Shown: one piece after another, positions 1 through 64,000 of the stretch | Layout of the letters: each line of letters starts with the position of its first letter | How positions within the stretch are numbered: the first letter of the stretch is position 1 | Assembly (NCBI GenBank): GCA_018818885.1 | Contig: JAHIRB010000018.1 | Span: forward strand, 5,041 to 69,040 | DNA from: Patescibacteria group bacterium | Lineage (GTDB): Bacteria > Patescibacteriota > Patescibacteriia > Buchananbacterales > SURF-54 | DNA length: 64,000 nt | Direction of reading: 5' to 3' | Made by a program: the position numbers and the translations under genes | Notes under the pieces: generated by a model | Database searches by the model: none | Told to the model about the DNA's origin: nothing | What the model saw: only the letters and a program-made list of their open reading frames with translations

Positions 1-1
1 T

Positions 2-217
2 TCTAGTGTCAGTAACAAGCTTAATGAAGTAATGAAGGTTTTAACAATTTTTGCTGCAATATTTATTCCTCTAACCTTTATTGCAGGAATTTATGGCATG
101 AATTTTAAATATATGCCTGAGCTTGGATGGAAATTCGGTTACTTGGGATTTTGGGGTATCATTTTTACAGTTGCGATAGGGTTGTTATACTATTTCAAAA
201 AAAAGAAATGGTTGTAA
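2..217 (+). CDS. corA: CorA-family Mg2+/Co2+ transporter, C-terminal fragment (5' end lies upstream of the window)
   Basis: Reading frame is open from the window edge. C-terminal TM helix, YGMNF (GMN signature), a second TM and a KKKKW tail. Confidence 0.75.
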   Translation, partial: SSVSNKLNEVMKVLTIFAAIFIPLTFIAGIYGMNFKYMPELGWKFGYLGFWGIIFTVAIGLLYYFKKKKWL

Positions 218-280
218 TAATATTAGAAAATATAATAATTTTATAAATTATCTTCTTTAAATAATTAATTTTTAAAATTA

Positions 281-664
281 ATGAAAACATTACTTAAAAT
301 TTTAAATGCTTTTTTTGTGGTTTTGGGTGTAATCTTCTTTATTTTGATGATTGCAGCAGTAATTTTTATAATTACTGACCCCTACAACTTAAAACCACTA
401 TTAAAGCAAGTTGATATCCCCAGCGGTATCAAGTCAACACTCAACGATTCCACACCAGTTGATGAGCATCCAATGCTTACTTCAGATCAAGAAAAAACTT
501 TGCAAACATTTGGTATTGATCCAGCTAGTCTTCCCACCACCATTACACCAGAAATGGAAAGCTGTGCGATTGAAAAATTAGGTCAAACTCGGGTAAATGA
601 AATCAAAGCGGGCGCAGAGCCATCATTTACTGATTATCTAAAAGCAAATTCTTGTCTTAATTAG
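281..664 (+). CDS. hypothetical N-terminally membrane-anchored protein
   Basis: 127-aa ORF with an N-terminal hydrophobic helix and a soluble Thr/Pro-rich C-terminal part. No recognisable family. Confidence 0.4.
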   Translation: MKTLLKILNAFFVVLGVIFFILMIAAVIFIITDPYNLKPLLKQVDIPSGIKSTLNDSTPVDEHPMLTSDQEKTLQTFGIDPASLPTTITPEMESCAIEKLGQTRVNEIKAGAEPSFTDYLKANSCLN

Positions 665-702
665 CTTATGGCATTTGGCTTATAGCTTATTGCCTATTAA
701 TC

Positions 703-731
703 TTGACAAAATATGCTATTTATTTTAATAT
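703..731 (+). promoter_or_regulatory. sigma70-like promoter TTGACA-17-TAATAT upstream of ORF 808
   Basis: TTGACA at 703-708 and TAATAT at 726-731, with a 17-nt spacer. Confidence 0.4.
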
Positions 732-807
732 TGAAAATAGGTTTTTAGATAATGAGATTGGTAAGCACAAAAAAACTTCTAATTTAAATTATTAATTATA
801 CAAATTT

Positions 808-1356
808 ATGGCAGTAGAACATCGCTCAGATGAAAATATAGGTGAGGATGTAGAAACAATCCCGACACTTAGTAGACTAGTAGAAGATTTTGTACCACCT
901 GATTGGGAAAGTCCTTTAGCAGGGAGGATCTCAGAATTCAGTACTGATATTAAAGCCATGATAATGGACAAAAGTCGTGAAGAAATAAATAAGTTAAAAG
1001 AAGAAGGAAAATATCCAACAAAAATGGAGGAGATAAAAGTTAAAAAAATTGAAGATAAATATGGTGATATTCTCAGTGAGGTAGATAAAAAATTATTGGA
1101 ACGATTGTCTAAATTAAAAGATAAATACTTCGGTAACGAAAAATCTTTGGGAAGAGGAAAAATTAAGAATAGCGCGAGTGATTCATTTCAAGAAGGTACT
1201 TCAAATGCAAATACTAAGGAAAATTACAAAAAACTTGAAGAAGAAATTGATAATGAGTTAGCAGAAATCGCTAAAGGCATATTACCTGAATCATTTCAAG
1301 AGAATTGGCAAGAAAGAAATACACCAGAACAAGAAGAAGAAAAAATGGCAGCATAA
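808..1356 (+). CDS. hypothetical acidic K/E-rich coiled-coil protein
   Basis: 182-aa ORF with a low-complexity charged sequence. No family recognised. Confidence 0.4.
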   Translation: MAVEHRSDENIGEDVETIPTLSRLVEDFVPPDWESPLAGRISEFSTDIKAMIMDKSREEINKLKEEGKYPTKMEEIKVKKIEDKYGDILSEVDKKLLERLSKLKDKYFGNEKSLGRGKIKNSASDSFQEGTSNANTKENYKKLEEEIDNELAEIAKGILPESFQENWQERNTPEQEEEKMAA

Positions 1357-1437
1357 TATTAATAAATAATTTCTTTACCAACTAGGCCCACTGAACATCT
1401 TCGTATTAGAGTATGTTTTTTGGTATAATAAAAACAT

Positions 1438-1692
1438 ATGAAGATATTAATATTTTTTATATTATTACTATCAATACTATTGAATCCAATTGTATTATTT
1501 GCTGCTGATAATCAGTCTATAAATTATGGTGGAAAGACTTTACAGCTTGGACAAACTTATGCAGATGGCCCCGAAGCTTTTGATCGTCGTTCAGTGTTTC
1601 CTAATATTTTATTTGCTGCAATCGGTGTATTGATTATACTTTTTATCATTATTAATTTAATTAGGTATTTGGAATATAGGAAAATCAGATAA
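1438..1692 (+). CDS. hypothetical small membrane protein
   Basis: 84 aa with N-terminal and C-terminal hydrophobic helices. Preceded by an extended -10 TGgTATAAT. Confidence 0.35.
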   Translation: MKILIFFILLLSILLNPIVLFAADNQSINYGGKTLQLGQTYADGPEAFDRRSVFPNILFAAIGVLIILFIIINLIRYLEYRKIR

Positions 1693-1873
1693 GCAACAAC
1701 GAAAGAGGTTTATAAAAATATGTTTTATCGTGCTCTCAATATTATTGATTTTAGATATTATTATATTATTTGCACTCTAAACATCTGCTGCTCTAGCCCT
1801 TTGAGGAATAGCAATAAATCAAGAAACAAATTATTAAAAGATTAACGCACGCATCTTATTTTGATTTTGATTT

Positions 1874-1903
1874 AACACCTTTGTATTAGAAGGTGTTTTT
1901 ATT
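1874..1903 (+). terminator. intrinsic terminator hairpin (cacctttgtattagaaggtg) plus T-run
   Basis: Inverted repeat CACCTT/AAGGTG followed by TTTTTATTT. Confidence 0.4.
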
Positions 1904-1957
1904 TGTCTGTCGAAATTAGAGTATAATACTCCATTACAGCTATGCTATAATAAAATC

Positions 1958-3295
1958 ATGCAGAAGAGAATTGAACAATTTATCGCAAATCCTAAGAAAG
2001 CTTTATGGAAGCTTTCTTTGCCAATTATTATCGGAATGTTAGTCCAAGTTTTATACAACATTGTGGATACCGCCTTTGTTGGTAGGCTTGGCGCAGAAGC
2101 CATTGCGGCATTAACATTTTCTTGGCCATTATTTTTTGTATTGATTTCATTGAATGGAGGGCTGGGAGCAGGCATGAACTCTCGCCTATCACGTTACTTG
2201 GGCGAAAAAAACATACCCCAAGCGGAAAATACAGCAACCCATGGCATGGTATTGTCTTTAGTCGTAGGTTTTATTATTTTTGTTTTAGGCATGATTTTTT
2301 TAAAACCTTTATTAGTAGTTTTCGGCGCTTCTGATTATGTTTTGAAATATGCTTTGGATTATATGAGAATTATTTTAGTGGCAGGGTTATTTATGTATCC
2401 CTCGTATATTATGTATTATATATTCGCCGCACAGGGAGATACCAAAACTCCGATGAAAGTTCAAATAATTGCTTTGGTTGTTAACATGATTTTAGACCCG
2501 ATATTTATTTATTTTTTAGGCCTTGGAGTTAAAGGTGCTGCTTATGCAACCATGATTTCTTTTTTACTTTCTTTAATAATCTATATATATCTGTTTAAGA
2601 AAAGATCACATATAAAAATTAATATCAAAACTTTTAAGTTTTCGTGGCGTATTACTAAAGAAATCCTTGCTGTAGGGCTACCTGCCACCATCATGATGCT
2701 TTTGATGTCTGTTTATTTTATTTTTATAAATCGTTTGATGGCATCTTTTGATGTTGAAACAGTGGCAGCGTTTGGTATAGTAGCTCGGCTTGATAGTGTT
2801 GCAGTTATGCCGGTGGTTGGCCTTTCGGCTGCACTCATTACTTTAGTTGCAATGTTTTATGGAGCAAAAAGATACGACCTTCTAAGAAGTATCGTTTGGT
2901 ATGCAATTAGGGTGATGATAATTTTTAGTATTATTATAGGCTTTATATTTTTTGTTTTCCCACAATTATTTTTGATGATATTTACCAAAGATAAAAATTT
3001 GATTAATCTTGGTTCCCAATATTTAAGAATACAGTTGTTTACTTATCCTTTTATGGTAATCGCCATGATAATTGGTAGAACTATGCAAGGGCTTGGTTTG
3101 GGTTTGCCTGGTTTGATAATTAATTCATTAAGAATGATTTTGATTGCTGTTCCTTTAGCTTATGTTTTTGTTTTAATATTTAACTTTTCTTATTTGTCTA
3201 TTGCGGTTGCTTCGGTAATCGCGGCAGTCATAGCAGCAATTGTTGCGATAATTTGGATAGAAATTAAATTAAAGAAATTAAAATTACTTATTTGA
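1958..3295 (+). CDS. MATE family multidrug/oligosaccharidyl-lipid efflux transporter
   Basis: 445 aa, 12 predicted TM segments. The N-terminal ALWKLSLPIIIGMLVQVLYNIVDTAFVGRLG is typical of MATE/NorM/DinF. Confidence 0.8.
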   Translation: MQKRIEQFIANPKKALWKLSLPIIIGMLVQVLYNIVDTAFVGRLGAEAIAALTFSWPLFFVLISLNGGLGAGMNSRLSRYLGEKNIPQAENTATHGMVLSLVVGFIIFVLGMIFLKPLLVVFGASDYVLKYALDYMRIILVAGLFMYPSYIMYYIFAAQGDTKTPMKVQIIALVVNMILDPIFIYFLGLGVKGAAYATMISFLLSLIIYIYLFKKRSHIKINIKTFKFSWRITKEILAVGLPATIMMLLMSVYFIFINRLMASFDVETVAAFGIVARLDSVAVMPVVGLSAALITLVAMFYGAKRYDLLRSIVWYAIRVMIIFSIIIGFIFFVFPQLFLMIFTKDKNLINLGSQYLRIQLFTYPFMVIAMIIGRTMQGLGLGLPGLIINSLRMILIAVPLAYVFVLIFNFSYLSIAVASVIAAVIAAIVAIIWIEIKLKKLKLLI

Positions 3296-3350
3296 TTAAA
3301 ATGAAAATTAAATATATACTTGGTATGATCTAATAATTAATTTAAAAAAT

Positions 3351-3596
3351 ATGAATAAAGTAACCGTTTACTCTACCCCAACCTGTCCTTATTGTTTACA
3401 AGCAAAAGCTTATTTTAAAGAAAATAATGTTGAGTTCAAAGACATTGATGTAGCAGCAGATGAAAAAAAAGCAGAAGAAATGATTCATAAATCAGGCCAG
3501 ATGGGTGTCCCTGTTATAATCATAGAAAAAGATGGTAAGGAAGAAGTAGTCGTCGGTTTTGAAAAAGAAAAGATAGCTGGACTTCTTAGCTTATAA
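3351..3596 (+). CDS. glutaredoxin-like protein (CPYC active site)
   Basis: 81 aa with a YSTPTCPYC motif and the GVPVI fold signature of the glutaredoxin/NrdH family. Confidence 0.75.
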   Translation: MNKVTVYSTPTCPYCLQAKAYFKENNVEFKDIDVAADEKKAEEMIHKSGQMGVPVIIIEKDGKEEVVVGFEKEKIAGLLSL

Positions 3597-3714
3597 TCAA
3601 TTTTGTCGATACATACATAAAATAGACCCTGCTTTCGTAGGGCTTATTTTTTTAGGTAATTTTATAAATTTATCGTATAATAAAGATAGGATTAATTAAT
3701 ATATTACAAATAGT

Positions 3715-4152
3715 ATGATTTATATCGGAGCAGATCACGCCGGTTTTAAGCTTAAGGAACAAATTAAAAGATATTTTAAAAGTAAAGATATGAGTTTTGA
3801 AGACCTGGGAAACTTAAAGTACGAAAAAACAGACGACTATCCCGACTACGCTTTTAAGGTAGCAAAAAAAGTGTCACAAACAAACAGCCGAGGCATTTTA
3901 GTTTGTGGCAGTGGCGTGGGAGTTTGTATTGCAGCAAACAAAGTAAAGGGTGTTAGAGCAACTCAACCAGTCAACGTCAGTATGGCAAAACAGTCACGTG
4001 AGCATGATGATACCAATGTATTATGTTTTGGACAAAACTTTATAAAGATTAAAGATGTAAAAAAAATAATTGATGTTTGGTTAAAAACTAAACAAAGTCC
4101 AGCCAAAAGACATAAACGTCGTCTTAACAAAATTAAGAAAATTGAGAAGTAA
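3715..4152 (+). CDS. rpiB: ribose-5-phosphate isomerase B
   Basis: IGADHAGF and LVCGSGVGVCIAANK motifs of RpiB/LacAB. Confidence 0.85.
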   Translation: MIYIGADHAGFKLKEQIKRYFKSKDMSFEDLGNLKYEKTDDYPDYAFKVAKKVSQTNSRGILVCGSGVGVCIAANKVKGVRATQPVNVSMAKQSREHDDTNVLCFGQNFIKIKDVKKIIDVWLKTKQSPAKRHKRRLNKIKKIEK

Positions 4153-4155
4153 TCT

Positions 4156-4788
4156 ATGCCAGAAATAATTCCCGCAATTTTGACTGATGGTTTAGAAGAT
4201 TTTAAGGATAAACTAAAAAAATTAGAAGGGCTTACCAAGTGGGTGCAAATTGACATCATGGATGGCAAGTTTGTCAATAATAAATCAATCAAGCTCGAAG
4301 ATATTGTTAGTATTGATCATAATTTTAAATTAGAAGTACATCTGATGGTAGAAAATCCAGAAAAGTATTTTAAGGTCTGTCAAAAATTAAAATGCAAAAG
4401 AGTTCTTTTTCATTTTGAAGCTGTAAAAGATCCGTTGAAAACAATTGAGGAGATGAACCAATATGATTTTGCCAAAGGTATATCAATTAACCCCCCAACA
4501 CCAGTAGATGATGTGTTGCCTTACGTAGATTTGGTTGATGTAGTTTTGTTTTTAGCAGTTAACCCAGGTTGGCAGGGGCAAAAGTTTGATCCTAATGTTT
4601 TAAAAAAGATAGAAAAGATTAGAGAAACTCATCCCAATAAACAAATATCTATTGATGGTGGAGTGAATATGGATAATATCAAAAGAGTAGTTAGTGCAGG
4701 ATTTAATATAATAAATATTGGTAGCGCAATTTTTCAAAATGATCAAGTTGAGAAAAATATTATATCATTTAAAAGTATTATTAAATAA
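4156..4788 (+). CDS. rpe: ribulose-phosphate 3-epimerase
   Basis: IPAIL and DIMDGKFV motifs. 210 aa, adjacent to rpiB and tkt. Confidence 0.85.
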   Translation: MPEIIPAILTDGLEDFKDKLKKLEGLTKWVQIDIMDGKFVNNKSIKLEDIVSIDHNFKLEVHLMVENPEKYFKVCQKLKCKRVLFHFEAVKDPLKTIEEMNQYDFAKGISINPPTPVDDVLPYVDLVDVVLFLAVNPGWQGQKFDPNVLKKIEKIRETHPNKQISIDGGVNMDNIKRVVSAGFNIINIGSAIFQNDQVEKNIISFKSIIK

Positions 4789-4863
4789 AAAGACTGGGCA
4801 ATTCATAATTAACTTACCCAGTCAGTTGTGCGAAGCCTAGTAGCTAATAGGTATCCATACAAG

Positions 4864-5124
4864 TTAAAGGTGCGATATTAACAACATTAACCAAGCTGTG
4901 AATACGAAGCGGAATGCCCACATACGATATGATTCTGACTGGGCAATTTCAGCTTTAGCATCTTTGCTGAATTTAATGCCAATTAAGTTGTGATCAGAAA
5001 ATCCTAATGATTCGAGGATTTGAAAGTCACGTGCATTATCCGAATATATTTTGGCTGCAAGCATAGCAAGCAATCCAAGAAATGCAAACATGATTGAGAC
5101 TATCAAATTCCATGTCATTGACAT
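4864..5124 (-). CDS. small 2-TM membrane protein of the SD-bearing small-ORF class
   Basis: 86 aa. AGGGAGGTGA SD 9 nt upstream of the ATG. Hairpin ACTGGGCAA/TTACCCAGT plus T-run terminator downstream on the minus strand (4790-4830). Confidence 0.45.
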   Translation of the reverse strand: MSMTWNLIVSIMFAFLGLLAMLAAKIYSDNARDFQILESLGFSDHNLIGIKFSKDAKAEIAQSESYRMWAFRFVFTAWLMLLISHL

Positions 5125-5251
5125 TATTTGTCACCTCCCTGTTTCGTATAAATTTTTAGTTGTTGGATTTTCTTGATTGAGACATTGATATATTACTATA
5201 TGTGTTAAATAATTTCAAGTCATATATTAGTTATTGATATTATATAGATTT

Positions 5252-7264
5252 ATGGATCAAAAACAACTAGATCAACTTTCCATTAACACAATTCGTTTTT
5301 TAGCAGTAGATGCAGTGCAAAAAGCCAATTCAGGACACCCAGGTTTGCCTATGGGAGCAGCACCAATGGCTTATACTCTTTGGACTAAGTTTTTAAGTCA
5401 TAACCCAAATAATCCCGAGTGGCTAAATCGGGATAGGTTTATTTTGTCTGCTGGGCATGGATCAATGCTGTTATATTCTTTACTCCATTTGACTGGGTAT
5501 GACATACCTTTAAGTCAGATTAAACGATTTCGTCAATGGGATTCTAAAACACCTGGTCATCCTGAATACGAAATTAAATCAGGCATTGAAACTACAACCG
5601 GTCCATTAGGCCAAGGTTTTGGTAATGGAATTGGTATGGCAATAGCGCAAAGGTATTTATCAAACCGATATAACAAGCGTGGATTTAAATTATTTGATTA
5701 TTATATTTACAGTATTGTTTCAGACGGTGATTTAATGGAAGGAGTGTCGTCAGAAACAGCTTCTATGGCTGGTAACTTAAAATTAGGCAAGTTGATATAT
5801 TTATATGATGATAACGACATATCAATTGAAGGATCAACGAACATAACTTTCACAGAAGATGTTGCTACTAGATTTAAGGCATTTGAATGGCACGTTCAAA
5901 AAGTCAATGATGGAAACAATATCAAAGCAATTGAGGGTGCAATAGAAAAAGCAAAAAAGGACAACCGGCCATCCATCATTATTATCAAAACAACAATAGG
6001 TTATGGTAGTCCAAATAAAGCTAATACTGCTTCTGCCCATGGTGAAGCTTTGGGAGAAGAAGAGGTAGAATTAACCAAAGAAAATTTAAACTGGCCAAAG
6101 GAACCAGCATTTTACATTCCAAAAGAAGCTTTAGAACATTTCAGAACAGCAGTAGAAAAAGGTCATAAACAAGAAAAAGAATGGAACGAAATGTTGAAAG
6201 AGTATAAAAAGAAGTATCCTACCTTGGCAAAAGCATTAGTTACTTTAAAACCACAAAGGTTACCAGTTGGTTGGGCAAAAAAACTATCAGAATATTCTGC
6301 AAAAAAAGATCCAGTTGCTACTCGTGTAGTTTCAGGGGAAGTTTTGAATATTTTAGCTAAGTTTTTGCCAAATTTAATTGGAGGTTCTGCAGATCTAGAA
6401 CCATCAAACAAAACTTATCTAAAAGGTAAAGGAGATTTCAGCGCTAAGACAGCTAACAGAGAAACTCACAACTTGCATTTTGGAGTGAGAGAGCACGGCA
6501 TGGCTGCAATTTTAAATGGAATCGCATTGTCAAAACTAGTAATCCCCTATGGCGGAACATTTTTGATATTTTCAGATTACATGCGGCCATCAATTAGGCT
6601 GGCAGCTTTGATGGGGCTACGCGTAGTTTATGTATTTACTCACGATTCTATTGGTTTGGGAGAAGACGGGCCAACACATCAACCAATTGAGCAGTTAATG
6701 GCTTTGCGGGCTATCCCTAATATGACTGTTATACGTCCAGCAGATGCTAACGAAACCGTACAAGCGTGGAAAGTAGCAATAGAAAATACAACAGGCCCAA
6801 CAGCTATATGTCTAACACGTCAAAGTTTACCAATCATTGACCAAAAAACCTACTCGTCAGCCAAGAATTTATCAAAAGGTGCATACATACTTAATCCCAA
6901 AGTAAAAAATCCAGATATTATTCTAATAGCAACAGGATCTGAAGTGCAATTAGCTATGGAAGCATCAGAAAAATTATCCCCCAAAGTCAACGCTAGAGTA
7001 GTAAGCATGCCAAGCTGGGAGTTGTTCGAAAAACAACCACAAAGTTATAAAGATAAAGTTTTACCTCCAGAAGTAAAGTCAAGACTAGCAATTGAAGCAG
7101 GAGTTACGCAGGGTTGGTATAAATATGTTGGCGATAAAGGTGATATTATCGGAATAGATAAATTTGGTGCTTCAGCGCCAGGTAAAGTTGTTATGAAAAA
7201 ATACGGGTTTGGTTTAGCAAATGTTGTAAAAAAAGCCAGAGAGATTATTAAAAAGAATAAATAA
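5252..7264 (+). CDS. tkt: transketolase
   Basis: GHPGLPMGAAPMAYTLW thiamine-diphosphate motif and full-length homology. Start chosen at the internal Met (MDQKQL) by alignment to known Tkt N-termini; the ORF track starts at 5234. Confidence 0.9.
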   Translation: MDQKQLDQLSINTIRFLAVDAVQKANSGHPGLPMGAAPMAYTLWTKFLSHNPNNPEWLNRDRFILSAGHGSMLLYSLLHLTGYDIPLSQIKRFRQWDSKTPGHPEYEIKSGIETTTGPLGQGFGNGIGMAIAQRYLSNRYNKRGFKLFDYYIYSIVSDGDLMEGVSSETASMAGNLKLGKLIYLYDDNDISIEGSTNITFTEDVATRFKAFEWHVQKVNDGNNIKAIEGAIEKAKKDNRPSIIIIKTTIGYGSPNKANTASAHGEALGEEEVELTKENLNWPKEPAFYIPKEALEHFRTAVEKGHKQEKEWNEMLKEYKKKYPTLAKALVTLKPQRLPVGWAKKLSEYSAKKDPVATRVVSGEVLNILAKFLPNLIGGSADLEPSNKTYLKGKGDFSAKTANRETHNLHFGVREHGMAAILNGIALSKLVIPYGGTFLIFSDYMRPSIRLAALMGLRVVYVFTHDSIGLGEDGPTHQPIEQLMALRAIPNMTVIRPADANETVQAWKVAIENTTGPTAICLTRQSLPIIDQKTYSSAKNLSKGAYILNPKVKNPDIILIATGSEVQLAMEASEKLSPKVNARVVSMPSWELFEKQPQSYKDKVLPPEVKSRLAIEAGVTQGWYKYVGDKGDIIGIDKFGASAPGKVVMKKYGFGLANVVKKAREIIKKNK

Positions 7265-7271
7265 ATGAAAA

Positions 7272-7296
7272 AGCCCAAGCGCGAGAGCGTTGGGCT
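7272..7296. terminator. bidirectional hairpin AGCCCAAGCGCGAGAGCGTTGGGCT between tkt and the minus-strand small ORF
   Basis: Perfect 7-bp stem with an A-run upstream and a T-run on the minus strand (rc ...GGGCTTTTTCATTT). Confidence 0.45.
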
Positions 7297-7322
7297 GTCT
7301 TGTCGGATAATTAATTGATTGT

Positions 7323-7541
7323 TTATTGAACGTCGGTAATGATTTGATCTACCTTACCTCTGAATTTGGAGTTTTCGTCCGGTTTATAGTATCTCTCTGC
7401 AACATGTTTGACATAAATGCCAAGGTCATGGACGATAAGTTCAGACAAACATTCCCAGTCTGGAATCTCAATTTCTTCGCTGATTCCCTGGAAAACGAAC
7501 TCATCATTGCGAAATATTGATAGCAATAATCTTATCTTCAT
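7323..7541 (-). CDS. small protein of the SD-bearing small-ORF class
   Basis: 72 aa. GGGAGGGTGG SD 4 nt upstream of the ATG (core GGAGG about 8 nt). Its own terminator is at 7272-7296. Preferred over the overlapping plus-strand ORFs 7326-7520 and 7417-7605, which lack translation signals. Confidence 0.45.
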   Translation of the reverse strand: MKIRLLLSIFRNDEFVFQGISEEIEIPDWECLSELIVHDLGIYVKHVAERYYKPDENSKFRGKVDQIITDVQ

Positions 7542-7615
7542 ATTTCCACCCTCCCTGCAGGACTATGTCAAATTATCTACAACAAGACCCAGTATACTAT
7601 CATAGATACTTAAAA

Positions 7616-8473
7616 ATGTCGTATATGAAACCAAACAATTTAGCAACAAAAATATTCTTAGATTCTGGTGATCCTATAGAAACAAAAAAGACATTAGAAA
7701 TATTAGATTTTTTAGATGGCCAAACTACCAATCCATCATTAATCGCTAAAAATCCTCAAACAGCAGGCAAGAAATTTTCAAAAGAAGAAATTTATGAGTT
7801 TTACAAAAAAGTAGTTAAGGAGATTGCTCTAATGATTCAGCAGGGGTCCGTATCCGTAGAAGTGTATGCAGACAAAAATACTAAAGCTGAAAGTATGATT
7901 GTGCAAGGCAAAGAAATGTTTTCTTGGATTCCAAATGCACACATTAAACTGCCAACAAATACAGAAGGGCTCAAAGCTGCTGAAAGTTTGGTTCAAGATG
8001 GTTTGAGAGTAAATATGACCTTAGTATTCAGTCAGGAGCAAGCTGCAGCTGTCCATGCTGCAACAAAAGGTGCAAATAAAGGTGATGTCTTTGTTTCCCC
8101 TTTTGTGGGTAGGCTAGATGATCGTGGAGAGAATGGCATGGATTTAATCAAAAACATTATTGAAATGTATAAAAAAGCAGATAGTCATGTTGAAGTTTTA
8201 GCAGCAAGTGTAAGAAGTCTAGATCATTTTATGTATTCTTTGCAGTTGGGGTCTGATATTATTACTGCTCCGTTGAAGGTTTATCAAGAGTGGAACGAAA
8301 AAGGTATAAAAATTCCAGATGCAAACTATCAATACTTATTTAAAAACTTAATTCCCATGCCCTATCACGAGCTGGACTTAAGCAAGTCTTGGCAGGAATT
8401 TAATATTAACCATGGTTTAACCGATGCAGGCATAGAACACTTTGCCAAAGATTGGAACAATTTAATTAGATAA
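7616..8473 (+). CDS. tal: transaldolase / fructose-6-phosphate aldolase family
   Basis: FLDSGDPIE and TTNPSLIAK motifs. Start set at ATG 7616 (MSYMKPNN), because the longer ORF from 7517 overlaps the minus-strand small gene. Confidence 0.85.
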   Translation: MSYMKPNNLATKIFLDSGDPIETKKTLEILDFLDGQTTNPSLIAKNPQTAGKKFSKEEIYEFYKKVVKEIALMIQQGSVSVEVYADKNTKAESMIVQGKEMFSWIPNAHIKLPTNTEGLKAAESLVQDGLRVNMTLVFSQEQAAAVHAATKGANKGDVFVSPFVGRLDDRGENGMDLIKNIIEMYKKADSHVEVLAASVRSLDHFMYSLQLGSDIITAPLKVYQEWNEKGIKIPDANYQYLFKNLIPMPYHELDLSKSWQEFNINHGLTDAGIEHFAKDWNNLIR

Positions 8474-8560
8474 TACAAATTACGAATGAATACGAATATA
8501 CGAATCACATAATAAAATTAGCATTTGTATATTCGTATCTAATTAGTAATTCGTAATTTT
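8474..8560. repeat. palindromic intergenic repeat, copy A (AATTACGAAT...AATACGAATATACGAAT / ATTTGTATATTCGTAT...ATTCGTAATT)
   Basis: Imperfect inverted repeat of about 85 bp. The same arms recur at 29689-29770 and 42812-42898. Confidence 0.6.
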
Positions 8561-9301
8561 ATGAAAAACATAATCAATAAGATGAAACCAAGAATTAAGC
8601 AGATAGTTTCTAGGAGAGATACAAGTTTTTCCTGGCGGATTTTTAAAATTATGGGAGAGTTTGTGACTGGTTTTGAGTTTTTACAGCAATATGGATTAGC
8701 TGCCACATTTTTTGGCACTGCGCGTTGCAGAAAAGAAACCAAAATATACAAAGAAGCAACAAAACTTGCCAAGGAACTTGCTAAAATGGGTTTTGCTATA
8801 ATCACTGGAGGTGGCCCTGGTATTATGGAGGCTGCTAATAAAGGCGCAGTAGAAGCTAAAGGAGATTCAGTGGGTTTAAATATCCAACTCCCAAATGAAC
8901 AACGTATCAATCCGTATGTCAAAGAATCTAGAGCTTTTCACTATTTTTTTACTAGAAAAGTTATGCTTTCATACGCCTCGGAAGTCTATATATTTTTTCC
9001 TGGCGGTTTTGGTACCCTTGACGAGCTTTATGAAATTTTAACTTTAATCCAGACACGAAAAATATGCAAGATTCCAGTTATTCTCGTGGATAAAGATTTT
9101 TGGCAGCCTTTGGTGGAGTGGATGTACGGCAGGCTTTATAGGCAAGATAAAGCAATTGATAAAGAAGATTTAAATTTGTTTAAGGTTGTTGATAATGCAG
9201 ACGAGGCTTTAAAATTAATTAAAAAAGTAATTAAGAGCAAGAAGCTGGTTGCTTCCGAAACCCCAATTGAATACGTTGCTGGTGAAAAAATTCAAAAATA
9301 A
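8561..9301 (+). CDS. LOG-family (TIGR00730) Rossmann-fold nucleotide-binding protein
   Basis: ITGGGPGIMEAANKGA and PGGFGTLDE motifs of cytokinin riboside 5'-monophosphate phosphoribohydrolase-like proteins. Confidence 0.75.
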   Translation: MKNIINKMKPRIKQIVSRRDTSFSWRIFKIMGEFVTGFEFLQQYGLAATFFGTARCRKETKIYKEATKLAKELAKMGFAIITGGGPGIMEAANKGAVEAKGDSVGLNIQLPNEQRINPYVKESRAFHYFFTRKVMLSYASEVYIFFPGGFGTLDELYEILTLIQTRKICKIPVILVDKDFWQPLVEWMYGRLYRQDKAIDKEDLNLFKVVDNADEALKLIKKVIKSKKLVASETPIEYVAGEKIQK

Positions 9302-9302
9302 A

Positions 9303-10613
9303 ATGCCAAATATAGAATTCAATTACAAAAACATCAGCTTTATCAAAGAGGATAAAATAAAAAATTCTGCAGAAAGTTTAAAGACCTATGTAGACCATCT
9401 TAAAATTGTTGCAGAGGCAAACAACTATGAATCAGACGAAGCTTCTATTTTTGCACCTTTTGATTTAGCTGCACAAAAAGAAATAAAGAGTGCGGTAGAA
9501 CAAACAAGTAGCAATATTTTAAAATATATTATTGTAGTAGGAATTGGCGGTTCAAACTTAGGTACTAAAGCAGTTTACGAAGCATTATTTGGAAATTTAG
9601 ATTCATTAAAAAAGAGACAACCTAAAATAATTTTTATAGATACAGTTGCTCCAAGTTTAATGGCAAATGTAAAATTAATTTTGGATGAAATTAAAACCAC
9701 AGAAGAAGTATTAATAAATCTCATCACAAAATCAGGCACTAATACCGAACCGATAGTTAACTTTGAGGGATTATATGCTTATCTGATAAAGCGTTTTCCA
9801 AACATTAACGAAAGAATAGTAGTTACAACAAGCGGTGGGACAAAACTATGGCAAAAATCTCATGAACTGGGTCTTACTATTTTAGACCACCCTACAGTTG
9901 GTGGCAGATATTCAGTTTTCACAGCTGTTGGTTTATTTCCGTTAGCTGTTGTTGGTGTTAATATTAATTCTTTACTAAAGGGTGCACAAGAAATGAGAGA
10001 TTTATGCATATCGTCGGACTTTGATGAAAATGTTGCATTGATTTCTGCAGTTTTGATACATCAACATTATCAAAAAGGCAAAAATATTTTAAACAACTTC
10101 TTTTTTAATCCAGAGCTTGAATCAGTCGGCAAGTGGTATCGCCAACTCATAGGTGAAAGTATTGGTAAAGAAAAAGATACGCGTGGAAACGAAGTCAACG
10201 CAGGCATCACACCCATTGTTTCCATTGGTTCAACAGATCTTCATTCCATGGCGCAACTATATTTAGGTGGACCAGATGATAAATTTACAAATTTTGTATA
10301 TGCTACAGACAAATCAGAGGCAGCTGTTCCAACACAGCAACTATTTCCAGGAGTAGTTGAAGGCCTAGAGGGTAAAGATTTAAAAATAATAATGAACGCA
10401 ATAATAGAGGGAGTTAAAAAAGCCTATTACAAAAAACAAATACCATACATGGAAATAAATATGCCAGAAATTTCTGCTTATACAATAGGACAATTTTTAC
10501 AGTTTAAGATGATGGAGATGATGTATTTGGCTAAGTTGATGGGAGTAAATGCATTCGATCAACCTAATGTAGAAGAATACAAAGAAGAGACTAGAAAACT
10601 CCTTGAATCTTAG
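9303..10613 (+). CDS. pgi: glucose-6-phosphate isomerase
   Basis: VVGIGGSNLGTKAV (SIS domain) and GGRYSVFTAVG motifs. Start set at ATG 9303, immediately after the LOG stop. Confidence 0.85.
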   Translation: MPNIEFNYKNISFIKEDKIKNSAESLKTYVDHLKIVAEANNYESDEASIFAPFDLAAQKEIKSAVEQTSSNILKYIIVVGIGGSNLGTKAVYEALFGNLDSLKKRQPKIIFIDTVAPSLMANVKLILDEIKTTEEVLINLITKSGTNTEPIVNFEGLYAYLIKRFPNINERIVVTTSGGTKLWQKSHELGLTILDHPTVGGRYSVFTAVGLFPLAVVGVNINSLLKGAQEMRDLCISSDFDENVALISAVLIHQHYQKGKNILNNFFFNPELESVGKWYRQLIGESIGKEKDTRGNEVNAGITPIVSIGSTDLHSMAQLYLGGPDDKFTNFVYATDKSEAAVPTQQLFPGVVEGLEGKDLKIIMNAIIEGVKKAYYKKQIPYMEINMPEISAYTIGQFLQFKMMEMMYLAKLMGVNAFDQPNVEEYKEETRKLLES

Positions 10614-10709
10614 CTTTCTTATTTTTACAAATTATTTTTTTAGTTAATGATGGGTATGTACTCATTTTTTTCTTTGATACTTTTGTAACCAAAAGTATCC
10701 AAAAGTTTT

Positions 10710-10783
10710 GGGGTGGCGAAACTCGCACTTGCCTATGGGAAGGTGTGAGTATACTTTCCACGGGCTCGGACAGTCGCCACCCC
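10710..10783. other. tRNA-sized (74 nt) GC-rich structured element with a 10-bp terminal helix GGGGTGGCGA/TCGCCACCCC
   Basis: Closing helix plus internal hairpins (GCGAAACTCGC). No T-loop consensus, so not called as a tRNA. Lies just upstream of the corA promoter. Confidence 0.3.
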
Positions 10784-10811
10784 AAACCCCAGTCTTTCTA
10801 AGATATTCTCT

Positions 10812-10840
10812 TGTCAATATTCCCAAAGTATACTACAATG
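10812..10840 (+). promoter_or_regulatory. sigma70-like promoter TTGTCA-17-TACAAT for corA
   Basis: TTGTCA at 10812-10817, 17-nt spacer, TACAAT at 10835-10840. About 38 nt upstream of the corA ATG. Confidence 0.4.
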
Positions 10841-10877
10841 ATAACGTAAAAAATAAAACAGTTGAGGGTATTTTTTT

Positions 10878-11798
10878 ATGATTAAAATTTATAAGAAGAC
10901 AGTTAAAGAAGCAGAACTAACCGAAGTAAATGATTTTATTTTGGGTTCTTGGGTTAGAGTTGTGGATCCAACCCAAGAAGAAGTTCAATTGTTGGCAGAT
11001 AAAACTGGCATTGCTTTAGATATTTTGGAAGACGCGGTTGATGAAGCAGAGCTACCTCGTATTGAATACGACCAAGGTAACCTCGTAGCTATTATTCGTG
11101 TCCCTGTGTCTAATGGTGATGGTGTTACGTCGATTCCTTTAACAATTATTATCACCAATAGATACATCGTTACGATTAGTATCAAATCTAATGAAATTAT
11201 TAAATTGTTTTTAGAAAATAAAATTGAATGCTTTACAACACAGAAGTCCAAATTTTTATTAAAGATTTTAGATCAAACTAATCGTTCATACGACAAATTG
11301 ATCAAAGGGATTTCAAAAAATATTAGTAGACAAAAATACAAGCTTGATAGTTTAAAAAATAAAGATATTTTTAATTTAGTACAACAAGAAGAAGTTTTGA
11401 ATAATTTTATTTCTTCCTTGGTTCCCAATTCCAATGTTTTTGATAGAATTTTAAAGGGAAAATATTTAAAATTATACGAACAAGACGAAGAATTAGTAGA
11501 AGATTTACTTATTGATGTACGACAGGTTATTGATCTATGTAACACCAACATCAAAACTATTAAAAACGTTCGTGAAGCATACCAAACTATACTTTCGAAC
11601 AACTTAAATAAGTTATTGAAGTTTTTGACATCAATTACCATAATCTTGACTTTGCCGACAATAATTGCTAGTATCTACGGAATGAATGTTGAGCTGCCAG
11701 GCGGCGGATCTCATTTTGCATTTTATTATATAGCGGGATTTACTATTATTGTTATGGCAGCAGCCTACGCAATATTTAATTGGAAAAAGTGGTTGTAA
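10878..11798 (+). CDS. corA: CorA-family Mg2+/Co2+ transporter
   Basis: 306 aa, a cytoplasmic domain then two C-terminal TM helices with YGMNV (GMN motif). Second CorA paralog in the window. Confidence 0.85.
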   Translation: MIKIYKKTVKEAELTEVNDFILGSWVRVVDPTQEEVQLLADKTGIALDILEDAVDEAELPRIEYDQGNLVAIIRVPVSNGDGVTSIPLTIIITNRYIVTISIKSNEIIKLFLENKIECFTTQKSKFLLKILDQTNRSYDKLIKGISKNISRQKYKLDSLKNKDIFNLVQQEEVLNNFISSLVPNSNVFDRILKGKYLKLYEQDEELVEDLLIDVRQVIDLCNTNIKTIKNVREAYQTILSNNLNKLLKFLTSITIILTLPTIIASIYGMNVELPGGGSHFAFYYIAGFTIIVMAAAYAIFNWKKWL

Positions 11799-11804
11799 TT
11801 TAAA

Positions 11805-12251
11805 ATGATAAATATGAAGAAATTTTTTGTCCTATCAGGATTAGTTTTAATTTTAATCACCGGGTGTAAACAAAACACGTCAATAAATATTATTGAGCAG
11901 GTTTGTTTAAAAAATTATTGTTTTTATGTAGAGCTGGCTCAGACTTCAGAAGAAAGATCGCAAGGGTTGATGTATAGAACAGAGTTAGGTCAAAACAAAG
12001 GAATGTTGTTTGTTTATCCAGACGAGGCAATAAGAAGTTTTTGGATGAAAAATACAAAGATCCCATTGGATATAATTTTTATCGATAATAATAAGCGAGT
12101 AGTTAGCATAAGTAAGGATACGCAGCCATGTATAGAGGATCCATGCCCCAGTTATAAGTCTGCCGATAAGGCACAATACGTTTTGGAAATAAATGGTGGA
12201 ATGTCAGACCAGATAGGATTGAAAGTTGGATCAATATTACAATTTAGATAA
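11805..12251 (+). CDS. DUF192-domain lipoprotein
   Basis: Signal peptide plus a lipobox-like LITGC, and ERSQGLMYR...GMLFVY...WMKNTKIPLDIIFID, which match the DUF192 consensus. Confidence 0.55.
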   Translation: MINMKKFFVLSGLVLILITGCKQNTSINIIEQVCLKNYCFYVELAQTSEERSQGLMYRTELGQNKGMLFVYPDEAIRSFWMKNTKIPLDIIFIDNNKRVVSISKDTQPCIEDPCPSYKSADKAQYVLEINGGMSDQIGLKVGSILQFR

Positions 12252-12254
12252 TTT

Positions 12255-12340
12255 GCGGGTATAGTGGTTTATTGTCACTCTCAGCCGCAGAGAGCGGGTA
12301 TAGTATAATGGCTTATTATGTCAGCCTTCCAAGCTGAAGA
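12255..12340 (+). pseudogene. two truncated 5' copies of tRNA-Gly (through the D-arm and through the anticodon arm)
   Basis: GCGGGTATAGTGGTTTATT... and GCGGGTATAGTATAATGGCTTATTATGTCAGCCTTCCAAGCTGAAG match the downstream tRNA-Gly up to the anticodon stem, then diverge. No T-arm. Confidence 0.45.
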
Positions 12341-12380
12341 TTAAACAATTAAAAAATAATATTTTCATCGTGTATTAAGA

Positions 12381-12453
12381 GCGGGTGTCGTATAGTGGTT
12401 TATTATGTCAGCCTTCCAAGCTGAAGAGGGCGGTTCGATTCCGCTCACCCGCT
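12381..12453 (+). tRNA. tRNA-Gly (anticodon TCC)
   Basis: Acceptor GCGGGTG/CACCCGC, anticodon arm TCAGC-CTTCCAA-GCTGA, T-arm GGCGG-TTCGATT-CCGCT. The flanks extend the acceptor helix to 14 bp (ATTAAGAGCGGGTG...CACCCGCTCTTAAT). Folded by hand. Confidence 0.75.
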
Positions 12454-12542
12454 CTTAATACGGGATTTTGGATTCCCGCCTGCCCCGTAAACGACTCTGA
12501 GTTTATCGAATAGAGTTTTACGGGGTTACCCGCTCCATGATA

Positions 12543-12568
12543 AAAGCCCCTTAAAACGGGGCTTTTGT
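12543..12568 (+). terminator. intrinsic terminator AAGCCCC-TTAAAAC-GGGGCTTTT
   Basis: 7-bp GC stem plus a T-run. Preceded by a longer hairpin CCCCGTAAA...TTTACGGGG at 12484-12526. Confidence 0.5.
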
Positions 12569-12595
12569 GATAGACTGGTAAAGCAAGTTAGAATT

Positions 12596-13321
12596 TTATT
12601 TAATATTATTCCAAAGATGCTGAATCATTGTTTTGTGCGTATCAGCAATATCTTTATCTTCAATAATCACACCCATTAGGTTATTTAAAGAAACCATAGT
12701 TGTTTTGTTATCAAATACTAAGATATCTGTAGCTATCTTAAAACTACGAGGTAAAAACTTAGTTTCACTTAGTCCCGTTCTGTATTTTTTTTGTGCATAT
12801 TCTCTGGCTTTTTTACTTTCCTGCATTAAATCATAAATAATACCTCCCTGACGATTCAAGATATTAAATAGATGTCTGTTTTCTTTCTCTGTAAAAACAT
12901 CAGAATAATTATCAAATGAAAACATAGACCAAATTTCTTTTGATCTAAAGACTTCCTCATACATTTTAGTAAGTCTATCTTTGCCTTCATAAAATCTTAC
13001 TTTAGGTTGTTTTGAGCTTTTTTGGTATATAGATTCTAAGTCTGGCAGAATATCCTTAATTTTTTCCTTTTTTTCTTCTAAATACTCAATTAGCTTACTG
13101 GGCTTTTCAGCTTTATAGTGTGTAATAGTCCCAGAGGGAATAGATATTAAAAGATTCTTTTTTAATAATTCTTCAATAATAAGATAAGTGGTGGGTCTTT
13201 TTAGACCCGCCCTTTTTGATAATTGGGTGATAGAGCATGTGCCTAAGGTTAAAGCAGCCAAATAAACGTTGGTTTCCTTATCGTTTAAGCCAAATTGTTG
13301 AAGGATAGTTTCTTTTTCCAT
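12596..13321 (-). CDS. TrmB-family transcriptional regulator (paralog 1)
   Basis: N-terminal winged HTH (NVYLAALTLGTCSITQLSKRAGLKRPTTYLIIEELLKKNLL) typical of TrmB. 241 aa. Confidence 0.7.
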   Translation of the reverse strand: MEKETILQQFGLNDKETNVYLAALTLGTCSITQLSKRAGLKRPTTYLIIEELLKKNLLISIPSGTITHYKAEKPSKLIEYLEEKKEKIKDILPDLESIYQKSSKQPKVRFYEGKDRLTKMYEEVFRSKEIWSMFSFDNYSDVFTEKENRHLFNILNRQGGIIYDLMQESKKAREYAQKKYRTGLSETKFLPRSFKIATDILVFDNKTTMVSLNNLMGVIIEDKDIADTHKTMIQHLWNNIK

Positions 13322-13472
13322 ATATTTAATCTTTATATCAGTTTAGCATAATTTTACTAAAATGTCAAGATTTCTGACGAATTTATAAAAAAAAATAGCA
13401 GGTTTTATAAATCTATTGTATGATGCAAAGTTAAAATTAACAGTACATTGAAAACTAAAAATGAGGTAGAAA

Positions 13473-13880
13473 ATGGGTGAGATAATTTTAACAGAAGGCG
13501 AAGAAAACTGTGTAAACAATATAGTTGGCGAGCTATTCTTTCATGTCCGAAAGGGTACGCTCACACACGGTATGGGAAAGGGGGTATTTCAGAGAAACTG
13601 TATTCATGAGATAGACTGCCACTGGTCAGATCGGGGGTGTATCGACATCAGTATGAGCGAATACGTCAGCGAGATTAACACCAACATGCTTTTAATCTTG
13701 TTTGCAGTTGTAAACAAGATTACTGCAAAACACTCAGTGCATGTTAGCCTTAGTTTTCCTTCTTGGGAAGAACTAAATGCTAACAGGTCACAACCTCCAC
13801 CACCAGATACTTTCTGGATGGAAGCGCTTGCCAGTCAGGGAGAGCCTGAACAGGTAACGGAGGAAGATTGGAAGGAATAA
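13473..13880 (+). CDS. Cys/His-rich small protein (SD-bearing small-ORF class), divergent from TrmB paralog 1
   Basis: 135 aa. GAGGT SD. Cys/His cluster (C13, H24, H32, C43, H45, C49, H50, C56). GC-richer than its surroundings. Own terminator at 13911-13948. Confidence 0.45.
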   Translation: MGEIILTEGEENCVNNIVGELFFHVRKGTLTHGMGKGVFQRNCIHEIDCHWSDRGCIDISMSEYVSEINTNMLLILFAVVNKITAKHSVHVSLSFPSWEELNANRSQPPPPDTFWMEALASQGEPEQVTEEDWKE

Positions 13881-13910
13881 AAAGAATATGTTTCTTTAAG
13901 GGAGGTGATA

Positions 13911-13948
13911 TAGAGACTCATTAAGTATTATAATGGGTCTCTTTTTTA
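13911..13948 (+). terminator. intrinsic terminator AGAGACTCATTAAGTATTATAATGGGTCTCT plus T7
   Basis: GAGAC/GTCTC stem followed by TTTTTTATTTT. Confidence 0.5.
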
Positions 13949-13979
13949 TTTTAGAATTTATGCACAAACTTAATCTTAA

Positions 13980-14007
13980 TTCATCACCACAGTTCTAATA
14001 TCATTGA
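13980..14007 (+). repeat. 28-bp direct repeat copy 1 (CAGTTCTAATATCATTGACTAACCCGCT)
   Basis: Copy 1 of four near-identical copies downstream of consecutive plus-strand ORFs. Ends in ACCCGCT, identical to the tRNA-Gly 3' acceptor core. Confidence 0.6.
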
Positions 14008-14089
14008 CTAACCCGCTTGGCGAAAAGCTGTCCCTACAGGACGGTTTTTTGCTTACACTGAGTTTGCCGAAGTGGTATACTGAAAGTGT

Positions 14090-14485
14090 ATGAAAAAAAT
14101 TTATTTCTTAATATTAATTTTCTTTTTCTTTAACATTATCAATAATGTAGAAGCACTTTTTGTAGATTTTATTGATATGCCGTACAGTCCCGAATATGAG
14201 CATTGTTTTAATAAAGAAGGATACCAGTGTATAGGGATTTATTATGCCAACGGACCTTGCAAAGGCACTGAAGATGTAGATAAGTATTGTATTAAAAAAT
14301 CTGATTCGAAAATTGTGAAATTGTATAAAGAAAAAAAGTTTATGCTAATAAAATTCAAAAATAGGGTTTTTAGTGATATAAAACGCAATCCCGCATCTTC
14401 AGCAGGAATAGCTATTACTATACTATTAGTTATATATTTAATTTTTAGTATCATAAAAAAAAAGTTAAATAAGATAAAAAAATAA
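14090..14485 (+). CDS. hypothetical secreted/membrane-anchored Cys-containing protein
   Basis: 131 aa with a signal peptide, a 6-Cys ectodomain and a C-terminal TM anchor plus K-rich tail. Confidence 0.45.
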   Translation: MKKIYFLILIFFFFNIINNVEALFVDFIDMPYSPEYEHCFNKEGYQCIGIYYANGPCKGTEDVDKYCIKKSDSKIVKLYKEKKFMLIKFKNRVFSDIKRNPASSAGIAITILLVIYLIFSIIKKKLNKIKK

Positions 14486-14516
14486 TCCTTCAAAATTTAT
14501 ATAGTATTTGATATGA

Positions 14517-14544
14517 CAGTTCTAACATCATTGACTAACCCGCT
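14517..14544 (+). repeat. 28-bp direct repeat copy 2 (CAGTTCTAACATCATTGACTAACCCGCT)
   Basis: 27/28 identical to copy 1. Followed by the terminator CACTCCC-CTAAA-GGGAGTG-TTTTT. Confidence 0.6.
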
Positions 14545-14592
14545 CCAGCATTAGCACTCCCCTAAAGGGAGTGTTTTTGATATAATTTTAAT

Positions 14593-15978
14593 ATGAATTT
14601 AATATTACTAAGTTTGGCTGTAATCGTCATTCTTTATTTCACAATTAACCCTTCAAAGAAATGGAAAGTGGCTTTTAATATGGCCACTGTTTCCATTGCA
14701 GCTTTAATTGTTTTATTATTGTTGAAAGTTATTGATATCGAAACAATCATTTCTGGCATCATCGGCACTAATGGAATTGAGCCTTGGAAGGTTTTAGTTA
14801 TATTTTTTAGCGTTGCTTACGTAAGCGTGAGTACAGATGTAACTGGTATTTTTGATTATATAGCATATAGGTTAGTAAGATTAGCAAACGGTGACGGTAT
14901 TAAGCTTTTTTTGTTTTTTTATTGCTTTGCAGGATTCTTAAGTATATTTACTTCTAATGATATTGTTATTTTAACTTTGACTCCGATCATTTTTTATTTA
15001 GGCAAACATGCAAAGATAAATATTATTCCATTATTGTTTGCGGAGTTTTTTGCTGCCAACACCCTTAGTATGCTGTTGTATATTGATAATCCTACAAACA
15101 TTATAATGGTTAATGCGCTAGGGATCGGGTTTGTAGAATATTTGTCAGTCATGTGGCTTCCAACCTTGGTTGCAGCAATTGTTAACTATATATTGTTATA
15201 TTTAATATTTAGAAAACAAATAACTAAAAAATATAATTTAAATGAGAATTCTGAGTTTACAGTAAGAAATAAATTAGACGCCACAATAAGCAGTACATTG
15301 ATGATCGCAATGTTTATTTTTTTAGTATTATCAGACAGTATGGAATTTTCTATTTGGAAAATAACATCTATTTTTGCTATGTTGTTTATAATAGAAGATA
15401 TTTTATTTAGTTTATATTATCAAAGAAAATCACGACAATTATCAGCACCACAACTTGATAAACGAGAAGTCGTGTTAGGTATACCGAAAGAAAAAAATGA
15501 ATTTTGGTTAGCAATAAAGCGTGTACCTTGGAAAATATTACCATTTGTAACAGTTTTTTTTATTTTGGTTTATCATTTAAGTCACATAGGTGTTATTGAA
15601 AGTATAAGTGAGTGGTTATCTGCTGGATCAAATTCTCTTCTGTCGAGTATTGGCTTAAATGGTGTGGTAGCTTTCATCAGTGCGAACATAATTAACAATC
15701 AGCCAATGGCAATTTTGTATTCTTATGTATTTACAAATGCAAAATTAACATTACAAGGGATTGAATTGCGGGGGGCAGTTTATGCAGTTATAATTGCTAG
15801 TAATTTAGCTGCAAATTTTACAATAATAGGTGCTTTGGCAGGCCTAATGTGGAAGAAAATATTAAAAGACAAAGGAGTTCAAATATCATATTTTGATTTT
15901 ATAAAAAAAGGTATTGTAATAACGCCGTTGGTTTTTGTAGCAACATTGGCTACACTCTATGTAATACTTCAGTTCTAA
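14593..15978 (+). CDS. ArsB/NhaD-superfamily anion permease (arsenite efflux pump ArsB-like)
   Basis: 461 aa polytopic protein. CFAGFLSIFTSNDIVILTLTPII...AANTLSMLLYIDNPTNIIMVN aligns to ArsB SNDATALLMTPI...AANVGS...PIGHPTNLVMV. Confidence 0.75.
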   Translation: MNLILLSLAVIVILYFTINPSKKWKVAFNMATVSIAALIVLLLLKVIDIETIISGIIGTNGIEPWKVLVIFFSVAYVSVSTDVTGIFDYIAYRLVRLANGDGIKLFLFFYCFAGFLSIFTSNDIVILTLTPIIFYLGKHAKINIIPLLFAEFFAANTLSMLLYIDNPTNIIMVNALGIGFVEYLSVMWLPTLVAAIVNYILLYLIFRKQITKKYNLNENSEFTVRNKLDATISSTLMIAMFIFLVLSDSMEFSIWKITSIFAMLFIIEDILFSLYYQRKSRQLSAPQLDKREVVLGIPKEKNEFWLAIKRVPWKILPFVTVFFILVYHLSHIGVIESISEWLSAGSNSLLSSIGLNGVVAFISANIINNQPMAILYSYVFTNAKLTLQGIELRGAVYAVIIASNLAANFTIIGALAGLMWKKILKDKGVQISYFDFIKKGIVITPLVFVATLATLYVILQF

Positions 15979-15997
15979 TATCATTGACTAACTCGCT
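15970..15997 (+). repeat. 28-bp direct repeat copy 3 (CAGTTCTAATATCATTGACTAACTCGCT)
   Basis: Overlaps the last codons and stop of the permease gene. 27/28 identical to copy 1. Confidence 0.6.
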
Positions 15998-16200
15998 GTT
16001 TGTATTTATTTTCACCTTCCCCTCCTACACTTCTCGTTTCACTCGAAGTTTTGGAGGGCAGGCAAGTTTACCTGCCGAATCCGCCAGAGGCGGAGAAGGC
16101 AGGCTGAAAATATGGGTTCTGCGCCAGGGGCGCACCAGCCTGGCTGGAATTCCTCTTCACACGCTTTTGACTAGATCATCGCCGAAAGGGTGGTTTTTTA
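15998..16200 (+). other. GC-rich multi-hairpin element (candidate structured RNA or decayed GC-rich repeat) ending in a T-run
   Basis: Consecutive short hairpins CCCTCC..GGAGGG, GGCAGG..CCTGCC, CCGCCAGAGGCGG, TGCGCCAGGGGCGCA and CCAGCCTGGCTGG, then GGGTGGTTTTTT. The ORF 15984-16208 called here is probably spurious. Confidence 0.35.
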
Positions 16201-16240
16201 TTACTTAATAATGAAAAGTTGGAACTATTATAATAATCTA

Positions 16241-16269
16241 TTGACAAACTATTAACCGTTGTATATACT
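16241..16269 (+). promoter_or_regulatory. consensus sigma70 promoter TTGACA-17-TATACT for the dinJ-yafQ operon
   Basis: TTGACA at 16241-16246, 17-nt spacer, TATACT at 16264-16269, 27 nt upstream of the dinJ ATG. Confidence 0.55.
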
Positions 16270-16295
16270 TTAGTTATATAATTAATACAAAGAAT

Positions 16296-16571
16296 ATGAA
16301 AACAATTATCAACATTAAATCCGACAGAGATATAAAAGAGAAAGCTCAAAAAATTGCTAAAAATTTAGGGTTGCCCCTAAGTACTTTGATCAATGCTTAT
16401 TTACGCCAGCTTATTAGAAATGAAGAGATTCATTTCTCTACTGCCCCTATGATGACGAAAGAACTTGAAGAAACAATAACAATTGCCATGCAAGACTTAA
16501 AGGCCAAGAAAAATGTTTCTCCCACTTTTTCTAGCAAAAAAGTCATGAATGATTATCTTGATTCTTTATGA
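16296..16571 (+). CDS. dinJ: type II antitoxin, RelB/DinJ family
   Basis: 91-aa RHH protein (LGLPLSTLINAYLRQLI). 4-bp ATGA overlap with the downstream toxin. Confidence 0.75.
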   Translation: MKTIINIKSDRDIKEKAQKIAKNLGLPLSTLINAYLRQLIRNEEIHFSTAPMMTKELEETITIAMQDLKAKKNVSPTFSSKKVMNDYLDSL

Positions 16572-16828
16572 AAATAAAGTATCATAAGATATTCACTAAT
16601 AAATTTGGCAAGCTTAAGATAAAAGTACGAGAGAAAGCAAAAGAAAGATTAATAATTTTTTTTGACGATCCATTTAATGAAAGGTTAAATAATCATGCTC
16701 TGCAAGGTAAGTATATAGGATTTCGTAGTATAAATATTAGTGGCGATCTTAGGGCAATATATAAAATGATTAATAATGACACAGTTTTTTTTATTGACTT
16801 GGATACACATAGCAACCTTTATTCTTGA
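16568..16828 (+). CDS. yafQ: type II toxin, YafQ/RelE family mRNA interferase
   Basis: 86 aa. LNNHALQGKYIGFRSINISGDLRAIYKMIN...THSNLY matches the YafQ/RelE core. Confidence 0.75.
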   Translation: MKIKYHKIFTNKFGKLKIKVREKAKERLIIFFDDPFNERLNNHALQGKYIGFRSINISGDLRAIYKMINNDTVFFIDLDTHSNLYS

Positions 16829-16831
16829 TTT

Positions 16832-16859
16832 CAGTTTTAATATCATTGTCTAATTTGCT
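16832..16859 (+). repeat. 28-bp direct repeat copy 4, degenerate (CAGTTTTAATATCATTGTCTAATTTGCT)
   Basis: 22/28 identical to copy 1, immediately after the yafQ stop. Last copy before the PurD-like gene. Confidence 0.5.
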
Positions 16860-16995
16860 TTCTGCGCCTGCATCAAAGATTAGATATTTGACTATTAACA
16901 AACGAATCGCCTACTTAGGTGTTTTTTTGTTTAGTCTGGTATATGCAAACTTTTAAAAACTGCTATAATTATATTGTTTTTACTTATCAACACTT

Positions 16996-18321
16996 ATGAA
17001 CAATCATAATAATACTACACAACCATTTACAAAAAGAAAATTTTTGTTTGTTTCCTATGATGCCTTAATTTCTGACGTCGCTTGGCAGGTAATTAAAGAA
17101 GGGCACGAAGCCAAATATTATATCAAACACGAAGAAGATAAAGACATCGCTGACGGTTTTGTACCCAAAGTAGATAATTGGGAGGCAGAAGTTGATTGGG
17201 CAGACATTGTTGTGTTTGATGATGTTTTAGGGATGGGTAGATGGGCAGAAAAATTGAGAAAACAAGGAAAGCTTGTAGTTGGCGGGTCAACCTATACGGA
17301 TAAGCTCGAAGATGACCGTTCTTTTGGCCAAGAAGAACTAAAGAAATTTGGTATCCCAATTATTGCTTATCGAAATTTTACTTCTTTTGACGATGGTATT
17401 GATTTTGTTAGAGAAAATCCAGGAAGGTACGTAGTTAAGCCAAGTGGCGAATCACAAAACGTTAAACTTTATCTTTTTGTCGGACAAGATGAAGATGGCA
17501 AGGATATCATCCAAGTTCTAGAAGCCTACAAAAGGATTGTTGGTAAAAAAATTAGAGAATTTCAATTACAAAAATATGTAACTGGGGTAGAAGTTGGCGT
17601 AGGTGGTTTTTTTAATGGCAATGAATTTGTTTATCCAATAAATATTAATTTTGAACATAAAAAGCTTTTTCCAGGAAATATCGGGCCTTCCACAGGCGAA
17701 ATGGGAACTAGCATGTTTTGGAGTAATGCTAACCGTCTTTATAATGCAACTTTGAAAAAAATGGAAGCTAAATTAGCAGAAGAAAAATATGTTGGCTATT
17801 TTGATTTAAATTGCATTGTCAACAGCCATGGAATATACCCATTAGAATTTACTTCTCGTTTTGGTTATCCAACAATTCATATCCAGCAAGAAGGCATATT
17901 AATGACAATTGCTGATTTTTTATACGGCTTAGCAGATGGTAGCTTAAAAAAGTTTAAAGCAAGAAATGGTTTTCAAGTAGGAATTAGGCTGGTTGTACCA
18001 CCTTTTCCTTATGGAGGGGGAGAAGTAAGCCAAGAAGCTAGTTCCAAAGACACAGTTATACTTTTTAAAAAACCAAATTTAGAAGGAATCCGAATTGAAG
18101 AAACAAAATTAATCAATGGTGAATGGGTAGTGGCCGGAACTTATGGTGTGGTGTTGGTTGTAGTTGGTTGTGGACCAACCATGAAGCAAGCACAACGCCA
18201 AGCATATACTAGAATGAAAAATATTGCCATACCTAATATGTATTATAGAACAGATATTGGCGACCGTTGGTTCGAAGACAGTGATAAGCTACATAACTGG
18301 GGATATTTGAGAGAATTATGA
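16996..18321 (+). CDS. purD: phosphoribosylamine--glycine ligase (PurD)-like ATP-grasp enzyme
   Basis: GNIGPSTGEMGT aligns to PurD DTGPNTGGMGAY. The C-terminal GVVLVVVGCGPTMKQAQRQAYTRMKNIAIPNMYYRTDIG aligns to PurD GRVLCVTALGHTVAEAQKRAYALMTDIHWDDCFCRKDIG. No other pur genes in the window. Confidence 0.65.
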   Translation: MNNHNNTTQPFTKRKFLFVSYDALISDVAWQVIKEGHEAKYYIKHEEDKDIADGFVPKVDNWEAEVDWADIVVFDDVLGMGRWAEKLRKQGKLVVGGSTYTDKLEDDRSFGQEELKKFGIPIIAYRNFTSFDDGIDFVRENPGRYVVKPSGESQNVKLYLFVGQDEDGKDIIQVLEAYKRIVGKKIREFQLQKYVTGVEVGVGGFFNGNEFVYPININFEHKKLFPGNIGPSTGEMGTSMFWSNANRLYNATLKKMEAKLAEEKYVGYFDLNCIVNSHGIYPLEFTSRFGYPTIHIQQEGILMTIADFLYGLADGSLKKFKARNGFQVGIRLVVPPFPYGGGEVSQEASSKDTVILFKKPNLEGIRIEETKLINGEWVVAGTYGVVLVVVGCGPTMKQAQRQAYTRMKNIAIPNMYYRTDIGDRWFEDSDKLHNWGYLREL

Positions 18322-19226
18322 TAATAAAAAAAATAACTGACATTAAAGATTGCCAGCGTATCTGGCAACTTTTTTCACCCAAAGATACCCTTTGGGATTT
18401 ATGGGAATTAGTTGAATCAATATATAATCCAAAGATTCATTCTCCCTTATTTTTAGTTGGTGTAAGAGGTGGTAAAGAAACTGGACTTTTACCTTTGTGG
18501 TTTGATAAATCTCAAAAAGTTTATTATTCTTTTGGCGGATCAATTTGTGAATTCAGGGATTTTTGGTTTGGGCCACAAGATTTTCCATTTTATTTTGAAA
18601 AAATCCCAACTCCAATATTGATAAATGATATTGATGCAGTTTCGGTTGAACAAATCTTAAAAGTGAATCCAGATTATCGTAAATATTTTTTTGAAATTGA
18701 TAATAAATACATTCTTAATTTTAAAGAAATAAATTACAGTTTAGAAGGATTTTATAAACGCTTTACACCAAAACATAGAAAAAATTTAAAGTATGATATA
18801 AAGAAACTTGACAGTTTAAAATATGTTATAAAATGGGAAAAATTTAACCACTTTGATTTAATGATACAATTTAATAAAAACCGTTTTGGTGTGGAATCAA
18901 ATTTTGAAGATATCAATAATATAGATGAACTCAAAAAATTACTTCAGTTTTTTTCAGATAAAAAATGGCTACATACTTTATCCGTTAACATAGATAATAA
19001 AGTACAGGCTATTGAATATGCTGCTTTTTATAATCATACCTATTATGTCATTAATGGTGGTTTTAATCATAAGTATAAAAATTTTGGTAAATTAGTGTTG
19101 ATTGAGCATATTAAAAATGCAATGGAGTTAAAAGCTGATATAGTTGATTTTATGGTTGGAGATAGTGGCTGGAAAGAATTATGGAATTTAGATAAATTAC
19201 CGTGTTATTCCCTGAATAAAGACTAA
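18318..19226 (+). CDS. hypothetical protein, possibly FemAB/GNAT (Acetyltransf_6)-like, in an operon with the PurD-like gene
   Basis: 302 aa with a 4-bp ATGA overlap with the upstream gene. Only weak resemblance to the peptidyl-transferase/GNAT fold; family not securely recognised. Confidence 0.3.
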   Translation: MIIKKITDIKDCQRIWQLFSPKDTLWDLWELVESIYNPKIHSPLFLVGVRGGKETGLLPLWFDKSQKVYYSFGGSICEFRDFWFGPQDFPFYFEKIPTPILINDIDAVSVEQILKVNPDYRKYFFEIDNKYILNFKEINYSLEGFYKRFTPKHRKNLKYDIKKLDSLKYVIKWEKFNHFDLMIQFNKNRFGVESNFEDINNIDELKKLLQFFSDKKWLHTLSVNIDNKVQAIEYAAFYNHTYYVINGGFNHKYKNFGKLVLIEHIKNAMELKADIVDFMVGDSGWKELWNLDKLPCYSLNKD

Positions 19227-19276
19227 TTATTACTTAAAATAAAATTGCTGTTTAGACGATTTTTGTATTTTAATTT

Positions 19277-20314
19277 TTGATAATGTATAATCAATTTATG
19301 ATTTTTGTGCGGAAAACATGTTTATTATTAATAATAAGCGCGACATTATCCATGCCGTTTTTTGTTGAAGCAGCGGAAATTCGTCAAATTACTTTTCCGG
19401 TAGCTGGCGAATATAGTTTTACAGATAGTTTTGGCGACCCCCGCTCTGATGGTAGAACACATTTAGGTACTGATATTATGGCAGAAAAAATGACGCCTGT
19501 TGTTTCGGCAGTGGATGGTTATGTCAGCTATTTGACTGTTACAGAACCTTATTGGGGTTATGCTATTTATATTAAAGATAGTGATAATTATGAGTACCGT
19601 TATCTTCATATAAACGACGATACACCTGGCACGGACGATGGCAATGGCGGAATTCAGTATGCTTTTGCACCAACAATAAAAAGAGGCGTAAATGTTTCTG
19701 CTGGACAGCTTATCGGTTGGGTTGGAGATAGTGGTAATGCAGAAAATGCTGGGTCGCATCTACATTTTGAAATCTGGACACCAAGCAGATCAGTAATAAA
19801 TTCATACCCTAGCTTAATGGCAGCGACACATACTCCAATAATAAATATTAGTTTTGTATTCAGTAAGGATTTGTCATTAGGATCTAAAGGACAAGAAGTT
19901 TATGAGTTGCAAAAATATCTTAATCACAATGGTTTTATTGTTGCAACGACTGGAGCAGGATCAATGGGTAATGAAACAACTTATTTTGGACCAGCAACTC
20001 AGGCAGCTTTAATAAAATTTCAAAAAGCAAAAAATATCAGTCCAGCCGTCGGTTATTTCGGGCCTATCACCAGATCGTTTATAAATAGCAGTTACGTAGT
20101 ACCAAGTGAAACAATAACAACACTCCAGCCTGGTTTGTTAGTCAAAAATAAAAAAACAGTAGAGGTTTTCTATGTTGATGAAAATATGGAACTAAGATGG
20201 ATTATCAACGAGCAGGTTGCAGAAAAACATTTTGGTCCAACCTGGAATCAAATTATTAAAGAAGTAGATGATATCAATGAATTTGGGTTAGCCTATGGTC
20301 CGAATTTACAATAG
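19277..20314 (+). CDS. secreted M23 (LytM) peptidase with a C-terminal peptidoglycan-binding domain
   Basis: Signal peptide. HLGTDIMA...DGYVSY...SHLHFEI (HxxxD/HxH M23 motifs). C-terminal LGSKGQEVYELQKYLNHNGF...GPATQAALIKFQ matches PG_binding_1. Confidence 0.75.
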   Translation: MIMYNQFMIFVRKTCLLLIISATLSMPFFVEAAEIRQITFPVAGEYSFTDSFGDPRSDGRTHLGTDIMAEKMTPVVSAVDGYVSYLTVTEPYWGYAIYIKDSDNYEYRYLHINDDTPGTDDGNGGIQYAFAPTIKRGVNVSAGQLIGWVGDSGNAENAGSHLHFEIWTPSRSVINSYPSLMAATHTPIINISFVFSKDLSLGSKGQEVYELQKYLNHNGFIVATTGAGSMGNETTYFGPATQAALIKFQKAKNISPAVGYFGPITRSFINSSYVVPSETITTLQPGLLVKNKKTVEVFYVDENMELRWIINEQVAEKHFGPTWNQIIKEVDDINEFGLAYGPNLQ

Positions 20315-20370
20315 CCATTCAGCAGGAAACAAAAGTCGTCTAATAGGCGATTTTTTGATATACTTGTTTT

Positions 20371-20898
20371 ATGAATAATCTAATAGTTTTATGTGGTCCC
20401 GTTGGTTGCGGTAAGACAACTTTTATAAAAGAGTTTTCAATTAAACATCCGACTTTTAGCCATGTTGATATTATTAATTACATCCAAAAATACAAAGACG
20501 AATTCGGCCATATAGAACCAGAAGGATCTCTCAAGGCTCATCAAGAACTTTATCAAGAATTAAAAAGAATGAAAGGAGATTTAATTTTAGAGCTGGGAAC
20601 AAATAGAGAAGAAATAAACCTCAATGGTTTAAATGATTTAAAAACTAAATACAAAATACACATATTTTTTTGTTTGCTAGATGCAGAAATTTGTATTAAG
20701 CGAGTAATGACGCGAGCAGAAAATGATCAGAAACGTATAATCCATAGAGAAGATTTAGAAAAAAAATTCAAAAGAGTGTTTCCGAACAATCATGTAAAAA
20801 TAGCTGAAGAATTAAATCTTTCTTATGTCACCCTGGACATGAGCCTACCGCTTGAAGAAAAAATAAAGATAATTAATGATTGGTTAAAAATGATATGA
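20371..20898 (+). CDS. P-loop NTPase (AAA/kinase-like) hypothetical protein
   Basis: Walker A LCGPVGCGKTT at the N-terminus. 175 aa. Confidence 0.5.
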   Translation: MNNLIVLCGPVGCGKTTFIKEFSIKHPTFSHVDIINYIQKYKDEFGHIEPEGSLKAHQELYQELKRMKGDLILELGTNREEINLNGLNDLKTKYKIHIFFCLLDAEICIKRVMTRAENDQKRIIHREDLEKKFKRVFPNNHVKIAEELNLSYVTLDMSLPLEEKIKIINDWLKMI

Positions 20899-21671
20899 GA
20901 AAAAAAGTATTTATCAAAAATAGAAAAGGTCTCAAGATGTCAGTTCTGATTGAAGAATCATCCAATCAGAAGGGTCTTGCTATTATTCAGCATGGTTTAG
21001 GAGGTTTTAAAGAACAAGCTCACATCCAAACTTTTGCCGACGCATTTAGGGAAAGTGGATATACGGTAGTTAGGCTTGATACTACGAATTCTTGTAACGA
21101 AAGCGAAGGCAAACTCGAAGATTCTACACCAACAAAATCATACGAAGATTTAGTTGATTTTTTAGAATGGTCAAAAGAACAAAGTTGGTATCAAGAACCA
21201 TTTGTTTTAGTGGCACATAGTTTGGGAGGTTTGTGTATTTCATTGTATGCTAAAAATTATCCAGAAAAAGTCAAAGCGTTGGCTCCAATTGCAACAGTTG
21301 TTTCAGGAAAATTAAAATTGGTTTCACCTGGTTGGCAAGAATTTTTAAAAGATTGGAAGAGAGATGGCATACGAGAATGGGAGAGTTCAACAAAAAAAGG
21401 TTTGATAAAAAGATTAAAGTGGGAATTTGTAGAAGATTTGCAAAAATATGATCTACTGCAAAGTGCTAACAAGCTAACAATGCCAGTTTTAATGATTGTT
21501 GGTGAAGATGATGAATCAATTCCAGTTGAGCATCAAAAAAAGTTATTTGATAAATTACCTGGCCCAAAAGAATTTCATATCATAAAAGGTGCACCACATA
21601 CTTTTAAAGACAAAAAGCATCTTAAAGAGATAAAAAAGATATTTGTAGATTGGATAAACAAGTTAAAATAA
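20895..21671 (+). CDS. alpha/beta-hydrolase fold protein
   Basis: Nucleophile elbow VAHSLGG, with a downstream Asp and a C-terminal His (GAPHTF). Start set at the ATGA overlap with the upstream gene. Confidence 0.65.
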   Translation: MRKKVFIKNRKGLKMSVLIEESSNQKGLAIIQHGLGGFKEQAHIQTFADAFRESGYTVVRLDTTNSCNESEGKLEDSTPTKSYEDLVDFLEWSKEQSWYQEPFVLVAHSLGGLCISLYAKNYPEKVKALAPIATVVSGKLKLVSPGWQEFLKDWKRDGIREWESSTKKGLIKRLKWEFVEDLQKYDLLQSANKLTMPVLMIVGEDDESIPVEHQKKLFDKLPGPKEFHIIKGAPHTFKDKKHLKEIKKIFVDWINKLK

Positions 21672-21832
21672 ATTAAGTAAAAAAATACCGTTACGACAAC
21701 GGTATTTTTATGTTGATCCTCAAAGAGGTCACGGCCTCGTAGAACTCATCATAGATAGATTCTACATCATTTACGAGGCAAGCCCCGAAAAATAAATATT
21801 CGGGTCAAGCGGGATTCTTTACTTTTTCAAAA

Positions 21833-21850
21833 AGGCCTGGATGGGATTTT
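21833..21850 (-). pseudogene. duplicated 3'-end fragment of tRNA-Cys (AGGCCTGGATGGGATTTT) about 90 bp downstream of the gene
   Basis: 16/18 identical to the tRNA-Cys 3' region AGGCCTGGACGGGATTCG in the same orientation. GC-rich palindromes lie between the copies. Confidence 0.35.
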
Positions 21851-21938
21851 CCGCCTGCGGCGGATGCGCCCGCTTCGACTCCGAAGAGAGGCGAGCCTCT
21901 GGCGCAGAACCTTAAACCTAGAACATTCAAAACCAATA

Positions 21939-22012
21939 AGGCCTGGACGGGATTCGAACCCGTGAATAGAGGTTTTGCAGACCCCCGCCTTAGACCACTT
22001 GGCTACCAGGCC
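21939..22012 (-). tRNA. tRNA-Cys (anticodon GCA)
   Basis: rc reads GGCCTGG-TA-GCCAAGTGGTCTAAGGC-GGGGT-CTGCAAA-ACCTC-...ACGGG-TTCGAAT-CCCGT-CCAGGCC-T. Flanked by a perfect 14-bp inverted repeat CATTCAAAACCAAT/ATTGGTTTTGAATG. Folded by hand. Confidence 0.75.
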
Positions 22013-22036
22013 ATATTGGTTTTGAATGATTATTAT

Positions 22037-22136
22037 GCGAATAGAGGTTTTGCAGATTTACCCCGCAAAATGAGTCACGTTACGTATAACTGAATTTCTG
22101 CGGGGCTTCCGCCTTAGACCACTTGGCTACGTGACC
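22037..22136 (-). pseudogene. tRNA-Cys-like 5' half with an altered acceptor arm, a 52-nt hairpin insertion and no T-arm
   Basis: rc GGTCACG-TA-GCCAAGTGGTCTAAGGC, then hairpin CCCCGCA...TGCGGGG, then TCTGCAAAACCTCTATTCGC. D-arm and anticodon loop are identical to tRNA-Cys. Confidence 0.35.
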
Positions 22137-22247
22137 TCTCTAGGGACCAATTTTATCTCGCCGAAGTTCCGCGTCAGCGGAACGTAGGCGGAAAATGCAC
22201 TTTTCAAATATAGCAGAATATTAATAATTATTCAATAGTCATAACGG

Positions 22248-22271
22248 AGGCGACATTGGCCAATGTCGCCT
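22248..22271. repeat. perfect 24-bp palindrome AGGCGACATT-GGCC-AATGTCGCCT
   Basis: Perfect dyad. The same 10-bp arms recur at 59576-59599 with a CGCG centre. Confidence 0.5.
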
Positions 22272-22349
22272 GTTGATTTATATCCTTGATTTTTATCATA
22301 CAATAAAGTAAAATATATTCATACTTTATAATAATTAATTTAAAAAAAT

Positions 22350-22679
22350 ATGATGGAATCAAGAGAAGGAGAATCGCAAGGCAATCTAGAGAATATCCTT
22401 AGCGAAATGGATAGAGCATCAGAAGCAATGAAGGGTTGGACTGACGATACATTTGATGAAAAGCGTAAAGCAGCTATTGAAATTTTAGGAATAGGACGTG
22501 CTTTAGATGAGTCTGGCCCTTTACAGGAACTTCAACAATTGATAGAACAAGGGTCTTTAAGTGATTCTGATCTTGAGAGAGTAAAGGAAAGTATGAAAGG
22601 TGGTTTGTCAACAGCAGATCCTGAGTTTCAGAGAAAGCTACGGGAAATAGGTATCGCAATAAGAGCTCAAGAAAAATAA
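22350..22679 (+). CDS. hypothetical acidic protein
   Basis: 109-aa ORF followed by a terminator. No SD, no family recognised. Confidence 0.4.
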   Translation: MMESREGESQGNLENILSEMDRASEAMKGWTDDTFDEKRKAAIEILGIGRALDESGPLQELQQLIEQGSLSDSDLERVKESMKGGLSTADPEFQRKLREIGIAIRAQEK

Positions 22680-22688
22680 TTTTTACGA

Positions 22689-22722
22689 TAAAATACCTTC
22701 ATTAGAGGGTATTTTATTTTTT
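22689..22722 (+). terminator. intrinsic terminator ATACCTTCATTAGAGGGTAT plus T-run
   Basis: Stem ATACC/GGTAT followed by TTTATTTTTT. Confidence 0.45.
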
Positions 22723-22833
22723 ATTATACTATTTATTATATTATAGTTTACAACATTCGCAATTTAATCTACCATAAGCCATCCTTGATTTATTTAAGCA
22801 TTTGTAGTAGACTCAAGTAGTATAAAAAAATAT

Positions 22834-22975
22834 ACCCGGTAGTAGAATTTCAAATTAAAAGTATGTTATAAAAATTTTACATCGGTTATATATATTATTG
22901 ATTACTTAATATGTTTAATAACAGATATCGAATATATATGCAAAAAAATAACTATTTGAAATTTCACTACCGGGT
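22834..22975 (+). promoter_or_regulatory. 22-bp inverted repeat pair (ACCCGGTAGTAGAATTTCAAAT / ATTTGAAATTTCACTACCGGGT) bracketing the infB 5' region
   Basis: Arms at 22834-22855 and 22954-22975, 21/22 complementary. The second arm abuts the infB ATG. A third copy of the core is at 42132-42150. Confidence 0.3.
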
Positions 22976-24952
22976 ATGAATCTATCAGAACTTGCACGAA
23001 AAATAAGAGTACCAATGGCAGAACTTCGCCTTAAGTTACCGGCGATGGGTTTTGATATTGGCGGACGCGCAATTAAGGTTGATAATCGTGTCGCAAGCAA
23101 GATTATGGCTGATTGGAAAAATTTAAATGCAAAATATGAGGCAGATCGTAAAAAAGATGAAGCAGAAGAAGAGGAAGTAGTTGATAAAACTGCAGAAAAA
23201 CAGATTGTCAAAATTCCAGAATTTATTACAGTCAGAGATTTTTCAGCTAGGCTAGGTATTGGAGTAACTAAAGTTTTAGGTGAACTTATGAAAAACGGAG
23301 TTTTAGCTTCTATGAACGAAAATATTGATTTTGATACTGCTGCAATTATCGCTTCTGAACTTAATTTTGAAGTAGAGCAAGATACTACAGATGCCACACA
23401 AGAAAAAGCAGTCGAAGCTTTAGAAGAAAAATTAAAATCACAAAATAAAAAAGATTTGGTTGAGCGAGCACCAGTAGTTGTTGTGATGGGACACGTTGAT
23501 CATGGCAAAACCAAACTTTTAGATGCCATTAGAATGACAAATGTTGTAGATAATGAGCATGGGGGCATTACCCAACATATTGGAGCGTATCAAGTAGAAA
23601 AAAATAATAGAAAAATTACTTTTATCGATACTCCTGGCCACGAAGCGTTTACTACCATGAGATCACGTGGTGCTAGAGTAGCAGATATTGCAATTTTGGT
23701 TATTGCAGCAGATGATGGTTTTAAACCTCAAACCGAAGAATCACTCAAAATCATAAAATCAGCAGGTATACCTATGGTTGTGGCCATAAATAAGATTGAT
23801 AAACCAGATGCTAATCCAGATATGGTTAAAAAACAACTAGCAGATCATAACTTAACTTCCGAAGAATGGGGAGGAAAGCAAGTTACCGCAGAAATTTCTG
23901 CAAAGAAAAATATTGGTATAGATAGTCTGTTAGATATTGTACTTTTAGTTGCTGATTTAGAAAAAGATAGTCTTAAAGCAAATCCAACAGGGCTAGCAAT
24001 AGGTACAATTATTGAATCTCATGTTGATAAGGGAGAAGGTCCTGTATCAACTGCATTAATTCAAAGTGGCACTCTTAACGCTGGAGATGGTGTATCTGTT
24101 GCAGGAAATTACTATGGTAAGGTTAGGTTACTAAAAAATTATAAAGGCGAAAGTTTAAAAAGCGCAGGGCCATCAGTGCCAGTAAGAATAGTTGGCTTAA
24201 AAGCCTCACCAAGTATCGGAGATATACTACAAGCAGGAGATGTTCAAAAAGCTAAGGTTTCAAAATATCAATTAGATAAACAGGCCACTGGTTTTTCTGC
24301 TGCACACGTAGCAGTTGATGAAGATAATGAAAGTGGTGTCAGCACTTTAAACTTAATAGTCAAAGCAGATGTTTTAGGTTCTTTAGAAGCAATCTTAACA
24401 TCTTTGGAAGCATTAAATCATAAGGAAGTAAAAGCAAAGATCATATCAAAGGGTTTGGGTAATATTACTTCTGCAGACATCGAACAAGCCTCTGCAGGTA
24501 AAGCAGCAATATTTGGTTTTCATGTTATTGCAGATACAGATACTATGAGTTTAGCATCAGAAAAAAAAGTAGAAGTTCAACTCTATGGAGTTATTTATCA
24601 TTTAATTGATGAGGCAAAAAAAAGATTGCAGGCTATGCTTTCACCAGATGTTGTGCAGACTGATCTAGGTCGCTTAAAAGTACTAGCAATCTTTAAAAAG
24701 GAAAAAAATGCTATGATTTTAGGTGGAACAGTCACTAAAGGTAAGATTACCAAGAGTTGTAAAGCTAATGTACTAAGAGACGACGTTAAAATTGGAACTG
24801 GAGACATCACGCAAGTTCAACAAGGGAAAGTTGATGTCAATGAATGCAAGCAGGGCAATGAGTGTGGATTAAGATTTGAAGGAAAACCAATCTTAGCTGA
24901 AGGTGATTTTATTGAATGTTTTTTAGAGGAAGTTAAAGAAAAGATATTGTAG
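22976..24952 (+). CDS. infB: translation initiation factor IF-2
   Basis: GTPase motifs [13 protein letters not shown] and NKID, and full-length IF-2 architecture. 658 aa. Confidence 0.9.
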
Positions 24953-24970
24953 TGTATAAATTTGTAATAT

Positions 24971-25312
24971 ATGTCTGAGCGTATTCTTCGCATAAACGAA
25001 CTTATTCGTCAACATGTTAACGAATTATTGTTAACAGAAGTTGATTTTCCTAAAGGCTGTTTAGCAACTATAGTACAAGTAGAAACATCTAAAGATCTTC
25101 GTCACAGTAAAATTTATATCAGTGTACTGCCAGTAAAATATACTTCAAAAGTTATTAATAAATTAAAACATAATATAGGAAAAATTCAGCATCAACTCAA
25201 GAAAAGACTAAGTCTAAAACCTCTACCACGCATATCATTTGCCATAGATAGAACCGAAAAAGAAGCAAATGATATTGAATTGCTCCTTGACAGCATCAAG
25301 AAATCAAGCTAA
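24971..25312 (+). CDS. rbfA: ribosome-binding factor A
   Basis: 113 aa. Conserved infB-rbfA gene order and RbfA-like sequence (RINELIRQHVNELLL). Confidence 0.8.
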   Translation: MSERILRINELIRQHVNELLLTEVDFPKGCLATIVQVETSKDLRHSKIYISVLPVKYTSKVINKLKHNIGKIQHQLKKRLSLKPLPRISFAIDRTEKEANDIELLLDSIKKSS

Positions 25313-25323
25313 TATAGTTAGCT

Positions 25324-26301
25324 ATGATTACAACGCAATTAGCCGAGAAAATACACAGTCAAATCAATAACAGCACAAAGATTATGCTAGTAGCCCATCA
25401 AAACGCTGATGGGGATGCTTTAGGCGCACTGTGTGCTATGTATGTATATTTGAAGGATTTAGAAAAGCAAGTTTTTATCTACTCACCAGAAGCTGTAATA
25501 AACAAATATCAGTTTTTACCATACATCGAACATGTCAACTCAGATATAGAAGCAGCTAAAGCTTTTGATCCAGATTTGATTATTGTTTTAGATACTGGCG
25601 ACTTAAGACACGCAGGGCTTGCTGATCATTTAGAAGATTTTTCTAAACCAAAAATAATCAACATTGATCACCACCCCACCAATGAAAATTATGGGCACAT
25701 CAATTTAGTTAGAACTCAAGCAGTTTCTACAAGCGAGATCATCCTGCAATTTTTCAAAATAATAAAATTTCAAATTACAAAAGAGGTAGCTACTTGTCTT
25801 TTAACAGGAATTATATTTGATAGCAACAATTTTACTAATCCAAACACAACTTTATCATCTTTACAAGCAACTGCTGAATTACTAAAACTTGGCGCGCGAA
25901 TGCCACAAGTAAACGACAATTTTATCAGAAATAAAAGCTTAGAAACTCTACAACTTTGGGGTGATGTACTTTCAAGATTAAAATACGACGAAGAATACGG
26001 TACCGCAACTACAGTAGTTACAAAAAAAGATTTAAAAAAATATAACCTGGAACCCGAAGCTTACGATGGCATATCTAATTTTTTAAATAATTTGGGCGGT
26101 GTCAAGGCATCTATTTTATTAAAAGAAGAAGAAGGTGGTATAATTAGAGGTAGTATGAGAACGAATTCTGATAATGTTGATTTATCGGAATTAGCGAAAA
26201 CACTCGGTGCTGGCGGAAAAGGTGGTGGGCATAGGAAGGCCGCGGGGTTTACAGTCAAGGGGAAGTTGCGCGAGACAGACACGGGATGGGAAGTTGTGTG
26301 A
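25324..26301 (+). CDS. DHH/DHHA1 phosphoesterase (NrnA-like nanoRNase / pAp phosphatase)
   Basis: DHH motifs HQNADGDALGA and DHH, C-terminal GGGH (DHHA1). Follows rbfA as in many bacteria. Confidence 0.75.
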   Translation: MITTQLAEKIHSQINNSTKIMLVAHQNADGDALGALCAMYVYLKDLEKQVFIYSPEAVINKYQFLPYIEHVNSDIEAAKAFDPDLIIVLDTGDLRHAGLADHLEDFSKPKIINIDHHPTNENYGHINLVRTQAVSTSEIILQFFKIIKFQITKEVATCLLTGIIFDSNNFTNPNTTLSSLQATAELLKLGARMPQVNDNFIRNKSLETLQLWGDVLSRLKYDEEYGTATTVVTKKDLKKYNLEPEAYDGISNFLNNLGGVKASILLKEEEGGIIRGSMRTNSDNVDLSELAKTLGAGGKGGGHRKAAGFTVKGKLRETDTGWEVV

Positions 26302-26390
26302 ATTAGCGATAGGGCGATAAAGCGATAAAGCGATAAAGTTAATTGGAGATGAAAAATTTTGAAAACTCCATCGCTCCATCGCTTTATAAC
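26302..26390. repeat. inverted repeat built from tandem AGCGATAAAG-like octamers
   Basis: AGCGATAGGGCGATAAAGCGATAAAGCGATAAAG ... CCATCGCTCCATCGCTTTAT. Confidence 0.4.
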
Positions 26391-26410
26391 TCTATTAACT
26401 CAACAAAACT

Positions 26411-26986
26411 ATGCAACTTATACCAACAGTTATCGAAAAATCACACATGGGCGAACGCGCCTACGACATCTACTCTCGTTTGCTAAAAGAGCGAATCATT
26501 TTTTTAGGTTCACCAATAGATGATGTGGTAGCAAACACTGTTATTGCTCAACTTTTATTTTTAGAATCAGAAGATTCAAAAAAAGATATCAAAATTTATG
26601 TTAACTCCCCTGGTGGTTCGGTAACAGCAGGTTTGGCAATTTATGATACCATGCAATATGTAAAACCAGATGTTATGACAATTTGTGTTGGTTTGGCAGC
26701 AAGCATGGGAGCAGTACTTTTATCTTCAGGAAAAAAAGGAAAAAGAATAGCATTGCCTAATTCAGAAATTATGCTTCATCAAGTAATGGGTGGTGCAGAA
26801 GGCCAAGCAGCAGATATTAAAGTACGTGCAGAACATATCTTAAAAATACACGCTAGACTTAATCAAATACTGGCAAAACATACTGAACAGCCATTAGCAA
26901 AAATTGAAAAAGATACAGATAGAGATTTCTTTATGTCTGCAGAAGAAGCCAAGAAATATGGCTTAGTAGATAAGATTATCAAGTAG
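26411..26986 (+). CDS. clpP: ATP-dependent Clp protease proteolytic subunit
   Basis: 191 aa. [25 protein letters not shown] and a catalytic GLAASMGA serine motif. Confidence 0.9.
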
Positions 26987-27017
26987 AGTACTGAGAATTG
27001 GCACTAATAATAACCAA

Positions 27018-27140
27018 TAATCAAGAACCAATAAACAAACAATGTCCAATGATCAATTTTCAATATTCAAATGCTTAGCTGTTTGTAAATTGATTATTGG
27101 GATTTAAAATTTGTTTGGAAATTGGAATTTGAAATTTGGA
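27018..27140. repeat. long imperfect inverted repeat: CCAAT-rich left arm, ATTGG/ATTTG-rich right arm
   Basis: Left arm CCAATAATCAAGAACCAATAAACAAACAATGTCCAATGATCAATTTTCAATATTCAAAT, right arm ATTTGTAAATTGATTATTGGGATTTAAAATTTGTTTGGAAATTGGAATTTGAAATTTGG. Confidence 0.3.
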
Positions 27141-27207
27141 GCTTAATTAATCATAGCTAAATTTAGTTAAATAAGCTATATTAATCAACTTTTATCCCCA
27201 CAGGGTC

Positions 27208-27236
27208 TTGACGTATTTTAATGGGTATGATAAATT
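27208..27236 (+). promoter_or_regulatory. candidate promoter TTGACG-17-TAAATT upstream of the riboswitch-like leader
   Basis: TTGACG at 27208-27213, 17-nt spacer, TAAATT at 27231-27236. The -10 element is weak. Confidence 0.35.
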
Positions 27237-27261
27237 ATGTTTAACCTTACAATTTCATAGG

Positions 27262-27400
27262 TTATTTAGAGAGCTACATGCTATCCAGCCTCTCTCGAGA
27301 AGCTGGATTAAAGGGAAATGGCCCGAAGGTAGCCAGCAACTCTCTTCGATATTATATCGGGGGCAAGAGTGCTAATTCCACCCATAAAAGGGAAAGATAA
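27262..27400 (+). promoter_or_regulatory. candidate SAM-I (S-box) riboswitch aptamer
   Basis: AAGGGAAATGGCCCGAAGGTAGCCAGCAAC matches S-box GGAGGGAcUGGCCCGAUGAAACCCGGCAACC. A P4-like hairpin CTCTTCGATATTATATCGGGGGCAAGAG follows, then an exact GUGCUAAUUCC block. The P1 helix could not be verified by hand. Confidence 0.5.
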
Positions 27401-27435
27401 CGTTGTATGTCGTGCCAAATACGATGTAGACAAAA

Positions 27436-27471
27436 AACTCTTAAAAATCTTTCTGTTTTGAGAGTTTTTTG
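27436..27471 (+). terminator. intrinsic terminator AACTCTTAAAA...TTTTGAGAGT plus T6 (riboswitch expression platform)
   Basis: 10-bp stem with one G-U pair followed by TTTTTTG. A second hairpin, GCCTTCC-TTTTG-GAAAGGC plus T-run, follows at 27493-27518. Confidence 0.5.
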
Positions 27472-27563
27472 TTTGCATCCACGATGTGAACTGCCTTCCT
27501 TTTGGAAAGGCTTTTTAATTGGGGACAAATGAACATCCACATAGATGGAAGGAGGAATCGAAA

Positions 27564-27839
27564 ATGGCAAATGCATGGAGGGAAGCACAACAGGCGCTTG
27601 AAACAGAACTCAAGAAAGCTCAAAAAAAGGGCATAGCACGAGGAAAGACCATCCGTGATTTTGTGATCATGGTTGATGGTGACCAGCTCTGCCTGGGCGT
27701 GCTTACCGGTAAATTGCTCAACAATGAGAGAGAAGTAAAGAGGTACCCTGACATTGAAGGGATTAAGAATGAAGTCAGTTCAGAGTCTTACCCTACAGAT
27801 GGGGTACGGTTTATGTCCATGGCTGGTTACGACGTTTAA
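27564..27839 (+). CDS. small protein of the SD-bearing small-ORF class, downstream of the SAM-I-like leader
   Basis: 91 aa. GGAAGGAGGA SD 8 nt upstream of the ATG. GC-richer. Its own strong terminator follows. Confidence 0.5.
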   Translation: MANAWREAQQALETELKKAQKKGIARGKTIRDFVIMVDGDQLCLGVLTGKLLNNEREVKRYPDIEGIKNEVSSESYPTDGVRFMSMAGYDV

Positions 27840-27857
27840 CGAGCAATGACGTCTGGC

Positions 27858-27896
27858 GGGGAGTTAGTCTTTTTAAGACTCCCCACCTTTTTTTTA
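27858..27896 (+). terminator. intrinsic terminator GGGGAGTTAGTCTTTTTAAGACTCCCC plus T8
   Basis: Perfect nested hairpin followed by ACCTTTTTTTT. Confidence 0.55.
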
Positions 27897-27924
27897 CTAG
27901 CTCTGTTGTTCGTAAAGACAAAGC

Positions 27925-27953
27925 TTGACATCAATAAAACATTGTGATATGAT
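27925..27953 (+). promoter_or_regulatory. consensus sigma70 promoter TTGACA-17-TATGAT for rny (leader of about 200 nt)
   Basis: TTGACA at 27925-27930, TATGAT at 27948-27953. Confidence 0.5.
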
Positions 27954-28158
27954 GCAATAAGCTTAATAAAAATTAAACTAGGAAATATTGAGAAAATAAG
28001 CGAATAGCTAGATTTCACTAGAAATTGTATAGCAATTACTTAAAAAATTTAATTCCGTTGCATATAAAACGCAAAAAATTAGAAAAACTCAGCAGACAAC
28101 AAAGAAAACATATAGTTTTTTAATTTCGCTACTTCTCTTTTCCTTTTGAGGAAAAAAC

Positions 28159-29688
28159 ATGGATACAATTAATGTTTGGCCTTTCGCGCTAGCGGTGGGC
28201 ATTATAACCGGTTTGATCACTGGTTTTTATTTACGTAAAGTAATTGTAGTAAAAAGAAAAGATTCAATTGAGCGCAAAATTCAAAACATGATTCAAGAAG
28301 CCAAGGCTAAGCAAAAAGAAATTTTGCTTGAGGCTAACGACAAGGCTTTAAAGTTTATAGAAGATGCTAAAGGAGAAATTCGTGCCAGGCAGCAAGATTT
28401 ACAAAGTTCACAAAGAAGATTCGAACAAAGAGAAGGTCTATTTGACCAAAAACTTATTGAGCTTGAATCTAAAAAGCAAGAACTTTTAGATAAAGCAGAA
28501 AAAATAGAGGACATCAAAAAACAAGTAATAAAAATTAAAGAAGAGCAAACTACTAAATTAGAAAAAATTGCAGCTTTAAGCAAAGCAGAAGCTAAGGAAC
28601 TTTTACTTGAAAATGTTGAAAAAGAATCAAAAGAAGATATTTTGCAGCGTATTAAGAAATTAACCCAACAAGGTTCCGAAGAACTTGAACGTAAAGCCAA
28701 AGAAATGCTTTCTACGGTAATTGAGCGTGTTGCTATTTCTCATGCAACAGAAAGTACAGCTACTGTAGTTGATCTACCATCAGACGAAATGAAGGGACGT
28801 ATCATTGGACGTGAAGGAAGAAACATCAAATCATTCGAACAACAAACAGGAGTTGAAATTATCGTAGACGATACCCCCCAAGCCATTACAATTTCTGGCT
28901 TTTCTCCAATTAGACGTCATGTAGCAAAAAAAGCATTAGAGAAATTAATACAAGATGGAAGAATTCACCCAGCAAGAATAGAAGAAACAATAGCAGAAGC
29001 TAAACAAGAAATTGCACTGGCAATCAAAAAAGCAGGTGAAGACGCACTCTACGATGTTGGTGTTACTGGTATTGATCCTAAATTAGTCCAAATTTTAGGT
29101 CGCTTGATGTATCGTACAAGTTACGGACAAAATATCTTGCAGCATTCAATTGAAATTGCGCACCTTTCAACTTTACTGGCAGAACTACTTGGAGCAGATG
29201 TTACATTAGCAAAAAAGGGCGGGCTTTTTCATGACATTGGTAAAGCTGTAGATCACGAAGTTCAAGGCGGTCACCCAGAAATTGGCTATGATATTTTAAA
29301 GAAATTTGATATGCCAGAAGAAGTAGCCTATTGCGCCAAAGGACATCACGAAGATCATCCAAAAACTCTAGAAGCAGTTATAGTTAAGGTAGCAGATGCA
29401 ATTTCTGGTGCACGTCCAGGAGCACGAAAAGATACTTACGAAAACTATTTGCAGCGTTTGGAAGAACTAGAAAAAGTTGCAACTTCGTTTGATGGTGTAG
29501 AAAAATCATATGCTATTCAAGCAGGGCGTGAAATTAGAGTATTTGTAGTGCCAGAGGAAATTGATGATTTAGAAGCAGTAAAGTTAGCACAAAACATTGC
29601 TAAAAAAATTGAAGCAGAATTAAAATATCCAGGTGAAATAAAAGTTAATGTAATACGCGAAAAACGTATCGTGGAGTACGCGAGGTAA
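28159..29688 (+). CDS. rny: ribonuclease Y
   Basis: N-terminal TM, coiled coil, KH domain (GRIIGREGRNIKSFE) and HD domain (HSIEIAHL...FHDIGK). 509 aa. Confidence 0.9.
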   Translation: MDTINVWPFALAVGIITGLITGFYLRKVIVVKRKDSIERKIQNMIQEAKAKQKEILLEANDKALKFIEDAKGEIRARQQDLQSSQRRFEQREGLFDQKLIELESKKQELLDKAEKIEDIKKQVIKIKEEQTTKLEKIAALSKAEAKELLLENVEKESKEDILQRIKKLTQQGSEELERKAKEMLSTVIERVAISHATESTATVVDLPSDEMKGRIIGREGRNIKSFEQQTGVEIIVDDTPQAITISGFSPIRRHVAKKALEKLIQDGRIHPARIEETIAEAKQEIALAIKKAGEDALYDVGVTGIDPKLVQILGRLMYRTSYGQNILQHSIEIAHLSTLLAELLGADVTLAKKGGLFHDIGKAVDHEVQGGHPEIGYDILKKFDMPEEVAYCAKGHHEDHPKTLEAVIVKVADAISGARPGARKDTYENYLQRLEELEKVATSFDGVEKSYAIQAGREIRVFVVPEEIDDLEAVKLAQNIAKKIEAELKYPGEIKVNVIREKRIVEYAR

Positions 29689-29770
29689 ATTACGAATTAC
29701 CAATCAATACGAATATACGAATAGATAATACGTAATTTGTATATTAGTTTAAATTCGTAATTGGTATTAA
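29689..29770. repeat. palindromic intergenic repeat, copy B (AATTACGAATTACCAATCAATACGAATATACGAAT ... ATTTGTATATT...AATTCGTAATTGGTAT)
   Basis: Same arm sequences as copies A and C. Lies between rny and the YmdB-like gene. Confidence 0.6.
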
Positions 29771-29792
29771 GAATTATGTAATTAATTAAAAT

Positions 29793-30590
29793 ATGAGAAT
29801 TTTATTCTTTGGTGATGTGGTAGGAAAAATTGGTAGGCGTGGGATGAAAGAAGTTGCGTCACAACTAAAAGAAGAATTAAAAGCAGATTTTGTAATTGCG
29901 AATGTAGAAAACTTAGCGCATGGTACGGGAGTTACAAAAAAGACATTAAAGCAACTAGAAGATGCTGGAGTAGATTTTTTTACCTCTGGAAATCACATTT
30001 GGAAAAAAGAAGAAGCAAAAGAAATACTGGTAGAACAAAAAGTAAAATTAATTAGGCCGGATAATTATATCGAAAAACTTCCAGGAACAGGTGCAACAAT
30101 TATTGAAATAAAAAAGAAAAAAGTGTTAATGGTCAATTTAGTAGGACAGGCGTTTATGCACGAGGAGTTTAACAGTCCGTTTGTTGCAATAGATAATATC
30201 TTAGAAAAATATCAAAAAGACAAACCAGACATTATCATTATAGACTTTCATGCAGAAGCAACTTCGGAAAAAAATGCTTTAGGTTGGCATGTAGATGGTA
30301 GAGTATCAGCAATTGTTGGCACTCACACCCATGTTCCCACAGCAGATGCTAAGATATTAACTAATGGCACAGGATATATAACTGATGTAGGTATGGTTGG
30401 AGCAAAAAATTCAATCATAGGTGGCAACAAAGATGAAATTTTAGAGAGTTTTTTAAGCGGGGATCCGTTTAGCCATAACATCGCAGAAACCGGTGTGTGC
30501 CAAGTCAACGCTGTGCTTATAACAATAGATGCCAAGACATCAAAAACTAAAAAGATTGAAAGAGTAGACAGAGAAGTAGAAATTTGCTAA
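29793..30590 (+). CDS. ymdB: YmdB-like 2',3'-cyclic-nucleotide phosphodiesterase / metallophosphoesterase (TIGR00282)
   Basis: MRILFFGDVVGKIGR...ANVENLAHGTG and a conserved rny-ymdB neighbourhood. Confidence 0.8.
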   Translation: MRILFFGDVVGKIGRRGMKEVASQLKEELKADFVIANVENLAHGTGVTKKTLKQLEDAGVDFFTSGNHIWKKEEAKEILVEQKVKLIRPDNYIEKLPGTGATIIEIKKKKVLMVNLVGQAFMHEEFNSPFVAIDNILEKYQKDKPDIIIIDFHAEATSEKNALGWHVDGRVSAIVGTHTHVPTADAKILTNGTGYITDVGMVGAKNSIIGGNKDEILESFLSGDPFSHNIAETGVCQVNAVLITIDAKTSKTKKIERVDREVEIC

Positions 30591-30643
30591 AATTACACTA
30601 TCTTAAATTAATCATAAAAACCCTTTGAAGGGAGGTGGTAAAC

Positions 30644-30985
30644 ATGAACAAAGACGAGTTAAGCAATTCTTTAGCTGATAAAATTGGTATAACCAAAAAA
30701 CAGGCTTTAGATGCTCTAGATTACTTAACTGAAACAATTACAAGCACCATTAAAGATGGTGGCGATGTTACCTTGACTGGCTTTGGTACTTTTTCAGCAC
30801 GCCAAAGAAAGGGTCGTATTGGAGTAAATCCTCGTAATATTTCAGAAAAAATTGAAATTCCGTCAGTTTTAGTAGCAAAATTCAAAGCTGGAAAAAATTT
30901 AAAGGAAGCTTTGAAATCAAGTGGTTCTAGTAGTTCAGAAAGCGTATCCGAAAGTACCGAAGAGGCTTCCCCAACAGAAGAGTAA
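30644..30985 (+). CDS. hup: DNA-binding protein HU with a Ser/Glu-rich C-terminal extension
   Basis: MNKDELSNSLADKIGITKKQA...GFGTFSARQRKGRIGVNPRN HU/IHF signature. Strong GGAGG SD 8 nt upstream, so start set at 30644 rather than 30635. Confidence 0.85.
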   Translation: MNKDELSNSLADKIGITKKQALDALDYLTETITSTIKDGGDVTLTGFGTFSARQRKGRIGVNPRNISEKIEIPSVLVAKFKAGKNLKEALKSSGSSSSESVSESTEEASPTEE

Positions 30986-31023
30986 TCACATTGATATACA
31001 TCCCTTGGACCTTGGGATAAACA

Positions 31024-31055
31024 AAAACCCCATACATCTTAAAGAGGGGTTTTTG
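31024..31055 (+). terminator. intrinsic terminator ACCCCATACATCTTAAAGAGGGGT plus T-run
   Basis: CCCC(T)/(A)GGGG stem followed by TTTTTG. Confidence 0.45.
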
Positions 31056-31122
31056 TATTGGTTGAAATTAAATTAATATTTTGTTACAGTAGTAAAGTAG
31101 TTATATAAATAAAACATAATTT

Positions 31123-31863
31123 ATGGAAGCAAAAAAAATAAAACAAATTATCAAAGATAAATATGGCAAAATTGCTAATTCGAATGCCGGTTGTGGCTGC
31201 CAATGCAGATGTAATGATAGCGAAGATATTTCGAAAGAGATTGGATATAGCCAAGAAGAAATTAACAATGTGCCAGAAGCAAACCTAGGCCTTGGTTGCG
31301 GTAATCCCATAGCACATAGTCGAATAAAAGAAGGTGATGTAGTGCTAGATTTGGGAAGTGGAGCAGGATTTGATTCTTTTTTGGCAGCAAAAAAAGTAGG
31401 TCCAGCCGGAAAAGTCATCGGAGTCGATATGACACAAGAAATGCTAAATAAAGCTAAAGCGAACGCCAAAAAGTATAATTATGATAACGTAGAGTTTAGG
31501 CTTGGTGATATCGAAGATCTGTCAGTTGAAGATAATATGATAGATGTTATCATTACTAACTGCGTAATTAATTTAGCACCAGACAAACTAAAAGTTTTCA
31601 AAGAAGCTTACAGAGTATTAAAAAAAGGTGGCAGAATGTATATTTCTGATATTGTGTTACTTAAGCAATTAACCCAAGAACAACGAGATAACGAAGAGCT
31701 GGTAACGGGTTGTATTGGGGGTGCAATGCTAAAAGATGAATATATAGAAACAATTAAAAAGTCAGGCTTTGAAGTCAACGTATTAAACGAAGATAAGGAT
31801 ATTAGCAAAAAACAATATCAAGGTTTACCGCTTGTGAGTTTATCCATAGAAGCAATCAAGTAA
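31123..31863 (+). CDS. arsM: arsenite S-adenosylmethionine methyltransferase
   Basis: Three conserved Cys (CGCQC...C) and a class-I SAM motif. LGCGNP...VLDLGSGAGFD...GVDMT...NCVINLAPDK matches the ArsM consensus. Confidence 0.85.
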   Translation: MEAKKIKQIIKDKYGKIANSNAGCGCQCRCNDSEDISKEIGYSQEEINNVPEANLGLGCGNPIAHSRIKEGDVVLDLGSGAGFDSFLAAKKVGPAGKVIGVDMTQEMLNKAKANAKKYNYDNVEFRLGDIEDLSVEDNMIDVIITNCVINLAPDKLKVFKEAYRVLKKGGRMYISDIVLLKQLTQEQRDNEELVTGCIGGAMLKDEYIETIKKSGFEVNVLNEDKDISKKQYQGLPLVSLSIEAIK

Positions 31864-31875
31864 AGCAAGATAACA

Positions 31876-31907
31876 AAAAAACTTCTCAGTAAATGAGAGG
31901 TTTTTTG
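31876..31907 (+). terminator. intrinsic terminator CTCTCA-GTAAA-TGAGAG plus T6
   Basis: A-run, 6-bp stem, then GGTTTTTTG. Confidence 0.5.
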
Positions 31908-31984
31908 AATGCCCTTATTTTTGTAAAATCTACGGGAAGAAAGACTTTTTATTAGTATAGCAATTATTGAATATAATGAAAATT

Positions 31985-32752
31985 TTATTTATAAGGCTTT
32001 GATAATTTCCAAATCGAATCAAATTGTGTTTTCATCATTTCAGCCAGTTCAGCACTTTCTACTAGAAAACCAAAATTTTCTTTACTTGAAGAAATAAATC
32101 GTACACTATTACCATAAATTGCATAGCCGAGCGAGAAATCTACTTCGGCTGGAGCAATTTTTGCATCTCTTTTGGATTCGGTTCCTGTTTTAGAATAGGG
32201 ATATTTTTTTATTGAAGAAATTTCGTTTTGCGGCCAAATTACTTTTATATTAATGTTTCGTTTTACTCTTTCTTTATGAAAAGATGTTAAGAATTCACCT
32301 GAGAGTAGTTTATTTAATTTTATAACAGGCCAGTATGCATAGACAGTTATATCTCTAAACAATAACATATCTTTCATCATCTGCTGTAATTCTTTCTTCC
32401 CCTCATAAATTTGCATTCTTGGTTTAGAAGATGTTTTTTGAGATAAATATTCTGATTGTAATATGTCCAAAGCAATTTTGGCTTTTTTTAATTCTTTTTC
32501 TTTTTCTTCAATTAGTAAATGTAGTTTTTCTGGTGGACAAGCAGCAAACATCTTTACACCACCTTTTTGCGTTTCAAAAACTATACCAATTTCGATTAGC
32601 CTTTCTAACAAATCATAAACTGAAGTTCTGCTAATTTCAGATTGTTTAGCTAGTTGAGTAGCAGACATTTGCCCGCCGTAAAAAAGTTTTTGGTATAAAT
32701 CAAGTTCAATTTTTCTTAAGTTGAATATTGAGAGTAGAGTTGCTATTTTCAT
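31985..32752 (-). CDS. TrmB-family transcriptional regulator (paralog 2)
   Basis: N-terminal wHTH LDLYQKLFYGGQMSATQLAKQSEISRTSVYDLLERLIEIGIV. 255 aa. Convergent with arsM and divergent from the small Cys-rich ORFs. Confidence 0.7.
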   Translation of the reverse strand: MKIATLLSIFNLRKIELDLYQKLFYGGQMSATQLAKQSEISRTSVYDLLERLIEIGIVFETQKGGVKMFAACPPEKLHLLIEEKEKELKKAKIALDILQSEYLSQKTSSKPRMQIYEGKKELQQMMKDMLLFRDITVYAYWPVIKLNKLLSGEFLTSFHKERVKRNINIKVIWPQNEISSIKKYPYSKTGTESKRDAKIAPAEVDFSLGYAIYGNSVRFISSSKENFGFLVESAELAEMMKTQFDSIWKLSKPYK

Positions 32753-32763
32753 ATATTTTAATG

Positions 32764-32786
32764 ATGTCGTGGAATTGTCACGACAT
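32764..32786. promoter_or_regulatory. 8-bp-arm palindrome ATGTCGTG-N7-CACGACAT in the divergent promoter region (candidate operator)
   Basis: Perfect dyad between TrmB paralog 2 and ORF 32870. Confidence 0.3.
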
Positions 32787-32788
32787 AG

Positions 32789-32817
32789 TTTACAATATCA
32801 CAATTAAACATTAAAGT
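32789..32817 (+). promoter_or_regulatory. candidate promoter TTTACA-17-TAAAGT
   Basis: TTTACA at 32789-32794, TAAAGT at 32812-32817. Confidence 0.3.
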
Positions 32818-32869
32818 CAAGAGTTGAACGTTGACAATTGGTTGAGTGGTAAAGGGAGGTATGTATATT

Positions 32870-33130
32870 ATGTACAAAACAATAGGGGCTTCATTATTAG
32901 CATTTCAAATGGGTATGGTGTTTAATGTCGAACTGTTTCATAAAAAGACAGGAGTGTGGCTTGATAGTCTTGAACAAATCGATGAATACCGATCCGGACT
33001 GAAAGTTGAGGAAAGATGTTACTTCGACGTATTCGTAATCCAGAAGAGAGCTCAAATTGATGTGTTAGGACTTGAAGAAGACGAAGTGAAAAAAGTTTTT
33101 CAAGTCATAAAGGCTTGTTTTTCAAAATAA
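32870..33130 (+). CDS. small protein of the SD-bearing small-ORF class
   Basis: GGGAGG SD at 32854-32859. The ATG at 32870 has the best spacing; the ORF track's longer 32846 start was rejected. About 86 aa. Confidence 0.4.
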   Translation: MYKTIGASLLAFQMGMVFNVELFHKKTGVWLDSLEQIDEYRSGLKVEERCYFDVFVIQKRAQIDVLGLEEDEVKKVFQVIKACFSK

Positions 33131-33181
33131 CTTCTCAAATAATTGTTTTAGGACGAAGTGAATGAAAATGGAGATGATAAA

Positions 33182-33610
33182 ATGCCAAAGAAGGAGTCAA
33201 AGTTTAAGGACTGGGGCGTACAACCACATCAGGGTATGAGACACAATTGGGACGTAACTAGTTGCCCACATTGTAATCATGATTTTAATCAATATAGGAT
33301 GTTGTATTGTAGATTCATAGTAGGATTCACTACGAAAGAAGAATATAGAAGGCCTACATACGATGGGACAAAAATTGTAGGATTTTATGCAGAGGGAGCT
33401 GTTATTTTAGAATGTCCAAAATGTTTTGAGCATTCATGGATTCACAGTTGTGGCACTACCAGGCAGTTATTTGATGCGACAGAAGATGACGATAATTTCC
33501 TTTTAGTCCCTGGAGCAAAGGAGGCTTTTTTGAGAAGTGTAAAGAAAAAGTCGAAAAAGAAACCGACCAAAAAAAAGCTAAAGAAAAAATTGGTTAAGAA
33601 GAAGAATTAA
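33182..33610 (+). CDS. zinc-ribbon small protein with a Lys-rich tail (SD-bearing small-ORF class)
   Basis: CPHCNH...CPKC four-Cys ribbon and a C-terminal KKKSKKKPTKKKLKKKLVKKK. GGAGA SD 7 nt before ATG 33182; a GTG start at 33158 is also possible. Confidence 0.45.
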   Translation: MPKKESKFKDWGVQPHQGMRHNWDVTSCPHCNHDFNQYRMLYCRFIVGFTTKEEYRRPTYDGTKIVGFYAEGAVILECPKCFEHSWIHSCGTTRQLFDATEDDDNFLLVPGAKEAFLRSVKKKSKKKPTKKKLKKKLVKKKN

Positions 33611-33619
33611 ATCTATATA

Positions 33620-33651
33620 CCGCCTGAAAAGTAATATCAGGCGGTTTTTTA
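33620..33651 (+). terminator. intrinsic terminator CCGCCTG-AAAAGTAATAT-CAGGCGG plus T6
   Basis: Perfect 7-bp GC stem and TTTTTT. Confidence 0.55.
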
Positions 33652-33662
33652 TATCCAAAAAA

Positions 33663-33687
33663 CTGTCCAATTAGGACAGCTCTTTTT
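33663..33687 (+). terminator. second tandem terminator CTGTCC-AATTA-GGACAG plus CTCTTTTT
   Basis: 6-bp stem followed by a T-run. Confidence 0.45.
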
Positions 33688-33693
33688 ATCTAA

Positions 33694-33835
33694 GATGCGC
33701 GCAGAGGGACCCCCTTCGATTTACTCAGGGTAAGCGAACCCCCGCCTGTCCTCCGAATCCACCTCCGGCGGAGTAGGAGGAACCGTTTGCTTAACCCCGT
33801 ACAATGCTCGCGTGAGCTCGCATATACGGGGCAAG
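33694..33835. other. GC-rich hairpin cluster adjacent to tRNA-Lys
   Basis: Hairpins CTCCGGCGGAG, TCCTCC..GGAGGA and CCCCGTA...TACGGGG. Shares short GC modules with the other GC islands in the window. Confidence 0.3.
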
Positions 33836-33858
33836 GAGTCAACAATTTTTCATTTCTT

Positions 33859-33932
33859 TGCGCCCAGAGGGATTTGAACCCCCGACCATTTGCTTAAGAG
33901 GCAACTGCTCTACCAGCCTGAGCTATGGGCGC
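33859..33932 (-). tRNA. tRNA-Lys (anticodon CTT)
   Basis: rc GCGCCCA-TA-GCTCAGGCTGGTAGAGC-A-GTTGC-CTCTTAA-GCAAA-TGGTC-GGGGG-TTCAAAT-CCCTC-TGGGCGC-A. Folded by hand. Confidence 0.75.
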
Positions 33933-34009
33933 ATAATTAATGTGATTAATAGTTATGTAGATATTTTGGGTTGAGTGTACAAATGATAAACGATGAAAAA
34001 TAAAATAAT

Positions 34010-34038
34010 GCGGGTCTACCAGGCTGAGCTATGGGCGC
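34010..34038 (-). pseudogene. truncated 5' fragment of tRNA-Lys (acceptor plus D-arm only)
   Basis: rc GCGCCCATAGCTCAGCCTGGTAGACCCGC, about 90% identical to the 5' 27 nt of tRNA-Lys and lying 5'-upstream of it. Confidence 0.4.
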
Positions 34039-34064
34039 ATATTTAAGAGGACTATTATTATAAG

Positions 34065-34137
34065 CGCGCCCGGTAGGAGTCGAACCTACAACCCCTTGGT
34101 CCGAAGCCAAGTGCTCTATCCATTAAGCTACGGGCGC
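34065..34137 (-). tRNA. tRNA-Arg (anticodon TCG)
   Basis: rc GCGCCCG-TA-GCTTAATGGATAGAGC-A-CTTGG-CTTCGGA-CCAAG-GGGTT-GTAGG-TTCGACT-CCTAC-CGGGCGC-G. Folded by hand. Confidence 0.75.
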
Positions 34138-34143
34138 ATAAAT

Positions 34144-34410
34144 TTATTTTTTTAATGAATTTTTTATTCTTACTTTTAAGAATTCTCTTTGTTGACCTTT
34201 ATTTTTTATCTCTAACTCACGTTTCCTAGCATCTGTTTTAGAAATATATGCTTCATAGTAAACAAGTGATAATGGCCTTCTGCTTTTAGTTGATTTCACT
34301 TTGCCAGTATTATGATCGACTACTCGTTTTTTAAGATCTCCACTTATACCATAATATAGTTCATTATCCAACTTACTTTTTAAGACATAGAAATAATATA
34401 TATTAAACAT
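34144..34410 (-). CDS. GIY-YIG nuclease-domain protein (YhbQ/UPF0213-like)
   Basis: 88 aa. YYFYVLKSKLDNELYYGISGDLKKRVVDHNTGK..STKSRRPLSLVYYEAY matches the GIY-YIG consensus. Confidence 0.75.
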   Translation of the reverse strand: MFNIYYFYVLKSKLDNELYYGISGDLKKRVVDHNTGKVKSTKSRRPLSLVYYEAYISKTDARKRELEIKNKGQQREFLKVRIKNSLKK

Positions 34411-34454
34411 TTATTCATTTGGTCCGCCCGCCTGCGGCGGGTCCGCCGTAGGCG

Positions 34455-34488
34455 GAAAGCCAAGCGCTCTATCCAGTTGTCCCGACGC
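34455..34488 (-). pseudogene. degenerate tRNA-Arg-like D-arm-region fragment upstream of the GIY-YIG gene
   Basis: GAAAGCCAAGCGCTCTATCCAGTTGTCCCGACGC versus tRNA-Arg GAAGCCAAGTGCTCTATCCATTAAGCTACGGGCGC. Embedded in GC-rich hairpins (CCGCCTGCGGCGG). Confidence 0.3.
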
Positions 34489-34596
34489 AAGGTCGGGATC
34501 CCGACTTCAATATAAAAATATTATATCGTCGGGAAGCTACAGGTGCAAAAAAGTATTACGTAATATATCATATTATACAAAATAAATCAAGAAGAC

Positions 34597-34616
34597 CCCA
34601 AAGGAAGGGGTTTTTT
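34597..34616. terminator. hairpin CCCC-AAAGGAA-GGGG with a T-run, downstream of pilT
   Basis: A/T runs on both sides, so it may act bidirectionally. Confidence 0.4.
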
Positions 34617-34636
34617 GGTATCAGATATGATTTTTT

Positions 34637-35671
34637 CTATTTTGTAGGAACAGAAAGATTAAATTCTAAAGTTTCTTTATCAATTAGATTTTCTTTTTGC
34701 AGTCTTGTTAAATCTTGATCCATGGTAAACATTCCTTCGTCTGCACTGGTCTGTACTACAGTTTTTATTTGAGCAATTTTGTTTTCTCTAATTAGATTAG
34801 AAATCGCAGGAGTATTAACTAAAATTTCTCTGGTGGCTATTCTTCCCCCGCCCTGCTTAGGGATAAGTCTTTGTGAAATAATTCCTTTTAGAGTCATAGA
34901 AAGCTGTAGCCTAATTTGTGCTTGTTGGTGCGAAGGAAATATATCAATAATACGATCAACAGTCTGAGCTGAGTTATGTGTATGTAATGTAGCAAACACT
35001 AGATGTCCTGTTTCAGCTAAAGTAATGGTAGTAGCAATGGTTTCTAAATCTCTCATTTCTCCAACCATAATGACATTTGGGTCTTGTCGCAACACATGTA
35101 TCAAAGCATTATTGAAATTGACCATATCTGTATGCAGTTGTCTTTGTTTGATAATACTTTTGTTTGATTTGAAGATAAATTCAATTGGGTCTTCTAGCGT
35201 TACAATATGTTCGGAACGTTCATTATTAATATGGTTAATTATTGAAGCTAAAGTAGTTGATTTACCGCAACCCGTAGGTCCAGTAACTAAAATTAATCCT
35301 TGATTCAAACTAATTAAATCAAAAACAATTTGCGGCATTTGCAATTCTTCCATTGTTGGAATTTTGGTGGGAATAATTCTTGCCACTAGTCCAATATTTC
35401 CTTTTTCTTGATGAACATTAACTCTAAAACGAGCAGTTTCTCCAATTTCATACGAAAGATCTAGTTCCTTTGTCTCGTCAAAAATTGTTTTTTGTCGTTC
35501 TGACATTAAGCCATAAATCATGCTTTCAGCCGTTTTGTCGTTTACTACTGGTTCATCAGTTTGTGGAGTTAGTTTACCGTCGATTCTAAAAACTGGTGAC
35601 ATTCCAACAATCAAATGAATATCAGAAGCGTTTTTTTCAGCTGCTTTTTTAAAAAGTGTATCAATAGACAT
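34637..35671 (-). CDS. pilT: type IV pilus retraction ATPase PilT
   Basis: Walker A GPTGCGKSTT, Asp box and His box. 344 aa. Confidence 0.85.
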   Translation of the reverse strand: MSIDTLFKKAAEKNASDIHLIVGMSPVFRIDGKLTPQTDEPVVNDKTAESMIYGLMSERQKTIFDETKELDLSYEIGETARFRVNVHQEKGNIGLVARIIPTKIPTMEELQMPQIVFDLISLNQGLILVTGPTGCGKSTTLASIINHINNERSEHIVTLEDPIEFIFKSNKSIIKQRQLHTDMVNFNNALIHVLRQDPNVIMVGEMRDLETIATTITLAETGHLVFATLHTHNSAQTVDRIIDIFPSHQQAQIRLQLSMTLKGIISQRLIPKQGGGRIATREILVNTPAISNLIRENKIAQIKTVVQTSADEGMFTMDQDLTRLQKENLIDKETLEFNLSVPTK

Positions 35672-35752
35672 AGTTTTGTAGTTAATGAAGTTATAAAGTT
35701 AATGAAGTATTTTTTAAACTACATTAACTTCATCTCTCCATCACCCTATACT

Positions 35753-36445
35753 CTACTTCCAGCCTTTTTTCTTTAAAGCATTTGCTGCGGCATCAATTTG
35801 CCCCTCTTGCTTAGAAGATCCAATGCCAGTAGCAATTTTTTCTGCTTCTAGAAACACCGCCATTTTAAACTTTTTGTTATGGTCTGGACCTGTTTCTTCA
35901 ATCACTTTATAGTTTGGTGTAATGCCAACTTTCTCTTGGGCAATTTCTTGGAACTTACTTTTTGGATCAATATATAGTTGATTTTTTAAAATGTAATCAA
36001 GTTGGGAAATTAGATTCTTCTCTAGAAATTTTTTTGTTTTGATAAAACCCAGGTCTAAATACATAGCACCAATTAAAGCCTCAAAAGCATTAGCCAAAAT
36101 AAATTGGCGAGCTTTGGTATTTTTATCTTTAGATTCCCCCTTACTTAGTAGTATGTGGTCATCAAGTTCAAATTGTTTACCTAGCGTGGCAAGCATTTTA
36201 CTATTTACTAAGCTGGCGCGCCAATTGGTAAGCTCTCCTTCTGGATTTGGATAGTTTTGATATAAGTATTCAGTAACTGCCAACTCTAATGCAGCATCAC
36301 CTAAAAACTCTAGACGTTCATTGTGGTCTATACCAAAATTAGGATGTTCATTCAGATATGAACGATGAACCAATGCTTGTTGCAATATTTTTGAATCTTT
36401 AAATTTTACCCCGAGTTTTTTTTGAAGTTGAGTTAAATCTTTCAT
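35753..36445 (-). CDS. rnc: ribonuclease III
   Basis: ERLEFLGDAALE RNase III signature and a C-terminal dsRBD. Confidence 0.9.
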   Translation of the reverse strand: MKDLTQLQKKLGVKFKDSKILQQALVHRSYLNEHPNFGIDHNERLEFLGDAALELAVTEYLYQNYPNPEGELTNWRASLVNSKMLATLGKQFELDDHILLSKGESKDKNTKARQFILANAFEALIGAMYLDLGFIKTKKFLEKNLISQLDYILKNQLYIDPKSKFQEIAQEKVGITPNYKVIEETGPDHNKKFKMAVFLEAEKIATGIGSSKQEGQIDAAANALKKKGWK

Positions 36446-36525
36446 TATTATTAACTCCTTTGAAGTTATCAGTAGAGAAATACCCTACATCTTAAGAGTG
36501 TATCACTCTGCTGATAGCTAATTTA

Positions 36526-36990
36526 TTATTTAGCATCTTTTTTACTTTCTGGTTTATCTTTTGATTCTTCTTTTTCGTCTACCTTATCTTTATATATGCT
36601 TCCCAGCACCCCGTTTACAAATTTTCCAGAAGAATCTCCACCAAAAGCTTTGGCTAGTTCAATGGATTCGTTGATAGCAACTTTAGCTGGGATGTCTTGA
36701 TCATAAAGCATTTCGTAAATTCCCATCCTTAGTGCATTTCTATCAACTATCGTAATTTGTTCAATAGGCCATTCTGGGGCGTACTCAATAATATACTTAT
36801 CAATTTGATTTAAGTATTTTAGGAGGCCTACAATAAGCTCATCAATAAAACCCTTGTCGTCGAATTCTGGAGCAAATTCAGAAAGATTTCTTTTTACCAT
36901 AGAAGGCAATTGGCCTTCTGGTTTTTCGTTGAAGTCCCACTGGTAGAGTGATTGTAAAACTATGGTGCGTGCTAAGTGTCTATTAGACAT
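36526..36990 (-). CDS. nusB: transcription antitermination factor NusB
   Basis: [15 protein letters not shown]-terminus and NusB length. K/E/D-rich tail. Confidence 0.85.
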
Positions 36991-37011
36991 AAAGGTACAA
37001 AAAAGATCAAG

Positions 37012-37227
37012 TTATTTTTTTTCTGATTTTTTAGATTTAGATTTCTTTTCATCCTTAAATTTAATAACATCCCGGCCATTGTATACTCCGCAATTAGGGC
37101 AGGCATGGTGTGGTCGGATTGGTTTATCACATTTAGGACATTTAACTAATTTAACTTTTTTTAGGGCAAGATGCGATCTTCGGCGTTTTCCCGCAGACGC
37201 TGGTCTTTTCTTGGCTGGTACAGACAT
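37012..37227 (-). CDS. rpmF: 50S ribosomal protein L32 with a Lys-rich C-terminal extension
   Basis: AVPKKRTS-like start (SVPAKKRPAS), KCPKCDKPIRPHHACPNCGVY zinc ribbon. Confidence 0.85.
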   Translation of the reverse strand: MSVPAKKRPASAGKRRRSHLALKKVKLVKCPKCDKPIRPHHACPNCGVYNGRDVIKFKDEKKSKSKKSEKK

Positions 37228-37293
37228 AGGTTAAAATTTCTAATTACTAATTAATAATTTCTAATAGGTAAAGTATAGGATATTTTTTTGAGT

Positions 37294-37322
37294 TTGACAA
37301 GTATGACATTTTTTAATAAGGT
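37294..37322 (+). promoter_or_regulatory. promoter-like TTGACA-17-TAAGGT upstream of the three-gene small-ORF operon
   Basis: Identical hexamers and spacing recur at 52699-52727. Confidence 0.4.
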
Positions 37323-37349
37323 ATTAGCACAAATGAAAGGGGGTCGCAC

Positions 37350-37568
37350 ATGCCTACATATATAGCATTTGAGATAATACAAGAAGGAGGTATGGCAGCA
37401 GAAATAATCGATAAAGCAGATAGTATAATGGAAGCGGTTCAAAGAACCAAAGTAGTTCGGCTTTATGCAGTCAAACTGTTGGGTGATTGTCCTGGACATG
37501 ATTTTATGCCAGCACAAAGTGATTGTGGAATCACAGAATTTTGTCAGATTTGCGCAGAGATCAGATAA
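37350..37568 (+). CDS. small Cys/His protein with one copy of a CPxH...CxICxE domain
   Basis: 72 aa. AAAGGGGGT SD 5 nt upstream. VKLLGDCPGHDF...EFCQICAEI. Confidence 0.5.
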   Translation: MPTYIAFEIIQEGGMAAEIIDKADSIMEAVQRTKVVRLYAVKLLGDCPGHDFMPAQSDCGITEFCQICAEIR

Positions 37569-37587
37569 TTAGAACAGGGGGGTATTG

Positions 37588-37953
37588 ATGAATGGCAAAA
37601 ATCTTGAACTTCAAAACCAGAATGAGAACATAAAACATGCGGGTTGGTGGGGCATAGCCTCATGTCTTATTTTCTCAGCAGCATTGTTGTATTATATTTT
37701 TGCTCTTATATTTAATATACTCTCGGTTTTTGAAGCAAGAGAGGAAGGGCAATATTATACAGCTTATGCTATTTTGTTTGCCATCTTCTTTTTACTCGGT
37801 TGGGTAATCAGTATGATTGGCACAGTTGTTGGATTCTATGGATTGTGTCAGAGTCACAGGAAAAAAATGTTTGCCGTTATTAGTACAATTCTCAACTCGT
37901 TGATTTTTTGGGGAACTATCGTACTATTTTATTGGGCGTCGAAGTTCAACTAA
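37588..37953 (+). CDS. small 4-TM membrane protein, middle gene of the operon
   Basis: GGGGGG SD. About 121 aa with four hydrophobic helices. Confidence 0.45.
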   Translation: MNGKNLELQNQNENIKHAGWWGIASCLIFSAALLYYIFALIFNILSVFEAREEGQYYTAYAILFAIFFLLGWVISMIGTVVGFYGLCQSHRKKMFAVISTILNSLIFWGTIVLFYWASKFN

Positions 37954-37970
37954 ACAAGGAGGAGATTTAG

Positions 37971-38387
37971 ATGCCAGAATTTAGTGTTCATGTAGTGTTG
38001 AGCGCAAGTACATTTAAGAATGCATTAAAAATGGCCATTCGTGACGGTTGTCCTGGCGCTCCCGAAGTCGTGATAATTGGAGGATGCCCAGATCACAAAA
38101 TCGAACCTCCAGAACCATCTGCACCATATTCCTTAGAGTTGTCTTTTTGCCGGATATGCGGCGAAAGAAGCATGAGTGATAATCCAATGCACGTATATCA
38201 AGCAGAACGAGAAGACAACGTGCGTAGTATCGGCGCACACTCTTTCAGAGATGCTGTGGAAACAGCGAAAGTCGCATTGGGAGGATCTGTTGAGGTAAAA
38301 CTCGTAGGAAAATGCCCCAAGCATAAGTTCGTACACTTGGATGCTCCGATTAACGAGGTTTGCGAAATTTGCGGGCACATGCAGTAG
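37971..38387 (+). CDS. small Cys/His protein with two tandem CPxH...CxICxE domains
   Basis: 138 aa. AAGGAGGAG SD 6 nt upstream. IIGGCPDHKI...FCRICGE and LVGKCPKHKF...VCEICGH repeat the domain of ORF 37350. Confidence 0.5.
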   Translation: MPEFSVHVVLSASTFKNALKMAIRDGCPGAPEVVIIGGCPDHKIEPPEPSAPYSLELSFCRICGERSMSDNPMHVYQAEREDNVRSIGAHSFRDAVETAKVALGGSVEVKLVGKCPKHKFVHLDAPINEVCEICGHMQ

Positions 38388-38419
38388 GTCACAAGCGACC
38401 AACTAAAAACCCCAGGTCA

Positions 38420-38459
38420 ATCAACGTTTTGGCCTGGGGTGTTGTTTTTGACCTCCCCC
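38420..38459 (+). terminator. intrinsic terminator CCCCAGG...CCTGGGG plus TGTTGTTTTT
   Basis: 7-bp GC stem and a T-rich tail ending the three-gene operon. Confidence 0.5.
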
Positions 38460-38608
38460 TGTCCTCCCCCTCGAAGAGGGGGAGGGACTCGTTTAAGTAT
38501 GTAATGTGTAAAAATAATGTCTGACTACTACAAACTTACAAACATCCTTAACCGAGTTCCCCCTCCTTTATAAGGAGGGGGACAGGGGGAGGTCAAAATA
38601 CAAAAAGC
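38456..38608. mobile_element. MITE-like element with perfect 17-bp terminal inverted repeats (TTTTGACCTCCCCCTGT / ACAGGGGGAGGTCAAAA)
   Basis: Each terminal repeat abuts an internal C8/G8 hairpin (CCTCCCCC-TCGAAGA-GGGGGAGG and CCCCCTCC-TTTATAA-GGAGGGGG). About 70 bp of AT-rich core. No ORF. Confidence 0.35.
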
Positions 38609-38618
38609 AAGGCTTCTA

Positions 38619-38640
38619 AGCCTCGGCTTTTGTATGTCAT
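38619..38640. terminator. hairpin AAGGCTTCTAAGCCTCGGCTTTT, terminator for gyrA on the minus strand
   Basis: On the minus strand the stem is followed by TTTTTGTATTTT. Confidence 0.45.
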
Positions 38641-38677
38641 TAATAACAGTCTGAAGACTGTTATTCCGTTAATAATT

Positions 38678-41293
38678 TTATATAAAGGTGACTGTTGCTA
38701 CAGAATCACCACCTTCTTTAAATCTCATCAACCTGACACCTTGAGTTGCTCTACCTATCACGTTAACTGTTTTAAGTGGCAATCTAATAACTTGCCCTTT
38801 TTTAGAAATAATAATTGCGTCTTCATCTACTGCTTTAGAATTTACTACACTAAAGTATACAATCTTTCCTGTCTTTGGGGTAATTTTCGCAGTTTTGATT
38901 CCAGAACCACCTCTACCTTGGGTTTTAAACGAACCTAGTACACTTCGTTTACCAAAACCATTTTCCATCACCACTAAAACTTGTCCAACTTTTGTCAAAA
39001 CTGAATCAATAATATCCATGCCTACAACATCGTCACCTGCTTTTAGTCGAATTCCTCTAACGCCACCAGCTCCTCTACCCATAGATCTAACACTTGATTC
39101 TTTGAATTTAATTGCTTGGCCGTCTGCTGTTACAAGCATGATGTCGTCTTTTCCTGTTGAAGGTTTTACCCATTCGAGTTCATCTTTTTTACGTAAGCGT
39201 ATAGCAATTAAACCTGAACGTCTTACATTATCAAGATCAGAAATAACAACTTTTTTAGTGAATCCATTCTTGGTAACCATGACTAAGAATTTATAATCTG
39301 CTAATTCAGTCAATGGTAATATCGAAGTTACCTTTTCGTCGGAACTAAGTTGCAAGAAATTTACAATTGCTTGTCCCTTTGAGGTTCTAGAAGTTTGTGG
39401 AATGTCGTAAGCTTTAAGTTGGAATACACGTCCGGTGGTAGTAAAAAATAGTACATCTGAATGTGTCATAGTAGTAAAGAAGTGTTCTACGAAGTCTTCT
39501 TCCTTAGTAGTTAATCCAATAACACCTTTACCACCACGCGTTTGTGTTTTAAAAGTATCAGGAGGTAGACGCTTAATATAACCAGCTTGCGTCATGGTAA
39601 TGATTGTTTCTTCGTTTGGAATTAAATCTTCTTGTTTAAATTCTTTGACACTGCCAGCAACAATTTCTGTTCTACGTTTATCGCCAAACTTTTCTTTTAT
39701 TTCGGTTAATTCTTTTTTGATTACACCCAAAATTTTTGCAGGAGATTTAAGTAGTGCTTCTAATTCTTTTATCAAATCTTTCTTTTCTTTTAGTTCTTGT
39801 TCCACCTTTAGTCTTTCAAGTCCAGCTAGTTGTTGCAACTTCATTTCCAAAATTGCCACGGATTGTCGTTCGGATAATTTAAATTTCTTAATCAAATTAA
39901 TTTTGGCAACTTCCCTATCTTTTGATTTTTTGATTGTACTTATGATGGCATCAATTTTTATTAGCGCCATCCTCAATCCTTCTAGAATATGTGCTCTATC
40001 TTTTGCTTTGGCTAGGTCGTATTCTGCTCTACGTCTGACCACTTCCTGTCTATGTTTAATATATTCTTCTAATACCATTTTCAACGTCAAAACTCGAGGC
40101 TGAATACCATCAACAAGCGCTAACATGTTGACGTGAAAAGTTGTCTGAAGATCAGTTAGTTTAAAAAGTCGATTTAAAATCTTTTTAGGATAAGTATCTT
40201 TTTTTAGTTCAATGACTACTCGTACTCCATCTTTTGAAGATTCATCACGTAAATCTTTTATACCTTCGATTTTTTTGTCTTTGATTAATTCTGCCAATCT
40301 TTCTAAAACAGTTGCCTTGTTAACTTGATACGGAACTTCTGATACAAGTATTCTATGTGCTCCTTTGTGTTCTACAATTTCAGTTTTTGCACGCATTACA
40401 ATGCCACCTTTTCCTGTGGCGTATGCTTGTTTTATTTCTTTTGCATCGTAAATAATAGCACCAGTTGGAAAATCTGGGCCTTTAACATACTGCATTAAAT
40501 CGTCTACGTTAGCATCTTTGTTATCAATTAAATGTATGATTGCATCAACTAGTTCTGATAGGTTATGCGGTGGGATATTGGTTGCCATTCCAACTGCAAT
40601 GCCTAAAGTACCGTTTAAGAGCAAGTTGGGCAGTTTTGCTGGCATGACTAGTGGTTCTTTTATGGTACCGTCGTAATTTGGACTAAAGTTAACGGTATCT
40701 TTATCAATATCATTTAAAAGTTCATCTGCAATACTTTCAAGTTTTGCTTCTGTGTAACGCATAGCAGCAGCGCGGTCGCCATCCATAGAACCAAAATTAC
40801 CTTGGCCATTAACCAAGGGATAACGTAAGGAAAATTCTTGTGCCATCCTAACCATGGAATCGTAAACTGCAGTATCACCATGAGGATGGTATTTACCTAA
40901 AACTTCACCAACTACTGTAGCAGATTTTCTAAACTTCGCAGAAGATCTAAGACCAATAGTCCACATAGCATATAAAATACGTCTGTGAACTGGTTTTAAA
41001 CCGTCACGCACATCTGGTAAAGCGCGAGCAACAATAACAGACATAGCATAGTCGAGATAGCTTTCTTTTACCTCGTCCACAATGGGTCGTTTTTGCACTT
41101 TACCGACACCTGCTTGTTCTACAACTCCGTTTACAGTCAAAGCTTGTTCTAGTGGAGCTTCTTTTGGTTTTTCAGCCTTCTTGTTTTTAGGTTTAGCACT
41201 AGCTTGCTTTTTGGAAGCAGGCTTTTTGGTGGGCTGTTTTCCGCCAGAGGCGGATCGGCCTTTGGAGGATTTAGTTGTTTTATTCTTCGGCAT
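38678..41293 (-). CDS. gyrA: DNA gyrase subunit A with a roughly 60-aa Lys-rich N-terminal extension
   Basis: [33 protein letters not shown] GyrA N-terminal motif, preceded by [39 protein letters not shown]... 871 aa. Confidence 0.9.
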
Positions 41294-42041
41294 TATTTAA
41301 GTTAGTAAATTGTATTGTTGAAATAATATTATTTTGATTTTTGCATGCTTGCTGATTATTGCATCTAAAAATATAAGTGTTTTTATTGTTATCGATTAAT
41401 ATGCTACGCACTTTAATTTTATCTATATCACCTGTGAGTGCAGGAATTTCGTATTCAATTATGGTAAAATCGTTTTGTCCATATGTTACAGATGTCACCT
41501 CAGTGTTTTCATATTTTTTTAGAATATCTGCAATTTTAACACCTAGTGTGGTAGAAGAAATTTCCAATACAATTTCTACTGGGCAATTATCGTACATTGG
41601 AGTTTTCCCAAAACTCGTGATATTTTCGTTTTTTATAAATTCGTAATCAGGTGGGTATTTAAATGTGATTCTTTCATTTTCATCATTGTAAATTTGCCAG
41701 TCTGGATTATTTGCTAACGCTTTTTTTATTTTTTGAATTTGTTCTGGAGTTAGAAGTAGTTCGCTTTCTATACCCGCGAGGTTTTGTTCTTGATCTAATT
41801 CGGTTTTAATTTCTTCGAATTGCTGTTTTGCTTCGTTGAATACATCTCCTAGCTCATCAGCTACTTGTTGTAATTGGCTTGGTTGATTTTGGTCTTGTTT
41901 AGTTGATTTAGAAAAATTAAAAGCTAAACTTATCAACCAAATGATAATTATGATTGCGGTCAAAACCATTACAGAAATAAACAGGATCTGTTTTCTTACA
42001 GCCAAAGGAAGTTTTTCGATTTTTGATTGCTTCTTTGGCAT
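41280..42041 (-). CDS. hypothetical N-terminally anchored protein
   Basis: 253 aa with one TM helix and a Q/E-rich coiled region. Overlaps the gyrA start by 14 nt. Confidence 0.4.
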
Positions 42042-42159
42042 ACCTGGTAGTGAAAATTTAATAATTAATATTTATGTAATTATATAGTATTAAATTTTTT
42101 ATTCATCCCCGATAATAAAGAGAAACTGATTAAATTTCTACTACCGGGCATATGAATTT

Positions 42160-42810
42160 TTAGGTATTAGCCAAAACAAATACTTTCATTTCTTCTGTTG
42201 GTAAATCTTTTTTTGTAATTTTTAATTTTGGCATTTTATCTGTTGAACACACCCCAATTTCTTTACAGAATTTATCAATGGATTCTAAATTTACTTTTAA
42301 TCCCTTCACTTTATAATGCATAGGTATTACTATTCTTGGTTCAATTTGCGAAATTACTTGCGAAGCCTCCTTGGCATTAATGGTATATGTTCCCCCTACA
42401 GGAATCATCAAAATATCTACACTTTTTAATTTTTCAAGCTGGCCATTGGATAGATTATGTCCTAAATCACCAAGATGAACCAAACTCATACCCTCTGCTT
42501 CTATACGATAAATAGTGTTTGTTCCTCTATCTGTTCCTTCCTTTGTGTCGTGATACGAAGGTATGCCGTAAATAAAAACTCCTTTTGCTTCGTATTCGCC
42601 TGGACCAGATACAATAAATGGTTTTTCACCCTCAATTCCTCGAATTGCAGAGATATTATTATGATCTTTGTGGTCGTGTGTAACCAAAACTAAATTAGCA
42701 CCAAAGTGTGGTACTTTTAACCCAATACTATTATCATATGGATCAATAGCTAAGATTGTATTGTTGGTTTGAATCTTAAAACAAGCTTGACCCAACCATG
42801 TGATTTGCAT
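42160..42810 (-). CDS. MBL-fold metallo-hydrolase
   Basis: VTHDHKDH (HxHxDH) and a downstream His/Asp. 216 aa. Confidence 0.75.
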   Translation of the reverse strand: MQITWLGQACFKIQTNNTILAIDPYDNSIGLKVPHFGANLVLVTHDHKDHNNISAIRGIEGEKPFIVSGPGEYEAKGVFIYGIPSYHDTKEGTDRGTNTIYRIEAEGMSLVHLGDLGHNLSNGQLEKLKSVDILMIPVGGTYTINAKEASQVISQIEPRIVIPMHYKVKGLKVNLESIDKFCKEIGVCSTDKMPKLKITKKDLPTEEMKVFVLANT

Positions 42811-42811
42811 A

Positions 42812-42898
42812 GGTTACAAATTACGAATTAATACGAATATACGAATAGGCTTAAATTTCGCATTTGTATATTTGTATGTATTCGTAATTCGTACATTC
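42812..42898. repeat. palindromic intergenic repeat, copy C (AAATTACGAATTAATACGAATATACGAAT ... ATTTGTATATTTGTATGTATTCGTAATTCGTA)
   Basis: Same arms as copies A and B. Starts 2 bp upstream of the MBL-hydrolase start codon. Confidence 0.6.
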
Positions 42899-43198
42899 TA
42901 ACGAAAAATTCGGGCTATAAACCCACTACTATTTTAACATATTTTACTCTTTTTTTAAAGACCATTTGTGGGTATTTTGTGGTTAAATAATTGGCTAAAT
43001 TAAGATAAAATAATTAAGATATTTCAGACATTCAAACTAGTCTTTTGCAACTTTTCTTACTTGACATAAATATCATTATACTATAGTATAAAATGTACCT
43101 GTAAATTATAAATTTCATAAGCTAATTAATCCCGCAAAGTGGGAGCTTGGTTCACAGAATTGAATCGGGTTAAAGCAATTTTTTTTATTGCATTATTT

Positions 43199-44581
43199 AT
43201 GACTAAAACTACAGATACCAAGAGTAAAAAAACAATTGATGACTCACAAAAAAGCGAGTTTAAGAAGTTAATGGAAACTGGTGATTTTGTTAAATTGCCA
43301 AATGTTGGTGATTTAGTAAAAGGTAAATTAATTACAATTTCCAAGTCCGAAGCTCATGTTGATATTGACGGCCTAACAACAGGTATTGTACGAGGACGCG
43401 AATTTTTTGATGAAGCCTCAGAAGCCAAAGGATTAAAACCCGGTGATGTTGTAGAAGCAACTGTTTTAGAATTAGAAAATGAAAACGGAGAAATGGAACT
43501 TAGTTTTAGATATGCTGGACATCAAAAAGCTTGGGAAGAATTAAATAAATTTTTAGAATCTGGTGAAGTAGTCAAGGCCAAGATTATGGATGCCAATAAG
43601 GGTGGTCTAATGGTCAAGATAAATATGGTGCAAGGATTTTTACCTGTTTCTCAACTTTCAACAGAACACTACCCACGTGTGCCTGGTGGAGATAAGAATA
43701 AAATTTTAGAAAGATTAAAATCATACATTGGACAAAGTTTTAATGTTAAAATTATTACTGCACAAGACGAAGAAGACAAACTTATAGTATCTGAAAAATC
43801 TGTTTGGGATGAACAGCAAAAAGATATTATTGCTAAGTTTAAAGTTGGAGAAAAGGTTGAAACAAAAATTACCGCAGTTACAGATTTTGGAGTTTTTGTT
43901 GAATTTGGTGAAAAGTTAGAAGGCTTAGTTCATATTTCCGAACTTGCATGGCAAAGAATTGATGACCCTAGATTACATTTTAAAGTTGGAGAAAAGAAAA
44001 AAGCAGAAATTATTACTGTTGATGGATCTAAAATATTTCTTTCCTTTAGAAAATTAATTCAAGATCCTTGGCACGATGTAGATAAAAAATACAAAATAGG
44101 ACAAATTGTAAAAGGAAAAGTTATCAAAACAAATCCATTTGGAGTGTTTGTAGAACTTGATGCTGATATTCATGGCCTAGCTCACATATCCGAACTTGCA
44201 GATAAACCAATTGCTAATCCAGACGAAATTGCAAAACCAGGCGATATGTTAAATTTTAAAATCTTATCTATAGAACCAGTCAATCACAGACTAGGCCTAA
44301 GTCTAAAAGGTGCAAAAGCAAAGTCAAAAACATTATCTAAGCAAGAAGTAAAGTCAGGCGAGGAAGTTAAGCAAGATGGAGAAAAGCCGAAATTAGTCGA
44401 AAAGGTTGATGCAGTTAATACAGTTGATAAAGATCAGGAGCAAAAAAAAGTTTCTGAAAAGTCAGAAACAAAAAAAGAGAAGTTAGATTCCAAAAGTCCT
44501 TCGACAAGCTCAGGACAAGAGAAAAAATCAGATACCAAAAGTAAAAAAGCTGGCAACAGCAAGGATGATGGCAAGAAATAA
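43199..44581 (+). CDS. rpsA: 30S ribosomal protein S1
   Basis: Four or five S1 domains (GxV...G.VHISE) and a K/E-rich C-terminal tail. Start set at the internal Met (MTKTTD). Confidence 0.85.
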   Translation: MTKTTDTKSKKTIDDSQKSEFKKLMETGDFVKLPNVGDLVKGKLITISKSEAHVDIDGLTTGIVRGREFFDEASEAKGLKPGDVVEATVLELENENGEMELSFRYAGHQKAWEELNKFLESGEVVKAKIMDANKGGLMVKINMVQGFLPVSQLSTEHYPRVPGGDKNKILERLKSYIGQSFNVKIITAQDEEDKLIVSEKSVWDEQQKDIIAKFKVGEKVETKITAVTDFGVFVEFGEKLEGLVHISELAWQRIDDPRLHFKVGEKKKAEIITVDGSKIFLSFRKLIQDPWHDVDKKYKIGQIVKGKVIKTNPFGVFVELDADIHGLAHISELADKPIANPDEIAKPGDMLNFKILSIEPVNHRLGLSLKGAKAKSKTLSKQEVKSGEEVKQDGEKPKLVEKVDAVNTVDKDQEQKKVSEKSETKKEKLDSKSPSTSSGQEKKSDTKSKKAGNSKDDGKK

Positions 44582-45109
44582 CGAAATTAGTGCATAAGGA
44601 AACAACATAGCAGCATTAAGATATAAAGCTAAAAGAATTAAAACAAGGCCTACTACTTGCATAAACATCTTAAACTTTCCCCAGATATTTGCCGAAATAT
44701 CAATACCTCTTTTTCTTCTGCTCCAACCAGTAATAATAAACGCAAATTCAAAAATAATTACTGTCATGGTAGTCCAAAAAAAGTATTTTATGGCAACGAT
44801 AATCAATGATGACCCAATTAGTAGTTTATCTGCTAAGGGGTCGAATGCTTTACCCCAGTCTGTAATTTGATTTCTTGTTCTTGCCATGGAGCCATCAATA
44901 GCATCAGTTAAAGCTACACCAATTAAGAAAGGTACACCAATTGAATAGTTTTCTAGCCATAAAAGATAAACAACAATTGGGGATAGTACAAATCGTAATA
45001 TTGTGACATGATTTGGCTTAATCCATTTTGGGATAAATGGCAAAATTGTGTATTTAAGAATAAAGTCTTGCGGATACAATTTTGGGCTAGAATTAGATAA
45101 GTTTTGCAT
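44528..45109 (-). CDS. CDP-alcohol phosphatidyltransferase (PgsA-like)
   Basis: DAIDGSMARTRNQITDWGKAFDPLADK (D-G-x2-A-R-x8-G-x3-D-x3-D). 3' end overlaps rpsA by 54 nt. Confidence 0.75.
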   Translation of the reverse strand: MQNLSNSSPKLYPQDFILKYTILPFIPKWIKPNHVTILRFVLSPIVVYLLWLENYSIGVPFLIGVALTDAIDGSMARTRNQITDWGKAFDPLADKLLIGSSLIIVAIKYFFWTTMTVIIFEFAFIITGWSRRKRGIDISANIWGKFKMFMQVVGLVLILLALYLNAAMLFPYALISLFLAIILAVASFFTFGI

Positions 45110-45192
45110 ATTAATATCATTATACGTTCAATCTACATCTTTTACAACTTACTTGTTCAAAATAAAAAAAAATAGTATAATCAAAATACTTT

Positions 45193-47025
45193 ATGCGACA
45201 ATTTTCAAAAAACTTTCTTATATTTTTGATCATCTTTTTTGTTTTGGCTGGTTTAGCAAGTATGCTAACCCCTTCTTTAGAAAAACAAGATAAAACGGAT
45301 ATCTCAACCTTGATAGCTCAAATAAACAACGAAGAGGTAGAATCTATTGAAGTTTCTGGCAATAAATTAACAATAAAGTTAAATGATGGGACTAAAGAAA
45401 CAGTTCAAAAAGAAGGAGCAGAATCATTAACAGCGCTGCTAAAAAATTACGAGGTATCAAGCGCCAAAATTCAAAAAATAGATATAGCAGTAAAAGATGA
45501 AAGTGGGCTGGCTTTTTGGTTAATTACTCTTTCGCCAATTTTGATTCCCCTTTTGCTTTTTATAGGTATCATATACTTTATGATGAGGCAGGTTCAGGGT
45601 GCTAATTCACGTGCAATGATGTTTGGAAAAAGTAAAGCAAGAGAAGTATCAAATCAACTAACCACAAAAGAAAAAACCACCTTCAAAGATGTTGCAGGTG
45701 TTAAGGAAGCTAAGGAAGAATTAGATGAAGTAGTCGATTTTTTAAAAAATCCAAAAAAGTTTATTAACGTAGGAGCTAAAATTCCTAAAGGTGTGTTACT
45801 GGTTGGTCCTCCTGGCACAGGAAAAACATTGCTTGCTAAAGCGGTGTCTGGTGAAGCTGGAGTGCCATTTTTTAATATCTCTGGTTCTGAATTTGTAGAA
45901 ATGTTTGTGGGTGTTGGAGCGTCTCGCGTTAGGGATTTGTTTCATAAGGCAAAGAAGAGCTCTCCTTGTATTGTTTTTATTGATGAACTCGACGCAGTTG
46001 GGCGTCAAAGAGGTGCAGGATTGGGTGGATCAAACGACGAACGTGAACAAACTCTAAATCAGATATTAGTTGAAATGGATGGTTTTGATGTAAACACAAA
46101 CATTATTGTGATAGCAGCAACTAATCGTCCTGATGTTTTGGATGCTGCACTACTACGTCCAGGCAGATTTGATCGTAGAGTTGTTCTAGATTTTCCAGAT
46201 ATTGCAGATAGAGAAGCAATTCTAAAAGTACATGCAAAAAATAAACCAATAGTTAAAGAAGTTGATCTTAGAAAAATCGCTGCACGTACCCCAGGCTTTA
46301 CAGGAGCAGATTTAGCAAATCTTTTAAACGAAGCTGCTATTTTAACAGCCAGAAAAGATAAGAAACAAGTAGACGAAACAGCAATTTTAGAAAGTATCGA
46401 AAAAGTAATGCTTGGCCCAGAAAGAAAAAGCCATATTCTTAATGAACAGGAAAGAAAAATAACTGCCTATCACGAAGCTGGTCACGCCTTGGTGGCACAT
46501 GAACTACCTAATGCAGATCCAGTACATAAAGTTTCCATAGTATCACGTGGACGCGCAGCTGGTTACACCTTAAAATTACCAACCGAAGATAAACATCTTC
46601 ATACTAGAGCAGAATTTATTGATGATTTAGCCGTCTTTTTAGCAGGCCATACTACAGAAAAAGAAATTTTTGGTGATATCTCTACAGGTGCATCAAACGA
46701 TCTAAAGCAAGCTACGCGCTTAGCTCGAAGATTGATTATGGAATATGGTATGTCAGAAAATTTAGTTCCAAGAACATTTGGTGAAAAAGAAGAATTAATA
46801 TTTCTGGGGAGAGAAATACACGAACAACGCGATTATAGTGAAAAAGTAGCAGAAGTTATTGATGAAGAAATTAGTCACTTAATTAGCGAAGCCAGAAAAA
46901 CAGCCTTAAATATTATCAAAAAGAAAAAAACAAAATTAGAAGAAATTGTTAAAATATTACTAGAGAAAGAAGCTATAGAAAAAGATGAGTTTGAAAAAAT
47001 ATTTGGCAAAAAAACAAAAGAATAA
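45193..47025 (+). CDS. ftsH: ATP-dependent zinc metalloprotease FtsH
   Basis: Two TM helices, AAA module ([12 protein letters not shown] second-region motif) and an HEAGH zinc site. 610 aa. Confidence 0.9.
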
Positions 47026-47040
47026 ATAAAACATCATTAT

Positions 47041-48003
47041 ATGACTACCTACAAAGAAGTTTTCAAAAAATCTTTTAAATTAGCTTGGAAACCTAAAAGT
47101 ATATGGATTTATGGTTTATTCGCTTCTTTTTTAGGTATTGGAGGAAGTGTAGCAAAAAGTATGGATTTAACTGGTAGCCGTAATATTTTGATAAATTTAT
47201 TGCAAACACTCATAGAGGTTAACTTTTTTTCTTTACAAGCTTTAAAAAACATACCAACGGTTTTTGCACAAAGTCCAATTTCTGTTACTATTTCAGTTTT
47301 GATTTTTTTAATTGTTACAGTTTTGACAATTATTTTGTTGATTTTAGCAATTGTATCACAATCAACTCTTATTAATACAATATATAAAAAGAGTATAGGC
47401 AAAAAAGTAAGTTATATCGAGGGAATTTCTTTTGGACTAAATAATTTTTGGCCAATACTTGGGTTAAATGTGATAACGCGAGCCGTAGGATTTATTGCTT
47501 TTATGTTTTTAGTCTATGTCGTCGCAGCTAGCAGACCATCACTTTTTGTTCCTCTGGGTATAATATATATTATTTTAGTTTTGATCACAGTTGTGATTTC
47601 ATTTGTTATACGTTATGCAACCTGCCACCTCGTTATTAATGGTGATACATTTAAAAATTCCCTTCACAAAGGAAAAGAACTATTTCTTTCGAACTGGCTA
47701 ATTACCTTCGAAGTAGCATTAATGTTGTTGATTATCCAGATGGTATTTGTTTTTTTGTTGTATCTTTTGATAAAAATTGATACCTTTGTTTTATACATAA
47801 TTTTTGTAGCAACAAATTTATTACAAGCTGCTGGTGCTTCAAACTTTGTACTCTTTTTAGTTTTGTTTACAGTTACATTAATTACTTTGCTTTTTTTAAG
47901 TTTCTTTACAGTTCTTGCATGGTCTGTATGGACAGAGCTAACCTTAGAGCTAGAGAAGGGAAATATTACAAGTAAAATCAAGAGTTGGTTGAAGATAGCT
48001 TAG
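47041..48003 (+). CDS. hypothetical polytopic membrane protein
   Basis: 320 aa with 7-8 hydrophobic helices. No family recognised. Confidence 0.4.
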   Translation: MTTYKEVFKKSFKLAWKPKSIWIYGLFASFLGIGGSVAKSMDLTGSRNILINLLQTLIEVNFFSLQALKNIPTVFAQSPISVTISVLIFLIVTVLTIILLILAIVSQSTLINTIYKKSIGKKVSYIEGISFGLNNFWPILGLNVITRAVGFIAFMFLVYVVAASRPSLFVPLGIIYIILVLITVVISFVIRYATCHLVINGDTFKNSLHKGKELFLSNWLITFEVALMLLIIQMVFVFLLYLLIKIDTFVLYIIFVATNLLQAAGASNFVLFLVLFTVTLITLLFLSFFTVLAWSVWTELTLELEKGNITSKIKSWLKIA

Positions 48004-48103
48004 CATATATCTTTAGATTATTATAAACACCAGGTTAGTTCCTGGTGTTTTTACTTGTAAGAATTACTAAAAAAAACTATAATTAAAGTAAGTATAATAA
48101 TAT

Positions 48104-49834
48104 ATGACTCAAATAAATCCAAAAGCTCCCCTGCCTTCTAATATGCCAGAGATATCATCAGAAGAGGTAAAAGAAAAGTATAAAAAGAAAATGTTTGATA
48201 TTCGTATTAGACAGAAAGAAACAGAATCTAACGAAATTGCCAGACAGATGGGTATACAACATATTAATTTAAAAGCTTTTCCTATTAGTCCGGAAACTTT
48301 AACTACGATAGAAGAAGAAACTTCTAAAAAACTTCAAGCGATTTGTTTTTATCGTGATGACGATGCTATTAGGATAGGTGCAGTAGATCCAACTACAGCA
48401 GGAGTCAAAGAGGAAATTGAAGCAATTAAAGAAAGGACTGCCAAAAAAATTGTAGTTTATAAAATTTCCGAACACAGCTATGATCTTGCCTTTAAGTTGT
48501 ATGCCGTACTGCCAAAATTTAGAGAAGTATTAACAGGTGTAGAAATAACAGAAGCAGATGTTAAGCGATTTGAACAAGAACTCAAAACTTTTAAAGATTT
48601 AAGCACAGCACTTGAAAGAATAAATTTAACAGATATGGTTGCTTTGATTATCGCAGGAGCTATAAAAGTAGCTGCCTCTGATATCCATATCGAAGCAGAA
48701 TCAAAGGAAATAAAAATACGTTACAGAATTGATGGATTTTTACACGACGCTGCAACAATAAAAAAATCTTTATGGACTAAAATAATCGCTAGAGTAAAAC
48801 TTGTTGCACATCTAAAAATTAATGTTACCGATCGGCCTCAAGATGGACGATTTACAATTTTTATGGGAGAAGAACAAATTGATGTTAGAGTATCTACTGT
48901 ACCAACTGCTTACGGCGAAAGTGTAGTTATGAGAATTTTGATTTCTTCTAAACAAGGCTTAGCTTTTGAGGATTTAGGTTTAAGAGGTAAAGCTTTTATT
49001 GATCTAGAAGCAGAAGTGAAAAAACCAAATGGCATGATTATTGCCACGGGTCCAACTGGTTCTGGTAAAACCACTACACTCTATTCAATTTTAATGAAGG
49101 TAAACACACCAGGAAATAAAATATTAACTTTAGAAGACCCTGTTGAATATAGAATTTCAGGTATTTCACAAAGCCAAGTTGATGCATCTAAAGAATATAC
49201 TTTTGCCAAAGGCTTGCGTTCACTTCTTAGACAAGATCCAGACATAATTATGGTTGGTGAGGTTAGAGATTTAGAAACTGCAGACATATCAATTAACGCA
49301 GCACTAACTGGTCATCTTGTTACAACAACTTTGCACACTAACGATGCCTCTGGTGCAATTCCGCGTTTAATAGCAATGGGAGTAAAATCATTTTTATTAC
49401 CACCCGCACTTAATGCAATCATTGGACAAAGGCTTGTACGTAAGATTTGTCCTAAATGTAAAACAGAAATTGAGTTAGACAACAAATTAATGTCTACGGT
49501 AATGAAAATAATTGATATGATCCCTCAGGAATCTGGAACAAAACCAAAGAGTTTAAAAAATTTACAATTTTATAAAGGTAAAGGATGCGATTATTGCCAA
49601 GGTATTGGTTATAAAGGAAGAATTGGTATTTTTGAAATCATGACTATGAATCACGAATATGAACCTCTAATACTTTCTGGTCAGGTTTCAGAATACGATT
49701 TAAAAAAGATTGCTTTAAAGCATGGCATGGTAACCATGGTGCAAGATGGATTGCTTAAAGCAATGGACGGTTTAACATCAGTTGAAGAAGTATTTAGAGT
49801 AGCAAAAGATATTTCTGGTTTGTTGGGTGATTAA
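48104..49834 (+). CDS. pilB: type II/IV secretion ATPase, GspE/PilB family (type IV pilus assembly ATPase)
   Basis: Walker A GPTGSGKTTT, Asp and His boxes, and a C-terminal tetracysteine CPKC...CDYC. 576 aa. Confidence 0.85.
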   Translation: MTQINPKAPLPSNMPEISSEEVKEKYKKKMFDIRIRQKETESNEIARQMGIQHINLKAFPISPETLTTIEEETSKKLQAICFYRDDDAIRIGAVDPTTAGVKEEIEAIKERTAKKIVVYKISEHSYDLAFKLYAVLPKFREVLTGVEITEADVKRFEQELKTFKDLSTALERINLTDMVALIIAGAIKVAASDIHIEAESKEIKIRYRIDGFLHDAATIKKSLWTKIIARVKLVAHLKINVTDRPQDGRFTIFMGEEQIDVRVSTVPTAYGESVVMRILISSKQGLAFEDLGLRGKAFIDLEAEVKKPNGMIIATGPTGSGKTTTLYSILMKVNTPGNKILTLEDPVEYRISGISQSQVDASKEYTFAKGLRSLLRQDPDIIMVGEVRDLETADISINAALTGHLVTTTLHTNDASGAIPRLIAMGVKSFLLPPALNAIIGQRLVRKICPKCKTEIELDNKLMSTVMKIIDMIPQESGTKPKSLKNLQFYKGKGCDYCQGIGYKGRIGIFEIMTMNHEYEPLILSGQVSEYDLKKIALKHGMVTMVQDGLLKAMDGLTSVEEVFRVAKDISGLLGD

Positions 49835-49846
49835 ATCAACTAAAAA

Positions 49847-49877
49847 AACACCTTGATAGTTTATAGGTGTTTTTTGT
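49847..49877 (+). terminator. intrinsic terminator AACACC-TTGATAGTTTATA-GGTGTT plus T6
   Basis: A-run, 6-bp stem, TTTTTTG. Confidence 0.5.
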
Positions 49878-49945
49878 ATTGAGGGATTGACATATAAATG
49901 ATATTTTGATAAGATTTTTTTGCGCGTTTAGAGAGGGGTGGAAAA

Positions 49946-50302
49946 TTGAAAAGCCAGAGTACAAAGAAGAAAGTGTCGAAGCGAATGATAAGAGTCTTAA
50001 CTTTAAGTAATATTCTTAAATTATTTCCCAAAACTCCAGAAGGCAGAAGGGCTAAGAATGCATTTCTGCAGCATTGTAAAAACTATTACCTTGAGAGAAA
50101 AAGGATGGAACAAGATCAGATTGCTAATCAAGAAACAAAAAATCCACAACGTGCAATATATCATGGACAAATTATGTCAATATTTGCATTATTACGACTA
50201 GTGCCCGGTGCAGAAAAAAAATGTCCTGCCTATAGCAAGGATCAAGTCGGTGATGCAGTAATGAAATGGTTTGCTATCAATGGCTCAGTAGATTCAAGCT
50301 GA
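49946..50302 (+). CDS. small basic protein, paralog of the convergent gene 50294-50803
   Basis: 118 aa. TTG start with a GAGGGGTGG SD. Shares FPKTPEGRRAKNAFLQHCKNYYLE with FPNTKDGRAAKDNFLKLCREYMEE of the partner. Confidence 0.4.
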   Translation: MKSQSTKKKVSKRMIRVLTLSNILKLFPKTPEGRRAKNAFLQHCKNYYLERKRMEQDQIANQETKNPQRAIYHGQIMSIFALLRLVPGAEKKCPAYSKDQVGDAVMKWFAINGSVDSS

Positions 50303-50803
50303 GCCATTCTTTTTTTTAGAATTTTTGTCTTTTTGTATCTCTTTTGCTAAGTCGGGATCAACAAACATTTCATCTTCCTTTATTCTATTATATACACCAT
50401 TTTTATTTGTTTTACCAAAATCTACAACTTTAAAATATCTATCTAATATTTCTGTAATATAATTTTTATCTCCAAGTCTTGAAAATAATTCAATATTACT
50501 TACTCTACTTGAGGTAGATAATTTACCAATAATACTACGGATATCATTATGCTTTGCTGCGCGTTGTTTTCCATGATGTTGTAAGCTACCACTAACACTT
50601 TGTCTTTTTTGTGCGGCAACTTCTTCCATGTATTCTCTACATAGTTTTAAGAAATTATCTTTTGCGGCTCTACCATCTTTAGTATTGGGAAAGTTATCTA
50701 GTAAAGCATCCATATCAGCAATAGGTAGTTCAGGATTTAGATTTCTTAGATCAACAAATTCTTGAGGAGGGGGTTGTGGTATTTGTTCGAGTCTTCTAGC
50801 CAT
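50294..50803 (-). CDS. hypothetical protein, paralog of 49946-50302; last gene of the tsaE transcription unit
   Basis: 169 aa. Start 3 nt after the tsaE stop. 9-bp convergent 3' overlap with its paralog. Confidence 0.45.
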   Translation of the reverse strand: MARRLEQIPQPPPQEFVDLRNLNPELPIADMDALLDNFPNTKDGRAAKDNFLKLCREYMEEVAAQKRQSVSGSLQHHGKQRAAKHNDIRSIIGKLSTSSRVSNIELFSRLGDKNYITEILDRYFKVVDFGKTNKNGVYNRIKEDEMFVDPDLAKEIQKDKNSKKKNGSA

Positions 50804-50806
50804 ATA

Positions 50807-51259
50807 TTAAGTAATATTAATAATTCTTGTATTTTGATTATTTCCCAACTCTAACAAAATTTTCTTAGTTTGTCTAGGAAGGATTTTTTTTATTTTTTCT
50901 GCCCATTCGATCACTACAACAGTATTTTTATCTCCAAAATATTCATCTGCACCAATATCAACAATTTCTTGTGGAGATTTAGTTCTGTAACAATCGATAT
51001 GAACAAATTGACGAATGTAAATCACGCCTCGGCGAGACGCCTTCGGCGAATTAACTTGGTATACTTTCATCAACACAAAAGTAGGGCTGGTAATTATTTT
51101 TTTTATTCCTAAACCTTGCGCGATGCCTTTGATCAACGTGGTCTTCCCTGCACCCAAATCTCCTGTTAAAGCCAAAACTTCGCCATCCTTAAGACCGCTT
51201 GCAATTTTTTTACCTAAAGCTATTGTCTGTTTTTCTGATGTAGTAATATGTTTTGACAT
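50807..51259 (-). CDS. tsaE: tRNA threonylcarbamoyladenosine biosynthesis protein TsaE
   Basis: Walker A LTGDLGAGKTTL. 150 aa. Confidence 0.8.
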   Translation of the reverse strand: MSKHITTSEKQTIALGKKIASGLKDGEVLALTGDLGAGKTTLIKGIAQGLGIKKIITSPTFVLMKVYQVNSPKASRRGVIYIRQFVHIDCYRTKSPQEIVDIGADEYFGDKNTVVVIEWAEKIKKILPRQTKKILLELGNNQNTRIINIT

Positions 51260-51281
51260 ATTTAATTATATTTGGTAAATT
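51253..51281 (+). promoter_or_regulatory. candidate promoter TTGACA-17-TAAATT for ORF 51323
   Basis: TTGACA at 51253-51258 (overlapping the tsaE start codon on the other strand), TAAATT at 51276-51281. Confidence 0.3.
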
Positions 51282-51322
51282 ATTGTAATCAGGAGGGGAT
51301 ATAAAACCAAAGGAGGCAACAA

Positions 51323-51619
51323 ATGGGAACTGAACAGGTAGTAACTTGCCAGCCACTTCCGACCTCATATGTGGGTCATGGCATGAAAACATTGAAAGCC
51401 CAGATGGCACTCATCAAAGAAGCAGTAGAACAACAGAACAAGGGCATAAGAGGTTGTCAATTTGAAGGTGTTGCAGTTCTCCAAGTCTCTATTGATGGCA
51501 ACTGCCCAAATCCAGATTGTGGCTCATCGAATATTAATTCGCACAAAGCCCCGGCGGAATTTGGATTGGATGCCAGAAGATGTAAATGCAACGATTGCAG
51601 AACAGTTTTTAATTTTTAA
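51323..51619 (+). CDS. zinc-ribbon small protein (SD-bearing small-ORF class) inserted between tsaD and tsaE on the opposite strand
   Basis: 98 aa. AAAGGAGG SD 6 nt upstream. NCPNPDCGS...CKCNDCRTVF. Confidence 0.5.
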   Translation: MGTEQVVTCQPLPTSYVGHGMKTLKAQMALIKEAVEQQNKGIRGCQFEGVAVLQVSIDGNCPNPDCGSSNINSHKAPAEFGLDARRCKCNDCRTVFNF

Positions 51620-51632
51620 CACTAGAATAATT

Positions 51633-52679
51633 CTAGTTCGGTTCAACTTTGACTTCACTCCACGGGGTGAAATCTTTTTTTAGTATTTTAAAATATGCTG
51701 CTGCAGCAATTATAGCAGCATTATCTGTACAAAGATTAAACGATGGGATCAGCAAGTCAACATTTACATTCTTTTTCATTTCATTGCGAAGTAATTTATT
51801 AGCAGTAACTCCACCGCCTAGTAAAATTGTTTTTACTTTATATTTTGTAGCAGCATCAATAGTTTTTTTAACTAGTACGTCAACTACTGCTTTTTCAAAG
51901 CTAGCAGCTATGCCAGTCTTTTGTTTTACAGACAATTTTTTTAAGCCTCTTACTTTATATAGAACAGAAGTTTTTATCCCAGAAAAGGAAAAGTTGAAGT
52001 CTTTAGAATTAATCATACCGCGCGGAAAATCAAAAGCATCTGGTTTACCCTTTGTCGCCATTTTAGATATCACGGGGCCTCCAGGGTAGCCTAGGTTTAA
52101 TATTTTAGCAACTTTATCAAACGCTTCGCCAGCTGCATCGTCTAAAGTCTGGCCAATGTTTTTAAAACTGAATTTATCTTTCATGTAGATTAGTTCTGTG
52201 TGTCCGCCTGATACGATTAGTCCTATTGACGGGAATTTGATGGGTAGATCGGGCGCCTCTGCCCGATCGTTGCGATGGGACGCAGGGGCCCCTCCCACCC
52301 CACTAGGTAGCCAATTAGCATAAATATGTGCTTTTAAGTGGTTGACTGTTATTAGTGGTTTTTTCCAAACATAAGAAAGTACTTTAGCAGTTTCAGTGCC
52401 AACCAATAACGACGTTATTAAGCCAGGCTTATTGGTCACAGCAATATAATCAATTTTTTTTTGATTAACTTTGGCTTTAATCAAAGCTTGATTTAGAACT
52501 GGTAGCATGTTTTTTAAGTGATTTCTGGCTGCAACTTCTGGCACAATACCACCAAACTTCGCGTGAATCGCGATTTGAGAAGAAACAACATTACTAAGAA
52601 TTTTAAAATTGCCACGGTCAACTTTTATAACCGCGACGGCAGTTTCGTCACATGATGTTTCAATTCCTAAAATAATCAT
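51633..52679 (-). CDS. tsaD: tRNA N6-adenosine threonylcarbamoyltransferase TsaD
   Basis: MIILGIETSCDETAVAV, HxxxH metal motifs, 348 aa. The ATG lies 6 nt after a TATAAT, consistent with a near-leaderless mRNA. Confidence 0.9.
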   Translation of the reverse strand: MIILGIETSCDETAVAVIKVDRGNFKILSNVVSSQIAIHAKFGGIVPEVAARNHLKNMLPVLNQALIKAKVNQKKIDYIAVTNKPGLITSLLVGTETAKVLSYVWKKPLITVNHLKAHIYANWLPSGVGGAPASHRNDRAEAPDLPIKFPSIGLIVSGGHTELIYMKDKFSFKNIGQTLDDAAGEAFDKVAKILNLGYPGGPVISKMATKGKPDAFDFPRGMINSKDFNFSFSGIKTSVLYKVRGLKKLSVKQKTGIAASFEKAVVDVLVKKTIDAATKYKVKTILLGGGVTANKLLRNEMKKNVNVDLLIPSFNLCTDNAAIIAAAAYFKILKKDFTPWSEVKVEPN

Positions 52680-52698
52680 ACAAATGTATTATAGCATA

Positions 52699-52727
52699 TT
52701 GACATTTTCATAAATAACTAGTAAGGT
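52699..52727 (+). promoter_or_regulatory. promoter-like TTGACA-17-TAAGGT upstream of ORF 52762
   Basis: Same hexamers and spacing as 37294-37322. Confidence 0.4.
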
Positions 52728-52761
52728 TTGCATACAAAACTAAAAAGGAGGGGAAAGACTG

Positions 52762-53133
52762 ATGACAAAAGATCGTCGGATATTCGGTACCAAAAAAACA
52801 AAAGTTTTACTGAAGGACGTCAAGAAGGGAGACACAATTGAGATACGAGTGCCTGTAGAAGACACTGAAACTGCTTTTGTCAAACCCGACGACAAGTCCT
52901 ACTGGATTGGCCTGGAGGTGATCACAGTAGTTGAAGGTATGATCAATGCCAAGATTGTCGAACCAGACGAGGTCAAAAGCGGATGCGAAGCCAATGTGTG
53001 GTTTCCAGAAGTTGAAGTAGGTGAACCCCTTAACTTATCTTGGACGCATGAAGTGTCGGAAGATATCGCATTCAGGATTCAGTCTGTCAACGAAATACTG
53101 CTCATTTCATTCAAAGAAGCAAAAGTCGGGTGA
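52762..53133 (+). CDS. small acidic protein of the SD-bearing small-ORF class
   Basis: 123 aa. AAAAAGGAGGGG SD 8 nt upstream. Terminator hairpin GAGGCGC...GCGCCTC at 53151-53186. Confidence 0.45.
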   Translation: MTKDRRIFGTKKTKVLLKDVKKGDTIEIRVPVEDTETAFVKPDDKSYWIGLEVITVVEGMINAKIVEPDEVKSGCEANVWFPEVEVGEPLNLSWTHEVSEDIAFRIQSVNEILLISFKEAKVG

Positions 53134-53150
53134 TTCACCAAAAATTAAGG

Positions 53151-53186
53151 GAGGCGCTTTCATTGCGAATGCGCCTCTTCTCTATT
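53151..53186 (+). terminator. terminator hairpin GAGGCGC-TTTCATTGCGAAT-GCGCCTC plus a T-rich tail
   Basis: 7-bp GC stem followed by TTCTCTATTTG. Confidence 0.4.
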
Positions 53187-53299
53187 TGTCATTTCGACCA
53201 ATGTTTAGTCAAATTCACGTGCGTGGAGAGAATTCTTCCCATGCTCATTGGAAGGTGTGGGATCCTTCGCTATCGCTCAGGATGACAAAAAATTATTGA

Positions 53300-54001
53300 C
53301 TACTTCTTTAAGTAATTTTGCCTTTTCTTTTCTGGAAATTTTTCAATTGCATATCTTAGCATTGTTCGTGGCATTTGTTTGACATGCTTTTTTAAAAAAA
53401 CTTCTTCAATTTTCATGTCACGATTGCCGACTTCGCGAAGCATCCACCCAACTGCTTTGTGGATTAAGTCGTGATCGTCATTAAGTAATATTTTGGATAT
53501 TTTGAGTGTGTCAGAAAAATCATTCTGGCGTATAAAAGCATATGTAGCTAAAATCGAAATTCTTTTTTCCCAGAGATTTTTCGATTTTGCGAGCTTGTAT
53601 AATACTTCGCGTTTTTTATCTAAAAGATAGGTACCCACGATATTTGGCGCAGAAAGATCAACAAGATCCCAATTATTGATGTTCCTTGTATTTTTTAGAT
53701 AGAATTGGAAGATTTTTTTCTTTTGGCTTTCATTAGATTTGTTATATTGAGCAATTAAGATAAAGAGCGCAATTAATCTGTATTCGTGAATTTTTGTAGT
53801 TAGAAGTTTTTGCAGTTCACCTAACGTCAGATTATTATATTTCTTAGAAACTTTTCTTTGGACAGGGACTTTAATACCTAAGAAAATGTCACCTTCTCCG
53901 TATTGACCTTTACCAGTTTTAAAAAAACCTTGTAAAAGTAAAGCTTGTTTTTTGTTTTTTAATTTATCTAATTCTTTTTTTAATTCATTTAACTTCGCCA
54001 T
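53300..54001 (-). CDS. DNA alkylation repair protein (AlkD/AlkC HEAT-repeat family)
   Basis: 233 aa. Overall similarity to DNA_alkylation family proteins. Confidence 0.65.
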   Translation of the reverse strand: MAKLNELKKELDKLKNKKQALLLQGFFKTGKGQYGEGDIFLGIKVPVQRKVSKKYNNLTLGELQKLLTTKIHEYRLIALFILIAQYNKSNESQKKKIFQFYLKNTRNINNWDLVDLSAPNIVGTYLLDKKREVLYKLAKSKNLWEKRISILATYAFIRQNDFSDTLKISKILLNDDHDLIHKAVGWMLREVGNRDMKIEEVFLKKHVKQMPRTMLRYAIEKFPEKKRQNYLKK

Positions 54002-54597
54002 TTCAAATTAATATACTTTTTAAATTTTTCATTTTTCAAATAAAAATATCCCATCATAGAAACAAACCCACCACCTAGCGAATCAACTATTAGATCCCAC
54101 ATAGTATCTACTAAACCTCGCTTTTGCATATTCACACCAAAGAATTGATCCATGGAAAATTCAAAAATTTCCCACAAAGCACCCAAGGCAATAGCAAAAG
54201 AAAAGGCAAACATTGCCACAAATCCCGCACTTAATTTAAGAGGTTTATATTCTTTATTTAAGGAATAAACAAGAGAAAAACCGATCACTCCAATAATTAC
54301 TCCAGAAAGCGTATGCAAAAATAAATCCCACCACCAAAATTTCAAATAAAAATCCAATACTCCACCAAAAAATATTGAAGTGTAAATAAAAAAGACGATC
54401 AAAATTTCAAATTCAGAAGGGTACTGATGTTTTAATCTTTTCGAAAGAATGCTTGGCAGAAACGTCAAAATAAAAGTTATAATTGTTAGTCCAAGGTTTA
54501 ACCAGTCCCCTTTAATAATGGTTATAGTTGCAGCAATCATTAAAAGCAGGCGAAAAAGTATTGAAATCCAGGATTTTAAACTTTTATTATTGAACAT
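53989..54597 (-). CDS. hypothetical polytopic membrane protein
   Basis: 202 aa with 5-6 TM helices. Overlaps the AlkD-like start by 13 nt. Confidence 0.4.
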   Translation of the reverse strand: MFNNKSLKSWISILFRLLLMIAATITIIKGDWLNLGLTIITFILTFLPSILSKRLKHQYPSEFEILIVFFIYTSIFFGGVLDFYLKFWWWDLFLHTLSGVIIGVIGFSLVYSLNKEYKPLKLSAGFVAMFAFSFAIALGALWEIFEFSMDQFFGVNMQKRGLVDTMWDLIVDSLGGGFVSMMGYFYLKNEKFKKYINLKWRS

Positions 54598-54605
54598 AAT
54601 TTATC

Positions 54606-55274
54606 TTATAAATAATCTTTAGGAAAGTTAGTACAAATTGCATCAATACCTTTTTTGATTACTTTATCCCCAATTTTCTTATTTAATATTTTCCAAGCAT
54701 AACATTCCAGTCCAAGTTCATGCGCTTTCTTTATTCTTCTTTTTTTAACTAAGTTGTAACGAAAGCCAATGCTATCTAATGGTATTGATAGCGCAAATTT
54801 CCAGATATTTTTTGAATATTTTCTTATCAAATAACTTACCTTAAGATTCGGGTTGGCTGTTTTGATTTCTTTTATCATATCAATGTCAAAAGAACTCACC
54901 CTAACATCATCTGTTAAATTATTTTTTAGTATTATTTCGTTTACTGGTTTCGCTGTTTTTTTGCCTTTTAATTCAATATATAAATTAATTTTACCTTTAC
55001 ACAAGTCAATTACTTCTTGCAACGTGGGAATTTTCTGACCTTCTTCGCAATTTAGTTTTTTTAGTTCATCAAGAGTCATCCCTGATACATAACCATGGCC
55101 ATCTGTAGTCCTATCAACTTTTTCGTCGTGGATTACAACAACTTCTCCATCTTTGGTTAGGTGAACATCCAATTCTGTGCCATTACAACCCAAATCAATT
55201 GCCTTTTGGAATGAAAGCAAAGTGTTTTCTGGGGCATAACCGCAAGCCCCGCGATGTCCGATAATGAGTGTCAT
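54606..55274 (-). CDS. glycerophosphodiester phosphodiesterase
   Basis: IIGHRGA...ENTLLSF...GTELDVHLTKDGEVVVIHD GDPD motifs. 222 aa. Confidence 0.8.
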   Translation of the reverse strand: MTLIIGHRGACGYAPENTLLSFQKAIDLGCNGTELDVHLTKDGEVVVIHDEKVDRTTDGHGYVSGMTLDELKKLNCEEGQKIPTLQEVIDLCKGKINLYIELKGKKTAKPVNEIILKNNLTDDVRVSSFDIDMIKEIKTANPNLKVSYLIRKYSKNIWKFALSIPLDSIGFRYNLVKKRRIKKAHELGLECYAWKILNKKIGDKVIKKGIDAICTNFPKDYL

Positions 55275-55283
55275 ATTATTTAA

Positions 55284-55472
55284 TTAAAACACAAATAAGT
55301 CATCAATAGTTGTTTTAAGTGCTTTGGCTACATCATGCGCAAGCTGTAGTGAAGGATTATATTTCCCCTTCTCTAAAAATACAATAGTTTCACGCCTCAC
55401 TCCTACTTTACGCGCAAGATCTTCTTGAGTTAAGTTATATTGCTGTCTAAGTTCCTTGATTTTGTTATTCAT
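55284..55472 (-). CDS. XRE-family HTH transcriptional regulator
   Basis: 62 aa. [45 protein letters not shown] Cro/C1-type HTH. Confidence 0.75.
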
Positions 55473-55475
55473 AGA

Positions 55476-55520
55476 TTACAAATTACGTATCAATACAAAT
55501 ATACTAATGACGAATTAGAG
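55476..55520. repeat. degenerate partial copy D of the palindromic repeat family (AAATTACGTATCAATACAAATATACTAAT...GACGAATTAG)
   Basis: Matches the left arm with several substitutions. No clear right arm. Confidence 0.35.
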
Positions 55521-55564
55521 TATAAAATAAATAAATAAATTGTACCTTGGCTCGTTGTACATTG

Positions 55565-55948
55565 TTACTTGTCACAGCGCTTTTGGTAAACCTGAAACGT
55601 TACAATTTTTGTAATCATTATAAAACAAACAATATACAAAAATAATAATCCAATTCTTTTAAATTCTGGATAATTCACGCTAACTGCCATCAGTGTTGCG
55701 CCAATAGTTACTAAAGTAATTGTAACAATGTTGATAGTTGCTAGTGCACCTCTTCCAGCAACTTTGTAATCACGTTCATCCGCAGTAACTTCGTCTACCT
55801 GACGAAATAAATAATAGATTAAAAAGGTTGCCACTATTATTGATATTGGCACAACTACAGAATATCCTTGACTGACAGAAATTCCCATTATAATAGCAAG
55901 TGAGACAATTATAACGATTCTAATTTTTTCAAATGTTTTCTTCTTCAT
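55565..55948 (-). CDS. hypothetical 3-4 TM membrane protein (typical partner of a small XRE regulator)
   Basis: 127 aa, hydrophobic. Confidence 0.4.
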   Translation of the reverse strand: MKKKTFEKIRIVIIVSLAIIMGISVSQGYSVVVPISIIVATFLIYYLFRQVDEVTADERDYKVAGRGALATINIVTITLVTIGATLMAVSVNYPEFKRIGLLFLYIVCFIMITKIVTFQVYQKRCDK

Positions 55949-55954
55949 ATGTTA

Positions 55955-55985
55955 CTAATTAATACAAATATTACGAATTGGATTT
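55955..55985. repeat. degenerate partial copy E of the palindromic repeat family (TAATTAATACAAATATTACGAATTGG)
   Basis: Left-arm-like fragment only. Confidence 0.3.
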
Positions 55986-55990
55986 ATTAT

Positions 55991-56476
55991 TTATAATTTG
56001 CCCTTCCTTTCAAAATATAATAGTAAAGAGATAAATACTATTGCCATAACAAGTATGGCAGTACCCGTTGCTTGTGATGGTCGAGTAAAGTAATCATCAC
56101 CAAACCAGCCGAGAAAGAGCAACAGATAAATAGAAAATAAGAATGTATAATGGCCTGCTTTATAGCTGGCTTTTTTAGATCTTTCGTCTTCTACTGGGAC
56201 ATTGTCTTTAACACTTTTAGCATTTCTAATAATAACTGGGATAACCACCGCAATTATTAGTAGTAAAATAATTGGTAGCGCGAGATTAAAAAGATTGAAA
56301 TCAGAATTGTTTTGCCAAGATTTAACTAGCCAAAGTCCAGATGTGCCAATAAACATGACAAGCAATATTACTAGTAATGTGAGTTTAATTTTGTCTTTTG
56401 ACATAGGTTTTTGCTTATTATATGTTAGAAATATATCACTATCTATAATGTTATATAATTCTAACATAGATGTCAA
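55991..56476 (-). CDS. hypothetical 4-TM membrane protein
   Basis: 161 aa, hydrophobic. Confidence 0.4.
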   Translation of the reverse strand: MTSMLELYNIIDSDIFLTYNKQKPMSKDKIKLTLLVILLVMFIGTSGLWLVKSWQNNSDFNLFNLALPIILLLIIAVVIPVIIRNAKSVKDNVPVEDERSKKASYKAGHYTFLFSIYLLLFLGWFGDDYFTRPSQATGTAILVMAIVFISLLLYFERKGKL

Positions 56477-56490
56477 GGGGTAGTTGTGGA

Positions 56491-56532
56491 TAAAATAAAA
56501 GGGGCCGTTTTCTACGAAAGAAACGTGCCCCT
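56491..56532 (-). terminator. terminator for the anti-sigma gene: hairpin AGGGGCCGTTTTCT...AAACGTGCCCCT followed on the minus strand by TTTTATTTT
   Basis: Long nested stem. The T-run is on the minus strand only. Confidence 0.5.
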
Positions 56533-56545
56533 GGTTTATATGAAT

Positions 56546-58102
56546 TTAATTTTGTATTACTTCTACTTTTACTTCCTCTACATCATTTATATCTATTTGC
56601 ACGGCTGGCATTGGTAAGGGTTCAATTCTTGAGCCATCGTCTTCAGATTCAAATTCGACCAATATTTCTGTAATTAATGGCACCACAACATTTTTCTTAT
56701 TTAAGTTTGGCACTACACGTCCATCGACACCATCAATATTAGGCCTGCTAATTATCGGGAAGATTAATGCAGGAACTAACAGCTCATCATTTTGTTCGTT
56801 CTGATAGACCCATTTTCTAAAATAACCCAAGCTTGGCTGTCCAACTTCAATTTCTAATGTATCTTGAGCATTGCCATAGTTATAAGAAAAAATACCGCCT
56901 TTTTCCACCCACTTCATTACAAGATTTGCATCAGTAATTGCAGGGTAGGAAGAACTTTGGTAATTTTGTGTGGTTAAACTTGTAACATTGTTAACTTTTT
57001 TTTCTTTAACATCTACTGCTATATTAAGCCCTATTGGATAACCATTGCCTTCGAATACCCCCTGCCCATTAATTTCTAACGGATATGTAACCATTAAAGT
57101 ATCTGGTACATAAAAGCTAGCTTTATCGGTTGCTTGTTCATAGAATATTTTCCAGTTATTATCTATAAACGGCTGACCATAATTAGCTAAGCTTATTTTT
57201 GCTGCATTCAAGAAATCACTAGCAATTTTTATTATCACATCATCTGCTGGCAGATCATTTATGTTTATACGTTGCTGGTCGTAGCACTTTTGGTCGTTAC
57301 ATCTAACTTGCGGCCATTGCTTATGATTTTTAAAGATAGTTAAGGCGCCTTCGTCTAAATTAGCATTAATAGTGTAGCCATAAGGTTTGTTTTGGGAAAA
57401 ACTTATGTTTTGAACCTGACTGTTAGAAAATCCAGATAGATCGGCTAGGCCTAAGTTGAAACTTTGTAGTAAGCTAGTTAAGCTGTCAGCGCTTGTATTA
57501 CCTTTAACTTTTTTTAAAACATCAAGAGTTTGTTGATCTAAAGTAATTGGCTCGCCTTTATAGACATACTTGTAATTAATTGCTTCATAATAAGGTGGAA
57601 TAAGATTTCCAACTTCTGATGTAGGCATTCCTCCTCCTCCGCCACTCTGAGTGCGGGGCTGGGCTGCGCCGATACCATCAGTTGAGCCGAGTTGTTCACT
57701 ACCACCTGCTAAACTGCCAAAAGCGCTGTCTGTAACTTTAGATATTTGTAATCCAGTCAAAAATGTTTGAGTAAATTCACCTTTTGATTTGTTTAAGGTA
57801 TAGGCCACTGGAATCATGATAACTATTGCTATCACAGCACCAACTGCCGCGTAATTTAGTTTTCTCATAGTCAATGAATTAATAATTAGATCGATGACTG
57901 AAAATTGATTTTTGGTTTTTATTTCAGTTGCTTTATCAATTAACTCCGCGCGAAGTTTTTTGGCAAAGCTGGCATCGAATGTAGTGTTTGGCTTTGTAGC
58001 CAAAATATTTTTAATGATAATTTTTAGTTCGTTTTCGTATTTTTTAAAGCTTGAATCAATCTGATAAAGTTCATTTAAAATTTGTTGTAGATCATTTTTC
58101 AT
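56546..58102 (-). CDS. putative anti-sigma factor: N-terminal cytoplasmic segment, one TM helix, large extracytoplasmic domain
   Basis: 518 aa. 4-bp overlap with the upstream ECF sigma gene. TM at about residues 80-100. Assignment is by position and topology only. Confidence 0.45.
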   Translation of the reverse strand: MKNDLQQILNELYQIDSSFKKYENELKIIIKNILATKPNTTFDASFAKKLRAELIDKATEIKTKNQFSVIDLIINSLTMRKLNYAAVGAVIAIVIMIPVAYTLNKSKGEFTQTFLTGLQISKVTDSAFGSLAGGSEQLGSTDGIGAAQPRTQSGGGGGMPTSEVGNLIPPYYEAINYKYVYKGEPITLDQQTLDVLKKVKGNTSADSLTSLLQSFNLGLADLSGFSNSQVQNISFSQNKPYGYTINANLDEGALTIFKNHKQWPQVRCNDQKCYDQQRININDLPADDVIIKIASDFLNAAKISLANYGQPFIDNNWKIFYEQATDKASFYVPDTLMVTYPLEINGQGVFEGNGYPIGLNIAVDVKEKKVNNVTSLTTQNYQSSSYPAITDANLVMKWVEKGGIFSYNYGNAQDTLEIEVGQPSLGYFRKWVYQNEQNDELLVPALIFPIISRPNIDGVDGRVVPNLNKKNVVVPLITEILVEFESEDDGSRIEPLPMPAVQIDINDVEEVKVEVIQN

Positions 58103-58668
58103 ATTATGTTGGTAATATTTATAACGAAAAATAAGATAATTAGTGACATTTCTTCACGCAATTTTCTAATACTTCGGGAAAATATCATTTTAGAGTTAGC
58201 AACAGAGTTTTTGGTAATTTCAGAAATTTCTTGATAGGACAGTTGATCCCAAAGTCTCATCACTACAATTTCTTTCTGAAGGGGTTTTAATTTATTGAGA
58301 TGTTTTGAAACCTCTTGTAATTTTTGTTTAACATCGATATCACGTTCAATGTCGCTATCGGTTGATAAGTCCCATATAGCATCAATATCTATAGCATTTT
58401 TTTTAGAACGATAATAGTCTATTACATTATTTCTTGCGATTCTATATAGCCACGAAGAAAAACTACCTTTAGTAGAATCGTATTTGTTGATATTTTGCAG
58501 TGCTTTAAAAAAAGTCTGCGAGGTTAAATCTTCTGCTGTTTCTTTGTGAGAAGTTTTATAAAAGATAAAACTATAGATTTTTTTGATATAAACGTCGTAA
58601 AGCTGAGCGAATTGTTCTAATTCCCCCGCCTGACATCTTGTAATGATTGTGGATTCAGCGTTTTCCAT
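58099..58668 (-). CDS. ECF-type RNA polymerase sigma-70 family factor
   Basis: Region 2 (YSFIFYKT...WLYRIARNNVIDYYR) and region 4 HTH (LSYQEISEITKNSVANSKMIFSRSIRKLRE). 189 aa. Confidence 0.75.
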   Translation of the reverse strand: MENAESTIITRCQAGELEQFAQLYDVYIKKIYSFIFYKTSHKETAEDLTSQTFFKALQNINKYDSTKGSFSSWLYRIARNNVIDYYRSKKNAIDIDAIWDLSTDSDIERDIDVKQKLQEVSKHLNKLKPLQKEIVVMRLWDQLSYQEISEITKNSVANSKMIFSRSIRKLREEMSLIILFFVINITNII

Positions 58669-58835
58669 GTTAAACCGAACTTTAAGTCAATTGAGCTATT
58701 TTGTTTAGATATTCCTAAGAATTTAAGTATTTTTGTAAACATATTTCCTTTAGTTATTTAATTTTTCTGTAATATATAACGAAACTAAAGGTGAAAGGTA
58801 ACATATTAAGTATATCCTGCCTGCGCCAGACAAGC

Positions 58836-58866
58836 AAAAAAATCACCTATACAGTGATTTTTTTGT
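58836..58866. terminator. bidirectional terminator A-run, ATCAC-CTATACA-GTGAT, T-run
   Basis: Symmetric A/T runs flank a 5-bp stem. Confidence 0.45.
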
Positions 58867-58875
58867 ATGTTTAGA

Positions 58876-59184
58876 TTAAGCCCCAGTAGCATTCAATATA
58901 TTAGCAACTACAAAGTTAGTAATTGCTAACGCCGAAAGGATTATGACCAGTCCGATCACACCAGCAGCAACAACTTTTTGGCCAGAACCGCTTTTATCTG
59001 CATTGCCACCTGCTGTCATCATCATAACACCGCCAGCAATAATTCCAACAATAACTAGTATTGCTAAAAATCCCAAGGCTACATTAACAATTGTCATTAC
59101 CGATTCTCTCAATTCTCTTGTTCCTAAACCTGTAGAAGAAAGATAACCCATCCCAGTATCGAGTGCATAAACTGGCAAGGTCAC
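58876..59184 (-). CDS. small 2-TM membrane protein, possibly pilin-like (VirB2/TrbC-type)
   Basis: 102 aa with two long Gly/Ala/Val/Ile-rich helices flanking GNADKSGSGQK. The family call is tentative. Confidence 0.35.
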   Translation of the reverse strand: MTLPVYALDTGMGYLSSTGLGTRELRESVMTIVNVALGFLAILVIVGIIAGGVMMMTAGGNADKSGSGQKVVAAGVIGLVIILSALAITNFVVANILNATGA

Positions 59185-59334
59185 AAATAGAAAAATTGAA
59201 AGTAAGCAAAGTACTGTAATTAATGTTTTTATATATTTTTAAATTATTTTTTCTTCTATTTTGGCTTTGTTTTCTAAACCCCTGAATTTGTAGTTAAATA
59301 GCATTTAGCCAGTTATTATGTTTGACATAATGGT

Positions 59335-59562
59335 TTATTCTTTTTTCTTCTTCTTAAAGATTGTTATATAAAGATGTAGAGCTAATAAAATTAAGAAAGG
59401 ATAAAGTATCCAGTCGTGAAGTTTAAAAGACAAAGCTTTGGTTAAAACACCAAAAGTTATTTTTTCCATCACACGATAGTAAGTAATGCCTAGGCCGGAA
59501 ATTAAATAAATTACAATTGCTACTAGTAGTCCGTAGTGGACAGATTTTTTGAAAGTTTTCAT
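59335..59562 (-). CDS. small 2-TM membrane protein
   Basis: Start set at the internal Met (MKTFKK), because the ORF's N-terminal 24 codons lie inside the GC-rich palindrome. Confidence 0.35.
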   Translation of the reverse strand: MKTFKKSVHYGLLVAIVIYLISGLGITYYRVMEKITFGVLTKALSFKLHDWILYPFLILLALHLYITIFKKKKKE

Positions 59563-59575
59563 AGATTCTCTCCGT

Positions 59576-59697
59576 AGGCGACATTCGCGAATGTCGCCTG
59601 CCGCTGTTAGATTTAATTTTTTCGTAGGCGACACGCCCGCTTCGACAAGCCCGCCTAGCCGTCGAGGCTGGCGAAGCGAGGCGAGTCGACGTGTCGC
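59576..59697. repeat. GC-rich palindrome cluster: AGGCGACATT-CGCG-AATGTCGCCT, then GCGACACG...CGTGTCGC enclosing GCCCGCTTCGAC and GAGGCGAG modules
   Basis: The first palindrome shares its 10-bp arms with 22248-22271. GCCCGCTTCGAC also occurs at 21868-21879. Confidence 0.5.
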
Positions 59698-59710
59698 TTT
59701 CCGGTATTTA

Positions 59711-60394
59711 TTACTTTAGAAAATGCTCATCTAATTCCCCAGAAACTGAATAACCCCTTCTTTCCCAAAAACCCTCGTAATCTTTGTCATCAGAAAACTC
59801 AATTTCAGAAATCCATTTTATCCATTTATAACCCCACTTTGTTTCTGCAACCAGTTGAAAAGGAAAGCCGCGCTCTGGCACCATGGCCGCATCATTCATC
59901 TTATATGCCATCAATATGTCATTTTGATAAAAATATTCTATGGGGAATGCAGTTGAATAACCATCAACCGCTCTAAAAATTATTACATTAGCGTCTGCAG
60001 TTGGTTTGGCTACGTCAATTAATTCTCTAAACAACATTCCTTCCCACAAAATTGTTGCAGACCAGCCTTCTACACAGTTTAAGGTGACAACTTTTTTATA
60101 ACTATCAAATCCGTTTATAATTTCGTCATACTTATAGTTTTTTGGATTTTCAATTAACCCCGTAACTTCGAGTTCGTATTTATCAATATCTACATATTGT
60201 GGTCCTTTGATTGAGTTTTCTCTAAAAGCATTAATTGAATCAAGTTTCTGACCTTGGTAGTTAGCAATTTCAATAATATCAAGATGTTTAGTACCTCGTA
60301 CTTTATTAAATTCAATCGATAAAAAATATACTGCGCTGATAATTACTACCAGTATAAATATTACCAAAATGACGTTTGTTATTTTTTTATTCAT
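59711..60394 (-). CDS. molybdopterin-dependent oxidoreductase, MsrP/YedY (sulfite-oxidase) family, membrane-anchored
   Basis: LNCVEGWSATILWEGMLF aligns to YedY RCVEAWSMVVPWIGFPL, and GFPFQLVAETKWGYKWIKWISEIEF aligns to [25 protein letters not shown]. N-terminal TM, no Tat motif. Confidence 0.6.
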   Translation of the reverse strand: MNKKITNVILVIFILVVIISAVYFLSIEFNKVRGTKHLDIIEIANYQGQKLDSINAFRENSIKGPQYVDIDKYELEVTGLIENPKNYKYDEIINGFDSYKKVVTLNCVEGWSATILWEGMLFRELIDVAKPTADANVIIFRAVDGYSTAFPIEYFYQNDILMAYKMNDAAMVPERGFPFQLVAETKWGYKWIKWISEIEFSDDKDYEGFWERRGYSVSGELDEHFLK

Positions 60395-60477
60395 GGAGTT
60401 AGTTGATTAGAGTTAATTGTAGTAATTTGAGTAATTATAGTTGCATACTATAATTAACTACAATAACTATAATCGCT

Positions 60478-60861
60478 TTATTGCTTCTTAAAGTTTAGAC
60501 ACGCTGAGTTGATGCAATACCTCTTGCCTGTTGGGGTGGGTCCGTCCTCAAAAACATGTCCTAAATGAGAATCACAATTAGCACACTTTACTTCAATACG
60601 ATTAATACCATGGTCACTATCATCAACCAGCTCTACATTATCACTTTTTGCGACATCAGAGAAACTTGGCCAGCCAGTACCTGAATCGAATTTAGTGTCA
60701 GAAGAAAATAGTTCGTGTCCACAAGCCATACATGTGTAAGTACCCTCTTCTTTATTATTAAGATGTTCACCAGAAAATGGGGTTTCAGTACCCTTTTCGC
60801 GTAGAATGTGATATTGTTCGGGCGTTAGTTTTTTCTTAAGTTCTTCTTCGTTGATACTCAT
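60478..60861 (-). CDS. msrB: peptide-methionine (R)-S-oxide reductase
   Basis: CxxC...CxxC zinc site, GTGWPSF and HLGHVF motifs. Start set at the internal Met (MSINEEE), because upstream codons lie in GC-rich hairpins. Confidence 0.8.
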
Positions 60862-60904
60862 ATGATTATTCCTTTTGTCTTTTCGACCGATGTTAAATAT
60901 TATA

Positions 60905-60985
60905 CCTGGAGACCAGCCAGAGGCTGGTGTTCGCCAGAGGCGAATCTGCCTTTGGCATGACGCCTCTGGCGCAGATCTCACATCA
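60905..60985. repeat. GC-rich hairpin cluster (CCAGCCAGAGGCTGG, TTCGCCAGAGGCGAA, CGCCTCTGGCG)
   Basis: Three hairpins with AGAG-type loops. The CCGCCAGAGGCGG variant occurs at 16075-16089. Confidence 0.4.
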
Positions 60986-61056
60986 TACTTTATTGAAGGG
61001 TGTGGGATTTCTCCATTTCGTTCGTTACGCTCACTTCAGTCGAAATGACAAACAGG

Positions 61057-61530
61057 TTAATGACAAACCTTCTTACCAGTTTTTTTAAAATATTTTTGAT
61101 GGTACTCTTCTGCTGGGTAAAATTTTGTTGCTTTAGTAATTTCGGTTACAATATTATTGTCAAATTCAGATTGATGGTCTTGCTTAGATTTTTCTGCCTT
61201 GTCTTTTTGTGTATCATCATGATAAAAAATTGTAGAACGATATTGCGAACCTACGTCTGAGCCTTGACGGTGCATTTGTGTTGGGTTATGCATTTTCCAG
61301 AAATTATTCAATAGTTCCTCGTAGCTAATAACTTCGGGATCAAATTTAACTTGTACTGCTTCCGCGTGTCCAGTAGTATCAGAACAAACTTGTTCATAGT
61401 TTGGGTCTTCTGTTTTACCCCCGGTATAACCTACTGTTGTTTCTACCACACCATCAAGTTGATCAAAACTATCTTGAATACCCCAAAAGCATCCTGCAGC
61501 AAATGTTGCAGTATGTAATTTATCATTCAT
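61057..61530 (-). CDS. msrA: peptide-methionine (S)-S-oxide reductase
   Basis: ATFAAGCFWG active-site motif. 157 aa. Confidence 0.85.
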   Translation of the reverse strand: MNDKLHTATFAAGCFWGIQDSFDQLDGVVETTVGYTGGKTEDPNYEQVCSDTTGHAEAVQVKFDPEVISYEELLNNFWKMHNPTQMHRQGSDVGSQYRSTIFYHDDTQKDKAEKSKQDHQSEFDNNIVTEITKATKFYPAEEYHQKYFKKTGKKVCH

Positions 61531-61536
61531 ATGTAT

Positions 61537-62385
61537 TTAATCTTCTACGATTGCAGCGCATTGTCCGTCTAGACACACGCATCTTAAATATTCACCAGGC
61601 CATTGCTTACAATCACAATCTGAATTAACACTGCATTCAACTTGATAGCTTTTACTTTCTTTAGGATCTGGAGAATGCTCCCACATAGGGCAGGCCACAA
61701 CACACGAACTGTTTTCGCAAAAAGCTTGATAAGGACAATTAGATTGCACAGCATAACGCATAGGAACTTCACAATTAGAGCTGGACTTGCATATAACGCC
61801 AACCTCGGTATCAAGTATCACTGGAATTTCTAAAGCATCGTCGTTTTCTGGCAAACCAGAAGGATTATCTTTTTGAAGAATTAATGATCCATTGTTTTTG
61901 TAATTAGGTACTTCAAATTCTAAAGTTGCTGTAAATGGCACAAAATTTTCTGTCATCCACTCTCCCTGGGCGGTGGCATAACTTTCGGCAATAATTAAGC
62001 CGTCCCAATTAGTTAAAACCACGGGAAAAGTTGCTTCAAAAAACCAGTATCCACGTGCTTCACCCGAAATTTCCAATGGGCTTGCAATTATTTGATTGGG
62101 TCGTGGATTATTAAGCCTAATAAGGTCAGTTTTTTCTTGTTCATTGCCGATATTTTCTACAAAAGTTTTGCCATTTGCCATGCATTGTCTTGGATAGCTT
62201 TCCATGGCAGGGTTGCCTGCTTTAATGCAGTCATCAAAATTTTCAATTGTAGTGACATGGGTGTTTGAATTTTCAATGTTGAGGTTAATATCTGCTTTTT
62301 CTTTTGGTAAAAAGAAAATAAAGAGCACTAAAACGATAAATATGACAAGAATTGCAGCAAAAATTCTTGATAGTGTTTTTGACAT
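61537..62385 (-). CDS. secreted/anchored protein with a Gmad2-like immunoglobulin-like domain and a Cys-rich C-terminal module
   Basis: N-terminal signal-anchor. SGEARGYWFFEATFPVVLTNWDGLIIAESYATAQGEWMT resembles Gmad2/GerMN-associated domains. C-terminal 80 aa contain 12 Cys. Confidence 0.45.
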   Translation of the reverse strand: MSKTLSRIFAAILVIFIVLVLFIFFLPKEKADINLNIENSNTHVTTIENFDDCIKAGNPAMESYPRQCMANGKTFVENIGNEQEKTDLIRLNNPRPNQIIASPLEISGEARGYWFFEATFPVVLTNWDGLIIAESYATAQGEWMTENFVPFTATLEFEVPNYKNNGSLILQKDNPSGLPENDDALEIPVILDTEVGVICKSSSNCEVPMRYAVQSNCPYQAFCENSSCVVACPMWEHSPDPKESKSYQVECSVNSDCDCKQWPGEYLRCVCLDGQCAAIVED

Positions 62386-62456
62386 AGATTTTTTTAGCTA
62401 TTATTTATACTTGTTTAAGTATAGCAAAACAAGCACAAAGTGTGTAATTACTTGAT

Positions 62457-62492
62457 CAAAAAAAGCTGCCTCATGCATTGAGACAGCTTTTG
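62457..62492. terminator. bidirectional terminator A-run, AGCTGCCTCATGCATTGAGACAGCT, T-run
   Basis: Nearly perfect 11-bp palindromic stem. Confidence 0.5.
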
Positions 62493-62501
62493 TGTTAACT
62501 A

Positions 62502-64000
62502 TTAGAAATTAGTAAATTCACCCTTAAGATCTAGTCCTATAATTTCTGTATCAATTTTGAATTCAATGGTTTCGTATTGTGTCTGATTCTCATATCTATC
62601 GAGCATACATGGAAACTGCATTGGAACCGAAGCAGGCACTATTCCAGAAGTTGGTCCTGGGAAGTCTAGCCATATTGGAGGTTCACTTTGTAGAGACCAA
62701 TTTGCACCTGGAGGCCCATCAATATGAACTGGAGTAATAGGAAGAGGACATTGAGGATGAGCGTGGTCATAAACAAAACTAACTGCTGGTGGATACAATG
62801 ATGGAGAAGGTCCTCCGCCAATTAAGTCGTTGCCGTCACCTCCGTCGATAATCAAGTCGTCATCTGGACTTCCTATTAAAGTATCTGAGCCTTCTGCACC
62901 AATTAGATCATCACCACCACTACCATCAATCATCAGCGCATTGTCAGGTTCATCTGCTCCAGGTAAAGCAGTTATGCTTACAGTAAGAGGAATGGTATTG
63001 ATTAGATTTCCATCAGCATCATAAATAGTAATATGTCCAGCAGCAATATATGTTCCAGGAGCTGTAAACGAGCCACGATCAATTGTTACGTCAGAATCAT
63101 CTGGTAGCTGACCTCCTACTTGCGAAAAGTCCAACCAACCTGGAATGTTTCCGGTAATTTCGTATCTAGCTGAATCAGCAGATGCTGGTTGTAAGTTTAA
63201 TTGTCTTAATTTATTTGTTCCTTGAGCACCGATAACAATAACGTCAGAAATAAAAATCCCAACAGATTCTGCACCATCAGCAGGAGCAACACATTGAGCT
63301 GGCTTGCCAGAACAAATTTCTTCATTTTCGCATTCTTGTTTTTCTGCTGCACATTCTCCGCTGTCACAATACACCCAGCCTATTTCTGTTTCACTACAAC
63401 ACACTTTGGTAGTGTCACCGCAATCACTATCAGTTTGGCATTTACGTGGTCCGGCAGCCATATCTGTTCTTAATTCATTCATTTTTGCAGACAAACTATT
63501 AGCACCACCTAAGCCCTCATATTTACCACCTGCAACTGCTTGGTTGTAAAGTGATCGAAGTCTATTTATTTCTGCTTGTGTTTCTGGATCATAACCAGAA
63601 AAACTTCCAGTACATGCAGGACTTGCTGATTGTACTACTGTTCCTGTGCCACCTGTTGTTATACCACCTGCACCTACGCTTACTTTTGGAGCAGGTCTAT
63701 TGCATTCTTCTTCAAAAGCATCTAAAGCAGCGTGTTTTGATTTGTGAGCAGAGTTAGCATCATTAATAGCTTGAGTACGTGCACTTGCAGCTGCGCCTTC
63801 AGCTGTCTGTCGAGTTTGTTTAGCAGTCGCGTCACCATTTGCTAAATCAGCTTCGCATTTTGCTTTCTTACCTTCGTAAGTATCTTCTTTTGGAGGATTA
63901 TTTTGACAATCTTTCCAAACTTGTTTTGCATTCTCGTAAGTTTCAACATTTGCATCAGTTGGGTCGTTAATAGCAGTTTGCCCTGCTTTATAAGAATTTT
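62502..64000 (-). CDS. large secreted protein with RTX-type GGxGxDxLx calcium-binding repeats and Cys-rich modules (5' end beyond the window)
   Basis: The frame stays open on the minus strand to position 64000, with no stop. Repeats DGSGGDDLIGAEGSDTLIGSPDDDLIIDGGDGNDLIGGG. Cys-rich CQTDSDCGDTTKVCCSE...CENEEICSGKPAQC. The ORF track's TTG start at 63494 is internal. Confidence 0.55.
   Translation of the reverse strand, partial: NSYKAGQTAINDPTDANVETYENAKQVWKDCQNNPPKEDTYEGKKAKCEADLANGDATAKQTRQTAEGAAASARTQAINDANSAHKSKHAALDAFEEECNRPAPKVSVGAGGITTGGTGTVVQSASPACTGSFSGYDPETQAEINRLRSLYNQAVAGGKYEGLGGANSLSAKMNELRTDMAAGPRKCQTDSDCGDTTKVCCSETEIGWVYCDSGECAAEKQECENEEICSGKPAQCVAPADGAESVGIFISDVIVIGAQGTNKLRQLNLQPASADSARYEITGNIPGWLDFSQVGGQLPDDSDVTIDRGSFTAPGTYIAAGHITIYDADGNLINTIPLTVSITALPGADEPDNALMIDGSGGDDLIGAEGSDTLIGSPDDDLIIDGGDGNDLIGGGPSPSLYPPAVSFVYDHAHPQCPLPITPVHIDGPPGANWSLQSEPPIWLDFPGPTSGIVPASVPMQFPCMLDRYENQTQYETIEFKIDTEIIGLDLKGEFTNF

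Follow-up and report, generated by a model that had tools for sequence, protein, structure and literature searches.

Organization of the locus

The host organism is uncultivated and its MAG is represented by one contig of 79 kb, from which a stretch of 64,000 nucleotides (the window) was analysed. The region between positions 31123 and 33690 of the window contains the orf86-znr operon, a TrmB-like gene, arsM, a palindrome and two 3′ hairpins. Its features are as follows; both promoters were called by a consensus scan, and the transcription starts are predicted.

31123–31863, plus strand: arsM, arsenite S-adenosylmethionine methyltransferase, 246 aa (NCBIfam NF008823)
31876–31906, both strands: bidirectional intrinsic terminator separating arsM from the convergent TrmB-like gene
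31985–32752, minus strand: KKA15_02530, TrmB-family regulator with TrmBL2-like architecture, 255 aa (Pfam PF01978)
32765–32785, minus strand: candidate operator TGTCGTGACAATTCCACGACA (minus-strand reading), core of the palindrome 32764–32786
32789–32817, plus strand: mirror-image predicted promoter for orf86-znr, −35 TTTACA (32789–32794), −10 TAAAGT (32812–32817)
32792–32820, minus strand: predicted promoter of the TrmB-like gene, −35 TTGACT (32820–32815), 17-bp spacer, TG, −10 TATTGT (32797–32792)
32826–32837, minus strand: second conserved 12-mer TTGTCAACGTTC, family consensus TTGTCAAAGAAC
32870–33130, plus strand: orf86, first gene of the divergent operon, GGAGG Shine-Dalgarno sequence at 32855–32859
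33182–33610, plus strand: znr, 142-aa zinc-ribbon protein ending in a poly-Lys tail, GGAG Shine-Dalgarno sequence at 33170–33173
33619–33651, plus strand: intrinsic terminator of the orf86-znr operon, 9-bp GC-rich stem and U6
33663–33679, both strands: second hairpin, −9 kcal/mol, with T-runs on both strands

The description of this region in an earlier note stands for the most part, the exception being its arsenic or thiol-stress reading, which is discussed below. A TrmB-like gene converging on arsM, two small divergent ORFs (32870–33130 and 33182–33610, plus strand) and a perfect palindrome in the divergent region are present as described, and Pfam searches agree that no ArsR is encoded in the window; no match to ArsR, ArsC or Acr3 was found in it or in the whole 79-kb contig. 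Two properties that the note had given to both small ORFs apply to one each: the GGAGG-type Shine-Dalgarno sequence belongs to orf86, 10 nt before its ATG, whereas znr has GGAG only, and znr is Cys-rich with its 6 Cys, whereas orf86 has 2 Cys in 86 residues. Both of the tandem terminators expected after znr exist as hairpins. The first (hairpin 33619–33645 and U6, −15.1 kcal/mol, z = −5.0) belongs to the orf86-znr operon, but the second more probably serves the minus strand, where it probably ends the tRNA-Arg/tRNA-Lys/GC-rich-RNA transcript, with a back-up role on the plus strand. The terminator at 31876–31906 is formed by a 13-bp hairpin and U6 (−14.5 kcal/mol, z = −3.75 on the plus strand; −10.7 kcal/mol on the minus strand).

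The two genes of the divergent operon differ in their distribution. orf86 is an orphan ORF: a search of 5.8 billion protein clusters retrieved no homologue besides itself, none was found in 80 related loci, and searches of Pfam, NCBIfam, PHROG and PADLOC gave no match. znr is a member of a small uncharacterised CPR family, represented by 40 clusters in phmmer, which is repeatedly found divergent from the regulator; this arrangement with a TrmB homologue occurs in about 10 TrmB-anchored loci and also in the znr-anchored contigs L087, L088 and L089. G48, C78 and H88 are invariant in this family, and W11, C28, C31 and C81 are nearly invariant. The AF2 model of znr (pLDDT 86.3, pTM 0.76) had no significant Foldseek match in PDB and BFVD. 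Taken as a whole, the locus forms a small and self-contained regulatory cassette of a kind typical of Patescibacteria (CPR).

The TrmB-like regulator and its relatives

KKA15_02530 matches Pfam PF01978 over residues 7–75 with 48.4 bits (cut-off 25.6, E 8.7e-13). It consists of a wHTH domain (residues 1–72), a coiled-coil helix (74–105, a long helix in the AF2 model, pLDDT 87.8) and a PLD-like alpha/beta domain (112–250). The top Foldseek matches are 5bpd, 5bpi, 5box and 5bqt (E 3e-14 to 2e-12), the best being TrmBL2 5bpd (E 3e-14), followed by TrmB 3qph; owing to a different arrangement of the domains, the overall TM-score to TrmBL2 is a low 0.44. Of the C-terminal effector-binding domain of TrmB, the matches (2f5t over 156 columns; Nuc 1byr) cover only the PLD-like N-terminal subdomain, no match to the PF11495 effector domain was found at E<=0.1, and the protein is without the sugar-binding subdomain. 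The NCBIfam models for TrmB, TrmBL1 and halobacterial TrmB give 15–30 bits against cut-offs of 500–650, and the TrmBL2 equivalog NF041141 (cut-off 530 bits) gives no match at E<=0.1. More than 150 homologues were found, and by organism name those among the matches listed are all from Patescibacteria/CPR, with the exception of one 'Bathyarchaeota' MAG.

In the recognition helix R42, Y46 and D47 are invariant across 28 homologues. The DNA-recognition residues of TrmB are Y50/D51 (PMC4158304), to which Y46/D47 would be equivalent according to Pfam and fold alignments, without a residue-by-residue superposition. A Tyr-Asp pair in the recognition helix followed by an amphipathic coiled-coil dimerisation helix, by which the TrmB family can be recognised, is therefore present in KKA15_02530, and the PF01978 wHTH, the Y-D pair and a palindromic operator are shared with TrmB, TrmBL1, Tgr and VNG1451C. 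On the other hand, TrmB and TrmBL1 are 338–341 aa in length against 255 aa here, and the PF11495 domain characteristic of these sugar-sensing regulators is missing together with their sugar-binding subdomain. The CPR operator, TGTCGTG-N7-CACRACA, is also unlike the archaeal TACT-N3-AGTA, TATCAC-N5-GTGATA and TACT-N7-8-GAGTA.

In architecture the protein corresponds to TrmBL2 (Pyrococcus furiosus PF0496, Thermococcus kodakarensis TK0471; 5bpd). The length is similar (255 vs 264 aa), the wHTH, the coiled-coil helix and the truncated PLD-like C-terminal domain are the same, and both proteins are without the sugar-binding subdomain of about 70 residues (PMC4158304). In sequence the two share merely 17–19% identity in the Foldseek alignment; moreover, TrmBL2 belongs to archaeal hosts, whereas the present family is bacterial (CPR) with sigma-70-type promoters. 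TrmBL2 is a chromatin protein that binds DNA inside and outside coding regions, showing little specificity (PMC4158304), and this largely sequence-unspecific behaviour of the closest fold is a point against the explanation that we prefer below. Unlike TrmBL2, the CPR family has a single, apparently specific and conserved candidate site per gene, which argues for sequence-specific binding.

The genomic surroundings of the homologues are related to carbon metabolism and transport. In about 9 loci the regulator homologue is found beside pyruvate kinase and PEP synthase, and in about 18 loci it is divergent from an ABC transporter. The latter arrangement resembles that of TrmB, which lies in the trehalose/maltose ABC-transporter cluster that it represses (PMC4158304), but the binding protein of the CPR transporter is NMT1/THI5-like and not MalE-like. 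The start of the divergent gene lies 45–100 bp from the site described below in nearly every locus. A second TrmB-family gene of the window, called paralog 1 in the earlier note, does exist beside pentose-phosphate genes (12596–13321, minus strand); it has no BLAST-level similarity to KKA15_02530. The gene at 14593–15978, near paralog 1, was considered as an ArsB pump and rejected: it scores 165.7 bits with NF011980 (cut-off 457) and 142.8 with TIGR00935 (cut-off 415), and among Pfam models it fits CitMHS (153.6 bits) better than ArsB (111.8 bits). It can be assigned to the ArsB/NhaD/CitMHS superfamily, but to no narrower group.

A conserved element between the regulator and its promoter

The perfect palindrome, ATGTCGTG-N7-CACGACAT, is located at 32764–32786; shuffled sequences yield about one G+C-containing palindrome of this kind with 8-bp arms per window. 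It is one instance of a 21-bp family element, TGTCGTGACAnTTCCACRACA, which is kept in 62 of 65 homologous loci (52 distinct sequences). Its orientation is constant, and it invariably falls between the start codon of the TrmB-like gene and the extended −10 box. In the commonest case the end of the element is 3 nt from the ATG, and in most loci the distance to the AUG is 1–16 nt; no Shine-Dalgarno sequence is present for the TrmB-like gene. The proposal of the earlier note that the palindrome is a candidate operator gains strong support from this phylogenetic footprint with its fixed position relative to the promoter.

The window contains one such site, with a PWM score of 35.4 compared with 4.2 for the next best position and a shuffle maximum of 18.6. 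In about 490 kb of related loci no site was found away from TrmB-family genes, and every high-scoring site immediately precedes such a gene and shares its orientation. The znr-anchored contig L094 also has the site, but there the adjacent ORF is truncated and cannot be recognised as TrmB. Gene and site are found together down to about 27–34% protein identity (L074 and L078), in very different genomic contexts. One site in the window and none elsewhere in the 490 kb is what a private autoregulatory operator would predict, and it argues against a global factor. Judged from sequence, the co-inheritance of the gene and the site, together with the absence of the site elsewhere, is the signature of an autoregulatory operator, and the marks of a private operator (dyad symmetry, position over the promoter or start of the regulator itself, co-inheritance, absence elsewhere) were all found.

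The symmetric core of the element, TGTnGT-N9-ACnACA, is complementary in 46–52 of the 52 sequences and would suit a dimeric wHTH protein. The element itself is asymmetric, with C in position 3 and A in position 17 in most copies; the pair 3–17 is complementary in 12 of the 52 sequences and the pair 6–14 in 24. Therefore extra constraints may act on it, for example from the initial transcribed sequence or from translation initiation without a Shine-Dalgarno sequence. No residue of the recognition helix was found to co-vary with operator sub-types.

The promoter of the TrmB-like gene is conserved as well. In 50 of 55 distinct loci TTGAC precedes the −10 box by exactly 17 bp, and the −10 columns are conserved in 48–50 of the 52 sequences. 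The predicted promoter of orf86-znr overlaps this promoter hexamer-for-hexamer on the other strand, and bases needed solely for the opposite-strand promoter are kept family-wide: the −10 box is followed by AAA (43–51 of 52 sequences), and after TTGAC there is T at +7 (50/50) and A at +8 (41/50), which reads as TAnnGT on the opposite strand. The pattern of the region, readable on both strands, is TTGACnnTA-N11-TAtTGTAAA. The promoter seems to be bidirectional, with mirror symmetry, the mirror-image site presumably being a working promoter, and consequently the same operator would abut the divergent −35 box. The second conserved 12-mer lies a short way upstream of the regulator's −35 box, where the divergent transcript is predicted to start. 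With <=3 mismatches it is present in 27 of 55 distinct loci, 4–19 nt from the −35 box, and it is absent from the loci linked to ABC transporters.

The neighbouring arsM gene

The identification of arsM in the earlier note is correct. The protein scores 313.8 bits against the NCBIfam model NF008823 'arsenite methyltransferase' (cut-off 263), its closest solved structures are the algal ArsMs 5evj and 4fr0, and it contains the SAM-binding motif DLGSGAG. Its C59 (GCGNP), C147 (NCVINL) and C197 (GCIGGA) align to sequence blocks of CmArsM, and these residues together with an N-terminal Cys cluster align to both CmArsM and CrArsM. We take the matched blocks of CmArsM to be those that hold Cys72/174/224, and the N-terminal cluster (C24/26/28/30) presumably occupies the position of Cys44 of the same enzyme. 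The score, the SAM motif and the conserved catalytic Cys thus agree on membership in ArsM; the protein lacks the C-terminal domain that the algal enzymes have.

No Shine-Dalgarno sequence was found for arsM. The gene forms its own transcription unit, convergent with the TrmB-like gene and equipped with its own promoter-like site and terminator, and the PWM scan of the window gave no operator copy upstream of it. Among the homologous loci fetched, arsM adjoins the regulator only in three copies of the same genome (L001–L003). It was found beside the regulator homologue in none of about 77 other loci, including that of an 85%-identical orthologue, where the downstream genes are patatin, DUF2238, NUDIX and HAD. 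arsM is a chance neighbour, unrelated to the regulatory cassette and outside it.

Proposed mechanism

The palindrome is most likely the widely conserved site by which a TrmB-type regulator governs both its own gene and the operon of small proteins divergent from it, and we consider an autoregulatory TrmB-like cassette acting through one operator to be the probable explanation of the locus as a whole. A dimeric TrmB-family protein with TrmBL2 architecture, presumably the product of the adjacent gene, would recognise the 21-bp pseudo-palindromic operator TGTCGTGACA-N3-CCACRACA, which begins about 6 bp after the regulator's extended −10 box and would lie over the transcription start and the short 5′ UTR. 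As the operator would cover the transcription start, its occupancy would block RNA polymerase, resulting in negative autoregulation; autoregulation has been reported or proposed for some members of the TrmB family (PMC4158304).

When bound, the regulator would also set the expression of orf86-znr, since on a promoter that reads on both strands the same site would be 3 bp upstream of the divergent −35 box, centred near −49. In LysR- and TetR-type cassettes the regulator is divergent from its target, and a single operator region in the intergenic space between them covers the promoter of the regulator and abuts that of the target. The analogy with these types is functional only, the folds being unrelated, and differs in that the predicted promoters overlap here hexamer-for-hexamer, with one detectable 21-bp site. 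We lean towards a switch, in which binding would shut the promoter of the regulator while the divergent promoter that overlaps it would be freed or stimulated. Such a geometry would be that of LysR-type regulators, and it would fit the rule for characterised TrmB-family regulators, in which a palindrome at or after the start site leads to repression and one upstream of it to activation (PMC4158304).

Alternative explanations

According to the earlier note, the TrmB-like protein may have replaced ArsR, sensing arsenite or thiol stress and controlling arsM and the Cys-containing small ORFs. arsM does adjoin the regulator, the 79-kb contig is without ArsR, ArsC and Acr3, a permease of the ArsB superfamily is encoded near paralog 1, and OxsR, a single-domain TrmB-family protein, is reported to be a thiol-based regulator in Haloferax. 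Nevertheless, this reading is largely refuted already and we regard it as highly improbable, considering that arsM is linked to the regulator in none of the other loci fetched, is convergent, separately terminated and without an operator, and that the permease stays below the ArsB cut-off and fits CitMHS better. Sensing by As(III)-thiolate chemistry or by a redox-active Cys is implausible because the regulator has one non-conserved Cys and most homologues have none: the column of its single Cys, C72, holds Gln in 13 of the 28 homologues aligned, 17 of the 28 are without any Cys, and the family range is 0–1. ArsR/SmtB proteins share the winged-helix DNA-binding domain and a palindromic operator with KKA15_02530, but the cluster of 2–3 cysteines that binds As(III) and a match to PF01022 are absent here, and neither a conserved linkage to ars genes nor an operator at arsM was found. 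The earlier note had expected its reading to fall if a canonical ArsR-controlled ars operon existed elsewhere and the TrmB paralogs of relatives were in sugar-metabolism contexts; half of this was observed, namely the contexts of carbon metabolism and transport. Arsenite, a thiol oxidant and a sugar bound in the manner of TrmB are all improbable as the signal for the PLD-like C-terminal domain. It is also unlikely that the inverted repeat acts as a 5′ stem-loop of the TrmB-like mRNA, affecting its stability or translation, and not as protein-binding DNA. The element is inside the predicted 5′ UTR, close to an AUG without a Shine-Dalgarno sequence, and the copy in the window folds to −10 kcal/mol (z = −3.2), but 2 of the 7 stem positions (the pairs 3–17 and 6–14) are conserved mismatches in most members, compensatory changes are absent, and it is the sequence, including the 'loop' (A7, C/A8, A9, C13), that is conserved rather than the pairing.

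The element might instead be bound by another factor, or be a feature of the core promoter or the initial transcribed sequence, the TrmB-like protein being an unspecific nucleoid protein of the TrmBL2 type. The chromatin role of TrmBL2 (PMC4158304), the asymmetry of the element, its fixed register with the −10 box and the HTH without co-variation with operator variants are consistent with this; we nevertheless find it improbable, as the element occurs exclusively upstream of one gene family in diverse contexts down to about 27–34% identity, the remaining promoters in the window are without it, and strict co-inheritance of gene and site is a hallmark of autoregulation. The main alternative to the switch keeps the same operator and binder: occupancy would repress both promoters, as in the ligand-relieved co-repression of the TetR/tetA type. 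Most local divergent repressor systems work by co-repression, and here the site would be just 3 bp from the divergent −35 box, with completely overlapping promoters. A site near −49, clear of the −35 hexamer, would be more usual for an activator, and the TrmB-family rule ties upstream sites to activation (PMC4158304); neither point is decisive, and co-repression is a serious possibility, although the less probable one.

Functional implications

The autoregulatory reading makes the locus an ordinary local regulator cassette, the details of which are new. A wider reading, which we hold to be possible but doubtful, is that of a CPR-wide portable toggle composed of a TrmBL2-like regulator, one operator, a mirror-symmetric promoter and interchangeable cargo, with znr binding nucleic acid. 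The −35 and −10 hexamers would double as the −10 and −35 hexamers of the opposite strand, RNA polymerase would be accommodated in one orientation at once, and the regulator would choose between its own synthesis and that of the divergent cargo. Across the loci this cargo includes the NMT1-type ABC transporter, membrane proteins, a sulfotransferase with a radical-SAM enzyme, and the zinc-ribbon family, which would represent a previously undescribed fold that binds nucleic acid through its poly-Lys tail. If true, the toggle would provide the first sequence-defined regulator-operator pair for the uncultivated Patescibacteria, and a bacterial case in which the archaeal TrmB rule, repression from downstream and activation from upstream, is realised on one site.

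Genomic setting of the locus

The regulator is located on a 79-kb contig of a MAG entered at NCBI as 'Patescibacteria group bacterium' (locus tags KKA15_02530 and KKA15_02535). The G+C content is 34% across the window, and the neighbours are of a housekeeping kind: RNase Y, YmdB, HU, tRNA-Lys, tRNA-Arg, a PilT-like ATPase, RNase III, NusB and GyrA. The features of the locus are:

31123-31863 (+), arsM
31876-31906, bidirectional terminator
31985-32752 (-), the TrmB-like regulator gene, 255 aa
32765-32785, the 21-bp candidate operator
32820-32792 (-), predicted regulator promoter TTGACT-17-TATTGT, with TG
32789-32817 (+), predicted divergent promoter TTTACA-17-TAAAGT
32826-32837 (-), the 12-mer TTGTCAAAGAAC
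32870-33130 (+), orf86, a small ORF
33182-33610 (+), znr, a zinc-ribbon gene
33663-33679, hairpin

The two divergent ORFs are present as an earlier note on this DNA had described them, and the regulator gene does converge on arsM, with the bidirectional terminator between the two. The same note considered both small ORFs to be Cys-rich and preceded by GGAGG; Cys richness applies to znr and not to orf86, and GGAGG applies to orf86, znr having GGAG. Both of the hairpins that it took for tandem terminators after 33610 exist, but the one at 33663-33679 has T-runs on both strands and most likely terminates the minus-strand tRNA transcript.

Whereas orf86 and znr carry Shine-Dalgarno sequences, arsM and the regulator gene do not. 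Genes of the regulator family generally lack one (most related loci, e.g. 3972-3995 in the related locus L012; 32753-32764 in the window). The most frequent arrangement leaves 3 nt between the operator and the ATG, with a CA-rich 5′ UTR of about 24 nt (CCACAACAAU-AUG).

The regulator belongs to the TrmB family

The regulator passes PF01978, and PF11495 was not detected in it. Its AF2 model (pLDDT 87.8) consists of a wHTH, a 32-residue helix and an alpha/beta domain. The closest structure found by Foldseek is TrmBL2 (E 3e-14), followed by TrmB; for the C-terminal domain, the matches are PLD-like nucleases and, within the sugar-binding domain of TrmB, the N-terminal subdomain. More than 150 homologues were found at 50-85% identity, and the named organisms among them are all Patescibacteria/CPR except one 'Bathyarchaeota' MAG. 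The protein is a member of the TrmB family with the domain organisation of TrmBL2, in a bacterial (CPR) lineage. Arg42, Tyr46 and Asp47 are invariant in 28 aligned homologues; the DNA-recognition residues of TrmB are Y50 and D51 (PMC4158304). No co-variation of recognition-helix residues with operator sub-types was found. An origin in a defence system or phage was rejected, as PADLOC and PHROGs gave weak HTH similarity only (Csa3, 19 bits).

A conserved element upstream of the regulator gene

Eighty loci around regulator homologues were fetched, most of them from metagenomes; a search of genome contigs gave 6 loci. When the upstream regions of the homologues were aligned, a fixed architecture was found: TTGAC(A/T)nTA - N11 - (TG)nTAtTGT - AAAywn - TGTCGTGACAnTTCC/GACRACA - 1 to 16 nt - ATG. 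The perfect palindrome at 32764-32786, which had been proposed as a candidate operator, is present, and the proposal is strengthened by the conservation of its 21-bp core, which is kept in 62 of the 65 loci with usable upstream sequence (52 distinct sequences). The perfect palindrome itself belongs to the minority of copies that have G at position 17. The symmetric core TGTnGT...ACnACA is complementary in 46-52 of the 52 sequences, but pairs 3-17 and 6-14 are complementary in only 12 and 24 of them, respectively. These are conserved mismatches without compensation, and the 'loop' positions are conserved as sequence; therefore, the element fits a protein-binding site on DNA and does not fit an RNA hairpin.

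A weight matrix derived from all 52 distinct instances gives a single site in the window, at 32765-32785 (score 35.4; next best 4.2; shuffle maximum 18.6), and a pattern search allowing 3 mismatches likewise gave no further copy there. In about 490 kb of related loci, all matrix sites scoring at least 14 are directly upstream of a gene of the TrmB family and in the same orientation; the scan gave none away from such genes. Thus the element travels with one gene family into varied neighbourhoods and occurs nowhere else, which is the signature of an autoregulatory operator. Its sequence is unlike every characterised TrmB motif. Several CPR contigs (the related loci L008, L012, L056, L060 and L078) contain 2-3 TrmB-like paralogues within 10 kb, and each paralogue has an operator variant to itself; this points to an expansion of the family into a major class of regulators in these small genomes.

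Predicted overlapping promoters in the divergent region

The two promoters called by the consensus scan overlap hexamer for hexamer, and transcription is predicted to start near 32785 on the minus strand and near 32824 on the plus strand. In the family loci TTGAC is followed by T at +7 in 50 of 50 cases and by A at +8 in 41 of 50, and the AAA after the -10 box is kept in 43-51 of 52 sequences. The promoter of the regulator gene makes no use of these bases; they are exactly those that make TAnnGT and TTTACA on the opposite strand. Because the conserved bases serve only the opposite-strand hexamers, we infer from the alignment that the promoter is mirror-symmetric and bidirectional. A divergent gene starts 45-100 bp from the operator in almost every locus.

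Of 55 related loci, 27 have the 12-mer TTGTCAAAGAAC. It precedes the regulator's -35 box by 4-19 nt and coincides with the predicted start of the divergent transcript; loci in which the divergent genes encode an ABC transporter lack it. That it is the -35 box of a further divergent promoter was ruled out by reading several loci, since 17 bp downstream of it there is a Shine-Dalgarno sequence and not a -10 box.

Divergent genes and other partners

For orf86, no homologues were found in a search of 5.8 billion clusters or by phmmer --max and tblastn against the related loci, and it is considered an orphan, predicted ORF. The znr product matched itself alone in a word-indexed search, and exhaustive phmmer gave 40 representative clusters. 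The pattern of this family is WG..P...CPxC...VGF...ECPxC...H, in which Cys78 and His88 are invariant and Cys28, Cys31 and Cys81 nearly so. In about 10 TrmB-anchored loci a member is divergent from a regulator homologue; one of these loci is L005, that of an 85%-identical regulator orthologue, where the poly-Lys tail recurs. Conversely, when contigs were anchored on znr, the regulator and operator were again present in L087, L088 and L089, and the operator in L094. The znr model is confident (pLDDT 86.3, pTM 0.76), and no significant match to it was found in PDB or BFVD. The partners of the regulator are not confined to this family: about 18 loci have a divergent NMT1/THI5-type ABC transporter, about 9 have a downstream set of DUF4870, pyruvate kinase and PEP synthase, and a sulfotransferase, a B12-radical-SAM enzyme and small membrane proteins also recur.

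Other features of the contig

Directly 3′ of tRNA-Arg and tRNA-Lys, the minus strand at 33690-33850 carries about 160 nt of 55-62% G+C (34% in the genome), followed by the hairpin 33679-33663 and a U-run. The element folds to -64.6 kcal/mol (z = -2.4); a 200-nt query gave no Rfam match up to E<=10, and the related loci contain no copy. The stretch is a candidate for an unknown structured RNA. Between the two tRNA genes, a 32-nt direct repeat (34015-34046 and 33909-33940, 94% identity) of the 5′ half of tRNA-Lys, which accounts for a weak YrlA-like Rfam match, may be the remnant of a duplication or integration event.

TrmB paralog 1 (12596-13321, -) is divergent from two unknown ORFs and a permease of the ArsB/CitMHS superfamily (14593-15978), with the pentose-phosphate genes rpiB, rpe, tkt, tal and pgi on its other side; no TGTCG-type operator was found in its upstream region. 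A further perfect palindrome, G+C-rich (AGGCGACATT...), has two copies 37 kb apart, at 22248-22275 and 59576-59603; a repeated terminator is one possible reading and a small repeat element another. Past the high-coordinate end of the window, the same contig (L091, 1-9900) encodes a large serine recombinase, an HTH and ImmA/IrrE-type peptidase pair, a C39 peptidase and a T4SS-pilin-like gene, and looks like an integrated mobile element at the contig end.

arsM and the arsenic question

The location of the regulator beside arsM had led to the idea that a TrmB-like protein took over arsenic or thiol-stress regulation from ArsR. The arsM gene is bona fide: it scores 313.8 bits against a cut-off of 263 in the NCBIfam arsenite-methyltransferase model, and the solved ArsMs 5evj and 4fr0 align with its product, including the N-terminal Cys cluster. 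Cys59, Cys147 and Cys197 fall on the sequence blocks of CmArsM that we take to hold the catalytic cysteines. However, by tblastn against all fetched loci, arsM adjoins the regulator in 3 contigs only, all of them copies of the same genome, and in L005 the regulator is followed by patatin, DUF2238, NUDIX and HAD genes. Cys72 is the only Cys of the regulator. At this position 13 of 28 homologues have Gln, and the majority of homologues lack Cys altogether; therefore, neither a thiolate As(III) site nor a redox switch is available. ArsR, ArsC and Acr3 were not found on the whole 79-kb contig, and the 'ArsB' near TrmB paralog 1 is a superfamily-level match only (165.7 bits against a cut-off of 457), CitMHS matching better. 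On these grounds the arsenic reading is unsupported, and arsM is considered a gene independent of the regulator.

The cluster at 56546-62385 (-), which contains an ECF-type sigma factor with a 518-aa partner, an MsrP-like molybdopterin oxidoreductase with its cytochrome b subunit, MsrB and MsrA, is assigned to oxidative protein repair. It is this cluster, not the TrmB locus, that is the more obvious thiol/oxidative-stress module of the window.

Proposed mechanism and significance

It is probable that a dimer of the TrmB-like protein binds its private operator and, when bound, represses its own promoter; it is from the observed conservation, position and uniqueness of the operator that we infer binding. 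Autoregulation has been reported or proposed for some members of the TrmB family (review PMC4158304), and, judged from sequence, the regulator appears to behave like a classical local autoregulator. The same occupancy would control the overlapping divergent promoter that is predicted to drive orf86-znr. The rule described for the family is that binding at or beyond the start site leads to repression and binding upstream to activation (PMC4158304). The operator would be located at the start site of the regulator gene and would precede the divergent -35 box by 3 bp, with its centre near -49. Considering this geometry together with the family rule, we lean towards a switch in which occupancy would favour the divergent promoter, but co-repression of both promoters is a serious alternative.

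A specialist would not be surprised by a regulator cassette of this kind. What is new is the defined operator, the apparent mirror symmetry of the promoter and the tie to an uncharacterised zinc-ribbon family. Full-text literature searches gave no paper combining TrmB with Patescibacteria or with 'Candidate Phyla Radiation', and among the 10 best of 506 papers from a looser search on five CPR group names, none mentioned TrmB. The attractive but mistaken idea of a TrmB-like successor to ArsR is removed, and the znr family is flagged as the putative recurrent target of the regulator, with a confident predicted structure and no known structural relative. The Patescibacteria (CPR) are uncultivated and have few regulators. 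For such a phylum, the 21-bp motif with its weight matrix and the defined promoter architecture provide a precise, testable regulator-operator pair, which can be studied in vitro or in E. coli without culture and used to annotate many CPR genomes.

Follow-up and report, generated by a model that had tools for sequence, protein, structure and literature searches.

Between rpmF and gyrA, the window considered here, i.e., the whole 64 kb stretch of Patescibacteria DNA that was analyzed, carries an operon of three small genes whose outer members, ORF1 and ORF3, share a repeated Cys/His module and enclose the gene of a small membrane protein, ORF2. The explanation that we find best is that this operon would be a toxin/antidote-like accessory cassette, made of a membrane protein and its putative zinc-knuckle partners, and we give this reading a low confidence, roughly one in three (0.35).

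The layout of the locus (Table 1) agrees with that given in a preliminary description of this DNA. The three co-directional ORFs, separated by 19 nt (ORF1 to ORF2) and 17 nt (ORF2 to ORF3), make up a tight operon in which each gene is preceded by an SD-like site of its own, with rpmF on one side of it and gyrA on the other. All three products are present at NCBI as hypothetical proteins of a “Patescibacteria group bacterium”: ORF1 is identical to KKA15_02580 and ORF2 to KKA15_02585, and ORF3 corresponds to KKA15_02590, which is annotated there with 130 aa from a GTG start at 37995.

Table 1. Features of the rpmF-gyrA region, in positions of the window
Feature	Position	Strand	Description
rpmF	37012-37227	-	flanking gene
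Promoter-like site of rpmF	37300..37272	-	TTGTCA-17-TATACT; 10/12 matches
Promoter-like site of the operon	37294..37322	+	TTGACA-17-TAAGGT; read from the sequence
SD-like site of ORF1	37337-37344	+	AAGGGGGT; normal spacing to start
ORF1	37350-37568	+	72 aa; pI 4.5; one CPxH...CxIC module
ORF1 module core	37488-37553	+	proposed ligands C47, H50, C65, C68
SD-like site of ORF2	37576-37583	+	AGGGGGGT; normal spacing to start
ORF2	37588-37953	+	121 aa; small membrane protein
SD-like site of ORF3	37956-37962	+	AAGGAGG; normal spacing to start
ORF3	37971-38387	+	138 aa; pI 5.95; two tandem modules
ORF3 first module core	38085-38159	+	proposed ligands C39, H42, C60, C63
ORF3 second module core	38313-38372	+	proposed ligands C115, H118, C131, C134
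Intrinsic terminator of the operon	38409-38450	+	12-bp stem, 8-nt loop, T-run
Palindromic element	38446-38598	.	two inverted units of ~57 nt, 81% complementary
Terminator-like hairpin after gyrA	38608..38625	-	convergent with the operon
gyrA	38678-41293	-	flanking gene

The module consists of a hydrophobic strand, the sequence G-x-C-P-x-H, a spacer of 9-17 residues, and the sequence C-x-I-C. Its presence as one copy in ORF1 and two copies in ORF3, proposed at the outset, is confirmed by BLASTP, which aligns ORF1 with the C-terminal half of ORF3 at E 3e-8 (38% identity over 52 aa), the two halves of ORF3 with each other at E 5e-7, and ORF1 with the N-terminal half of ORF3 at E 5e-5; in addition, the whole-module scores of all three pairs lie 8-14 sd above the mean of 5000 shuffles. 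In the alignment of ORF1 with both halves of ORF3, G-x-C-P-x-H...C-x-I-C is invariant, along with two Ala residues in the preceding helix, and outside these columns the copies have diverged to 25-39% identity. The part upstream of G-x-CPxH, when shuffled alone, has marginal similarity (p 0.05, 0.03, and 0.89), and for this reason the secure repeat is a core of about 30 residues, namely strand, knuckle, loop, and knuckle. The pattern is also rare: when the window is translated in six frames, CPxH-(5-30)-CxxC turns up three times, each time at one of the modules, and it is absent from 818 kb of related loci; over more than 1.6 million six-frame residues its background is zero.

Such short proteins, without homologues anywhere searched, could in principle be open frames that arose by chance in an intergenic insertion, rather than genes. 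This is highly improbable, for together the ORFs take up 1,002 of 1,038 nt, all on a single strand and with correctly spaced SD-like sites, the annotated frame of each has the highest codon-usage score among the six frames, and a threefold diverged repeat with invariant C, P, H, C, I, and C stands against a motif background of zero. Since the three diverged copies retain the same four candidate ligands, past selection on real genes is indicated, and we regard the ORFs as very probably genuine and the modules as very probably true paralogues. To have such evidence from a threefold internal repeat, in the absence of any outside homologue, is unusual for an orphan.

The four candidate ligands are arranged as C, H, C, C, invariant in all three copies, and the 3Cys+1His pattern noted in the preliminary description is indeed one that zinc knuckles and zinc ribbons typically show, with four Cys/His residues set as two knuckles. 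Judging from this pattern, each module probably binds one structural Zn(II) via Cys, His, Cys, and Cys, and as a sequence it would be best described as a variant inside a known structural kind, the zinc knuckle or zinc ribbon. Zinc ribbons, of which the C4 ribbon of L32 (CPKC...CPNCG) is encoded next door, likewise have two knuckles and four ligands within about 30 residues, and their first knuckle is likewise C-P-x-(C/H), placed after a β-strand and followed by 9-17 residues before the second. What distinguishes the module described here is a His as the second ligand (CPxH) and a second knuckle of the form C-x-I-C, with an invariant Ile.

A second comparison, confined to motifs, is with the haloarchaeal C(P)XCG micro-proteins, such as Brz of Halobacterium, a small CPxCG-type zinc-finger protein that is a transcription regulator (PMC2253796). 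These are likewise small (<100 aa), carry C-P-x-C/H knuckles, and are often lineage-specific, with unknown or regulatory function. The operon differs from them in being bacterial (CPR), in encoding acidic proteins with no detectable sequence relationship to the haloarchaeal ones, and in having the module duplicated both within ORF3 and between two genes, with a membrane protein gene enclosed by them.

Searches with ORF1, ORF2, and ORF3 of Pfam and NCBIfam (E up to 10), and of PHROGs and PADLOC (E up to 1), gave nothing usable. ORF1 had no match among the Pfam-A, NCBIfam, and PHROGs profiles, and the best profile matches of ORF3, i.e., BRI3 (E 0.085) and RecR_ZnF (E 1.8), are far below the cut-offs. 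Zinc-ribbon profiles of Pfam, NCBIfam, and the PDB were not matched at E up to 10, and searches of PDB sequences with ORF3, with the module profile, and with ORF2 found no relative. The idea of a new domain has thus withstood comparison with Pfam, NCBIfam, PHROGs, PADLOC, and the PDB, as the module matches no family described there and no well-known zinc-ribbon family with an annotated function.

Larger collections gave a similar picture. In 5.8 billion clusters, word-indexed searches with the three proteins recovered nothing but the queries, and from 1.84 billion representatives an exhaustive phmmer search with ORF3 returned itself and three tandem-repeat proteins (with Calx-beta-like, LRR, and homeobox repeats); the latter were rejected as spurious, with weak scores that add up over the repeats and no Cys motif. 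ORF1, which scores 34 bits against ORF3, was not recovered by this search, and hence a relative with a single module and about 35% identity would escape it. When the module profile was run against collections of genome, metagenome, and viral contigs, tblastn confirmed no relative, ORF2 had none among the viral contigs, and tblastn found none for ORF3 in phage and plasmid records or for ORF1 and ORF2 in phage records, the mobile-element search covering 50,697 phage records, 72,556 plasmids, and IMG/VR.

Contigs from three samples contain the block; along stretches of up to 20 kb all of them match the window with 100% identity, and a single uncultured Patescibacteria lineage, of the Parcubacteria type, is the only one in which the operon was seen. 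Co-conservation of the three ORFs elsewhere, whose lack the preliminary description had named as a refuting result, was accordingly not found, as no gene has a relative beyond these identical copies, and with no relatives outside them conservation is unusable as evidence of function. Patescibacteria have a large pool of lineage-specific unknown genes (PMC9132574), and finding an orphan cassette in this group is therefore no surprise as such. A single population is known to carry the cassette, which bears on no long-standing question.

Structure prediction gave an unusable model for ORF3 folded alone (pLDDT 35). ORF1, folded by AlphaFold2 with the three-row module alignment, reached pLDDT 65 and pTM 0.44, and at this moderate confidence the model has the order β(6-11), β(18-23), α(26-33), β(39-44), followed by two short strands, 52-54 and 63-65, flanking the knuckles. 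The knuckle pair would be zinc-ribbon-like and placed after a small β/α unit. Compared with solved structures, the predicted fold has no significant match. The β-β-α-β order is likewise that of HicB-like or dsRBD-like antitoxin N-domains, and the helix motif A-x-S-[FI]-x-x-A-[VL] of ORF1 presumably recalls the helix of the HicB family; this HicB-like reading was dropped because Pfam, the fold search, and the shuffle test did not support it.

ORF2 was initially taken for a four-TM protein, a count that has to be corrected: Kyte-Doolittle analysis gives three broad hydrophobic segments, at about residues 20-50, 56-88, and 94-118. Under the positive-inside rule, the charges of two loops, the acidic EAREEGQ and the basic QSHRKKM, point to a topology with the N-terminus inside and the C-terminus outside. 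ORF1 and ORF3 are both acidic and have no signal-peptide-like start, and, being acidic and by inference cytoplasmic, they are more likely to bind protein than DNA.

In the mechanism that we favor, ORF1 and ORF3 would stay in the cytoplasm and attach to the side of ORF2 that faces it, which is basic, i.e., to the N-terminal tail and RKK loop of ORF2, and once bound they would control it. The whole set would then be a self-contained membrane-toxin/antidote or immunity-type cassette, horizontally acquired at a junction with variable cargo. Physical partnership of ORF1 and ORF3 with ORF2, as the charges of these proteins would allow, has in our view a chance a little short of even, and the toxin/antidote-like role, taken as a separate claim, is tentative and rather unlikely.

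The analogy is with toxin-antitoxin systems, among which MqsA is a zinc-binding antitoxin, and the Hok/TisB type and CptA/YgfX are small membrane toxins. These systems are likewise compact operons of small proteins with a patchy distribution at variable loci, and they likewise combine a hydrophobic membrane component with small soluble partners. The operon differs from them in having no homology to any, three genes instead of two, no HTH on the zinc protein, and a larger ORF2; a protein of 121 aa with three TM segments exceeds the classic small membrane toxins in size, and no toxin-antitoxin system is known to have such a composition. Homology to toxin-antitoxin or defense genes was not found either, with PADLOC giving nothing at E up to 1 and Pfam no toxin-antitoxin family.

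A bolder version of the same idea would make CPxH...CxIC the first member seen of an undescribed zinc-binding family and, with the three-TM partner, a new two-component conflict system of the CPR, formed by a membrane effector and a zinc-knuckle regulator or antidote, whose relatives would exist but escape our searches by their divergence or shortness. This proposal is a long shot. Were a new zinc-binding family with a membrane partner to prove real, it would add one more small-protein system to the lineage-specific genes of Patescibacteria, and it could offer a simple model for the control of membrane proteins by zinc-knuckle proteins.

The origin of the block was approached through its location, by comparison with 80 NusB-anchored loci from other Patescibacteria, the best of which has 79% NusB identity. 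Nearly all 80 have rpmF, nusB, and rnc in the same orientation, and gyrA was detected upstream of rpmF on the same strand in 26. In eight of these 26 loci (L005, L010, L017, L021, L030, L042, L049, and L053) gyrA ends 13-211 nt before rpmF, and in the others the gap is about 0.5-4 kb and holds unrelated cargo. This cargo includes TIM, a response regulator, OMP decarboxylase, an APH-family kinase, orphan ORFs, and, in L076, a Phd/ParE-like pair of adjacent genes that are below the Pfam cut-offs. In the window the spacing is ~1.45 kb and is occupied by the three-gene block, on the opposite strand, and by a palindromic element. No relative of ORF1, ORF2, or ORF3 was found in the 80 loci, either by tblastn or by unfiltered HMMER over 17,084 stop-to-stop ORFs, so that the distribution is that of a patchy accessory block, absent from the 80 syntenic loci at a variable locus where cargo changes with the lineage. 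In a related clade this junction is occupied by a distinct family of small Cys/His ORFs, which was considered as a possible positional homologue and set aside as unrelated, with an hhalign probability of 0.3%.

Because gyrA, rpmF, nusB, and rnc are co-directional in relatives, with gyrA often close to rpmF, the block is very likely a lineage-specific insertion at a variable junction, and it was probably acquired horizontally at a site that has gained cargo repeatedly. The practical value of the cassette lies in documenting an instance of such cargo gain at the gyrA-rpmF junction. Composition points in two directions. The GC3 of ORF2 (0.38) and ORF3 (0.40) makes them outliers against 46 long genes of the window (mean 0.246, sd 0.034, maximum 0.30), and ORF3 is also an outlier in GC (0.46), whereas ORF1, with a GC3 of 0.24, is host-like, which weighs against the cassette reading given above as the best explanation, as does the lack of flanking direct repeats that would mark a mobile element around the block.

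The outlier GC3 of ORF2 and ORF3, the orphan distribution, and the variable junction are also what one would expect if the block were a functionless remnant of a phage or mobile element, comparable to moron-like cargo, and to these can be added the adjoining palindromic element, with a unit that recurs in unrelated metagenomic contigs, and the best structural neighbors, which are uncharacterized small phage proteins at a nonsignificant E of at least 0.09. Such a remnant is nonetheless quite unlikely, given that no integrase, transposase, or phage gene adjoins the block and that the phage, plasmid, and IMG/VR collections contain no match. Moreover, all reading frames, SD-like sites, and the terminator are intact, and the zinc ligands have been kept across three diverged copies, a sign of past selection.

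Cargo at this junction need not be selfish, as the housekeeping genes tpiA and pyrF occupy it in other lineages. The zinc-knuckle proteins could serve a small membrane protein, such as a channel, a transporter subunit, or an envelope factor, in its assembly, its regulation, or the handling of metal, to the benefit of this episymbiont lineage. This non-conflict role would have the same anatomy as the toxin/antidote-like cassette and sits well with the host-like codon composition of ORF1; it too is rather unlikely, since transporter, channel, and metal-homeostasis families of Pfam and NCBIfam are unmatched, C, H, C, C sites of such spacing are usually structural instead of metal-trafficking, and neither the 80 related loci nor any of the databases searched contain the genes.

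Expression signals of the operon are in part as first described. For its promoter, the -35 hexamer TTGACA at 37294 is an exact consensus, and the -10 hexamer TAAGGT matches TATAAT at 3/6 positions, which explains its absence from the output of a promoter scan; the promoter is therefore weaker than had been claimed. Upstream of rpmF, relatives use TTGCCN-17-TAGGAT, and from this TAGGAT we infer that G-containing -10 hexamers appear to be acceptable in the group. The divergent promoter-like site of rpmF is stronger than that of the operon, and the -35 elements of the two overlap. This overlap would suit a role of ORF1 and ORF3 as nucleic-acid-binding zinc-ribbon regulators, with the membrane protein merely as their regulated cargo, and precedent exists in small CPxCG-type zinc-finger regulators such as Brz (PMC2253796); the acidic pI of both proteins disfavors binding of this kind, and we consider the role very unlikely. 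At the other end of the operon, the strong terminator reported after ORF3 is present: its hairpin, at 38409-38440, has a 12-bp stem that contains 7 GC pairs and is followed by GTTGTTTTTG.

Beyond this terminator lies the palindromic element, previously called MITE-like, which is probably not part of the operon. A hairpin with terminal inverted arms of 57 nt is real, and each unit reads GACCTCCCCCTGTCC(Y)CC(Y)CCT plus a short hairpin; the element is present as one copy in the 64 kb window. The related loci contain no copy, no direct repeat of at least 12 nt accompanies it, and Rfam over the region returned only sub-threshold hairpin noise. Its unit does recur in 15 unrelated metagenomic contigs, with three occurrences in L095.

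The three-gene operon is followed, downstream of ORF3, by a palindromic element that occurs once in the window and whose unit consists of GACCTCCCCCTGTCC(Y)CC(Y)CCT and then a short hairpin (CCCCCTCCTT, a loop, and AAGGAGGGGG). In arm 1 of the window element the stem is shifted with its complementarity retained (CCTCCCCCTC / GAGGGGGAGG). The element was not found in the 80 related loci, which are NusB-anchored loci from other Patescibacteria, and a search of Rfam gave no family above threshold, its sole match being a weak one to whalefall-1 (17 bits vs a cut-off of 37).

An exact 22-mer of the unit is, however, present in 15 metagenomic contigs, and in most of them the same hairpin continues after it. 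The GC content of these contigs ranges from 0.36 to 0.71, and the organisms that host them are therefore unrelated. In one of them, L094, the two parts of the unit's hairpin, CCCCCTCCTTGG and AAGGAGGGGGG, lie ∼140 nt apart, and the intervening stretch has an inverted repeat of its own, as if a second element had been inserted into the hairpin loop. Another contig, L095, has a low GC content of 0.36 and carries the unit three times, with an 80-nt spacer between two inverted units, an arrangement like that of the window, and a DUF559 endonuclease-like gene (PF04480, E 2.9e-31) is flanked by a unit on both sides. This one contig hints that the repeat unit may form the terminus of a small mobile element, of which the window copy would be an empty or non-autonomous form; a relative of the DUF559 gene is absent from the other 14 unit-bearing contigs.

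Coordinates of features in the window, in loci of relatives, and in unit-bearing metagenomic contigs
Feature	Sequence	Coordinates	Strand	Remarks
Promoter-like site of rpmF, TTGTCA-17-TATACT	window	37300..37272	-	
Palindromic element	window	38446-38598		after ORF3; two inverted copies of one unit
Orphan ORF, 74 aa	L004	5303-5527	-	gyrA-rpmF gap; opposite strand; one hydrophobic segment
Adjoining Phd/YefM-like (E 1.7e-4) and ParE-like (E 9e-4) genes	L076	4407-4880		gyrA-rpmF gap
Split unit hairpin	L094	3051-3230		
Three copies of the unit	L095	331-905		

The gap between gyrA and rpmF holds other small genes in some relatives. The closest relative found, L004 (NusB 79% and GyrA 83% identity), has a gap of ∼550 nt with an orphan ORF that differs from the ORFs of the window cassette and has no Pfam match. 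In another relative, L076, the Phd/YefM-like and ParE-like matches both fall below the Pfam cut-offs. Six loci of a related clade (L031, L032, L037, L038, L047, and L054) carry at the same junction a separate family of 60–90-aa ORFs, divergent from rpmF on the opposite strand, ∼150–400 nt upstream of it, and furnished with their own terminator-like hairpin. Their motif is G-C-x-H-P..P-T-G-K-x-W ... C-x-x-C-x-T-S, with the first Cys not kept in L037 and L038. The family has no Pfam match, and, considered as possible kin of the CPxH module of ORF1 and ORF3, it proved unrelated (hhalign probability 0.3%).

A promoter-like signal, TTGCCN-17-TAGGAT, is conserved just ahead of the rpmF start in seven relatives (L024, L029, L031, L032, L037, L047, and L054), with GTAGGAT invariant. 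The window has TTGTCA-17-TATACT in its place, and the -35 of this site and the inserted operon's TTGACA overlap.

Regarding the start of ORF3, the NCBI record places it at a GTG at 37995, giving a product of 130 aa (P0001). Translation from the ATG at 37971, which a perfect AAGGAGG precedes by 8 nt, yields an N-terminus (MPEF and a hydrophobic strand) parallel to that of ORF1 (MPTY and a strand); the 138-aa form is the one used by the ENA and Logan gene calls.

Follow-up and report, generated by a model that had tools for sequence, protein, structure and literature searches.

A 153-bp palindromic element between convergent terminators in a Patescibacteria genome, tentatively explained as a solo MITE/REPIN-like insertion

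What is the short palindrome that separates gyrA from a small-ORF operon in a Patescibacteria genome, and how did it come to lie there? The question arises from a 64,000-nucleotide stretch of contig JAHIRB010000018.1 (assembly GCA_018818885.1), referred to here as the window, in which an original prediction placed a MITE-like element with perfect terminal inverted repeats and internal hairpins. We examined the structure of this element, its surroundings, the corresponding loci of related genomes, and a range of sequence collections. The best explanation that we can offer, a tentative one, is a solo MITE/REPIN-like insertion. The element would be a small non-autonomous palindromic DNA element made of two inverted arms of ~57 nt, each with a subterminal hairpin, around an AT-rich spacer.

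Structure and predicted folding of the element

The palindromic element spans positions 38446–38598 of the window. Its length of 153 bp is the one originally given, and it lies ten bases to the left of the interval first assigned to it (38456–38608). Its GC content is 47%, compared to 34% for the window. The terminal sequence TTTTGACCTCCCCCTGT occurs twice in the window, at 38446–38462 on the plus strand and at 38582–38598 on the minus strand, and nowhere else in the window at two or fewer mismatches; shuffled sequences gave a mean of 0.11 matches at three or fewer mismatches. The terminal inverted repeats proved perfect, as predicted, and measured 19 bp where 17 bp had been claimed. The left repeat, TTTTGACCTCCCCCTGTCC, is located at 38446–38464 (plus strand), and the right repeat, at 38580–38598 (minus strand), is its exact reverse complement. 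The two arms of the element are 57 nt each, show 81% complementarity, are separated by 39 nt, and constitute the longest inverted repeat of the 64-kb window.

Each arm contains a hairpin with a perfect stem. The left subterminal hairpin, CCTCCCCCTC-GAA-GAGGGGGAGG, is found at 38463–38485 with a 10-bp stem, and the right one, TCCCCCTCCTT-TAT-AAGGAGGGGGA, at 38558–38582 with an 11-bp stem. The inner hairpins had therefore been foreseen correctly and are longer than claimed, while their description as C8/G8 homopolymers does not hold: T or A interrupts the hairpin octamers, and no homopolymer run in the element exceeds 5. Slipped-strand variation, which had been suggested for these tracts, is unlikely given runs of this length. 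The sequence CCTCCCCC occurs four times in the window (0.31 expected), in all cases within the element, and CCCCC-N-GGGGG hairpins in the 64-kb window are likewise confined to it. Between the hairpins lies a core of 72 bp (38486–38557), which is AT-rich and devoid of a credible ORF, as anticipated, with 32% GC compared to 65% and 56% for the two arms. Six-frame translation of the element yielded no open stretch longer than 30 codons, the longest ATG-started ORF has 18 codons, and no gene was called.

This structure is real and far beyond chance. The element is recorded in a contig of 79 kb (ena:ERZ27247128:k141_1529105), of which positions 4515–79121, or 74.6 kb, were read. A second, independent assembly (Logan, run SRR6514274) has the identical first 120 nt, in a contig (L002) that then ends. 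An assembly artefact can be ruled out because the element is internal to the 79-kb contig and its sequence is reproduced by the second assembly; in addition, its arms are 81% alike. The end of contig L002 inside the element is uninformative as a sign of a repeat, as that assembly consists of 3–4-kb contigs and the break does not fall on the element boundary.

The same four-way junction is predicted for both strands of the element. It consists of an outer stem, the two hairpins (10 bp each), and a central arm that is imperfectly paired, is formed by the outer 17–19 nt on each side of the core, and closes an AT-rich loop. The outer stem comprises 16 bp in the minimum-free-energy RNA fold, and the inverted repeat permits up to 19. 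The predicted RNA folds have free energies of -86.0 kcal/mol on the plus strand (z = -10.3) and -88.1 kcal/mol on the minus strand (z = -9.5), and folding with DNA parameters gave -47.4 kcal/mol (z = -9.8); in 200 shuffles, no fold matched that of the element. The symmetry of the fold on both strands points to a palindrome at the DNA level.

An alignment of the left arm with the right arm, the latter taken as its reverse complement, showed that the hairpins differ at six stem positions. These amount to three compensated pairs with no one-sided change, and thus the shape of the hairpin was kept while its sequence changed. The value observed was reached by 60 of 500 shuffles in a control that is uninformative with two sequences only. 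Such compensated pairs could also arise without selection, through hairpin-templated repair of a DNA palindrome.

No known RNA family accounts for this fold. At gathering thresholds, only tRNAs in the whole window matched Rfam models, and a search of 38350–38700 at E ≤ 10 returned as its best match MIR5380, at 46.1 bits compared to the 150 bits at which the family is set, with all others below 25 bits; MIR5380 is a plant miRNA-precursor model, matched here as a generic long hairpin. No intrinsic terminator was called inside 38446–38598. A U-tract is missing after the stems; the bases next to the outer stem are AAAAUAC on the plus strand and AAAAACA on the minus strand. The two tRNA genes for Cys and Gly in the window are themselves flanked by stems of 21–23 nt that extend the acceptor stem.

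Genomic setting and comparison with relatives

The element sits between two convergent genes, in the gap between their terminators. To its left is ORF138, a 138-amino-acid orphan ORF on the plus strand (37971–38387), and to its right is gyrA on the minus strand (38678–41293), assigned by Pfam and by protein match. The original prediction had placed the element between the terminators of the small-ORF operon and of gyrA, and both were confirmed, the former at 38409–38440 (plus strand), with a U-run also on the minus strand, and the latter at 38625–38608 (minus strand). The spacer between ORF138 and gyrA is predicted to form four independent structures in a row. Pfam families identified around the element are GyrA, NusB, RNase III (35753–36445, 2 kb from the element), a PilT-like ATPase, and an MBL-fold protein. 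With housekeeping bacterial genes in this neighborhood and an empty result from a megablast search of 37000–41500 against phages, a phage origin of the window was ruled out. The GyrA protein is identical to MBU1164425.1 from a Patescibacteria group bacterium MAG, and the next GyrA relatives are annotated as Parcubacteria or Buchananbacteria; the host is a Parcubacteria-like Patescibacteria MAG. Gene orientation and cumulative GC skew both turn at ~50 kb of the window, marking a likely replication terminus.

The adjacent orphan gene resembles the element in composition. ORF138 has a GC content of 46%, about three standard deviations above that of the other ORFs (34.5 ± 4%), close to the 47% of the element, and the composition of both is foreign to the host. 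The encoded protein contains two CPxH...CxxC repeats, a domain that it shares with ORF72 of the same operon, and a search of 5.8 billion proteins returned no homologue of ORF138 besides its own NCBI entry. The element and the GC-rich ORF138 may have arrived together, although the domain common to ORF138 and ORF72 ties the former to its own operon.

The 3' flanks of gyrA from the three closest relatives retrieved, with 87% (L017), 82% (L018), and 83% (L019) GyrA identity, were then compared with that of the window. In the first two, the terminator of the convergent gene follows a few to ~30 bases past the gyrA terminator; in the third, a single bidirectional terminator is located at the gyrA 3' flank and is followed by a convergent ORF. 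The 153-bp element is absent from the gyrA 3' flank of all three, and BLAST detected no copy elsewhere in their contigs. Its presence in the window and its absence at the same flank in three relatives indicate a lineage-specific insertion, and the simplest reading of this difference is a gain in the lineage of the window. The fallback explanation given with the original prediction, that the inverted repeats constitute a complex bidirectional terminator, is weak in this light: both genes have canonical terminators, and the relatives get by without the element.

Origin of the element and alternative explanations

If the element is an insertion, it would have entered a transcriptionally quiet gap between convergent terminators after the split from the nearest sampled relatives, moved by a transposase presumably supplied in trans. 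A flanking target-site duplication, which the original prediction proposed to look for, is lacking: with GGGGTGTTG to the left and TACAAAAAG to the right, no placement of the boundaries yields a direct repeat. The direct repeats of MITEs fade with age (PMC10969869). Fading by old age is argued against here by the perfect terminal repeats, and their perfection without a duplication suggests that the element is young or constrained. The same combination would be expected if the mobilizing enzyme, as is most likely, makes no target duplication; an enzyme of the HUH/Y1 type, which recognizes single-stranded DNA hairpins, would be an example.

The right end of the element also carries a candidate inward sigma-70-like promoter on the minus strand (38567–38596), with TTGACC at 38596–38591, an 18-nt spacer, and TATAAA at 38572–38567, as seen by inspection of the sequence. 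At the left end, TTGACC is present as well, without a -10-like hexamer. A promoter consensus scan in which the -10 hexamer had to end in T (position 6) did not report TTGACC-18-TATAAA. The asymmetry of the two ends plausibly fits an insertion sequence (IS) origin, as inward promoters in IS left inverted repeats drive transposase genes, and the promoter-like sequence could thus be a remnant of the transposase promoter of a parent element.

Further copies and a source of transposase were sought in the contig. No second copy of the element was found in its 74.6 kb, which include the 64-kb window, and the genes called in these 74.6 kb encode no transposase, integrase, recombinase, or Y1/RAYT domain. 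The window does contain a truly multi-copy interspersed small palindromic repeat of another kind, in which TTACGAAT and ATACGAAT units in inverted orientation form arrays at 8477–8559, ~29690–29765, and 42815–42893, that is, three copies or about one per 20 kb. Repeats at that density are therefore detectable here, and the 153-bp element lies below that abundance. Several other types of site were ruled out. A DNA uptake sequence is excluded since the motif occurs nowhere else in the 64 kb, a retron msr/msd or a CRISPR by the absence of reverse transcriptase and cas genes from the contig, and an integron attC by ends (TTTTGAC... and ...GTCAAAA) without RYYYAAC or GTTRRRY core sites and by a contig without an integrase.

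Sequence collections were searched next, in none of which the window's own copy was recovered; that is, the host genome lies outside GTDB, JGI, and IMG/VR as scanned here. Among 185,579 GTDB species genomes, which do not include the host, the exact 18-mer terminus gave no true copy: its 13 single matches all fall in coding sequence, in unrelated genomes of 45–66% GC. The same 18-mer matched 24 loci in the JGI metagenomes, again a set without the host genome, and none is a true copy. Ten of these loci represent a single repeat family, from metagenome Ga0081606, whose resemblance to the element is confined to a 20–21-mer and which has its own, different terminus ~40 nt upstream, and the rest are chance matches; by its look, the Ga0081606 family may be eukaryotic. 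In IMG/VR, likewise without the host, the 16-mer terminus was found in one conserved prophage region and otherwise in chance matches only. None of the three collections, from all of which the host genome is absent, contained a longer element with the same terminus. Copies hidden in spurious gene calls were sought by searching the concatenated six-frame open stretches of the element against 5.8 billion predicted proteins, which gave no match at E ≤ 10. Distant blastn searches of plasmid and phage collections returned only short generic G/C hairpin matches, and blastn-short and nhmmer searches of all fetched loci returned only short hairpin matches.

The MITE-like character originally proposed thus stands with respect to architecture and absence from relatives, and has found no counterpart in a target-site duplication, a second copy, or a transposase within the 74.6 kb of the contig. 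The search for copies that had been suggested was negative in the contig and in GTDB, JGI, and IMG/VR, where the host genome is absent. A partner IS with TTTTGACCTCCCCC-type ends was not encountered either, as no transposase is encoded among the contig genes and no longer element of this type was present in the collections scanned. According to the original prediction, the lack of both copies and transposase would speak against a mobile element; within the scope searched, and with the host genome outside the contig excepted, both are indeed lacking. As a solo insertion, the element would at present be essentially a passenger. Upon terminator read-through, its RNA would be expected to fold as a very stable four-way junction, which might either block exonucleases or serve as a substrate for RNase III of the host.

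A lineage-specific small structured RNA gene of ~155 nt on the minus strand is the main alternative, though an unlikely one, and draws on the same promoter-like sequence. Its transcript would start ~7–9 nt past TATAAA (38572–38567), continue through the central arm and the left hairpin, and end at the bidirectional terminator at 38443–38406, which carries a minus-strand U-run. The occurrence of TTGACC-18-TATAAA on the minus strand only, with no -10-like hexamer at the other end, is consistent with such a gene, as are a predicted transcript fold of -57.3 kcal/mol (z = -4.05), the compensated changes that keep both hairpins perfect, and the habitual presence of long flanking stems in this genome, as at tRNA-Cys and tRNA-Gly. 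However, the promoter is located inside the structure, and the transcript would accordingly contain neither the right terminal repeat nor the right hairpin's 5' strand. With half of the outer stem excluded, the perfect pairing of the 19-bp termini would serve no purpose in the transcript, which weakens the small-RNA idea. The candidate promoter moreover failed the consensus scan, the near-equal folds on the two strands suggest a DNA palindrome, no Rfam family came near its gathering score, and the element is absent in the closest relatives.

Similarly improbable is that the element exists as a barrier to transcription or RNA decay between the convergent genes. As an additional and very stable structure, it would halt read-through polymerases or 3' exonucleases arriving from either side, or offer a site for RNase III, and so keep gyrA and the small-ORF operon insulated from each other. 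Its position exactly between two convergent terminators, in an intergenic region that is a chain of four independent structures, would suit this role, as would its ability to fold equally well on both strands and the location of the RNase III gene (35753–36445) only 2 kb away; effects of this sort on transcripts are reported for Correia and ERIC elements (PMC10969869). Both genes nevertheless have canonical intrinsic terminators of their own, the stems of the element are not followed by a U-tract and elicit no call from the terminator scan, and three relatives manage without the element. A barrier effect would at best be secondary to an insertion, and it leaves the origin of the element unexplained.

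Least probable, and very unlikely in our view, is a site that acts at the DNA level. It would be either a cruciform recognized by gyrase, a recombinase, or a nucleoid protein, or what marks the end or scar of some larger integrated element with which the orphan small-ORF operon came in. The DNA-parameter fold (-47.4 kcal/mol, z = -9.8), the equally raised GC content of the adjacent orphan ORF138, and the proximity of the window to the likely replication terminus (turn at ~50 kb) agree with such a site, but the contig stretch read has no recombinase or integrase gene, no matching repeat lies on the other side of the small-ORF operon, the ends show by eye neither attC core sites nor a convincing dif-like core, and the skew turning point is ~12 kb away.

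The preferred explanation therefore remains the solo MITE/REPIN-like insertion, and its interest depends on the number of copies in the host. If more copies exist there, they would show that a non-autonomous element is active in a Patescibacteria genome of reduced size, and would offer a way toward its transposase, one that makes no target duplication. Should this be the only copy, it would be an example of a stable palindrome arising, together with an orphan GC-rich ORF, between conserved housekeeping genes, of local interest for MAG annotation and without wider consequence. Either way, coding sequences are unaffected and both neighboring genes keep their own terminators. A full-text literature search turned up no discussion of MITEs in either Patescibacteria or the candidate phyla radiation, and the co-mentions retrieved concern other subjects. 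The chances are low that the locus is the first recognized member of a mobile MITE/REPIN-like family with hairpins in Patescibacteria, or that it encodes a lineage-specific, cloverleaf-like small RNA of ~155 nt. The former would entail movement without target duplication by an enzyme that recognizes single-stranded DNA, and the latter a promoter in the right end of the element; even taken together, the two are improbable.

Comparison with known systems

The kind of element described here is well known, its own sequence matches nothing, and membership in either the MITEs or the REPINs is only putative. MITEs are shorter than 500 bp, carry terminal inverted repeats of ~4–30 bp, are intergenic, and give transcripts with stable folds (PMC10969869). 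The present element is likewise shorter than 500 bp, noncoding, bounded by terminal inverted repeats, and present or absent at an orthologous site; what sets it apart is the lack of a target duplication. MITEs are further characterized by several dispersed copies and by a related autonomous IS with the same ends and a transposase, whereas the 74.6 kb of contig read held one copy of the element and no transposase gene among those called.

No target duplication is expected for elements of the REPIN kind, which are known mainly from Proteobacteria. REPINs consist of two palindromes in inverted orientation around a spacer that itself forms a hairpin (PMC3337134). This organization is also found here, with two inverted palindromes (38463–38485 and 38558–38582) around a 72-bp spacer whose ends pair; in the common REPIN classes of Pseudomonas, the spacer measures 71 or 110 bp (PMC3337134). 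The differences lie in number and in detail. REPINs are present in tens to hundreds of copies together with a single RAYT gene (PMC3337134), whereas the element was found as a single copy without a RAYT in 74.6 kb. The RAYT, a Y1 transposase, mobilizes the REP doublets, and its gene is itself flanked by REPs. In addition, its palindromes are perfect rather than imperfect, and 17-nt terminal repeats are located outside them.

Palindrome-associated elements (PATEs) derived from IS200/IS605 are by definition without terminal inverted repeats, and both of their ends are recognized on the same strand. The element resembles them in having subterminal hairpins ~17 nt from the ends and no target-site duplication. 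IS200/IS605 TnpA is described as recognizing subterminal secondary structures (PMC6006769). Assignment as a PATE was ruled out by the ends of the element, which form a perfect 19-bp inverted repeat, and by its almost perfect symmetry. ERIC, RUP, bcr1, and the Rickettsia palindromic elements are alike in being imperfect intergenic palindromes of ~100–155 bp that are often co-transcribed and form stable folds; they are defined as multi-copy, and no sequence similarity between them and the element was found.

Short likenesses in sequence were found for the left hairpin. Intergenic hairpins of the form CCTCCCCC...GGGGGAGG occur 26 times on pGJ3-1 of Photobacterium sp. GJ3 and share 87% identity over 38 nt with the left hairpin of the element, and hairpins of Azospirillum megaplasmids share 96% identity with it over 25 nt. 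The alignments extend over the hairpin and no further, the replicons belong to GC-rich Proteobacteria, and the E-values are 0.01–0.4. The likeness has the appearance of convergence toward a highly stable G/C stem and not of shared ancestry.

Correia elements, the repeat-enclosed MITEs of Neisseria, have a TA target that is duplicated upon insertion, and they contain an IHF site. They resemble the element described here in being ~100–200 bp long, intergenic, without an ORF, and bounded by terminal inverted repeats, with sigma-70-like promoter hexamers in their ends and long transcript hairpins that RNase III can cleave (PMC10969869). They are present in more than 100 copies per genome (PMC10969869), compared to the one copy found here. 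Apart from copy number, the Patescibacteria element differs from them in the absence of a duplication and of any sequence similarity, and in two extra, perfect subterminal hairpins that turn the palindrome into a four-way junction.

Small-ORF operon and replication context

The operon beside the 153-bp palindromic element (positions 37350-38387 of the window) encodes three small proteins: ORF72, a predicted membrane protein of 121/122 aa, and the 138-aa orphan ORF138; the membrane protein is distinct from ORF72. None of these three proteins matched a Pfam family, and a search of 5.8 billion proteins for homologues of ORF138 returned only ORF138 itself. A zinc-ribbon-like CPxH...CxxC domain is common to ORF72 and both halves of ORF138 (BLASTP 38% over 52 aa), and the GC content of ORF138 is 46% vs 34% for the genome. 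Gene strand bias flips from mostly plus to mostly minus between about 34000 and 50300, and cumulative GC skew reaches its maximum near 50 kb of the window. The orientation switch and the skew peak together suggest a position for the replication terminus inside the window or close to it, ~12 kb from the element.

Other repeats in the window

An intergenic palindromic repeat of ~80 bp occurs in three copies in the 64 kb (8477-8559, about 29690-29765, and 42815-42893). Its copies are inverted arrays composed of TTACGAAT/ATACGAAT units with the consensus TTACAAATTACGAATnAATACGAATATACGAAT ... ATTTGTATATTCGTAT..ATTCGTAATTCGTA, and ATACGAAT is found 8 times in the 64-kb window vs 2.1 expected. Candidate identities for this repeat are a REP/MITE-like family and an array of operators. 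A stretch of ~146 bp (22832-22977), AT-rich inside and bounded at both ends by 24-nt inverted repeats (92% complementary), lies directly upstream of the ORF at 22976-24952 and overlaps its start codon; possible readings of this stretch are a long hairpin in the 5' leader and a second palindromic insertion. Another intergenic inverted repeat (26309-26395; 32-nt arms, 78% complementary) places three GCGATAAA units opposite ATCGCT units.

Inverted repeats of 21-23 nt surround tRNA-Cys (21939-22012, minus strand; repeats spanning 21924-22028) and tRNA-Gly (12381-12454, plus strand; 12367-12466), with complementarity of 96% and 90%, respectively, and lengthen the acceptor stems outward by ~14-15 bp into long precursor stems. 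Partial tRNA copies adjoin intact genes: a tRNA-Cys anticodon arm just upstream of tRNA-Cys (about 22040-22058, minus strand), a 20-nt duplicate (12320-12339, plus strand) of tRNA-Gly positions 12409-12428 near that gene, and a truncated tRNA-Lys-like 5' half (about 34010-34036, minus strand) flanked by tRNA-Arg and tRNA-Lys. Integration or recombination events at tRNA genes may have left these duplicates behind as scars.

Look-alike repeats in other DNA

Metagenome Ga0081606 (loci L021-L026, L035, L037, L040, L041, and L043) carries an abundant repeat that interrupts contigs. Its terminus has the form TAGGGGCCATCCATTTATGACGTCCAC..., and the repeat includes the 20-mer TTTTTGACCTCCCCCTGTCC by chance. 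Judged by its look, this repeat may be a transposon of eukaryotic origin; it has no relation to the 153-bp element. Intergenic CCTCCCCC-loop-GGGGGAGG hairpin repeats were met on Photobacterium sp. GJ3 pGJ3-1 (L062), at 26 places and in tandem units of ~125 nt, and on Azospirillum lipoferum 4B AZO_p3 (L063). The hairpins of both replicons are similar to the left hairpin of the element, a likeness that most likely reflects convergence.

Follow-up and report, generated by a model that had tools for sequence, protein, structure and literature searches.

A convergent pair of small helical paralogs around a shared terminator hairpin in Patescibacteria

Two small neighboring genes of a Patescibacteria group bacterium run into each other tail to tail, share their last base pairs and encode proteins that resemble one another. 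Does this arrangement allow the two genes to regulate each other through antisense transcription, or does it reflect the packing of two related genes around a common end, and to what kind of protein family do the products belong? These questions were addressed in the whole stretch of 64,000 nucleotides around the pair (hereafter the window) and in related loci. The original prediction of a convergent pair, called A and B here, with a 9 bp tail-to-tail overlap (50294-50302) is borne out by the coordinates. So is the place of B as the last gene after tsaE, as the gene that ends 3 nt before the start of B matches Pfam TsaE strongly. The features of the region are listed below.

48104-49834, plus strand: PilB/GspE-like T2SSE ATPase gene (Pfam T2SSE, E=1.3e-117, and an MshEN domain), adjoining A upstream
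49842-49876, plus strand: probable terminator of the ATPase gene (A-run, CACCT...AGGTG stem, T6), read in the sequence
49887-49915, plus strand: promoter-like site of A (TTGACA, 17-nt spacer, TAAGAT, TG extension; 10/12 matches)
49930-49948, plus strand: Shine-Dalgarno GAGAGGGGTGG and TTG start of A; the Shine-Dalgarno block is identical in the related locus L004
49946-50302, plus strand: gene A (118 aa, pI 10.1, TTG start), short basic member of an all-alpha family
50279-50318, plus strand: shared terminator found by a terminator scan (stem AATGGCTCAG/CTGAGCCATT with an 8-nt loop at 50279-50308, then CTTTTTTTTA)
50294-50803, minus strand: gene B (169 aa, pI 9.25), longer member, extended at its N and C termini, last gene after tsaE
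50807-51259, minus strand: tsaE (Pfam TsaE, E=1.6e-37)
51633-52679, minus strand: tsaD (Pfam TsaD, E=1.8e-89), flank on B's side, upstream of tsaE

Since the stop of tsaE is so close to the start of B, the two genes are probably co-transcribed. Both genes of the pair are annotated publicly as 'hypothetical protein' (KKA15_02635 for A and KKA15_02640 for B), and no RNA family was detected by Rfam in the region.

Two other open reading frames were observed on B's side of the pair. The 373-nt gap between tsaE and tsaD holds a Cys-rich ORF of 98 aa on the plus strand (51323-51619) with CPNPDC and CKCNDC motifs, which by its sequence looks like a zinc ribbon. It is preceded by a strong Shine-Dalgarno sequence, AAAGGAGG, and by a promoter-like TTGACA-17-TAAATT at 51253-51281, has a GC content of about 44% against about 33% around it, and has no Pfam match. 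At the same junction, tsaE and tsaD abut with nothing between them in locus L003, and locus L001 holds a gene for an S8 peptidase of 1179 aa. The varied content of the junction in the window, L001 and L003 suggests that this site accepts insertions. Between tsaD and a DNA-alkylation-repair gene lies an ORF of 123 aa (52762-53133, plus strand), also with raised GC content (about 45%) and without a Pfam match; a 123-aa gene at the same position in L003 marks it as a conserved unknown.

A and B are true paralogs. BLASTP aligns them with 31% identity over 68 aa (E=1e-8), and when orthologs were added in MAFFT the alignment between them spans nearly all of A. The Smith-Waterman score of A against B is 87, and 5000 shuffles gave a mean of 28.8 (sd 4.9) and a maximum of 60 (z=11.9); this shuffle control had been set beforehand as the refuting comparison for the claim of paralogy, and none of the 5000 shuffles reached the observed score. 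The motif F-P-x-T-x-x-G-R-x-A-K-x-x-F-L-x-x-C-x-x-Y and a second common block, Q-R-A-x-x-H-x-x-I-x-S-I, were both found in A and in B as they had been quoted. Furthermore, A and B are genuine coding genes, both under purifying selection. The B orthologs P0002 and P0004, each 54% identical to B, are each located after tsaE and face an A ortholog (L001, L003/L004). The dN/dS ratio, estimated by the Nei-Gojobori method with synonymous sites near saturation, is 0.16-0.26 for A (against the L001 and L004 orthologs) and, with the same saturation, 0.30-0.35 for B (against P0002 and P0004).

To find the wider family, B, its ortholog P0002 and A were combined into a profile, and a search of 1.84 billion representative proteins with it gave 35 representatives at E<=1e-3, all of them 38-195 aa long. 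Their named sources are 'Patescibacteria group bacterium', 'Parcubacteria' or an unclassified bacterium. In an alignment of 33 family sequences, an F, a Y and an H are invariant, and the consensus reads L..LF[GP]..AK..FL.LC..Y, then RA..HN.IM.I..LS, then DR..V..MI.YF. A family member was defined as a helical protein of 95-195 aa carrying L..LF[GP]..AK..F..LC..Y, RA..H[NG].I[MR] and [DK][RD]..V..I..[YW]F; A and B both align through all three motif blocks. The family HMM recovers A (E=6.9e-30) and B (E=7.8e-37) and nothing else within the window. The FP-T-GR insertion in the motif noticed at first is specific to some clades, and the family-wide motif is shorter. Likewise, the description 'small basic proteins' holds for A and B and fails for the family, in which pI ranges from 4.9 to 10.9.

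That neither protein resembles a known family was upheld by searches of Pfam (E<=1), NCBIfam, PHROGs and PADLOC (E<0.001), in which A and B had no match. Over the 33 family members, Pfam gave scattered chance matches, none common to more than four of them, and NCBIfam, PHROGs and PADLOC gave no matching model over the aligned family members. Sequence-profile searches of the PDB matched nothing. A tblastn search of phage and plasmid collections also returned zero matches and thus no hint of an origin from a mobile element. Relatives were absent from GTDB genomes when searched with the B-clade profile; a collection scan with a broader sub-alignment gave three loci only, all single-copy, and a metagenome scan with the basic clade added one new locus, L017.

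Structure prediction supports a common fold. The AlphaFold2 model of A (pLDDT 86.7, pTM 0.74) has five helices, the model of B reaches a pLDDT of 83.1 and a pTM of 0.65, and the two models share the same predicted helix order. Foldseek found no significant match for either model in the PDB or for the B model in BFVD; its matches to Avd, ESCRT-I and TIPE were rejected as generic helical-bundle noise (E about 2 or above). No membrane segment or signal peptide is predicted in the family proteins. A and B belong to a Patescibacteria-only family of small cytoplasmic helical-bundle proteins that curated libraries do not describe. As a separate observation, a conserved tail motif follows the helical core in B (residues ~135-152) and in many single-copy members (alignment A3, columns ~215-250), for example ...IGRMMRDPEFFQPE and ...LGRMREGYFDD, with ...IKNNPEYFDPD in the B clade. 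Neither the short basic type nor the P0017/P0032 type has this motif, which by its sequence looks like a peptide docking motif.

The expression signals of A were compared among the closest loci. The proposed TTG start with a Shine-Dalgarno sequence is supported by the L004 ortholog, in which an ATG takes the place of the TTG, preceded by an identical GAGAGGGGTGG and a conserved promoter; in L001, GGAGGAGTCATG occupies the Shine-Dalgarno position. The public annotation of KKA15_02635 begins at ATG 49985, 13 codons later than TTG 49946, and gives a protein of 105 aa. In view of the ATG in L004 and the conservation of the Shine-Dalgarno sequence and promoter, TTG 49946 is the better start and extends A by 13 residues. 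The promoter-like site at 49887-49915 is the top-scoring one of the region, and its L004 counterpart reads TTGACA-17-TAATAT. The terminator-like element at 49842-49876, missed by a simple terminator scan because of its 11-nt loop, is present also in L004 by DNA alignment, and this probable terminator sets the ATPase gene apart from A.

At the other end of A, both stop codons and the entire 9-bp overlap fall within the element at 50279-50318. On the plus strand, positions 50279-50308 form an 11-pair stem (-17.1 kcal/mol) followed by CUUUUUUUUA; with its T8 tail, this hairpin qualifies as an intrinsic (Rho-independent) terminator for gene A. On the minus strand the same stem (-14.8 kcal/mol) is followed by UGAUAGCAAACC, which is not a U-tract, and a two-way intrinsic terminator was therefore rejected for the window. 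A minus-strand site at 50239-50225 was considered as a terminator for B and also rejected, since it scores z=-1.0 against shuffles and coincides with conserved EKKCPAY codons. The arms of the hairpin are palindromic and are read in the same frame on both strands, each encoding Asn-Gly-Ser, which explains why A ends in ...NGSVDSS and B in ...NGSA. The same 30 bases are thereby constrained by an RNA structure and by two protein C-termini, an example of compact convergent gene packing.

Comparison among loci separates the hairpin from the overlap. The 24-nt core of the hairpin is identical in L004, where the proteins are only 54-58% identical, and the L001 version has diverged; among these three sequences (window, L004 and L001), 3 of the 11 hairpin pairs are changed on both sides and none is broken. 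The 9-bp overlap of the reading frames is kept in L004. In L001, B is shorter and the frames lie 7 nt apart, with the hairpin and a T-run in A's direction still in place. The four distant pairs for which DNA was available have no ORF overlap (gaps of ~20-55 nt by gene calls in three of them), and in one of these loci, L009, the 25-nt spacer holds a true two-way terminator consisting of an A-tract, a stem and a T-tract. Each of the seven loci for which DNA was available has a stable hairpin at its junction. Hence the conserved object is the terminator, around which the ORF overlap comes and goes. Moreover, the window contains a second convergent pair, formed by an S1-domain gene (43139-44581, plus strand) and a CDP-alcohol phosphatidyltransferase gene (44528-45109, minus strand), with a 3' overlap of 54 bp (44528-44581) and a minus-strand terminator-like hairpin with T8 at 44469-44450, inside the coding end of the S1 gene. 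With this second pair, of unrelated genes, overlapping tails look like a habit of this compact genome.

A family member convergent with a small gene was found at eight loci (the window, L001, L004, L009, L011, L017, L018 and the P0035 contig), and in seven of them the partner is a confirmed member of the family. The pairs of the window, L001 and L004 consist of an A-type and a B-type gene, those of L009 and L018 of P0013 with P0032 and of P0036 with P0017, and that of L011 of P0039 with a partial partner; on the P0035 contig, the eighth locus, the convergent partner of 144 aa is a putative family member. Every confirmed pair joins a short, very basic member to a longer one. Within the very basic clade, all five members with visible context have a convergent partner, in four cases confirmed as family. 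A T2SSE gene adjoins the pair in each of the six loci whose flank is visible (window, L004, L009, L011, L017 and L018). The L004 ATPase is 87% identical to that of the window, and at the distant loci the T2SSE proteins of L009, L011 and L017 are 52-56% identical to it, with TsaD at 54%. The latter genomes are far from that of the window, and the convergent pairing is old.

On its far side the pair is less constant. The tsaE gene abuts B in the window, with the same tsaE-B order in L001 and L003, and an aminoacyl-tRNA synthetase gene takes this place in L009 and L018; tsaD is near the pair also in L001, L003 and L009. The paralog that faces the ATPase, short basic or long, differs between L009 (6001-6814) and L017 (3956-4865) on the one hand and L011 (2078-2723), L018 (858-1789) and the window (49946-50803) on the other; the pair has therefore turned round as one unit, with its genes kept together. 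In neighbor-joining trees the A, B, very basic 'FPK' and P0017/P0032 clades have 95-100% bootstrap, with no resolution of the deep branches. Mean Smith-Waterman scores place A closer to the FPK clade (81.6) than to the other type (59.0) and B closer to the long clade (89.1) than to the other type (68.8), which fits one old duplication; with the deep branches as they are, the sequences may also reflect two independent duplications.

Most other family members examined are single-copy within 3-8 kb to either side, or up to the contig end where this came first, and are located beside PNPase, YchF, TyrRS/PBP, the S12 operon, RuvB or RNase Y genes. Given these unrelated housekeeping neighborhoods, the family needs neither a partner paralog nor the ATPase. 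Two contexts were noted in addition. In L012 (1-10453), the genes around P0045 (150 aa) all point the same way over a long distance and have no Pfam matches up to an FtsK/SpoIIIE-type gene at the end; two of their products measure 1243 aa and 701 aa. This series, possibly a mobile or conjugative element, contrasts with the housekeeping surroundings of the other members. In L009, bAvd and reverse-transcriptase genes, parts of a diversity-generating retroelement, lie at 593-1969, about 4 kb from the pair. Their proximity is probably a coincidence, and Avd is also among the non-significant fold matches.

Taken as a whole, the account that we consider rather probable is that A and B are old paralogs arranged around a shared terminator, that their overlap is a by-product of packing, and that the two proteins act together. 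As the two frames reach into the hairpin, their 9-bp overlap follows from tight packing around the terminator. The hairpin and T8 would end A's transcript some 15-25 nt inside the last codons of B. B's transcript would meet the same hairpin without a U-tract and stop at or near the stem, where head-on encounters between polymerases could help. With both transcripts ending at the hairpin, the mRNAs of A and B would probably overlap only by roughly the hairpin itself. The proteins would then cooperate, in the simplest case within a hetero-oligomer that arose from an ancestral homo-oligomer; their action is possibly connected with the neighboring ATPase, as the gene neighborhood suggests.

It was suggested at the outset that the convergent overlap can serve for mutual regulation through antisense transcription. 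In a device of this kind, polymerase collision or a 3' RNA duplex cut by RNase III would impose reciprocal or fixed-ratio expression on the two genes. Several observations agree with such a device. The convergent orientation is kept in 8/8 pairs, including those that lie the other way round between the same flanking genes, and the fully complementary hairpin region is necessarily present in both mRNAs. In addition, B's strand has no U-tract after the hairpin and, inside A, offers only the weak terminator-like site at 50239-50225, so that B's transcript could read through antisense to A. Yet the canonical terminator of A, with its compensatory changes, lies exactly at the junction and should limit any long overlap from A's side. 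The overlap of the frames is missing in L001 and in the distant pairs, the spacer of L009 holds a two-way terminator, and unrelated genes in the same window also have overlapping convergent tails. An inverted duplication, moreover, remains convergent without any selection for regulation. We therefore regard an antisense device as unlikely. A module resembling type I toxin-antitoxin systems was rejected, since both partners are hydrophilic proteins (118 and 169 aa) under purifying selection with homologs elsewhere.

The joint action of the two proteins is a separate matter. A and B could be the leftover of an old inverted duplication, having separate jobs and staying adjacent through slow rearrangement alone. 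Elsewhere, single family members indeed function in a variety of contexts, charge and extensions differ strongly between the two types, and since the synteny of T2SSE, ValRS and TsaD is conserved as well, the whole block may just be stable. Against this, the other flank of the pair varies between tsaE and an aminoacyl-tRNA synthetase gene, with a peptidase gene or the Cys-rich insert between tsaE and tsaD, and despite an inversion of the pair as a unit its two genes have never been separated. The convergent partner found beside every very basic member with visible context also argues against a mere leftover, which we judge improbable. Joint action of A and B remains our preferred reading.

A more specific proposal makes A and B the subunits of an obligate heteromer that assists or regulates the PilB-like type IV pilus/competence ATPase in one branch of Patescibacteria, with expression coupled by the convergent layout through polymerase collision or a 3' RNA duplex at the shared terminator. 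A terminator and a separate promoter lie between the ATPase gene and A, and the two may be neighbors through inherited synteny, with no link in function. We hold such a factor to be very doubtful. If it were real, it would add a new member to the pilus-associated components, one whose layout itself controls the subunit ratio in an unusual way, and the faithful association of the pair with the ATPase gives a testable hypothesis, namely binding of A to B and of both to the PilB-like ATPase. Type IV pili are central to the episymbiotic lifestyle of Patescibacteria. A link to t6A synthesis through the neighboring tsaE and tsaD was rejected, since single-copy members occur in unrelated contexts and there is no similarity to TsaB. 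Finally, the idea that one or both ORFs are chance frames and their similarity a compositional artefact, which the AT-rich genome, the lysine-rich proteins and the TTG start of A might invite, is refuted by the composition-preserving shuffles, by orthologs in other assemblies with dN/dS well below 1, by the 35 related proteins of the profile search and by the confident AlphaFold2 models of both proteins.

The arrangement can be compared with several known systems. In E. coli, convergent genes were found by SEnd-seq to have overlapping bidirectional terminators (Ju et al. 2019), at which, according to a later preprint, head-on polymerase encounters have been proposed and clean 3' ends depend on the stem-loop (bioRxiv 10.1101/2022.10.23.513370). 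Like the E. coli gene pairs as the preprint describes them, A and B share one stem-loop at their junction, and their transcripts would overlap by about the length of the element. Unlike them, the frames of A and B run into the stem, a U-tract is present on one strand only in the window, and the two genes are paralogous; the A/B element itself is predicted from sequence.

The family itself is comparable with the 106 families enriched in CPR bacteria, which are mostly poorly annotated and among whose functions type IV pilus components including PilB and PilT were stressed (Meheust et al. 2019, PMC6744442). Like those families, that of A and B is lineage-restricted and consists of hypothetical proteins. 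For its proteins, neither a membrane segment nor a signal peptide is predicted, and any link with pili would be one of gene neighborhood. The family is one of very many uncharacterized lineage-specific families, and no unusual mechanism is indicated so far; its interest lies in confident predicted folds that have no sequence or structural relative, in the little-known Patescibacteria. With Avd/bAvd, which rank among the top Foldseek matches (target-normalized TM-scores of 0.41-0.55), A and B share the form of small basic helical bundles. They differ from it in that the Foldseek E values of 1.8-7.7 are not significant and Pfam bAvd (PF22296) gives no match, and no reverse transcriptase (RVT) gene lies beside the pair in the window.

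Adjacent pairs of small helical paralogs that form heterodimers are known, e.g., EsxA/EsxB (WXG100) and RicA/RicF (YmcA/YlbF), and these pairs are co-directional within one operon. Like them, A and B are small all-alpha paralogs (~100-170 aa) that have been kept adjacent over long evolutionary distances. Unlike them, A and B are convergent, have separate promoters and have no sequence match to those families. Convergent genes that share a terminator and adjacent paralogs are thus both known kinds of arrangement; what is new is this instance and its protein family.
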